Source of the DNA: Paraspadella gotoi
Taxonomy: Eukaryota; Animalia; Chaetognatha
Direction of reading: 5' to 3'
Length of the DNA: 64,000 bases
Assembly (NCBI GenBank): GCA_051294375.1
Contig: CM119270.1
Span: 11,972,416 to 12,036,415, forward strand
Positions 1 to 64,000 of the stretch are shown piece after piece. The number at the start of each line of letters is the position of its first letter. Within the stretch, counting starts at the first letter, position 1. The translations under genes and the position numbers were made by a program. A model generated the notes under the pieces. That model ran no database searches, had not been told where the DNA came from, and worked only from the letters and a program-made list of their open reading frames with translations.

Positions 1-626
1 TTGTAAGATTTTACACTTGCAATCGCTAGGAGATAACTCCTTCTATTCCAAATTCTAAATGTTGATTTTTAAAAGTTCCATTCATTCTGAATTACTGCTT
101 TTACTTTCTAAATTTAAAATTTTCATGTCATGTGATAATAGCACTAACAGATCACCTTTGTATAAATTAATCTACATGAGATTATTACTTTGCGATACCA
201 AAAATTTGATTTCAGAATATTTCCTCAACTTGCAATTTTTTTTCTACATAAATATTTCTTCCTTTACAACTTACCTTACATTAAGTAAATCGCCTTCTGA
301 GAACTAATTACAATGGATATTTTGTATGTTAACTAGTCTTTTGTACAGAATGTTAATTAAAATACTACCTAAATATTGCTATGAACGCCTTCTATCCAAA
401 GCTTTACATTTTATATTATTCAAATGACTCCACACAACCTTTAAAAATACAAACCGTATCTTTTTCTCTTAAGTCTTTTTCTCTGCGTCGTTGCGTATGA
501 ATTAAAAAAAATTATTAGGATAGTATGTTTATATAGACATTCAACTAATATTAAAAATATTCATACATTCTATTTTTCTTATTGACCGCCCGCAACGATT
601 GGCGGCCATCTTGTATTTCTCGATTC

Positions 627-7098
<6,472 letters not shown>

Positions 7099-7114
7099 TC
7101 ATTTAATAAATAAG

Positions 7115-7179
7115 CTATCTTGCCCCTGACTTTGGACAGGCTTTGGTGGTTTAAGGACCCCATCACTCTTACAAGATAA
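7115..7179 (-). ncRNA. Twister ribozyme candidate, type-P5 permutation; predicted cleavage between 7153 and 7152
   Basis: Minus strand reads UUAUCUUGU AAGA GU GA UG G GGUCCU UAA AC C AC C AAA G CCUG UCCAAAGU CAGG G GCAAGAUAG. It is nearly identical to the 9035 copy and lies in a ~132-bp repeat (7062-7193) that is the reverse complement of 9021-9152. Confidence 0.75.
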
Positions 7180-7928
7180 TGACAGAGCAGGTCAATATGA
7201 TATATAGTTTCATCATTAGGACAAAAGTTGTCTAATTTCACGAACGCTTTCCTTCATTCGTCGCCTGTCATAAACGCCTCATGAACGCGTATGACTTCTG
7301 CGAATAATCCCAACAAGAATTCATCAAATTTAACGTATAGCGAAAATTGAAGAAGAGTCTTTACGTTAACAGAGAACCTCCGTTGCGTAATATCTAACGA
7401 GTAGCCTGAGGCAAGCAACGATTTACCGGCGCAACCGGCGACTAACAACTAAATCACTTGGAACCATAACGAGTGAAATCGAAGAGAATAGAACGATTAA
7501 CTTCGTCGCAATTGCATCCACAAAGACTGCGAAGGCCGTTGGTGTCATTGCAATCCTCTCATTTGTATTCACCTTGAAAATCTGGAAACCCGAGTTAACC
7601 AAGGACGGGGTACAAGTGGGATCGACTGACCCACGGTACCGGGGATGTCGTTGTTGTCGTTGTCGTCGTCGTCATCGAGGTCGCGGTAAACAAGGACGGC
7701 ATTTCCCCTTTGAGATCGCATGCCTTCTTTGTCACACTCGTCGTCGTCGTCGTCATTTTTCGTCGTCGTCGTCATTTTTCGTCGACATCATCATCGTCTT
7801 CGTTATCGTTATCGTTATCGCCTTAGAATGGAGGCTTCAAAACTCGTTCGCGTGTTTACCTCGGTTTATCTCTCTCCCTGTTTGCTTTTCTCGTCGCACG
7901 TAAGAAATGTAAAAATGTGTGGAGGAGC

Positions 7929-8007
<79 letters not shown>

Positions 8008-8015
8008 GAGAGAGA

Positions 8016-8051
<36 letters not shown>

Positions 8052-8796
8052 TGTTAATCACCTCTATTTCCTCGATCTCTCCAGTGGTGAACTTTTCCTT
8101 TTGTGGTTTCCTGAAAAAGAAAAAAAAAGAGAATTCGTTTTCTTTCTCAGTTTGTGGACAAATCACAAGAGGCGCTTCTTTCACACCATCTCTTTTTTTT
8201 TTCGGTTGACTTTTTGCCGTATACAAGAAAGTGTCTATTAAGAGTCAGACCTTCAAACCGAGCTCGTGTAGACAACGTTTTTACGTAAAGATGCGCCAGG
8301 GCAGATACAATCAGATATGTCTTGGGTTACTCCCATAAATTATTACACTATCATCGTTCACAGATTGTCAAATTTTCAAGTTCCTCGAAAATAAGTGAAT
8401 GAAATATAGGGCAAGAGGAAAGGAAAGGAAAGGAAATGAAACGGTGAGAGGAGGAAAAAAACTGGGTGAGTAACACTCTGTTCAAATTTCTTCCCTACTT
8501 TTCCGCGGCTAGACTCCCCAAGGAATCAGTCCCGAAATTACGTCTTCGTAATTATGGTAATAATTATATTAATAATAATTATGGTAATAATGGAACGCTG
8601 GCGACAAAGACGGCGAAGACGACGACGAAGTCGACGAAGACGAAAATAACTTCCGTAATAAGAAGACGAAACGAACGACATTCAACATCAATCACGATTA
8701 TGACGATGACGGTTGAAGACAACATCGACGAAAAGACATTCGTAACAGATGGAATCACCGGCAAGTATGTGGAGGACGACTTCTATTACTAATATA

Positions 8797-9152
8797 AATT
8801 TTTATATTGGTTGTACCAATTTCATAAAATTCAGCTCCTTGTATTTTGATGCTAGTGCGGAGTACAATAAGTATTCCCCGATCTAATACTTAAGGGAGTG
8901 GTCTTTTCATACAATTGAAACATTCTTTGAAATATTATACCACTTCATTGATAGGGAAGCCAGGTACTCTGGGAGTGAATAAACGAGACTGTGAGAGAGT
9001 CTTGAATGAAAGCTTGCAGGGACCTGCTATGTCATTATCTTGTAAGAGTGATGGAGGCCTTAAACCACCAAAGCCTGTCCAAAGTCAGGGGCAAGATAGC
9101 TTATTTATTAAATGAATGGATAATTTTTATATTGGTTGTACCAATTTCATAA
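8797..9152 (+). mobile_element. Retrozyme-like unit: 325-nt monomer bounded by a 31-bp perfect direct repeat and containing a twister ribozyme
   Basis: AATTTTTATATTGGTTGTACCAATTTCATAA occurs at 8797-8827 and at 9122-9152 (offset 325). There is no convincing ORF, and partial copies occur elsewhere in the window. Confidence 0.6.
9035..9099 (+). ncRNA. Twister ribozyme candidate, type-P5 permutation; predicted cleavage U9061/A9062
   Basis: P5 UAUCUUGU/GCAAGAUA; P2 GU/AC; conserved GA; T1 UG pairing with CA of loop 4; UAA cleavage motif; T2 AC/GU; C-AAA-G; P4 CCUG/CAGG closing loop UCCAAAGU (compare the twister L4 UCCCAAGC). Confidence 0.8.
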
Positions 9153-9590
9153 CAGAAATGCTGATGGGTTCAACGCCTCAAGGTAAAAACCGTGAAAAGA
9201 AGGGCGCTCTAACTAATTTCAATTGCTAATTACCTTTTAAACGTTTGCACAATCAACGACTCACCTCTTTTAGATTCCCATGGGCGCAAGTGACTCCGGG
9301 GAAAAGCGTCGCTGAGTTAAGTAAAATGAAATTGATCAGTAGAACTCGCATCTTCGCGAAAATAAAGAGCTTGAATCGTTTAATGGAATTATTATAATTT
9401 TTTTTCTCGATTGTTTAGACTAACGTTGCTGGAGAAAGACTGAGTTTTTTGCCAATAGGGCAGCTTTTTAAAGGATGAGCGAGAAAAAGAAAAAAAGATA
9501 GCCCGTGGGGCCCAAGCTAAAATGGGTCGAGGTCCTCCGGCCACCCTTGGAAGTAAAAGCTTATGTGTGACGAACTCGAGCTTAATCATA

Positions 9591-10122
9591 CCATCTTGGA
9601 AAATAAATACTTTTGACCAACTTTTGATTTTTTAATTTTAAAATCGCTGCGAAAAAAATTATCTGAAAAATTTGACTCTTTGTAATTCAGAGCTATTTTT
9701 TGTTAAAATGAGATTAAAAAAACAGGTGTGAGGTTTAAATAAAAAAAATGATGGAACAAAAAATCTGACCTTCTTAATTTTTATAATATTTTTTAAAAAA
9801 TAAGTATTTATCAAATTATAATAATATTTTTTTAACATATTATTTTACTTAAACCTAATATAATATCTGGGGGCTTTCATCTTTGCTGCCGCATAGTTTT
9901 AAGCTATACTATATTAATGAATATTTACTTATATAAAGACAATTAATTTTTTTATTCCTCACTCAAGTATTTCTAATCTTATAATGCTCAAATTAAATCA
10001 GAAAAAGCTATTTTTAAAAAAAAAAAAAGATATATATTGTTTTTATCGATCTTTAAACTAAAAGCTATAAAAGTTACTGAAACTGGAAAAAGTTTCCGCG
10101 ACTTATTCATTTTCCAAGATGG
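9591..10122. mobile_element. MITE-like non-autonomous DNA transposon (Tc1/mariner-type TA target site duplication)
   Basis: 19-bp terminal inverted repeats CCATCTTGGAAAATAAATA (9591-9609) and TATTCATTTTCCAAGATGG (10104-10122) with one mismatch. TA lies on both sides and the interior is AT-rich and non-coding. Confidence 0.6.
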
Positions 10123-10678
10123 TACTTTAATTAATCAAATTGATTATTTTAACTAGAGCGCAAAGTATAACGAGGCCATCAATTAATTACTCGGACGGTT
10201 ATTATTTTCAAGAACCCATGGGCGTAGTAATAATTCTTGGATGTGGCGCCTTTTTTTTTTCGAACACCTAAAGAAATAAGTCATTGATTTCTGAAGGGCT
10301 TTTTTGTTTTAAAGATACCTTAGTACAATAATGGCCAAGAACATTCTTTATTCATAGTTACTTTTAGGTAAGTCTAAAATTCTGATCGTATTTGCCATTT
10401 TCTTAGATTGAAATCCCGATAAGCTATACAATATACATAAATCTAAACAATGGGACAACATTAAATCTCCTTTCTCCACTAAATCTCGAATGAAGAACTT
10501 AAAAACCGGAAATGGGCGGATCCACTTTCCAGATTCTTCGCGCGTTTGCGCTAAACGGGCGAAAACAGGATAAAACCAGAGGCGCCACGGAATCGCCAAA
10601 TAAGGAAATTCGGGAATAAGGATTGCAACGGAGAGAGAGAGAGAGAGAGAAAAAGAGAGAGAGAGAGAGAGAGACAGA

Positions 10679-10712
<34 letters not shown>

Positions 10713-10801
10713 AATTCGAATTTTTTTTTTCTAGTTAATTTTATTACAAGCAACTATTTTTTCCCTCTAAAACTAGTTTGAAAGAAAAACAGACTTTAAT
10801 T

Positions 10802-13800
10802 TCAAAAGTCTTCTTCTTCAGTTTCCTCCTCTACTTCCTCCGTTCCTCCCTTTACTCCGCTGCCGGACGACTCTTCTCTTCCTTCGGTTTCCGTCTCCGT
10901 TTCCTCTTCTTTTTTCTCTTCCTCTTCAACTTCTTCTTCTTTCCTTTCTCCTTCCTCCACTTCTCCTTCTTGCGTTCTCCTTTCACTTTCCTCAGTCATA
11001 ATTTCCTCTTTAATTTCCTCAACACTTTCTCCTTTCGACTTTTTCTTTTTTTCTCCTTTTTCTTCGCTTTCACCGTCGAATCCTCCTCCTCCTTCTCCTC
11101 CTCCTCCTCCTCTCTTGACGAACCCCTCGAGATTCGAAGGCCTCCATTGCAGTCGCACCTCCGGTTTGAAGCGGTCCGTGAATTTCAAGGCCTTCACGAT
11201 GCGTAGGGTCTCAGTCTGTCGATAATTTTACGTGAGAAGTAATTGTAAGTTTTTTAAAAAAATTCTTTAAAAAAACTAGGAAAAAAATAGGGTGGAAAAA
11301 ATGAAGGAAGGAAGGGAAAAGAAAGAAAGCAAGGAAATAAAGGAAGGAGGTAAGGAAGATAAAAAATGAAAATGTAAAGAAGGAAATGAATAAACCAAAA
11401 AAATACAAGGAAAGAAGGAAGGAAGGAAGGAAGGAAGGAAGGAAGGAAGGAAGGAAGGAAGGAAGGAAGGAAGGAAGGAAGGATAAGAAGGTTGTAAGGC
11501 AGCGAAAGAAATGGGGGAGAAAAAAGAATGTCAGAAGGTACACGAGGGAAAGAATGGAAGAAATAATTATAATAATATTGGTAACCGGGAAAAATATATA
11601 TGCAATTGCCGACTACCTCCATCGCAACCTCCCACTCGCCACCAACCGATTACCCACCGCCCCCAACCACCCTACCACCTCACCACGTTCCTCCCCACGA
11701 CGAAATCGACGGCGGAGGCGAATCTCACGATTCCTTCCTCGTCGATGACGAAAGTCGCGCGCGCGGGAAAACCAGAGGCGGAGATGAAGACCCCGAAGTC
11801 GCGGGCGATGGAACCGGAGGAGTCGGCGACGAGGGGGAAGCGGACGGGGCCCAGGCCTGTTTGGTGGAGGGAGGGGGAGAGAATGAGGTAGGGGATGAAG
11901 GGGAAAGCGGACGGGGCCCAGGCCTGTTTGGTGGAGGGGAGGGGAGAGAATGAGTTAGGGGATGAGGGGAAAGCGGACGGGGCCCAGGCCTGTTTGGTGG
12001 AGGGGAGGGGAGAGAATGAGGTAGGGGATGAAGGGGAAAGCGGACGGGGCCCAGGCCTGTTTGGTGGAGGGAGGGGAGAGAATGAGGTAGGGGATGAGGG
12101 GAAAGCGGACGGGGCCCAGGCCTGTTTGGTGGAGGGGAGGGGGAGAGAATGAGGTAGGGGATGAAGGGGAAAGCGGACGGGGCCCAGGCCTGTTTGGTGG
12201 AGGGAGGGGAGAGAATGAGGTAGGGGATGAGGGGGAAGCGGACGGGGCCCAGGCCTGTTTGGTGGGAGAAGGGGAGAGAATGAGGTAGGGGATGAGGGGG
12301 AAGCGGACGGGGCCCAGGCCTGTTTGGTGGAGGGGAGGGGAGAGAATGAGGTAGGGGATGAGAGGAAAGCGGACGGGGCCCAGGCCTGTTTGGTGGGGGA
12401 GGGAGAGAATGAGGAGGGATGAGAGGAAAGCGGACGGGGCCCAGGCTGTTTGGTGGAGGGGAGGGGGAGAGAATGAGGTAGGGGATGAGGGGAAGCGGAC
12501 GGGGCCCAGGCCTGTTTGGTGGAGGGGAGGGGGAGAGAATGAGGTAGGGGATGAAGGGGGTGAGGAGAGGAGGGAGAGCGAGGAGGGAAAGATAATGCAG
12601 TGATTGGGGAAAGAAGAGAAAAGGTGAGATTAGACGGTAGATAGAATGATCTGGCAAAGTTAGCGGAGGCGAAATAATTTGTTATGGAAAACAAAATAAA
12701 AGGAAGGGAGTTAGAAGATGAGAAAAGAGAAAAAAGGCGGGAAGGAGACGAAGGTAAAATCAAGAAGAATGGGGTAAGAAAAAAAAGGATATGAACGCAA
12801 AATGGAGGAGAGAAATGAATGTGGAGGAAAGAAAAAGTTGAGTAAATTGTAGGTCAGTAAACTGATTAAAACGATTGAAGTGGCGACAGGGTGGACAGAA
12901 AGGAACATGCAGGAAAAAGGTTCTGGTAGAAAAGGCGTTGACTCGCTAAAAAGGCGAGAAAACAACACGAGCGATTAATCAGTTGGGAGGCGGAAAACGA
13001 GTCTCGCGCCGAAAAAACAATTTCGGAGGCGAACGACGACTTCTCGCCATTTCTAAGCTGGATTCTTATCTCAGTGGGCCGGCTGCATTGGAATGAGAAG
13101 GTGGATAAATCTTTCTTCTGGCTACAGAGGTAAGTTAAATAAGCCTAATATCAGCTAATTTAGTCTGCATTATCCTCGCCACCAATTTATTTATACCGCC
13201 TCACCCTTAATTTGAAAATGCAGAGACTTGACCGAGATTCTTCACTTGACCACCGCAACGACCTCACCTCCCAGCTCCCGCGGCTGCTGCGTCCAGCTGA
13301 GATGCGCCATGTCGGAGTCGCAGCTGCAGGCGACGAATTCGCAGTCGATGATGACGAATTCGTCGTAGCGACTCTCGAAGGCCAACAGTTCTGCGAATGA
13401 CAGCACTAACAACTTGTTTTCACGCAATCTTTAACTTTGTTTTGTTTTTAGACTTAGCTTTTTTGATGCTCCTGTATGTACTGAATCAACCTTGTTGAAT
13501 TCGAAATAAAACGCATTAATTATTTCTCGAATGTCAACAGTTCTGCGAATGACAACAATAACACCTCGTAATTTATTTCTTGAATGCCAACAGTTCTGCG
13601 AATGACAACAATAACAACTTGTCATTTATTTTTCGAAGGCCAAAAGTTCTGCGAATGACAACGATAACAACTCATCATTAATTTCTTGAAATCTAACAGT
13701 TCTGTAAATGACAACAACTGGTCATTTGTGTCTCTAAGGCCAACAGTTCTTAAAAAGAACAACGATAACAAAGCGTCAATTTTGTCATTTAGATTCTGTT

Positions 13801-14470
13801 AAAACGTCTCATAAAAACAGATCGGGACAAAAAAGAACAAAAAAAGACTTTAATAATAATAACCACGAACTCTCTCTCGGCTAAATACCTGTTATGCAAA
13901 GGAAGGAAAAGTCGGCCGGATAAAAGAAGACGACGACGTAGCGACCTTTCAATTCTTCTGAATCGAGGTCGGTCATCTCTCCGCCGATCACGGCCTTGAA
14001 TGAATGAATGAATGAATGAATGAATGAATGAATGAATGATTGAATGAATGAATGAATGAATGAATGAATGATTGAATGAATGAATGAATGAATGAATGAA
14101 TGAATGAACGAACCAATGAAGGAAGGAAGAAAAGAAGGAAGGAAGGAAGGAAGGAAGGAAGGAAGAAAGGAATGATTGAATGATTGAATGAATGAATGAA
14201 CGAATGAAGGAAGGAAGAAACGAAGGAAGGAAGGAAGGAAGAAAGGAATGAAGGAATAAAGGAATGAATGAATGAATGAATGAATGAATGAATGAATGAA
14301 TGAATGAATGAATGAATGAAGAAATCAAAGAAAGGAATAAAAGCATGAATGTGTCAAAGAATGAATAAATATAAAAAAGAAAAAGGTTTGATTACAGATA
14401 TATACGAAACTAATATCTTTACCTTTTCTCTAAAGGTTGGCGCGGGATGTCCCATCAAATGACTCATCAT
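10802..14470 (-). CDS. Peroxiredoxin, Prx1/AhpC-like but atypical. Exons 14423-14470, 13889-13994, 13268-13390, 11684-11856, 10802-11215
   Basis: Spliced product reads MMSHLMGHPAPTFREK|AVIGG...GRYVVVFFYPADFSFLCIT|ELLAFESRYDEF...VACSCDSDMAHLSWTQQPRELGG|LGPVRFPLVAD...IARDFGV...ARATFVIDEEGIVR...VGRNV|TETLRIVKALKFTD, followed by a Glu-rich tail. All splice phases are consistent. Confidence 0.9.
11830..12557. repeat. Minisatellite of ~65-67 bp x ~11; the unit is the peroxiredoxin intron 3/exon 4 junction
   Basis: Unit ...GAAAGCGGACGGGGCCCAGGCCTGTTTGGTGGAGGG...GAGAATGAGGTAGGGGATG; 11 GGGCCCAGG cores counted. Confidence 0.95.
13535..13775. repeat. Degenerate tandem repeat of ~52 bp x ~5; the unit is the peroxiredoxin intron 2/exon 3 junction
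   Basis: Recurrent CAACAGTTCTGCGAATGACAAC, matching the functional acceptor region at 13383-13402. Confidence 0.85.
13997..14340. repeat. (TGAA)n/(GGAA)n compound microsatellite in peroxiredoxin intron 1
   Basis: Direct inspection. Confidence 0.95.
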
Positions 14471-14864
14471 GACAACTTTTTTTTTCTCTTCAAAGAAACA
14501 GCTTAAAAGTTATTGCCGACGAGATCTACGTTTGAAATTTCGATTTTCGATATTTTTTCGTAGTTCTTTATTAATTAAAACTAATGTGATGATAAACGAT
14601 ACGACTTTTTCGACTAAAAAAAAATTAATATTCGTCATTCTTACGCAAAGGTAAACAAAGTAAAGAGGGATTGGTAAATTCCGATAAAAGAAACCTATTC
14701 ACTATAGATTTACATTTAGAGATTAAAATTCAACCATATCTTTTTAAAAGAAGATAATATTTTACTTCGATCTTGAGCCCACACGACTATATTTTCTCCA
14801 TTTCATCATATTTACTTTATCGCAACAGCTTTACAACAGCAATTCTTATATTACAAATCCCAAA

Positions 14865-31574
<16,710 letters not shown>

Positions 31575-32107
31575 TTTTGCTTTCCTTTCAAGACAATGCT
31601 TTCTCTAATATGAGTTTTTCTTCAGGAAAGATGCTGCCTTAGCTTAAGAAGTATATATCTCCCATTCACGATGTAACAACATTGTGCATTTATTTCCGCA
31701 CGTCTAAAAACTCTAAAATACTTTTCTCTAAGTCTTACTCAAATCTATCCGACTAAAAATCATCGTGAAAATGTTGAATTTCTGCAACCAGAGATTTTTT
31801 CATCGTTTATTTCCATATGTTTATATAACATGATTTATACCATATTGTCTTTCCAGTCTCGGAACACCTCATACCTTTTCTCCCGATTCTCTTTACCTCA
31901 TAAATCCTCATGTAATCCCTTTGCTCCGCGCGTCACAAAAGGTGCGAATAAGAAAAGGTTTGCTCCGAGGCTGATCGCGTCTGTGTGACTCCCTTCTTTT
32001 CACTTTTCTTTTCTTCTCTTTTCTTTCCTTTTCCCCCTTTTTTCTTTTTCTATTCTTTAATATTCTCTAGCACGTTAATCCTTTCTTTCTTTCTTTCTTT
32101 CTTTCTG

Positions 32108-32138
<31 letters not shown>

Positions 32139-32213
32139 CTCTCTCTTTCGTAATTTATTATCTTCTTGAGCTGACCTAAATATTCAAATATATTCCTTGT
32201 GTCAATTCCATCT

Positions 32214-32257
<44 letters not shown>

Positions 32258-32780
32258 TTCACTCACTCTTCTTCCTTCGCTCATGCTCCTTCTTCTCGTT
32301 TCCATCTTCGTTTCCATGACAACGAAGGACGCGTCTTTCATCTTCCGCGTGAACGCGAGACAGCGAATCGTGATCCGCGAAGCTGTGCTCGTTCGATCAA
32401 ACAGCTGCGTCCGTTCGATCACAAATACGAATACAAGGTTCACGACAGACGTGAACGACAGTCATAAATGTGAAACCCTCTCTAAGGAACAATCTCTCGC
32501 GGAGACAAGCGGGCACGGGCCAGGCGATGAAATGGGCGTGATCAGCTTGCCGATCACGTGACCGACAACATCTCTGACGTCAGCGGTAATCGTCGTCACC
32601 TCACGAGGATAGGCGCTTCTCTTCGAAGTCGTTCTTGTTGTCGTCGTTGTCGTCGTCTTTGTCTTCGTCGTCGTTGTCGTCGTCACCGGCAAGGTAATTT
32701 GTCAAACGTAATAAACGTTTCCATTTAAGTTTTCTCCGTCCTTGTCTTTACCCTTTTCCTAACCATCCTCATCTATCTAT

Positions 32781-32890
<110 letters not shown>

Positions 32891-33130
32891 ATGATCATCA
32901 CTTGCCCTTTTCATAGCATTAGCCAATTGTTTTCGTCCCTCGCAGTGGAGATCGTTTCTGAGGCGAAGATGCGCGAGAAACGATCGATGGAACAAACTGT
33001 TATGGGCGGAAAACAGGCGAAAATACCTCGACAAAACATGGAGGGGGGGAGAGGGAGAGAGGGGGGGGAGTGGGAGGGGGGTGGGGCGTTTTTGACTCGA
33101 TGGCACCCAAATACAAAGCCGAGGAGAGAG

Positions 33131-33219
<89 letters not shown>

Positions 33220-33395
33220 AGAAATGAGCAGAGAGAGAGAGAGAGATAACGTAGATAACGATAACAACTTTTTTCTAAAACTGACAAAGCTGACGATGCA
33301 AGAAAACGAGAGCGACGACGTCGACGATGACGACGACGACGACGATGACTACGACGTCGAAAACATTGATGACGCCGACGACGCCGACGAACGCC

Positions 33396-33433
<38 letters not shown>

Positions 33434-33842
33434 TGACTTGAATTCACGCGCGCGAAGGTTTTTTTCGACGAGAATCTCTCCGCGACTCCTTTTCCTCACC
33501 TTTCCATTTATGAAGAGAAAAAAAAGTCTGGAATTTTTTTTTTATTTTTCTCGATGACGTCATTGACTCTCTCGTCAACTTTGCATTTTTTGTTGCGATT
33601 TTGACAATAAATAATTTCTTTTTTCATTTTAATCAATTGAGAATAGTTTTTTTACTACTTTATTTGTCGTTCGTTCTTTTTTTTGTGATTTTAAAATTTT
33701 TACATCGTTTTCAATCATCTTTTATTAAAACAAAATGTTTCATCAGCGTCTAATTTTTCGTTACATTCTACAGATAATTGATTTTCCTAAAATCCAACGC
33801 AAAATCATCTATAAAAATCAAGGGCCGATTGTTAGCCATTAT

Positions 33843-33910
<68 letters not shown>

Positions 33911-35216
33911 TCTCTCTCTCTCTCTCTCTCTCTTCTTCTGCTCCTCTCGTCTCTTCCGTTCATCTCTTCCCCTGTCTCTCCAGCTCTCGCTTCCTCTTCC
34001 TACCTCTCTCTCTCTCTCTCTCTCTCTGTCTGTCTAGCAGAAAATCGAAGTCGTCATTTTTTTTCATTTTCCCCGTTGGAGTCGACATCAGGTGCAGTTA
34101 GAAAATTCAAAGGATCGCGGGACGAGGAAGTCGGGCTGATACGACAGAGGCAAGATCCTCTCTTCCTCTCGGCTCTGGGTCGATCCTGGCGAGACAGAGA
34201 TTCTTTTTTTTTTTCCGGGACTCCATTTCATGCAAAAATACTAAATATTTTATACATGAAGGGTTTTTTTTCCTCTCCAGGTCGGGTTCCGTGTTTTACG
34301 TTTGTTTTCCTTTTTTTTTATTCTACCTTCACTTTCGTTTTTCTCTTTTGTTATTCCCATCATCTTTTTTTATTTCTCCTGTCCTTCACTCTTTATTTTC
34401 ACTTCTTTTATTGTTTCCATAATTTTTTTATTATATATATGCGATTTTATTCTAATACAACAAGGTTGATTCGGTAGAATCATCATCAAGAAACCAAATA
34501 AGTGTAAGGACGCTCCTATGCTTACCCATGCTTTCCCAAAGCTTTCTCTCACGCTTGCCTGAATTTCCTTCGACGCTGATTCGACCCGACGCCGAGTTCA
34601 CGACGAAGGGAGACGACGGCGCGAATTACCTTTTCTCATTTTCACCAAAAAAGTAGAACAACAACAACAATAAACAAGACGAGAGGAAATTAAGAAGGAA
34701 ATGAAGAGAAGTGAGAAGTGAGAGAGGGAAGGTGTTAAGGAGCAAGGAAATGAGGGAGCCTGACGAGTCAACTAATCGAAAGATAATTTTGGAAAGAGTG
34801 AGAAGATGGATTATGTAGATTTCTGACGATAAGATTTTCCTGGTCAACCAAAAGAGAAAAAAAAAATAATAAAAAAGAGAGAAAAAAACGGGTTTCCTTT
34901 GAAGATGGGAAAGATTGATGCGTAACATTGAAAGCTTTTCGTTTCGTAAGGCGAGGAAATCGCCTTTAGAAAAAGAAAAAGTATGGAAAGAAAAAAGAAA
35001 GAGAGAAAAAAAAAGAAAGATTTTCACTGCTCTTCTGAAGCTATATAATCGATTACAATATTTTTTAAATTCTTTTTTTAAATTTTGTGTTTTTCCTACA
35101 AAATCGATTCTCTTGAGCAAAATTTGAAAAACATTTCTTTTTAAATATTGAAAAAAAATTAAATGGTTTTGGCGCGACAATCGAGTCGCCGAAGTTTCTC
35201 CCTTTTCCTCTACTTT

Positions 35217-35311
<95 letters not shown>

Positions 35312-35402
35312 CCCTCCCATCAATTAATCTCCATCACATCCTCCTTACCCGATACGTTTTCCTCACCTCTCCTCACCTATTTCCCCTCCAGATTTTCCCG
35401 CC

Positions 35403-38400
35403 ATGGAATCCATTTTCGTCGCCATCTTTGACTTCTTTCCTCATTTTTCCTTCTCGAGTTTCGCCAGTCTAACCGACGAAGGCGTCGGTCAAAAGACCGA
35501 CCGACCAACGAATGGATCGATCGAGAAAGACGAATCTCACCGATCATCGCGCTTCGAACGGACCCGAGTACCGACAGACCGCCATAACGATTCTGGTACC
35601 GACATTTTATCGACTGGAGCCGCCATCTGCCAAGAATTCGCGATCGACGATCGACAATCCTCGATTCGCCGATCGAGGAAAACAAAAGATCATCGAAAAC
35701 ATAAGGACATTAAACATCACTTCCTCTCAGCGTTCGTTCTTTCCGTCGTTCGCTCGTTTGTTCTTTCTTTTGTTCATTCATTATTTAAATCTTTCTTTCG
35801 TATTTTCATCTCGAGAAAACTTCGATCCGTCGAAGATGCAAAACGAAAAGCTCTCCTCTCCAAAAAATTAGACAACATCCTTACTCTAACGAAATTGGAT
35901 TCGTTCTCGATGCCAACGTATTTCGATCCCATCCTTAATCCGACTCCAATCGATTTCAGGTCCAATCGAACTAAATTTGATTTCATCCCCCATCCCAATC
36001 GAATCGATTCCATTTTAATTCTTACTCCAATCTATTCCACCTCTAATTATTCGCCTTTTGATTCCATCGAGAAATATTGGGAAATCGAGTTCCATTTTCG
36101 ACGCCGCGATTCCGGCGTCCATTCGACGCCGAATGTGATTCGAAGGACGTGCGCGCCGTTTTCGCACGGACGAAGAAAGTCAGAGTCCGTAACGAAGGAG
36201 GAAACTCCTCGACGCGAAGGGAACTCTGCCAAATCCGCGCTAATCACTTTGGGAGAAACGAGTCGCTTCAATCAGAGAAAAGACTTTTTAACCTTGGATC
36301 GAAACTCGTCCGTGCCCGCTCTAATTTCCTCCAGAACGGCCTTACTGTGCGGACATCGTGCGTACAGTTTCATTCGATTTACCGAAGCTCCCTTGACGAT
36401 TGGCAGAGCCGAGTGGAGACATGGGAGATTCGAGAAATTCTCGCCGACGTCATGTCACGCGAATCGGTCAAACTTCGAGAGATCTAGGAGGCGCTGGAAA
36501 CTTGCACTCGACGTCCTCGCAATGCGCGACAATCCAAGGGCGAACGTGAACACGGACACGTCACAAATGATTAAAGAGGCAGAGGGCGTCATTGATTCGT
36601 CGTTGGCGTCGTCGTCGTCGTCGTCATCATCACCGTATTCGTATTCTTTTAAAAAATGTGATAATTCCACGTCTTCTCTCGGCTATTTTGACAATTCAAC
36701 GTTAATTCAAAGAGATGATTCATCAACGATACCTAAAAAAGGCGATGAATGTGTCTTCATTCATCCAAACTGCGAAAGTTCGAAGCTCAATCTTCGAGGA
36801 CGCGATAATTCGTCTTCCATCTATAAAATCTCCACCAAAAGTTCTCCTCTTCCCCGAATCGACACGCCCCTTAATCACGTTGCCTCCGAAATTAATCGTT
36901 TCGACGATGACGACGCCGGCGACGCCGTAACGACCGAAAGTGACGCCGGTTCTGTTCGGGTCGGCGCTCCGGTGATTCGGGTGACCGCCACGGCAAAACC
37001 AATCGGCGCCGCCGCCGCCGCCGACGCCGCCGACGCCGCGGGCTTCTCTCCTCGACTTCCCCTCCGGTTTATAAATAGCATCACGCCGTCTTCGCGCCGA
37101 GCGGCGTCGCAGTTGGCGGCGACGTTATCCCGCAACAGGGCCGATCGCAGGAGGCGGAGAGTCGGGATTCCCGCTGCAACCGCTCGACGATTGGGGGTGT
37201 TGCTAGTAATGATGGCGACGGCGGTGGCGGTGTCTGCGGCAGAGGAAGTCAGATTCGAAGACATTCACGCAGGTGATGGTGGTGATGGTGTTGGTGATGA
37301 TGCTGAAGCCGCTGATGTTGATTACGATGGTAATGATAATGATCATGAGTATGAAAACTGAAGATAACGAAAACATGATTAAATCTTTCTCGCTTTTTCC
37401 CCCCGACTTTTCTATCGGAAACAGGGTCGAGATTTGGCTTCACGGATATTACTCGCAGCTGCTTCTAATTTAGCTTATCGTAAAAGCATGAGATAATCCA
37501 AGTTGATGAGAATAATTTTTATTGCCTATGGCAAGATCTCTTCTACAATATTAGTTTTTCGCTTCAGACGATGAAGACAGATGACGGTATGACGGTAGTG
37601 ATGAGGATGATAATAATAGTGATGATTATGATATACCGACGATGACGATGACAATTGATGATGATGATCGATGTTGTCGATTTCCTCTCAAAATTGTTAC
37701 ATATGTTACCTACCATTATTCCTTTAAATTCTATTTTATAAGAATAAAATTAAAGATGATAGTATTTCGACTCTAATGGAATATTAAAAATTAGGACGTT
37801 CTCTCCCCTCTTTCTCGCAGTCGTCGGCCTCCACTGCTTCAAATGCTCTTCAATCAACGGCAGCGACCCCAACTGCGACGACCCTTACCAACCCGCCTTC
37901 TCTTACTACGTCTCCAACTGCGGCACGGGCAGGCACGGGCACGTCGGTCTCTTCCCCGCCCGCTACTGCGTCAAGATATCGGGCAAACGACGTAAAGTTG
38001 GGTTTGGGAGACTGGAATGTATGGGAAGGGGGCCGGGTCTGCTGTGAGCATGAGAATTAATTTAGTTGGATTATGTCTGGGTTTAGGGGATCTGTGAAAT
38101 CCATTACGGCGATAGAATATTTCCTTTTTATTCATTTTAGGAAATTAAATCAAATTTTTTTTTGTTTGTTTTCTATGCTTTTCGTTTATTTTATTGGTTA
38201 ACGAAATTAGTCTGCAAAAAAGTTATTCATGGCGTCATATCACCTAATATATTTAATTGTTTTTGTTTTCTTTGCTAAAACAATTCTTCTTTTTTTCTAA
38301 AAATGTCGTAAACCTTTAAATACAAAAAGAAAAGAGTCAGAAATTTCCCTTAAATCGTCGTCATCGTCATCTTTCAATTCCTCAAGTTTTTTTTTCCATC

Positions 38401-39299
38401 TTGCGGTGGTTTTTTCATCTCGAATGGTTTTTTGGTTCATCTGTTTTATTACTTTTTCTCGAAAGAGATTTATTGAGATTTTTCGCAATCTTGAAAAAAA
38501 AAATAATTATCGATTTTTCTTTCAAATTTTGAAATTTTTGTTTAATTGATTTAATTAATTTAATACATTTAATTAAATAAAATATAGAAAAAAAGAAAAC
38601 AGACGTGACGTATAAATTCAACGCTGTTGCGTTACCCTTAATCTTATCATTGAACTGACAAACCGAAGTGTTGTTTGTATAAAAAGGCGGAAAAATACGT
38701 GAGAAAGAAAAAGACAAAAACCGGTGAAGCGAAGACCTTGACTTTGGCGTCGTCGACGACGACGACCACGACGACGATGATCGCAATCAGCAGAACGGAA
38801 ACGACGACGACGACGAAGACGATAACTAACGAGGTCGCCGACCAACGTGACAATCTCGGAGATGAATAATGGAAAATGGTGGAGAGCGAAATTGCCCCGT
38901 TCCCTCCGCTTCGTAATTTAAATTCAGGAATGACCCAAATTATAATTTCTCTCAGACCGTTTTTTTTTTTAAATTCTATAACCTCCCTAGATCAGTAATT
39001 GAATTTTGCGCTTCCTTAAATAAAAGAAGAAAGAGATAAAAAGATTTTAAAAAAGTGAATGATACATTTTAAACGAAAGGCGAGTAATTTTTACTGTCAG
39101 TTTCCATGAGTACAAGCGAAGAAAAGAGCAAAAAACGGCTGGAAATTGGGTTCACCCGCGGGGATATTAAAAACCGCAATTTTGCTAATTAAAAGAAGAA
39201 TCTAATCGGGGATAAAGGATGATGATGACGATGAAGACGACGATGTCGACGAAATTGACTGATGATGAAAACGTCAATGAAGAAGTCCATGAGGATCAA

Positions 39300-39372
<73 letters not shown>

Positions 39373-39915
39373 TTGATGATGATGATGATGATGATGAAGA
39401 TGATGTTTCGAGAACCCCCCCAACTTCCAGTCCGCGACGGCATCCGCGTCACCATCCGAGACTGCATCATCAAGAAGTTCGTCAACATGTGCGGCCTCAT
39501 CGACTTTGGGACGGAGAGGCTCGAGGGCTGCGTCATGTCCTGCAGGTGACGAAGTGGACGAGTGAGAATCGCGGATACGATTTAGTGATGAGAAGGAAAG
39601 AGACTTAACAACGGGACTGTTAACAAATATTAAACATTTAATAAAAAGCAGAAAAGAGAGAGATAGAAAACAAAAATGAAAAGAGAGGAAGAGAAAAAAA
39701 TTAAATCAGGAAAAAAGCATATTTATTTACATTTTTCACAAAAGTTTCTGAGAGCCCTTAAACGTTTTAAGCTTTCAAATAATATTGGTAACCTTGTTTT
39801 CAGGTACAATGGATGCAACGCAGCAAATCCCACCTCATCGCCTCAACACCTACTGGTCCTCACCCTACTCCTCTTCCTCCTCCTCCTCCTCTTTTCGACT
39901 TTTCGATCTTCGTAG
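35403..39915 (+). CDS. Ly6/uPAR three-finger (quiver/sleepless-family-like) GPI-anchored protein. Exons (35403?)-37272, 37821-37991, 39431-39545, 39804-39915
   Basis: Spliced: LGVLLVMMATAVAVSAAEEVRFEDIHA|VVGLHCFKCSSINGSDPNCDDPY...NCGTGRHGHVGLFPARYCVKISGKR|LRDGIRVTIRDC...MCG...GCVMSCR|YNGCNAA, then a hydrophobic tail LLVLTLLLFLLLLLF. It has ten Cys ending in CN. The start codon is uncertain. Confidence 0.88.
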
Positions 39916-40249
39916 ACTTTATCTTCCTCCTCTTCCTCTTCCTTATACTTTTTTCTAAATTTTTCTTGCTAATTCCTGAATTAGATGAATTTCTAAACTC
40001 ATTGAAAACTAACAGTATAATTGTATCTTTTTTTTTCTACTATGAAAATTTGCACTGTAATCTTTTTTTCGCACGTTTTTTCGAGTTTTTTGCTAAAAAA
40101 AGAAAATTGCTCCAGTGCATGGATCGATAAAATTAAATCGCTTTGCATATTGAACTAAAGAATTGTTAACCGCATTACAACTCGACCGATAGATAAACAG
40201 ATAGATTGAAGCTGGTTATGGTGGCCTAAAATCCACTAACCGTTCTTCA

Positions 40250-40305
40250 GCGGCCATTGGTGCGGAGGCAAGTCATTCGCCTCCCAACCCAAAGGTCCGG
40301 GGTCG
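40250..40305 (+). other. tRNA-like (SINE-head-like) segment upstream of a twister copy
   Basis: A-box-like TGGTGCGGAGG and ATTCGCCTCCCA resemble the tRNA-Gly anticodon arm. The B-box is degenerate (GTCCGGGGTCGCC), so this is not a complete tRNA. Confidence 0.35.
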
Positions 40306-40309
40306 CCTT

Positions 40310-40383
40310 GCAGTTAAGAGGGACTGGGCGCTTAACCCGCCTGTAACACGGTGTTACAGCCTGATCCGAAGCTCAGGGACTGC
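40310..40383 (+). ncRNA. Twister ribozyme candidate, type-P5 with a P3 hairpin (second subfamily); predicted cleavage U40333/A40334
   Basis: GCAGUU AAGA GG GA CU G GGCGCU UAA CC C GC CUGUAACA-CGG-UGUUACAG CCUGA UCCGAAGC UCAGG GACUGC. P5, P2, T2, P3 and P4 all pair; there is one T1 mismatch (C-U). Confidence 0.75.
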
Positions 40384-41501
40384 TTATATTGAACGGTTCT
40401 GTCACTAACACATAACAATAATTACTGTCTCTTCATTGTGAAGGAGTTCTTACTTCACTCACGCGAATTCGCGCAATCAAAACGTCGCCCGATCCGTGTG
40501 GTTCGACGTGAGATCTTCGTGGATAAAAAATCTGAATGTCGAGACAGATTTTGAAGGAAAAGACGAGAGATATATTCAGACATTTATTTTCACATAAAGG
40601 AGACCCGTAAAACTGTTATAAGGACGGACAACGTGCTTCTTAGTTAGCAAATCTAATAAGTAAAGAAATGTCTCTATTTTCTCTCTCTCATCGACGACTG
40701 CCAAACAAAAGACCAGTAAAAATGATCAACAGTCAGATAAAAGACTGGTTAAATACAATCAGAGCAAAAAACGGTTGAAAGAGAGGGAAAATTGAATTTC
40801 AGCGATCTTAAGAAACCTGGAGAATATTAATAATATATAAAATACTATAACTTATAACTTATAACTAATAGTATAAGTAGTTACGTAATAACGGTTCATT
40901 CTAATTTTTTGGGGGAGATTTTTTATAAAAGATTCGAATTTGATATCTACAGTTTTATAAGTGAAATAAGTAGGTCTTTTTGAATCTCCAATCAAAAGGG
41001 GAAAAAATACAAGGAATGAACGAACAAATGTTGGCACAATTTCCGTCCCAACAAAAGACCAAATTCAATTCTGAAAGGGAAGCGACAAAGTGAGACCACT
41101 TTTAGGAAGAATAAAAAACATCAGGGATAGAAAGTCAAATGATGCGTCGATGACATATCGTAGTATTACAACTTGTAGTAATTTTGGTAACATTAACCAA
41201 AAAAAAAATATTCCTCAATTTTCTTAGCTCAAAGCGAGAAAGATAGACTAAGTACATAATACTAAGAGAGAAAGACATAGCGTTTATATAATACAATAAT
41301 AAAGAACAAAGATGCGTCAACGCGTTTTCGTAGAAAACGCGTAAAAGAATATTTTTCGAAAACGAAGAACTTTTTTTTTACTCTGACGATAAAATCTTTT
41401 GTGATGCAAACAACGAAATATCGAATCCGTTCGCTCGATTTCGATGAGAAAATTCGTATTCGAATCGCGGAATATTCTCATTACTTGGATGTCGTAATGA
41501 A

Positions 41502-41631
<130 letters not shown>

Positions 41632-42621
41632 GTCCCATCTTCTTCATCTTTCTCTCCCTCACCCCCAACTCCCGACTCTTTTTCGTCTTTTCTTTTAAAT
41701 TTAAAAAAAAATATTCTTTTCAATTTTTTAACCCCAAAACAAAAACAGTTGTTGGTATCGAGAAGCATAAAAACAATTTGAATTTCCTTTCATCAGCGGC
41801 GACAGCAAGAGGCGAGAAACGAGATCTTATTAGTTTCCATCTCAAGAAGAAGACGGATGGTCCTTAAGTCGGATGGGTTAAAGATAAATAGGAACTTGTT
41901 AGCTCAACTGCGCAACCGGTGTTGGTCCGGTGTGACTTGTTTACAAACTTGTGTGATTTGCGTAACTGAGACGTCGCTTAATTTTTTTTTTTAAGCTCTT
42001 CACTTTTCACAACAAACGAAAGTTAAAAAAAATCGAATTAAGGATTCTTCCCGCGACAGCAGCTGTTGTTTTGCCGCAGTTTTTTTGAGTTAGTGGGTTT
42101 TTTTTTTTTACTTGACGCGTCAGTCTCTAACAGAACGACTCTTATCCTCGCCACGTTTAACGAGAAACTGAGATATACATTGTATACAACAATACTTTAC
42201 CAGTTGCAAGTAAGTAGGATTGCTCAGCTCAGCATGTATGTATGATTCTTAGTCCAGCAAATTACGAATGAGAGAGAGAGAGGGAGAGAGCAGATGCAGA
42301 AAATTGAACCCATATTTCGATTTAGCTCTCTCTCATATTATCTTTTNNNNNNNNNNNNNNNNNNNNNNNNNNNNNNNNNNNNNNNNNNNNNNNNNNNNNN
42401 NNNNNNNNNNNNNNNNNNNNNNNNNNNNNNNNNNNNNNNNNNNNNNGGCGAACAATTTCGCCCTTCTTATGCCCCAATAGCCTTTTTTAAGGCTGTTTCA
42501 AAAAAGATTGTCCAGGGTTTTTGCAGACTTTTTGAAAGCCANNNNNNNNNNATTTGTTAAAGATCGTCGTACGGATTTTCCTCGCTCTTCTCTTCTTCCC
42601 TCGCCGACCTCTGTTTTCTCC

Positions 42622-43389
42622 ATGTCGGTTGAGGCTTCTCATTCGTCCGCGGCCGTGTCGGTCCGGCTGCCCGACTTCTGGATCAATGATGCCGCGCTTT
42701 GGTTCGTCCGAGCTGACGCCCAGTTCGCCACTAAAGCTGTCACCGCCTCTCGGACAAAATACTTCCACGCGGTCGCGGCCTTGGGTGAAGACGTCTCCAA
42801 GAAAATTCGTGATTTTTTCATTGACGAACCTGAGAAGCTTGAAGATCCTTACGGCGCTCTCAAGCGGCGCCTACTCGCCGCTTTCTCCCTGGATGGGCCC
42901 GAGCGCGCCGCCAAGATCCTCTCAAGGACCAGTCTCGGCGGGAAACGCCCGGTTGACTTCGTTACGGAACTGCGCGCTCTGGCGGAAGGCCTCTCGGTCG
43001 ATGATGTTCTCCGAGCCATCACTCTTAACGCCCTTCCGCCTCAGGCCGCCGTCGTGGTCACTCAAGNNNNNNNNNNTCCTATGGAACTGGCCAAGGCATC
43101 AGAAAAGTACTTTGATAACGACGGCAACCCCTTCGTTTCCACTGCGGTTGCCCCGCATGGTGCTGGCATGATTCCACCAACTCCTAGTGTCATGGGTGGC
43201 CATGGTGATCAAGTTGGATGCTGCTGCTCTGCGGCGGCGTCATCAGCCTCGCCATCCTTCTGCTGGTTCCATCAGAGATTTGGAGACAAAGCCGTTAACT
43301 GCGCACCTCCATGCACTTTCCGCCGCTCTAACGTCAAGACGCCAGGTGGCAAGAAGAAACGGGGAAATGGCGGCGCCGGTCGCCAGTGA
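42622..43389 (+). CDS. gag: Gag with CHCC motif
   Basis: MSVEASHSSAAVSVRLPDFW...WF...AQF...; CWFHQRFGDKAVNCAPPC is C-X2-H-X9-C-X3-C, typical of the CsRn1 clade. Confidence 0.9.
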   Translation: MSVEASHSSAAVSVRLPDFWINDAALWFVRADAQFATKAVTASRTKYFHAVAALGEDVSKKIRDFFIDEPEKLEDPYGALKRRLLAAFSLDGPERAAKILSRTSLGGKRPVDFVTELRALAEGLSVDDVLRAITLNALPPQAAVVVTQXXXXPMELAKASEKYFDNDGNPFVSTAVAPHGAGMIPPTPSVMGGHGDQVGCCCSAAASSASPSFCWFHQRFGDKAVNCAPPCTFRRSNVKTPGGKKKRGNGGAGRQ

Positions 43390-46300
43390 GCTTGGCGGCC
43401 GGCGTCTCTCCATTGCTCCAAGTTCGGGATCTCGATTCGGGTCTCGAGTTCCTTGTTGACTCTGGCGCCGAGGTCAGTCTCCTCCCGGCATCAACTTGGG
43501 ACAAGCGCAACCGAAGCAAGTCAACGCCGCTCAGCGCCGCCAATGGCTCTTCAATCATGAGCTATGGCACAAGGACGATGACTCTCCGTTTTTCATCAAA
43601 GATTCTGGTCGGCCGTTTCATCATCGCAGATGTGACACGGCCAATTCTTGGCGCTGATTTCCTGCGTCGCCACCACCTTGTCGTAGACATTGCTGGCCGC
43701 AAGCTGTTGGACGCCGACTCATCTGATTGGGTCCGTTGCTCCTCCGTCGCCATTGATGGAGTACGTGGCATCAAGCTGGCGGTCAACAACATCTTCGATG
43801 CTCTCCTCGAAGATCGTCCGGAGCTGACAACTCCAAACTTTTCCTGCAAACAACCAAGGCATGGAGTTTTTCATCACATTCCTACTGAAGGCCATCCTGT
43901 CTTTGCAAGAGCTCGTCGCCTGTCGCCCGAGAAGCTGGCGGCAGTCAAAGGGGAGTTCGAGGAGCTTCAACGCCTTGGCATTGTGCGACCGTCCTCCAGC
44001 CCATGGGCGTCGCCGCTCCATGTTGTCGCGAAACCTGATGGTGGCTTTCGCGCTTGCGGTGACTACCGCCGCCTCAATGCCCTAACAAAGGATGATCGCT
44101 ATCCAGTAAAGCATCTCACGACTTCTCCGCCGACCTCGCGGGGATGTCGGTCTTCAGCAAGATCGACCTCGTCAAGGGCTATCATCAGGTGCCTGTCGCT
44201 GATGAGGATGTTCCAAAGACGGCCATCATCACTCCGTTTGGGTCATTTGAATATCTGAGGATGCCTTTTGGTCTCAAAAACGCTGCCCAGGCTTTCCAAA
44301 GGCTAATGGACTCAGTTTGCCGTGGCCTTCCAAGGGTGTTTGTCTACCTTGATGACATCCTTGTCGCCTCCAAGGATCAGCAGCAGCACCTGGAAGATCT
44401 TGCAAGACTCTTTGACCGCCTGGAGGAACATGGACTCATTCTGAAACGAGAGAAGTGCGTTCTTGGCGCCGCTTCTCTTGACTTTCTTGGCCACAAGGTT
44501 GACTCGTCTGGCGTCACTCCGCTGCCCGACAAGGTGGCGGTCATCCGTGCCTTCCCCAAGCCATTGACGATCAAGGAACTCCAACGTTTCCTGGGCATGG
44601 TCAATTTCTTCCGGCGTTTCTTGCCGCATGCTGCATTGACCATGGCGCCACTTTTTGGTGCCCTCAAGGGAAAACCTCAGCCAAAAATTGTTGAATGGAC
44701 GTCAGAACGCATCAAGGCATTTGAAGAAACCAAAGAAGCCCTCGCATCTGCTTCTATGCTTGTCCATCCCGTTTCTGGCGCCGTGACGGCGCTGACCGTT
44801 GACGCTTCTGATGTCGCGATCGGAGGAGTTTTGGAACAACTTGTCCATGGATCCTGGCGGCCACTTGCCTTTTTCTCGAAGCCTCTACGGGACAATGAGA
44901 AGAAGTACTCTCCATTTGACCGGGAGTTGCTGGCAGCTCACCTTGCCATCCGCCACTTCCGATACTTCCTGGAGGGGCGCCCCTTCACGCTCTTTACGGA
45001 CCACGTCAGTCTTGTTCCTTCTCTGCACAAGAAGACGGATTCCCAAACAGCCAGGCAGGCCAACCAGCTGGCTGCTATCTCTGAATTCACCACGGATGTT
45101 CGCCATGTCTCTGGGAAAAAGAACATTGTTGCCGATACCCTCTCCAGGGTGGTCATCCCTGACGCCGTTGATGCTGTCAGCGGCGACGGCAATCTCAACT
45201 TTGCCAACCTCGCTCAAGACCAAGAAGAGGATCAAGACATCCGCCGTTTGCGGGCATCATCGACGACTTCTCTCCGACTTCAGATGGCCATTCTTGATGG
45301 CACCCAAGTCATTGTGGACATCTCCACCGGCGTTGCACGGCCACTGGTTCCACGAAACTGGCGCCGCATCGTCTTTGATGCGATCCACAGTCTTTCTCAT
45401 CCGGGCGTCAAAGCAACCAAAGCACTTGTTTTGAAACATTTTGTCTGGCCCGGTGCGGCCAAGGACGCCGCCAGCTGGGCACGTTCCTGCATCACCTGCC
45501 AACGGGCAAAGGTGCGGACTCATGCCTCGGCACCTCTGGAGGTTTTCAAGCCGCCACAAAGGAGATTTCAACATGTCCATGTCGACCTCGTTGGGCCACT
45601 TCCAGCCTCAAGAGGTTACACCCACCTCCTCACCGTTGTCGACCGCTTCAGTCGGTGGCCAGAGGCAGTCCCGATCTCAGACATCTCAGCGCGGTGCGCT
45701 GCGCGCTTTTGTCGTTCTGGTTGGGTTGCCCGCTTTGGCGCCCCCCTGGAGATTACTTCTGATCGTGGAAAGCAATTCATCTCAGATCTCTGGCGTCAAT
45801 TGGCGTCAACCCTTGGCGCCAATCTTCATCATACCACCGCTTACCATCCTCAAGCCAAGGAATGGTGGAACGGTTCCATCGTGACCTCAAGGGCGTCTCT
45901 ACGCGCAAAATTGGTCGGCGCTCACTGGGTCGACCAACTCCCCGGCATCCTCCTAGGTCTTGCTCAGTGTTCCGTCAAGACCTGGGTGCCTCCATCGCGG
46001 AACTAGTCTACGGCGAAGAGATCGCGATGCCGGCGGAGTTCCAACCGGAACCTGGCGCCGCCGCCAGAGATCAACGACCTCCTTCGCGCTCTTCGGCGGC
46101 GAGACAGCGGCGCTTCGACCTATCGAAGGCACGCGCCATTCGACACATCGCGATGCCATTCCTGAAGGTCTTCACGAGGCGCGGTTTGTCCTTGTGCGCC
46201 AGGACGCTCACCGGGGACGCTGCAAACCAGTCTACAACGGTCCTTTCGTGTTCTCAGCCGTAATGCCAAGTATTTCCGTCTGGACTTTGGCGGGCGACCC

Positions 46301-46548
46301 GACGAGGTTTCCATTGACAGCAGCTCAAGCCCTTCGTCGAGGACACAACTCCGACGTTGCCGGCTCAGCCGCCGCCCCGAGGCCGGCCCCGCGCAGTGCC
46401 TGCAGTTCCAGCTTCGCCTCCTCCAGTGCCATCGGCGATTCCATTGAGTTCTGCAGCTCCAATGCCTTTGGCGACACGGCACCAACCAGCACGGAACGCC
46501 CCTCGGCCTCTTCGATATAGGGACGAAGAACTCTATCTCCTACCGTGA
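43362..46548 (+). pseudogene. pol: Pol (protease, RT, RNase H, integrase) with several frameshifts, real or assembly errors
   Basis: FLVDSGAEVS protease; MPFGLKNA and YLDD in RT; VDAS...RELLA in RNase H; HSLSH...CITC and HVDLVG...SDRG in integrase. Frame breaks occur near 44118 and 45860-46350. Confidence 0.92.
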
Positions 46549-46567
46549 CGTCGTTTGGGGGGGCGCA

Positions 46568-46913
46568 TGAAGATGCCGATTACAAACTAATTTTCCTTCG
46601 TCGCTCCTGTATCATTGCCTTTGTTATTATCATAGTCTCTATCTTTAGTTTTCCTCTCGCGATGCGAGATGCCATTTGTTTTTGGTAGATATTGCTTCAG
46701 CCCATCGCCGGTTTGGGTCTGGGCATGTATTTTCTGTCCAGATCATGCCTTTTCTGTAATGTTTTTGCGGCATGCCTTCTGCTCGGGCATGCCTTTTTCA
46801 TGATATAAAAACGATGTTTTTTTGAGAGAATAGACATTCGAGTTGTGAAGAAGATACTACGCGTTTTTCTCTCAGATAGAAAATTATTCAGCTCTTCGAG
46901 ATAGGCCGCCTCA
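46568..46913 (+). repeat. 3' LTR (end inferred)
   Basis: Starts TGAAG after the PPT; TATAAAA at ~46804; ends CCTCA where flank sequence also seen at 42308 resumes. Confidence 0.6.
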
Positions 46914-47326
46914 ACCCATATTTCGGATCGATTTAGCTCTCTCTCATATTATCTTTTATAACAACAGCCATTCTCGATCCATCCCTCGAAATATAGAGGC
47001 ACATTTTGACAGATTTTCTTTATCGTTTCTTTTCACATTTTATTTTTTAACGTGAGATTTATTTCTGGAGCACCACACGTAAAAAAGACAAAAAAAAAGA
47101 AGGAATTTATTATTATTATTATTACAACTAAGTATTTAACAATATGATCGTTTTTGTCGTAAAGATAAAATGATAGGAATCTCTCATTAAGTTTTAACGC
47201 TTCTCCTCATTAACATTGTTATTCATATATTTTCCGGGGATAGTAAAATTCTAATCTCATAACATTTTATCTCCCAACTAGCTCACGCCTTCTCGCATAT
47301 AACCCCCGTATCTCGTCATACTACCC

Positions 47327-48337
47327 TCACATCTTCCCGCCGTACTCCTTAGTTATGAACTCGGCCACATACTTGACCCCCTCCCACGTCTCCTCTCCGG
47401 ACGGAATGATGCCGGATGCCGGAAGAAGGAAGCCGGGATTCATGGTCGCGGGGCGACATTCTATGGTGAAGGCGTATTTGACTCCCGCCTTGGATTTGAC
47501 CCAATCGAAGGCTCCTCCTAAAGATAAAAGTTAGTTTTCTTTCACTTCTTGTTTTCTATTATTTAAATTTTTATGTTAGGACTCGATTGAATTTGGTTAA
47601 ATTTGGTTACTTTTTAAGCCAGACTTATAATAATAAAGAATAATGAAAAAACATTTAAGCGGAATTATTTTCCGGCGATGTCCTTTGACCGAGTGAATTT
47701 CATTTCTTTTTTGTTTGTTTACTCTGTTAACTTATTTCCATTTTTTTTCAAGAAATAGCAATTAGTCAACAGAGCCAAGCTGTTACTTGGAATTTTACCT
47801 CAGCCGCTAAGAGATCTTCTAGATCAGGGAAAATAGCTACTTTTAAATATGACCATTTAAATATTCACTATCAAACACATGCGTCTCCCGAATTGCACCA
47901 CGTCGAAGATCCATCTTTGCAAATATTTTTTTCTTCGTCGAAACTTTTTTGATGAAATGTCATGAGCTTGTCATGAGCTTGTCATGAGCTTGTCATGAGC
48001 TTTTTAATTAATACCAATGCGAATGACTAAAACTTAAAACAATTCTTTATAATGAATTTGATTTGGTTAAACATTGAACAGTGAACACTGTGCACGAGAA
48101 ATCATGTAACAAAATCATAAAAAAATTCTTGTTGTCAATGAATTTCAATTCAATTCCCAAACTACAACATCGATAGAATAGATTACGGATGCGTTCACGT
48201 GCGATTTACGTGTAATTTACGTGTGAGTGGGCGGTGAACGACAAAGGAAAATGCTATTTTTGGCTAAAGCGCTCAAAGGTTGTGCGAAAGTGAGAGAGAA
48301 TGAGATGGAGAGAGAAAGAGAGAGAAAGAGAAGAGAG

Positions 48338-48382
<45 letters not shown>

Positions 48383-48972
48383 GAGAGAGAAGAGAGAAGA
48401 GAGAGAGAAGGAGAGAGAAAGAGAGATTCAGTTAGGCATATAATATATAAACTTATGTATTTAAGATTCGTTTCAAATTGAACAATCATAACGTAAAAAA
48501 TCATGAACTAACAAACTAACAAACAAAAACAGAGACGAATGAAATGCGAGACGAACAGACAGACTAACCGACGCGTGATTACCTGAGGCGGCGTAAAGAA
48601 TGTGACTCGGAGGACCCACTTTCCATTTCGTGTCGTGACGCTTCATGACGCGGGACGCAGCCTCGTTCGCTACAGCGATCAGATCCTGAAAGGGGGGATA
48701 TGGAGAGGGGCGGTATTATGAAAAAGAGAGAGCGGGAAAGGCAGAGGAGAATAAAGAGCATATATAAGAAGGTGAATTTTGAAAATGGCGCGGGGTGAAG
48801 TAGCGATAGAAACGAAGGGCGAGACTGAAGGCTAATGTTGTCTTCTTTTTGACGCAAAGACAAAAACGAGAGCGCCGGCGAAAATACAGAAACAAAAGAG
48901 CAAAACAAAAACAAAAAACAACAAATTCGAAGACTCGTTGAGCCGAGGAGAAGAGGCTCGACGTATTTTGCT

Positions 48973-49007
<35 letters not shown>

Positions 49008-50160
49008 CTCACGTCGTAATCTTCCGGCAATTCCTTAGTGTAAGCCCACGGAGTCAACCACAACTGAGAGAATGAGTGAAAAGAGATATAAGCTTTGAGT
49101 TCGTCCCTCAACGAGAGAATCGTCTCAGCCGTTGATCTCGTCGAAGCCTCTGGAAAAGAAGGAGTGGGTGGGTTTGCAGGTGAGGTTAAGACCTTAAAGA
49201 GGGTGAGTGAATTAAACAAAAAACAATAGAGCAAATTACCGATAAAATTAATTTTTCTGACGAAAAATTAACTAAATTAAAGTAAAAAATTACAAATTAC
49301 AAAGAACTCAAGATAAAAAAAACTCAAAATAAAAACCAAAACAATGGCTAGACCCCTTAAATGCCCTTATATACCCAACCGACCAGAAAATGCGTAAGGA
49401 CCCGGGTAAACGTCAAAACACGGGTTCTTCCCGACGCCGCTAGTCCCGAAATGCGCGTCCCAGTTCCGGTTCGGGTCGGCGCCGGGACAAAAGGAATTGT
49501 GGGGCGTCACGGTTTTACGCCACATCCGGTCTTTGGAGAAAGTGACCTCGTAGCCGTCGGGGTTAAGAACGGGGATGATGTACCTGAAAGTGATTGGATT
49601 GGATTGATTTATTGATTTAATTAGTTGATACATTGAATGTTTGATGAAAAATAATCCCCATTTTCCTCACCACACCATATCCGTGGTGAGTTTCACCACG
49701 GCGGGATCCTCGCTGTTCAACAGCAGATCGATGATGTAGATGCTCGAGGCTGTAGACACCCATTCCCTCGCGTGGGTGCCGGCGTCCATCCAGAAGGCGG
49801 GTTTTCCGAGGGCGGAAGTGCCGATCTGGGGAAAGAAAGAAGGATAGCGGAGAAAGGAAAAGTATCTAAGAAAAGTGTCGCTGTGTCAGAAGCTTTTAAC
49901 TATCCATCGTTGAGACGACCTTGATCCCTTTCAACGGATTCCCCAGGTAAGAGTTCCCGGCGGAGAATGGAAAGGCTCGTCCGGGATGCTTCTCCACCAA
50001 CTCGTCCAGCCATTTGTAGATCTCCCACAGTCGAGGATATCTACCGACGATCGTGTCCGTGAGAGAGTAGGTGGCGGCGAGGTTGGATAACTCCTGGCAG
50101 GTGGGGTGAGTGAAAACGAAATAAATAAATAAATAAATTAATAAATAAATAAATATAGAT

Positions 50161-50215
<55 letters not shown>

Positions 50216-53200
50216 AAAAAGAAAAGAAAATTACTTGAAACTGGATCGCCTCCTGCAAATTCCCGATGACCTCGTCCACCTTCAGCCCTTCTCTCTCCAG
50301 TCGCCCGACGACGGCGTCGACGACCGACTCGGCGGCGCGGAACCCAACCTCCGCCTCCACGGCCACGGGTTCCCGCCAAAAGTCGAGGAGGAGAGCTTCG
50401 TCAAGGAGTAGGTCCTTTTGAGAGAAGGGGGAATGATAGGGGGTGAGGGGAAGAAGGAGATGAGGGAGGAAGAAGGGAAGGAGGGGAAGGGGCAGAAGCA
50501 GGGGGAAGGGAAGAATTGAGAGAAAAATTAAAAGGAAAGGAGGGAGAGGAGGGGCATTTGAAAGGTGGTAGAGAGAGAGAAGTTGAGGGGAGGAAAGGAA
50601 TGGAATGGAAGTGGAAATGGAAAATTGAGGAGTCGGAAAAGAGAGAAAGGGAGAGGAATCAGGAGCGGGAGCAAAAGGTGAAAGTGGGAAATAAATATTG
50701 TCTACGAAGTCGTTGGAAAACATTTATGAGTATGAATGGCTTTAAAATAGTGGATCGCTCGGGAGATGGAGGGAGGTTAAGGTTTGAGAACAAAGAGAGA
50801 GAAGCGAAAGACAAAAGCGGAAAGAATCCGAGGACGAAATGGAAACGGATACAAAATACTTTTCGAGCTCAAAATAACAAAATGAAACGGAAAACGATTT
50901 CGCCGATTCCTGTTTTCGCTGACTCGTCATGACGTCGCCACGCCGCCCAAAACAACGAAATCGATTATGACAATCGACGTTTTTTCGCGCGAGATGGACG
51001 ACAACGACGACGACAACTACGACGACCACGATAGGGACCAAGGGACGCCATAGTCGGACCTCAGTTTGCGTGTACGTGTCCCCGAGAAATCGGGTTCCCG
51101 GTCGACCGTTGACTAGTGATCTCTTTTATTTTAACCTCTGCACGAGATTTCTTTAATTTAGCTGTTTAATTGATTTTAAATATATTTTGTTAAAAAAACG
51201 AATAGTGCTTTAAGGGATTCCGACTTGGCAAACACGAAGACCACAGCTATGAAAACAACGACAACAACAACAATAACAAAAAAAATATAAACGGTCACAA
51301 CGACAACAACCAACTACATCCAAAGAGAGCCTCCTCTTGTCCGCACGACAAAGCGACACCAACCCTGACACGCATTCCCTTTCCCTTTTGTCCGAGCGAA
51401 TTTCGTCCGTCGCCAGAATCCCGTTTTTACGACTTCAAACTCGATCGGTTCGTGTCGCTACAGTACGGAGCGACCAGAAGTTACAGTGGGACCTCATTAT
51501 CTCAAGACAAGAATTGACGGGAAGACCTCGGTTAATTCGCTAAGACAAAGGATATATTGCGTCGTCGCTGGAAAACGAGTAAAAGATTGAGACAACGAAA
51601 TAACCAGTTTTGTTGGATCTGGCGATTTTATTTCGACGCGCTGATATTTATTGCTTATCTCTTCGCCAAAGGATTTGAAAAAAAAATCACATTCAAGAAA
51701 GGAGCTAAAAATAATTATTCAATCATAATACCTCGACCGATGAATTTCAAAACGTAATGACAACGTAATATCTATTTTTACCCACTTTCGGCGTCAGTTT
51801 ACGACCGATATCGAATACTAATCAATTTAATTAATTAATTAATGTACGACTAATTTGTTGCGCAAAATTAGTTCCCGGATTCGGCGAATGTTCGATTTGT
51901 GACAAGAAACTTTTTTCAGTTTAGATGGATGACAAAAAACAGTAAAAGATTAGCTATGAAAGGTTACGGTGTGTCATGATCTGAACCACGTGACGTGAAC
52001 TCCTCCTGCCACGAGACCAATTAAATGAATGAGTAATTCTATTAAAGAGAGACCGATTTTTATAGTGGGAGATTCGGGTCTAAATTAATGGTAGCGATAA
52101 ACGGAAAAAAATATTCTCGCGATAATCCTTAAATTAAAGCTTAATTCAACTTTACAACGTATATAAACTAAAAATAGCAACGAAAAAAATAAAAGAAAAC
52201 AAAAAAAAGACGAATAAAAGAAACGAAAAACTAAAACAAACAAATAAGATTAAACAATTAAAATTGAAAAAATACAAAAAACAAAAAAACAAAAAAAACA
52301 AAAAACAAAAAAACAATAAAAAAAAATCGAAAAAGAAACGCCAACCTCACTTTACTTAAAATCAAATTAAACAATGCTACTCTGGACATATCTTCTACCT
52401 CTCCTTTCCCTCGTCTTTCCTTCCAACCTCCTTTTCCTCCCTTCCGTCAAATCTACTTCCCCCCTCACTCTCCCTCTCCTCTCCCTCTTCCTCCTTCCCT
52501 CCATCCCTCTCTCCTCCGCCAACATCTTCGCGCCCCCGAGCGCCTTCTCCCTCCGAACGACGATGAGTCGCGGCGCCGATAAACGGCTGCGGCGCTGGGT
52601 TCGCAAAGGCGCCAAGATGCGCGTGGACATCTTCTTGCGCTGGGGGAAGGAGTTGGGGATGCCGGAGGAGGCCGAGAGGTGCCGTCACGGGAGGGTTCGT
52701 GGAAGAACGTTTTTAGGTCAGTAAAAAAGAAATATTAGTATGAAATACTCGTCTCTGCTCAATATAACATTAGGCTCAAACATATATTGGTTGTACTAAT
52801 GTCATAAGATAATTTTAGTAGTTCATTATTAACCTTAAAATTCATCAGCTCCTCCGGGACCAGATTCAGCTGATGAAATCTATCGACAGACAGACAACGA
52901 TTTACAAAAAAACGTGACTCATTCTGTCTCAGCTGTAACTTTGACTCAACGTCTTTTAAATCCTTTACATGACTGAGTAAAGTGGGAATTATAAAAACAT
53001 GTCATCATTCTAAATATTGTGTCCACATAATATTTTTTAGACTTTATTTAAATTTACAACTAATAAATAATTTGATTATTCATTCCCTCAAGAAAACCCG
53101 AACGCGACAGAAACCGAGCCAGTCACTTCTCCCTCGCGCCTCCCTCTCCCGCCACTCGCTCGCCCCTTCCGCTCCTCGGCCAGACACGCCCATCTCATCG

Positions 53201-54027
53201 TCGACTTTTGCCGCTTTCACTGGCGGCGCCGCGACGCCGTGGACGTCTTCGGCGAGGCGGGCGACTTCCGGTCCGACGTCTACTCTCTCGGCGTCGTCGG
53301 CCTCGCATCGGCGCGCGTCGAGATCGGCGTCGATTTTGACTCCGGCGTCTCGGCCGCCGATCGGCGCAGATTCCGGGAATGTCGCCAGTTGCCGGAAAAG
53401 CTGGAGGAGGCGGCGGCGGTGGTCAAGTGGACGGTGGACGAGATCGTCAAGGATGTGGAAGAGAATGACGACGATGACGACGACGACGACAAAGGAGGAC
53501 TTCTTTCTAACTTCCCTCCGCCCAAACCGGTCGACCCGCCTCTTCCCTCTCCGCCCCTTCCTTCCGACAATGTCTCCGCCTGCGAGCCTCCATCGCCTCC
53601 ACGCCCACCCCTGGCCCTCTCGCCCGGACTCAATCCCGACAGCGTCCTCTGCTTCGTCGCCCTACGACCGGACGATCCTCTCCAGCAGGAATACCTCGAG
53701 ACTCCGGAGTCTGAACCCATCGTCGGAGACGCTTATCGTTTGGCCGACATCTGCGTCGGCTTCGGAACTAGGCTGCGCGATGAGAGGGCGGCGGAGAAGA
53801 AGGAAGCGGCGACGGATCAGCGGCCGTGGGCGGCGTCTGAGGCTGCGCTGCGCCGGCGAGCGGCGGCGAGATTTGAAACTTCGGTTAACGTTTTTCGATT
53901 CTGCTTTTTGATCTTCACTCTCGCTTTCGCGCCGCTTATTTTCCTCAAGGTAGAGTCGTGGTGAAAGGGAGAGAGAGACAGAGAGAGAGAGACAGACAGA
54001 GAGAGAGAGAGACAGAGAGAGAGAGAA

Positions 54028-54063
<36 letters not shown>

Positions 54064-57000
54064 TCAATAAGATGAAGCTTCCAACAAAGGGTTGAGGGAA
54101 AGTTTACTACAGGAGGACAGCTAAGACAGCTGAAGTTTTAGGTCAGATTGAAGAATACAGGAGGGAAAAGAAAATGAAAGGTCAAGTCTCAAGGGATGTA
54201 TATGTACATGCAAATTAAAAACTAAATTCGTTGCGAAAACCAATCTTTTCTCTTGTTTAAGAATATTCATTGAAAATTGTTATCATCATTCGCCTCCTCT
54301 TCAGGTTTATCCCAGCAGCCAGGAGCTGCGAAGATTTCGTCGGGCAGATCGAATGCGCGTCAACGACGACGACGACGAAAACGTGGAGAATCTCGACGAG
54401 GAGAGGTGGGTTCGAGTGGAGGCCGGAAAGCTTCGTCAAAATGCAGCGAATCTCGAAGAGAGACTCTCAGGAACGCACTCTAGTCAAAATAAGGAAGCAA
54501 CGAGTGGAATAAGTCTTCCAGGAAAAGAAATGGATCCCAACGACGCCCCGATCGACGCCTCTTTGCTGCAAAACGGTGCCGTTTCAAACGCAAGGTGAGA
54601 TTCTCGACTACTGTGCTTATTTGCTACGATGTCATTCTCCCATTTTAGTTGATAAAACCATCCGCCACAAATTAGTAAAACAATCTTCTTTTATTTAAGG
54701 TCCATTATGCGCCCGACTTCAGTTCGTGACGCTACTGACGACGCCGCAGCCGCCGACCTCGCCGCCGATTCCCCCGACGTACTTCCCGTACGGCGCCGGG
54801 TCCGCACCTCGGCGACTCAACGCGCGCGCAAATCACTTCGCTCTTTTTTTCATTTCGATTTCGAGACGGACGACGACGATGATGACGACGATCGCATTTT
54901 CGTCGCCATTGACGACCGGGCCCCCTCGGTTTCGCCGTTGGCCTTGCTCTCCGCGGAACCCGCCTTCGGTCATCCTTGCGTCAACTCGTTCGTCTCGTGG
55001 CTCCGACGATGGGCGCTCATCGTTTTGGCGTCCGGTCACGGTCCGTTCTTGATGGCGTACATGGATTCCCACGTGTACCCGGTGCTCGTGGATACGATGA
55101 TGGCGTTTCGGTAATCGATTTGTTGCAAATAATCCATTGTTTCTCAAGTTAGGATTTTCTTAAAGCATTAGTTGATAGCAAGTCTTCATTTAAGTTAGAC
55201 TTAGCAAATTAATTCGCTTTATAATCCCGAGTATTAATAACTATATCTTATAATACTATCCTCTCCTATTTTTATAATCCTTTTTCCTTCCCAGCGTCGA
55301 ACACAACGTGACAGTCTCCGATTTGTCCTACTGGAACTTCTTCGCCTACAACAGATGGAACTGCTTCTTCATGTTCATCTTCCTCTACTGGAACATCAAC
55401 GTGGCCGCTCTCGCCGTCCCCGCGGTCACCAAACACTTCGTCGAGTCCTGCTACTATTCCCATCACTTCGGTCTCCATCGCCTGAACGACGACTTCGTTC
55501 CCCATCACCTGGAGAGCCTGGACGGTCTAACTCGTGTAAGTCGCGGCCTGGCGATTCGCCTGGGCCTGCCGTATCGACGAGACTTTTGGCGTTTCGTCTG
55601 GGGTCGTCTGCGAAAAGATTGGAGCAAAGCGCGAATCTTCATGATCCTGCTCAGTCCGTTTTCGATCTCCGCGGGGCTTTTGAGCACTCTGCCCATTTTC
55701 GCTCTTTTCCCCAATCACCCCTTCGGCGCGGAACTGCCCGGGGGTGGAGGGTGTGGCTCGAGGCTCTCCAACGTCGCGCGACGAATCTTCGCTTTCGTCG
55801 TTTACCTTTGGAAACTGAGCCTCTTCGTCATCCACGTCTTCCTCCTCTACCTCACCCTCTCCATCTACTTCGAATTCCTCGTCCACACCCTGACGGCGAC
55901 CATCCAACACTTCGAACTTACCCTCAACGTCCTCGGAGTCATCGTCGGGTTCTTCACCTTTCTCTGGCGAATCAAATCGCGAGCGAGGAACAAGTATCTC
56001 TCTCTGCAACTCTCGGTGCTGCAGACGGCGAGGGAGATTGACGAAAACGAAGAGGACAACGACCAGGGGTGAGCCAGTCGTTTTTCTATTTACTGTTTTA
56101 AGTTGTTTTTTTATTTTAAATATTATTTATTTATATATATATAAGATCGATATAAAAAAAACGTGGTTCGAAAGAGAGACGAAAATCTCATAGAATGCGA
56201 TTTTTTTTAAATTTTGTGATTTTTGTAACTTCTTTACCAAAAAAAGTTTATATTTATATCTACAGAACGACGGGACAACAAAAACGCCGCGCCCTCGTCC
56301 GTTACTGCCCTCAAGGCACTCCCTATATCCCCAAAGCACTCCACAAACTTATCGTCCACGAGATGTGCCATCCGGGGCTGGAACGATTCAAATTCGCCCT
56401 CAAATTGGCGGGCATGGCGACGCTGGTGTGGTACGTCGACGCCGTCGTCAAAGTGTCCAATTTGGACGGAGAGTTGACGGCCTTCGGGGCGGCGCAGGCC
56501 ATCGTCACTCTCGCCGTCGTCGTCGTACCTTCGGTTCTTGCCGGGTTTCGATCCGAGGAGGAGAAGGCTTTCGCCGAGGAGCAGAGGCGATGCAAAATCA
56601 AGGCTTTGATCGGGAAGTTCTTGGAGGAACATCCCGCGGCCGCGAGTACTCCAGTGAGAAAGAGAAATGATAAGGCTGGGCATTGATGGGGGGGAAGCTT
56701 GTGTTGATATTCGAAAACTAATTATGGGATTCAGTTAATATTTGTTATAATAAATGTAAGTTTCAATTATCACAGAGTTCAGTTTTAAAAACGCAACAAA
56801 AATTTATTCTGGTGGAAGGATGAACGATTTTAGAAAAAACATTCGTTGCTATTGTTTGTAACTTACATGAATTCGTTAACTATTTTATCACTAATTCTCA
56901 GTTTTTGTAACTTTTACTGTACTTAATAACAAGTTTGATTTGTCTCTCGATTTTTAATTTGATTCCAATATAATTGATCTCGGGTGACGATCGATACGGA

Positions 57001-57201
57001 AAAAAAAAAATTATTCAATAAAGAAACGAAAAGTGCATTGAAAGTTGACTGTTGAAAAACCCAACTGACCTGCAGAACTTGTAGTTGCCGTTCGTCTTTG
57101 GGCGTGACGCTAAATACTTTGTCCCCATCATATTTCACTCGTTTCTCCGGTCGGGCAAGGCACGAGACAATGCCGAACGCGCAAAGTATAAGTAATCTCA
57201 T
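47327..57201 (-). CDS. Zinc carboxypeptidase A/B-like (M14A) preproenzyme. Exons 57070-57201, 50235-50414, 49920-50093, 49671-49825, 49384-49583, 49013-49149, 48583-48685, 47327-47517
   Basis: Signal peptide MRLLILCAFGIVSCLA; prodomain KYDGDKV...LDFW; DAGTHAREW; NPDGYE...RMWRK...GADPNRNW; SFHSFSQ; YAASGGAFDW; FTIECR. All splice phases are consistent. Confidence 0.93.
47959..48001. repeat. 11-bp tandem repeat (TGTCATGAGCT) x4
   Basis: Direct inspection. Confidence 0.9.
52374..56686 (+). CDS. Uncharacterised multipass membrane protein nested antisense in carboxypeptidase intron 1. Exons approx 52374-52716, 53092-53949, 54305-54594, 54700-55110, 55295-56068, 56266-56686
   Basis: Six GC-rich exons join in phase with GT-AG sites. 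There is a hydrophobic N-terminus and multiple TM-like stretches (FCFLIFTLAFAPLIFL; FAFVVYLWKLSLFVIHVFLLYLTLSIYF; LNVLGVIVGFFTFLW; AIVTLAVVVVPSVL). The family is not recognised. Confidence 0.8.
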
Positions 57202-58135
57202 GTTAAGGAATCGGTTCAATTTTTAAGACTAATCGGTATCATTACGACCAAGCTAGAAATTCCAACCAGGATTCCGGTATCTTCATTTTTGATTTGACTA
57301 ACATATGTTTTTTGATAAAGTCACCAGCCGTTGAAAATACACAAAAAAAAAAAAAAAATAACTCGGAGAGTTTTTAACTACGTAAATTCTTTTTGAAATT
57401 GTGCTAACAATAACAATATCTTTGAATTCGGCTTTCAATATATGTATTTTAAAAATTTTTTATGTCATATTATTGACATTATTGTAACAAGGTAAATTCT
57501 ACGCAAAACGAAAAACCTAAAATATTATAAACTGACAATCAAGCGAACTTTTTCATATAAATAGACAAAACCAGCACTGCAGTGAAAATGAAGTACTTTT
57601 CATTTCTTGATTATGTAAGCGGGTTTTTAGCCTTGAATGTAATATGATCATATGATATCACAGTGTAACACAAATCCCAACACATAACAGCATTACTCAA
57701 TAATCATACAGTATTTCAAAACTTTAAATATAGAACATGAAGGTTGATGAAGAAATTTTTTGTTACGAAGATAAAAAATATATATACTGTTTACAATATA
57801 CATATTTATATATTAATGGTACAAAATTATTTATTACCTGAGGAGCGTTTTTTCAGCTAATGACCATGAAAATTTTTTTTATTAGAAAAACTTCTTTTAA
57901 CGATGTTAATAGATGCAAATAAAAACAAACAAACAATAGAGATTTAAAAAAATAATCATGAAACTTTACCAAGCCTTATTGATTTTTATTTCGGCAACGT
58001 ATTCTTCCCAAATTCTACAGAAGAAAATGATTTTGAATAAATTCTGAGGTAAGGCACTGGAAATGCTCTTTGTATAAAGAGTAAGTAATATTTTTTTACA
58101 CTATGATTATTTGGCCTTGACGGGACTTTTGGGCT

Positions 58136-61100
58136 TCAGATCGGCGGCTGTCCATCCGGGTATCTCAGCTGCGGAAGGAGACTCCACCTAAATCTGTTTT
58201 GACGGCTGCAGCAGTCTGGACGCAGCAACAAACCGCAGCTCAACAGCAGGAACGCCAGACTGCAGCAAACGAAGAGCAAACTGAAAGGGGGAAGTCTGAA
58301 GGCGAATGGAAGGAAATTTGAGATGGAGGGAATGAAGGAGGAGAAGGGTAGGGAAAGGAAGTTTCGACGGGTGGAGGGAAGGTCGCTGGATGTTCGAGAG
58401 AAGCGGCTGCTTTGAGTGAGATTGCTGCAGTGGTTGCGACAAGGACTGTAAAGAAAAAAGTGAGATAATAATGACGATTCATAGGTAAATGAAATTGTTA
58501 ATATTTAAATTACCATAAATCGTGATGAAGCAACAATCTCATAGATGCGACTTGATTATTGTTTTCATCATCGTCGTCGTCGGCGCCATGATTGTCTTCG
58601 ATGTCGTTTTGAATTCTATTACTTCGTTGCGATTCTTTTTCTTCTTCCATCGTTATATCTTTTAACACTATCCTCTTCAATTGATCCATTTCTTCCTCCG
58701 CTTGTTCCAAATTTACGCGTAAATGATCCGGAAAAATTTCATCTTTGTTTTCGATCGTCAGATGTTGCAGGAGTTTCTGAATCTTTGGAGAAAATGTAAA
58801 AAATTAATTAGCTTAAATTTGCAATCATAAGTTAAGACATAACTAGCTATATTTCAGATCAGCGCCTTCTAACCTTTTGTTTCATCATAGTCGCATCCTC
58901 GGCCAGCATTTCCCGATCGTCCCAAGAGAGGTCCGCGCAGTTCGCGAAAGATTCTATTCTTTTTTTCAACAAAAGAGCATCTTTCTCGACTCCCAAAATT
59001 TCACCCCTTTTCTCGAGAAGACGCGAAACCTTCTCAATTCGCTCGTCCAAAGAGGATTCGAGATTGGACATCCCGTCTATGAGTCGAGAGGCTCGTCGTC
59101 GTAAGCGACAGATGTCGAAGCGGGGATTCTCTTCGCCGAATGTCTGTAGAACGTTTAGAGGGAAATGACACTAAATATTACATTACTTTTTGTTTTTGAA
59201 AAGCAACTAAAAATTTCGGTTGCTCACCTTCAGCTCGGCTTCGATGTTGCCTATTCGTCGAATTCGATCGACGACGTCATCCCGTCGACCAATCAGCGCT
59301 CGAGAAACACGGGCAAAGGCGGTGGGGCGATACTCGAGCGGATTGAGTTCGGAAAGACCGCGCCTGAGATCGTCACAAGAATTTTCGAGAGACTGAAGAG
59401 CTAGTCGAAGATCCTGAAGGTGTTAAAACATATTCGTATATTTAAAAAATATAATTAAATATTTCTGAGCAATTGTCGTCGTTGTTCTCACCCTAATCTT
59501 CGCCGCTTGGTCCCTCTGAAAAGCAGCGACGGCCATGACGTCTTCCCAGGAGTCGACGAGCCTTTCCATCGCCTCCAACTCTTCCCTCATCTCGTCGCTG
59601 GATGCGAGGCGTCGCCGGAGACCCTTGGCGACGGCGACGAGGCAGGCGGCGTTGGTGGAACACGTCGCCAGGAGGTCATTGTACTTGGAGGGACGTTGGA
59701 CGGAGCCTTCGCCAGAGAAGGCCGTCTTGAAGTGGACGAGAGCTGCTTTGGTTAACTGAGAAAAAAAGAGAGAGGGATGGTGAAAGGGAAAGAGAATGAG
59801 AGAGAGAAATAAAAAGAAAGAGAGAGAAGAAATGAGAAAAAGTAGTGATGAGCACTGAGCATTTTATTTCATTTTTGTTTCATTATTCAATTTTAATAAT
59901 TCTCTCATCTTATTTTTTAATCATTTCCATGTTTACTTATAAAATATACTGACCTGCAATTGACCTCGAGATTCCCTGATGACGTGATGCACGTCTTCGA
60001 CATCAGAATCCGTGTCCAGCGCAGCAGCTCTCCTTGTGCGCAGTGTTCTCCGCTTCTGCGGCGGCGTTTTCGTCGCTCTCAAAGCCTCCGTCGACGGAGG
60101 TCGTTCCCAGTCGCTCTCCAGATCTTCCATGCAGTCGCGATGGAATTCTAAGGTCTTATCGAACTCGCTCTCCAAGAACTTGTTTGGCGTGGAATGCATC
60201 GCCGCGCCCTCTTTCAAAAAGGAGACAAACGCCTCTTGGTGGACGGGCGACGGAGAAACCGACGGGAAAAAGGTTCCCGATTTCTCTGCGACGGGCTGGG
60301 GTAGTTCGGGTTCCTTTAATTGGAAAGGATGGTCGAGGAACGATCGACGCGTCGGCGTCCACATCTCGATCGGTTCGACGCTTCGAATCCTCTCCACTTC
60401 CTTCGGACTTCGCAGAGTCGCGTCGAACGGCTCGTCGAGGATCTCCGTCGGACTCAAGGGCGACGCCAAAGATCCTTTCCTTCCCTCGCTCCCGAATCCT
60501 GTGTCCGAGGATTCAAATTCGCCCTCGGAACTGCTCGTCGCCAGTGACGGCAGAGTCGGCGGCGGCTCTTGCACGTGTGTTGGAGAATGTCTATTGGCTT
60601 CGGTAAAGATCTCTTTATCTGTAGCTTCTCTTTCGCCGGTAGAATCGCCGCCTTCGTCGAATCCCCTGCCACCTCCTTTAAACATCCTGTCAACCTCCAA
60701 TCCCTTCAAACCGGAAGCAAAGGCGCCGACATCTAGCTCCACTTGGTCGACGCATCTTCGCCCCAGATCTTCGAGCAGGACGACCCATTCCATCGAGAGT
60801 AGGCGCATCTCGTGGCACTTCTTTAGCAGCACGCGCATAGTGGAGAGGAGATCTTCGGGCGAAGGGCCGAAGTCGAAGAATCGAAGAGCGTGTGGACGAT
60901 CCATTCCGACATTTGAGTCAATGCTTTGATGGCCGTTATCGTCCTTCGAAAGTTTTTGCACGTTTCCCGAATCTTTTGGAAGCTTAAAAGATTTTCTCAA
61001 GTCTGTCTTCGATCCTCCATTCTTTTCCTCAATCGCTTCTTCGTTCCATTTTAAGTTTTCGATATCCTCTGACTCTTCCTCAACTCCCTCGCGATCCTCT

Positions 61101-61794
61101 TCCTCATCCTCCATCAAATCCTCCAACGCCTCCTCGATCCTCTTCAGATTCGCCTCTTGCGCCCGAATTTGTGTCTGCAGGGATTCCTGCGCCGCGATCT
61201 CTGTGCACAAGTCCGTCGATTTCCACGGCGCCGCGACAGTCTCCGTCACGCGAATTGGGCGCAACTTTCTGTCGGGGGAAGATCGGAAATTATAACCAAT
61301 TAACCATGTATTAGAATAAATAATGAGAAAATTATGTATATTTAACTATTTTCGTATTCTTCCCTTTTTTTTAACTTCATAATTTATTATCTCTTTCCAT
61401 TTTTCTTCCTCTTCCTCTCCTCTCCAATATTTTTTTCCTTCAATTTTTCTTTAATCCCTTTTTTCTTTAATTCTTTCTTTTTACTTTCACGTCCATCATT
61501 TTTTCAATCCTTCATTCAATATTTATTTCATTTCTTCTTTGATTGATTTTGCCTTTTGTTATTATTTTTTTATTTCATTTTTTTTCATCACCTCCGAAGA
61601 GAAGAGAGATGCAGCGCGACGAGGCTCAAGTCTTCGGCGAGCGATTGCAAAGGAGTTCTTGATGAAGAGGAGGCGTCGAGGGGAGACGCGGGATGAGGAG
61701 AGACTTGGAAGCTTCGTCCGTGGTGGCAGCGATGGTGGAGCGGGCCGTCAGGGTCGATTTCGAGCTGAGGAGATGGCAAGGACAGAGAGAGAGA

Positions 61795-61841
<47 letters not shown>

Positions 61842-64000
61842 GAGAAACTTGAGTGTACTTTTTAAATCTGTGCGACAAAAAAATAAAACAAAAAACTTGC
61901 GGTGGGGGGGGAGGAAATGGCGTAGGCAATGTTCTCATAATAAAGGTAAGTTACCTCTGCGAATTCGCTGCCGCCGCGGAAAAGGTGAGGTTCTTCTTCG
62001 AAACGAAACGAATTCGACCTCCAGAAAGAATCCTCACGATTCATGTCGGAGTTGATGTTCTGAGAAAAAACATGTCATCAAAATATCAAATTTTAAATAT
62101 ATACTGTTTTTAAGTCCAAGATAATTTATTATGTTCCCAATTCGTAAAAGAAAATTAGTAAATAAAAAAAATTATATTGATTCTTGTGATAAACCAATTA
62201 CTAGTGACCAATAATAAATTATTTAAAAGCAGTCGGAAAAGCAAAATCCGGTATACATTGTGCGGTAATACAACGTAATGAATTAAATTGAGAATTTGGT
62301 TTTGTCCCGATGTCTTTGTTATTATTTTTTTAGAAAGTCTGACCCAATCTGACTGTCCGTTTTTCTCTTTGATGAATTTGATTGGATTGAGACAGCGATA
62401 TTCGATTGGCAGCAATGTTTCACTCCAAAAGCTAGTCAATTATTGATCAGTTGAAAATGGGTAGAAAGATTTACGTATTTTGATCAAAATAATTAGTTAA
62501 TTATTGCTATATTGTGTTTATTAAATTGCGTCCAAACATTGTTTGCTCTTAGTTTATACCGCTATTGTGAATTGCATTTTCTTAAATTAGAAGTTGTGAA
62601 TCCGATTATAACCGTGTGCTCCATTAACCTTCATTCCAGGAATGAGTCGCTCTAAGAATTTCTTTAACGATTTTTCAGAATTTTATGATTACTTTACCTC
62701 ACGTTGCGTTATTGGCAAATCATTGCCAAACGACGGCTTTGAGATAATAATAGCAATGTAAAAAGGTTTAACAAGGAACATTTTGACGACGAATGTAACT
62801 CACTCGGCACGTCTGCAGCAATCCTTCGTCCAGCAGTTCGTCGTAATGCTGCAGCAAAGTTCGCCAAAAGTCGTTGATCGATTCGTCGAAAGATTCCGAT
62901 TCGGTCGATTCCTGCCAAAGAAGTTTGATGCTGACGTTAACGATTATGGCTCCCAATTTGAAAGAGGACGATTTGGTTTTGAATAAGGTTTGTGTGAAAA
63001 AAAAGTGTCAATATTATTCAAGAACATTTACCTTCATGACGTCACGATTGATCTTTTGTTGAAAAAAGCTGTCGTAAACGCGTCTATTGAAAAAATAAGG
63101 GTGAAACGACTTTAAAATGGAGATTTTCCGTTTGATTGACCAAAAACCAATTATACTTTTAACAAATTAATTATTTTATGACTTAGTTAATTAAAATCCG
63201 AGTATAAATTCATAAAGAAATAACGAGACCACACCTCCACTGCCCTCCTCCTAATTCTGGATCCATCTCCATTTCCGGTTCCAGTTCGATTTCCGCCTCA
63301 ATTTCCGGTTCTATGTGAGGTTCTACGTACGGTTCCGGTAGAATATTCATATCCATTTCTTGTTCATCTTCTTCGGAATCGGCGGCATTGCGTCCACTGC
63401 AGATTTCGACATCTGCAAAAGTATTCGAAAGAAATTTATCGTCCGGTTTTTATTTATTAAATAATATGATAAATGTTTTGGGGAAAACTGACCCGACGGA
63501 GGATATTCGTGAACGTTATCGCATTCGCAATAAGTGTAACTCCAGCGCCAAGTGCAGCATTTTTGATCGCTTGCTTTTCCTAAAATTAAATACGAGGTTT
63601 TGCGAAAATCAAAGCTTTTTGTTTTGTTGTATTTTTATTTTATTTTTGTTTAGAGGTAATTAGTAACGCCTTTCCAAATTTTTAGGACATAACGAAACAA
63701 ACAAATACAAAATATTTGCACATAAATATTATTTAAAAAAACTTACAAATTAAAGAAGTGAGAAAAACGACGTGGGAATAAAAGGTAAGAACTAAGGGAG
63801 GTTTGAGTTTACCTTGGACGAGGTCGGTTTTACGATTGCGAGAAGCGAAAGGAGAAGACCTTTCCGATCGAAGGCTCGATTCTATCATCGGTTCCATCAC
63901 AGGTTCTATCACAGGATCAATCTTGGACTCTATCATAGGTTGCATCGCATGTTCTGTGCCTCGGTTAGGATTAGGTTCTTTTTGATTCATCATAGGTTCC
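58136..64000 (-). CDS. KASH-domain nuclear-envelope protein (nesprin/MSP-300/klarsicht-like), 3' exons; the gene continues beyond the window
   Basis: The last exon (58136-58446) ends FSLLFVCCSLAFLLLSCGLLLRPDCCSRQNRFRWSLLPQLRYPDGQPPI*, i.e. a TM segment plus KASH peptide. Upstream exons are helical or spectrin-repeat-like (58514-58780, 58873-59143, 59228-59413, 59491-59756), followed by a large exon at 59954-61268. Confidence 0.85.

Follow-up and report, generated by a model that had tools for sequence, protein, structure and literature searches.

The locus studied here raises the question of whether a retrozyme can be built on a twister. Animal retrozymes are defined by a type I hammerhead ribozyme, and their tie to Penelope-like elements (PLEs) is argued in part from that common ribozyme. 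The window, by which we mean the whole 64,000-nt stretch of DNA analyzed, contains a 325-nt unit that the initial annotation proposed to be an analogous retroelement using a twister instead. The present analysis indicates that the unit is a high-copy non-coding repeat with a P5 twister that is predicted to self-cleave, and that it is probably a non-autonomous, retrozyme-like element copied by a PLE from multimeric and possibly circular RNA.

The direct repeat bracketing the unit is perfect over 31 bp, as originally claimed, with 8797-8827 being identical to 9122-9152 at an offset of 325 nt and the identity stopping at both edges (Table 1). The unit is also non-coding in practice, since its only open reading frames are of 23-48 amino acids. 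With a length of 325 nt, inside the retrozyme range of about 150-450 nt, a GC content of 37.5%, that is, below 50%, and no LTR/PBS/PPT arrangement, it has the layout of a non-LTR retrozyme. No target-site duplication was found in the three window copies tested, and none of 4 nt or more lies near the ends of 8797-9152. Scans of the unit for a tRNA head, a B box, and a promoter or terminator returned nothing. A tRNA-derived SINE was rejected because the tRNA head and B box, a common A-rich or simple-repeat tail, and a target duplication are all missing. Helitrons and MITEs are recognized by a CTRR end, or by two fixed ends with inverted repeats and a target duplication; they were likewise rejected, as the end of the unit reads CATA(A), the 5' ends are scattered and there is no target duplication. 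The stretch 8903-8935 shows imperfect complementarity to the 3' repeat of the unit.

Table 1. Features of the 325-nt unit and of its other copies in the window.
Feature	Position	Strand	Remarks
Complete insertion: 325-nt unit with 31-nt terminal extension (1.1-mer)	8797-9152	+	depth single-copy outside 8788-9155
31-nt repeat, 5' copy, likely PLE-type "tail"	8797-8827	+	start maybe 2-3 nt earlier (equivalent to 9120)
325-nt monomer	8828-9152	+	
Three-way-junction domain	8834-8899	+	free of common variants; without Rfam match
P5-position helix that closes the twister	9036-9043/9091-9098 (9036-9098)	+	8 bp; pair probability 0.76-0.84
Type-P5 twister core	9047-9089	+	Rfam Twister-P5 (RF02684)
P2	9047-9049/9064-9066	+	2 pairs and one A.C mismatch
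GA loop strand	9050-9051	+	
T1, UGG with CCA	9052-9054/9079-9081	+	Watson-Crick
Palindrome AGGCCU in place of P1	9055-9060	+	6 nt
UAA loop strand	9061-9063	+	
Predicted self-cleavage site, U/A	9061-9062	+	from alignment to RF02684
T2, AC with GU	9067-9068/9084-9085	+	Watson-Crick
P4	9074-9077/9086-9089	+	4 of 4 pairs
31-nt repeat, 3' copy	9122-9152	+	small inverted repeat at 9128-9143; fixed 3' end of the family at 9150-9152
Older 5'-truncated copy, internal deletions, twister broken	1185-1338	-	86% over 87 nt (1200-1285)
Young copy, 5'-truncated: from 9021 through the end and 4 nt into the next unit	7058-7193	-	97.7% over 132 nt
Old copy, internally deleted (8903-9148)	23249-23426	-	
Duplicate of the old 23249-23426 insertion, within the 7.57-kb local duplication	30857-31036	-	
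Relic: repeat followed, after some 30 nt of other sequence, by a degenerate start of a next unit	52783-52855	+	

The twister reported for the unit is borne out by a sub-threshold Rfam match to Twister-P5, in which the loops and both pseudoknots are intact. The match scores 25.8 bits against a gathering score of 37.6, with an E-value of 0.0028 on 551 nt and of 0.32 on the whole window, and a scan at gathering thresholds gave no match in the window. A second Twister-P5 match falls at 7125-7167 on the minus strand; in the unit itself the motif is confined to the plus strand. The UAA and GA strands and the L4 loop are conserved, and the motif differs from the Rfam consensus in T1 (UGG/CCA), T2 (AC/GU), the 3-nt P2 and the 6-nt P1. 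The score probably stays below the cut-off because P1 has shrunk to the palindrome, which as a hairpin of its own would cost +4 to +6 kcal/mol, so that a P1 hairpin is absent; its pairing with a second copy is predicted at -9.1 kcal/mol. One contig of run X2 has a different palindrome in this linker. The A.C mismatch of P2 is present in nearly all copies. In the P5-position helix the variant seen most often, 9091 G>A (20% in X2), replaces U.G by U-A and preserves the pair. Twister cleavage falls at the U-A of the UAA loop (PMC8501958), and P1 has been found dispensable and P2 mismatches tolerated, unlike defects in the pseudoknots (PMC5408937; PMC11662667, the latter for type-P1 twisters only).

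The departures from the Rfam consensus were compared with relatives in viral and metagenome contigs, searched with a pattern that fixes GAUGG, UAA, the L4 loop and six P4 bases. The pattern matched 40 loci (L001-L040; 6 viral and 34 metagenome) with 32 distinct cores, 25 of which have a fully paired 3-bp P2 together with AC/GC at T2, neither of these being required by the pattern. In the alignment (A2) of 26 cores, from which L009, L013, L016, L030, L038 and L039 were left out as poorly paired or shifted, 99.1% of the cells pair and 10 of 18 pairs vary on both sides, while T1 is uninformative, being fixed by the search pattern; AC stands at T2 in 22 of the 26. All 20 loci tested out of the 40 pass the Rfam Twister-P5 cut-off. 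Because these relatives pair and pass that cut-off, a 3-bp P2, UGG/CCA and AC/GU are normal in the subtype. A model (R1) built from the 26 prokaryote and phage loci, excluding the window, gives the window copies 39.9 bits (E 6e-7) and 38.0 bits and the best unrelated place 13.5 bits, scores that are biased towards the window and not independent, since the model was seeded by a window-derived pattern. Judged from its sequence, then, the 9047-9089 core belongs to a genuine P5 twister subtype. The resemblance of the 40 loci to the 325-nt unit is limited to the ribozyme core, and an exact pattern of the 325-nt family has no matches in either the metagenome or the viral contigs. Several of the loci hold more than one ribozyme within 3 kb, namely a twister and a pistol in L002, a twister, a pistol and a type II hammerhead in L003, and two twisters in L007, L010 and L012.

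As a circle, the plus strand is predicted to fold into a branched rod of -81.1 kcal/mol with 68% of its bases paired (z -2.4, 1 of 100 shuffles being as good); the linear plus strand folds less well (z -1.6) and the circular minus strand is average (z 0.0). In the predicted ensemble, which cannot model pseudoknots, P4 has a probability of 0.06 and P2 of 0, so an inactive fold competes with the twister. None of the 30 places with common variants falls in 9048-9090 (P about 0.01, a post hoc value for variants that are not independent), and 8828-8899 is likewise free of them. The three-way-junction domain within the latter region might act as a promoter region or bind a protein. No selection on the circular fold as a whole was detected, the mean ddG being 0.97 for common and 0.86 for random variants (p = 0.64).

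The window contains further copies, and the earlier list of them stands in part. The copy given as 7057-7193 is confirmed at 7058-7193, with an intact twister core and a linker that is no longer palindromic; the one given as 1185-1286 is real and extends to about 1338 (nhmmer), its internal deletions taking out the GAUGG strand; and the suspected relic near 52783 holds up over 52783-52814, the only part compared with a null, where it outscores all 1440 of 1440 random window stretches. The old copy at 23249-23426 and its duplicate had been overlooked. The differing end points ascribed to the copies are found at the 5' ends; the 3' ends all lie at about 9148-9152 of the unit. The two youngest copies, 7058-7193 on the minus strand and 8797-9152 on the plus strand, stand back to back, 1.6 kb apart, with their 3' ends pointing outward and with sequence between them that resembles ordinary host DNA; the arrangement is possibly due to chance or to an inverted PLE-type event. 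A 10-bp inverted repeat overlaps the end of the relic copy (about 52840-52880, plus strand).

The surroundings are eukaryotic, with introns and microsatellites alongside a Ty3/Gypsy element and a procarboxypeptidase, and an animal host is likely. A tandem duplication at about 16700-31400, with a period of about 7.57 kb, 94-100% identity and an N gap near 28.2-28.4 kb, may be real or an assembly of two haplotypes. The Ty3/Gypsy-type LTR element (42481-46520, plus strand) has protease, RT, RNase H and integrase domains in several frames. At 11831-12559 and 13520-13717, a 66-bp minisatellite of 11 copies and a 53-bp repeat lie between short exons, which we take to read like peroxiredoxin. Animal-type procarboxypeptidase exons with an M14 activation peptide occupy 48700-50723 on the minus strand, with no more than weak matches to carboxypeptidase A/B in the PDB; a homolog search with a 60-aa exon returned no match.

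Public sequencing runs allow the family to be viewed beyond the window. The unit is contained in whole or in part in 17 of the 19 runs listed, and 9 of these hold at least half of its words; all nine are from organism A, in three studies, and two of them may be the source of the window DNA. None of the listed runs holding it is recorded as RNA, which carries no information on expression. The numbers of contigs aligned were 29,080 for X1, 22,492 for X2, 6,755 for X5, 5,427 for X7 and about 1,500 for X9. Contig depth falls to single-copy outside 8788-9155. In all five organism-A runs aligned, the 3' end is fixed at 9150-9152, mostly at 9151, and this is where reverse transcription would start. 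Among the rows listed (24 of 1844), loose ends at 9147-9152 number at least 641 in X1, 278 in X5, 210 in X7 and 89 in X9, and their flanks are unrelated and AT-rich (agreement 0.39-0.45). There are thus at least hundreds of insertions with a common 3' end and scattered 5' ends. The summed depth, which is not taken as a copy number, climbs toward the 3' end in all five of these runs, as expected from 5' truncation. The initial annotation had expected freely permuted ends, an expectation that fails, since the fixed end lies about 90 nt past the predicted cut. The low-depth, near-identical contigs in runs of organism B (3) and organism C (1) were set aside, contamination or prey being as likely as a relative, and apparent pile-ups of 5' ends at 8870, 9072 and 9076 were not counted as truncation sites, their loose letters being similar to indel or divergent variants already known.

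Head-to-tail joints bear on the template. Among the 15 of 285 joints listed, 9152>8828 is found in 22 contigs of X2 (shorter side 28 nt) and 5 of X9 (33 nt), which could derive from 1.1-mers like that in the window, and 9152>8831 in 6 contigs of X2 with a shorter side of 79 nt; X1 has 9125>8818 with a shorter side of 36 nt. The 79- and 36-nt sides show that unit-to-unit links exceed the 31-nt repeat, both coming from possible source runs of the window. Among the contigs listed, none spans a whole unit or two twisters, the joints reaching 79 nt on the shorter side. Joints longer than the repeat support head-to-tail linkage of units, and the repeat of the 1.1-mer looks more like a PLE "tail" than like random overshoot. 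The unit is not merely a fixed fragment of a longer element, the outcome named in advance as contradicting the proposal, given the closed 325-nt unit and the head-to-tail joints. In X9, a run guessed to be RNA, the depth is strongly 3'-biased and DNA-like, a quantity that contigs measure poorly, and unlike the flat depth that one abundant circle would suggest. In the same run, which does not cover the window flank, 6-7 contigs start at 9120 with unrelated flanks, a start point shared with the window copy.

These observations can be arranged into a mechanism. Head-to-tail copies would be transcribed, and the twister would quite likely cut between 9061 and 9062 to give 325-nt monomers with a 5'-OH and a 2',3'-cyclic phosphate. 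By analogy with hammerhead retrozymes, for which RtcB-type circularization is reported (PMC7229834), a host ligase of this type might then close the monomers, a step about which we are undecided. A PLE protein with RT and GIY-YIG domains would probably nick AT-rich DNA and prime internally at about 9151, about 90 nt past the cut. Copying would usually stop early, leaving 5'-truncated copies, and sometimes run beyond one unit to give 1.1-mers and longer products; the 31-nt tail would be left by resolution near 9120, a second preferred point. More speculatively, the palindrome in place of P1 could allow two neighboring twisters to pair, so that they cut as dimers in the manner of minimal hammerheads. 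The DNA is compatible with a circle and with a linear multimer as template, and the data do not tell the two apart. As the fixed 3' end does not coincide with the ribozyme cut, simple end-copying of cut linear monomers is ruled out, and its position away from the cut fits internal priming.

The involvement of a PLE is suggested by the footprint of the insertions. In the anole PLE (PAc), the hammerhead cuts at +26 in the ORF, priming takes place 111-118 nt in, and AT-rich targets are used (PMC11167929); the cut-to-priming spacing computed from these values is 85-92 nt, compared to 89-91 nt in the unit. Tails of 30-40 bp are frequent on PLE insertions, at either end (PMC8557442), and the 31-nt repeat may be compared with them. 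The unit thus has the fixed internal 3' start, 5' truncation, AT-rich targets and 30-40-nt-class tail of a PLE derivative, and animal retrozymes have been argued to be non-autonomous PLE derivatives (bioRxiv 10.64898/2026.07.22.740005). In the anole PLE the cutting by the hammerhead is dispensable for insertion in vitro (PMC11167929), and of nine predicted Xenopus retrozymes one cleaved (bioRxiv 10.64898/2026.07.22.740005). A partner PLE was not found among the nine window ORFs scanned. In its fullest form the proposal would make this the first natural twister retrozyme, forming 325-nt RNA circles with a bacterial- or phage-type P5 twister that has a palindrome for P1 and cuts only as a double twister in multimers, and riding a PLE lineage that itself switched from hammerhead to twister; we consider this complete version doubtful.

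Part of the same footprint would also be left if the unit were the pseudo-LTR of an autonomous twister-bearing PLE, the copies being mostly its 5'-truncated pieces and the closed unit a minor by-product. The fixed 3' end, the tail-sized repeat, the AT-rich targets and the cut-to-end spacing are all PLE traits, and PLE insertions are mostly 5'-truncated (bioRxiv 10.64898/2026.07.22.740005). We nevertheless judge this unlikely, because what precedes the unit in the window is its own 3' end and no ORF, because the joints with 36- and 79-nt sides link unit to unit, and because no pile of loose ends precedes 8828 among the rows listed (24 of 1844). It appears quite unlikely that an ordinary LINE (RTE, L2 or CR1) primes a SINE-like element at the 3' end, with the twister only trimming transcripts and the joints arising by template jumps or local duplication and no circle being formed. 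Such an element would share the fixed 3' end and 5' truncation, which are the general TPRT pattern, and the inverted repeat 9128-9143 just before the end; moreover, twisters are known at RTE 5' ends (PMC8501958, PMC7761336), and trimming of transcripts has been proposed for Perere-3. It would not be expected to lack a poly(A) or simple-repeat tail common to its copies (their flanks are A/T-rich but agree at about 0.4), a target duplication in the three window copies, and a tRNA head or B box, nor to carry its twister within the unit at 90 nt from the 3' end rather than at a fixed 5' end.

Rolling-circle DNA elements likewise give one fixed end, concatemers and no target duplication, and the imperfect complementarity of 8903-8935 to the 3' repeat, together with the old 23249 copy spanning about 8903-9148, would agree with such an element. 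A DNA-level origin (Helitron/Helentron-type rolling circle, MITE or dispersed satellite with a captured twister) is nonetheless very unlikely in view of a unit end that is not CTRR and varies over 9147-9152, the scattered 5' ends, a young copy that extends past the would-be left repeat, and common variants that spare the twister core, pointing to an RNA stage. The least probable of the alternatives, in our estimate, accepts the retrozyme origin and takes the twister to be already inactive through loss of P1 and the P2 mismatch, the family having spread from uncut transcripts. The sub-threshold Rfam score, the competing fold and the C.A mismatch in nearly all copies agree with an inactive ribozyme, as does the insertion of PLEs in vitro without ribozyme cutting (PMC11167929). 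However, the catalytic-loop and pseudoknot positions are all intact and free of common variants, and other twisters tolerate loss of P1 and P2 mismatches (PMC5408937, PMC11662667).

If the preferred reading, a PLE-copied repeat with a self-cleaving twister, is correct, the ribozyme would be a replaceable module, what counts being that some self-cutting motif lies about 90 nt upstream of where priming occurs. A twister retrozyme would give genomic twisters a concrete role beyond the single LINE case and would be a natural counterpart to the engineered twister system for making circles. Should a twister indeed depend on a partner copy for its P1, its catalytic arrangement would be new. With its fixed end and its tail, this one young, high-copy family opens the long-assumed PLE mechanism of retrozymes to testing.

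Twisters are on record from the 5' ends of RTE elements, from viroid-like circles and from RNA viruses (PMC7761336, PMC6765202, PMC5680766, PMC8501958, PMC13725137, bioRxiv 10.1101/2022.07.19.500677). The 2026 preprint on retrozymes (bioRxiv 10.64898/2026.07.22.740005) makes no use of the word twister, and PMC7229834 has it once, for an engineered system; the terms "circular" and "dimer" are absent from PMC8501958, and the searched terms from the available part of PMC11722881. A twister-based retrozyme or a twister-bearing PLE was not found in the literature, represented mainly by titles and the openings of abstracts, and published twister lists may include one.

Among the known systems, the Schistosoma RTE Perere-3 carries twister T-variants with a weak P1 that are linked to a retroelement, as in the unit, whereas those twisters occupy the 5' end of a LINE that is autonomous and makes target duplications (PMC8501958). 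Twisters process small circles in viroid-like circular RNAs (bioRxiv 10.1101/2022.07.19.500677) and in totivirus tandem ribozyme pairs (PMC13725137); these are RNA replicons with twister-P1 and often with a ribozyme on each strand, while the unit is a genomic repeat with the motif on the plus strand only. The closest match to the ribozyme itself is the subtype GAUGG / 3-bp P2 / AC / UCCAAAGU of RF02684, which has the same loops, both pseudoknots, P2 length and P4. In the well-formed phage and metagenome loci, however, P1 is a hairpin of 14-20 nt instead of the 6-nt palindrome, and the unit further differs in having one P2 mismatch, in the 8-bp helix at the P5 position and in being a eukaryotic repeat.

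With PLEs (anole PAc, PMC11167929; Naiad/Chlamys, PMC8557442) the unit shares the fixed internal start, located there 85-92 nt past the cut, the AT-rich targets, the 30-40-nt terminal extension and the partial tandem copies, and non-autonomous head-to-tail derivatives are reported for Chlamys (PMC8557442); it differs in having no ORF and a twister instead of a hammerhead. The metazoan non-LTR retrozymes (PMC7229834; bioRxiv 10.64898/2026.07.22.740005) are, like the unit, non-coding, 170-400 nt long and below 50% GC, with one self-cleaving motif per unit, head-to-tail links, a self-paired fold, many dispersed copies and a proposed mobilization by PLEs. They carry a type I hammerhead and are known as long arrays and circular RNA, whereas the unit has a Twister P5 and is known from the window and from contigs, and its window copies also lack a target duplication. 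Since no hammerhead family was reported by Rfam on either strand, the unit does not have the ribozyme by which metazoan retrozymes are defined: it probably works like a non-LTR retrozyme and, for want of the hammerhead, is not placed in that group. The animal repeats of retrozyme type described in the accessible literature all carry a hammerhead.
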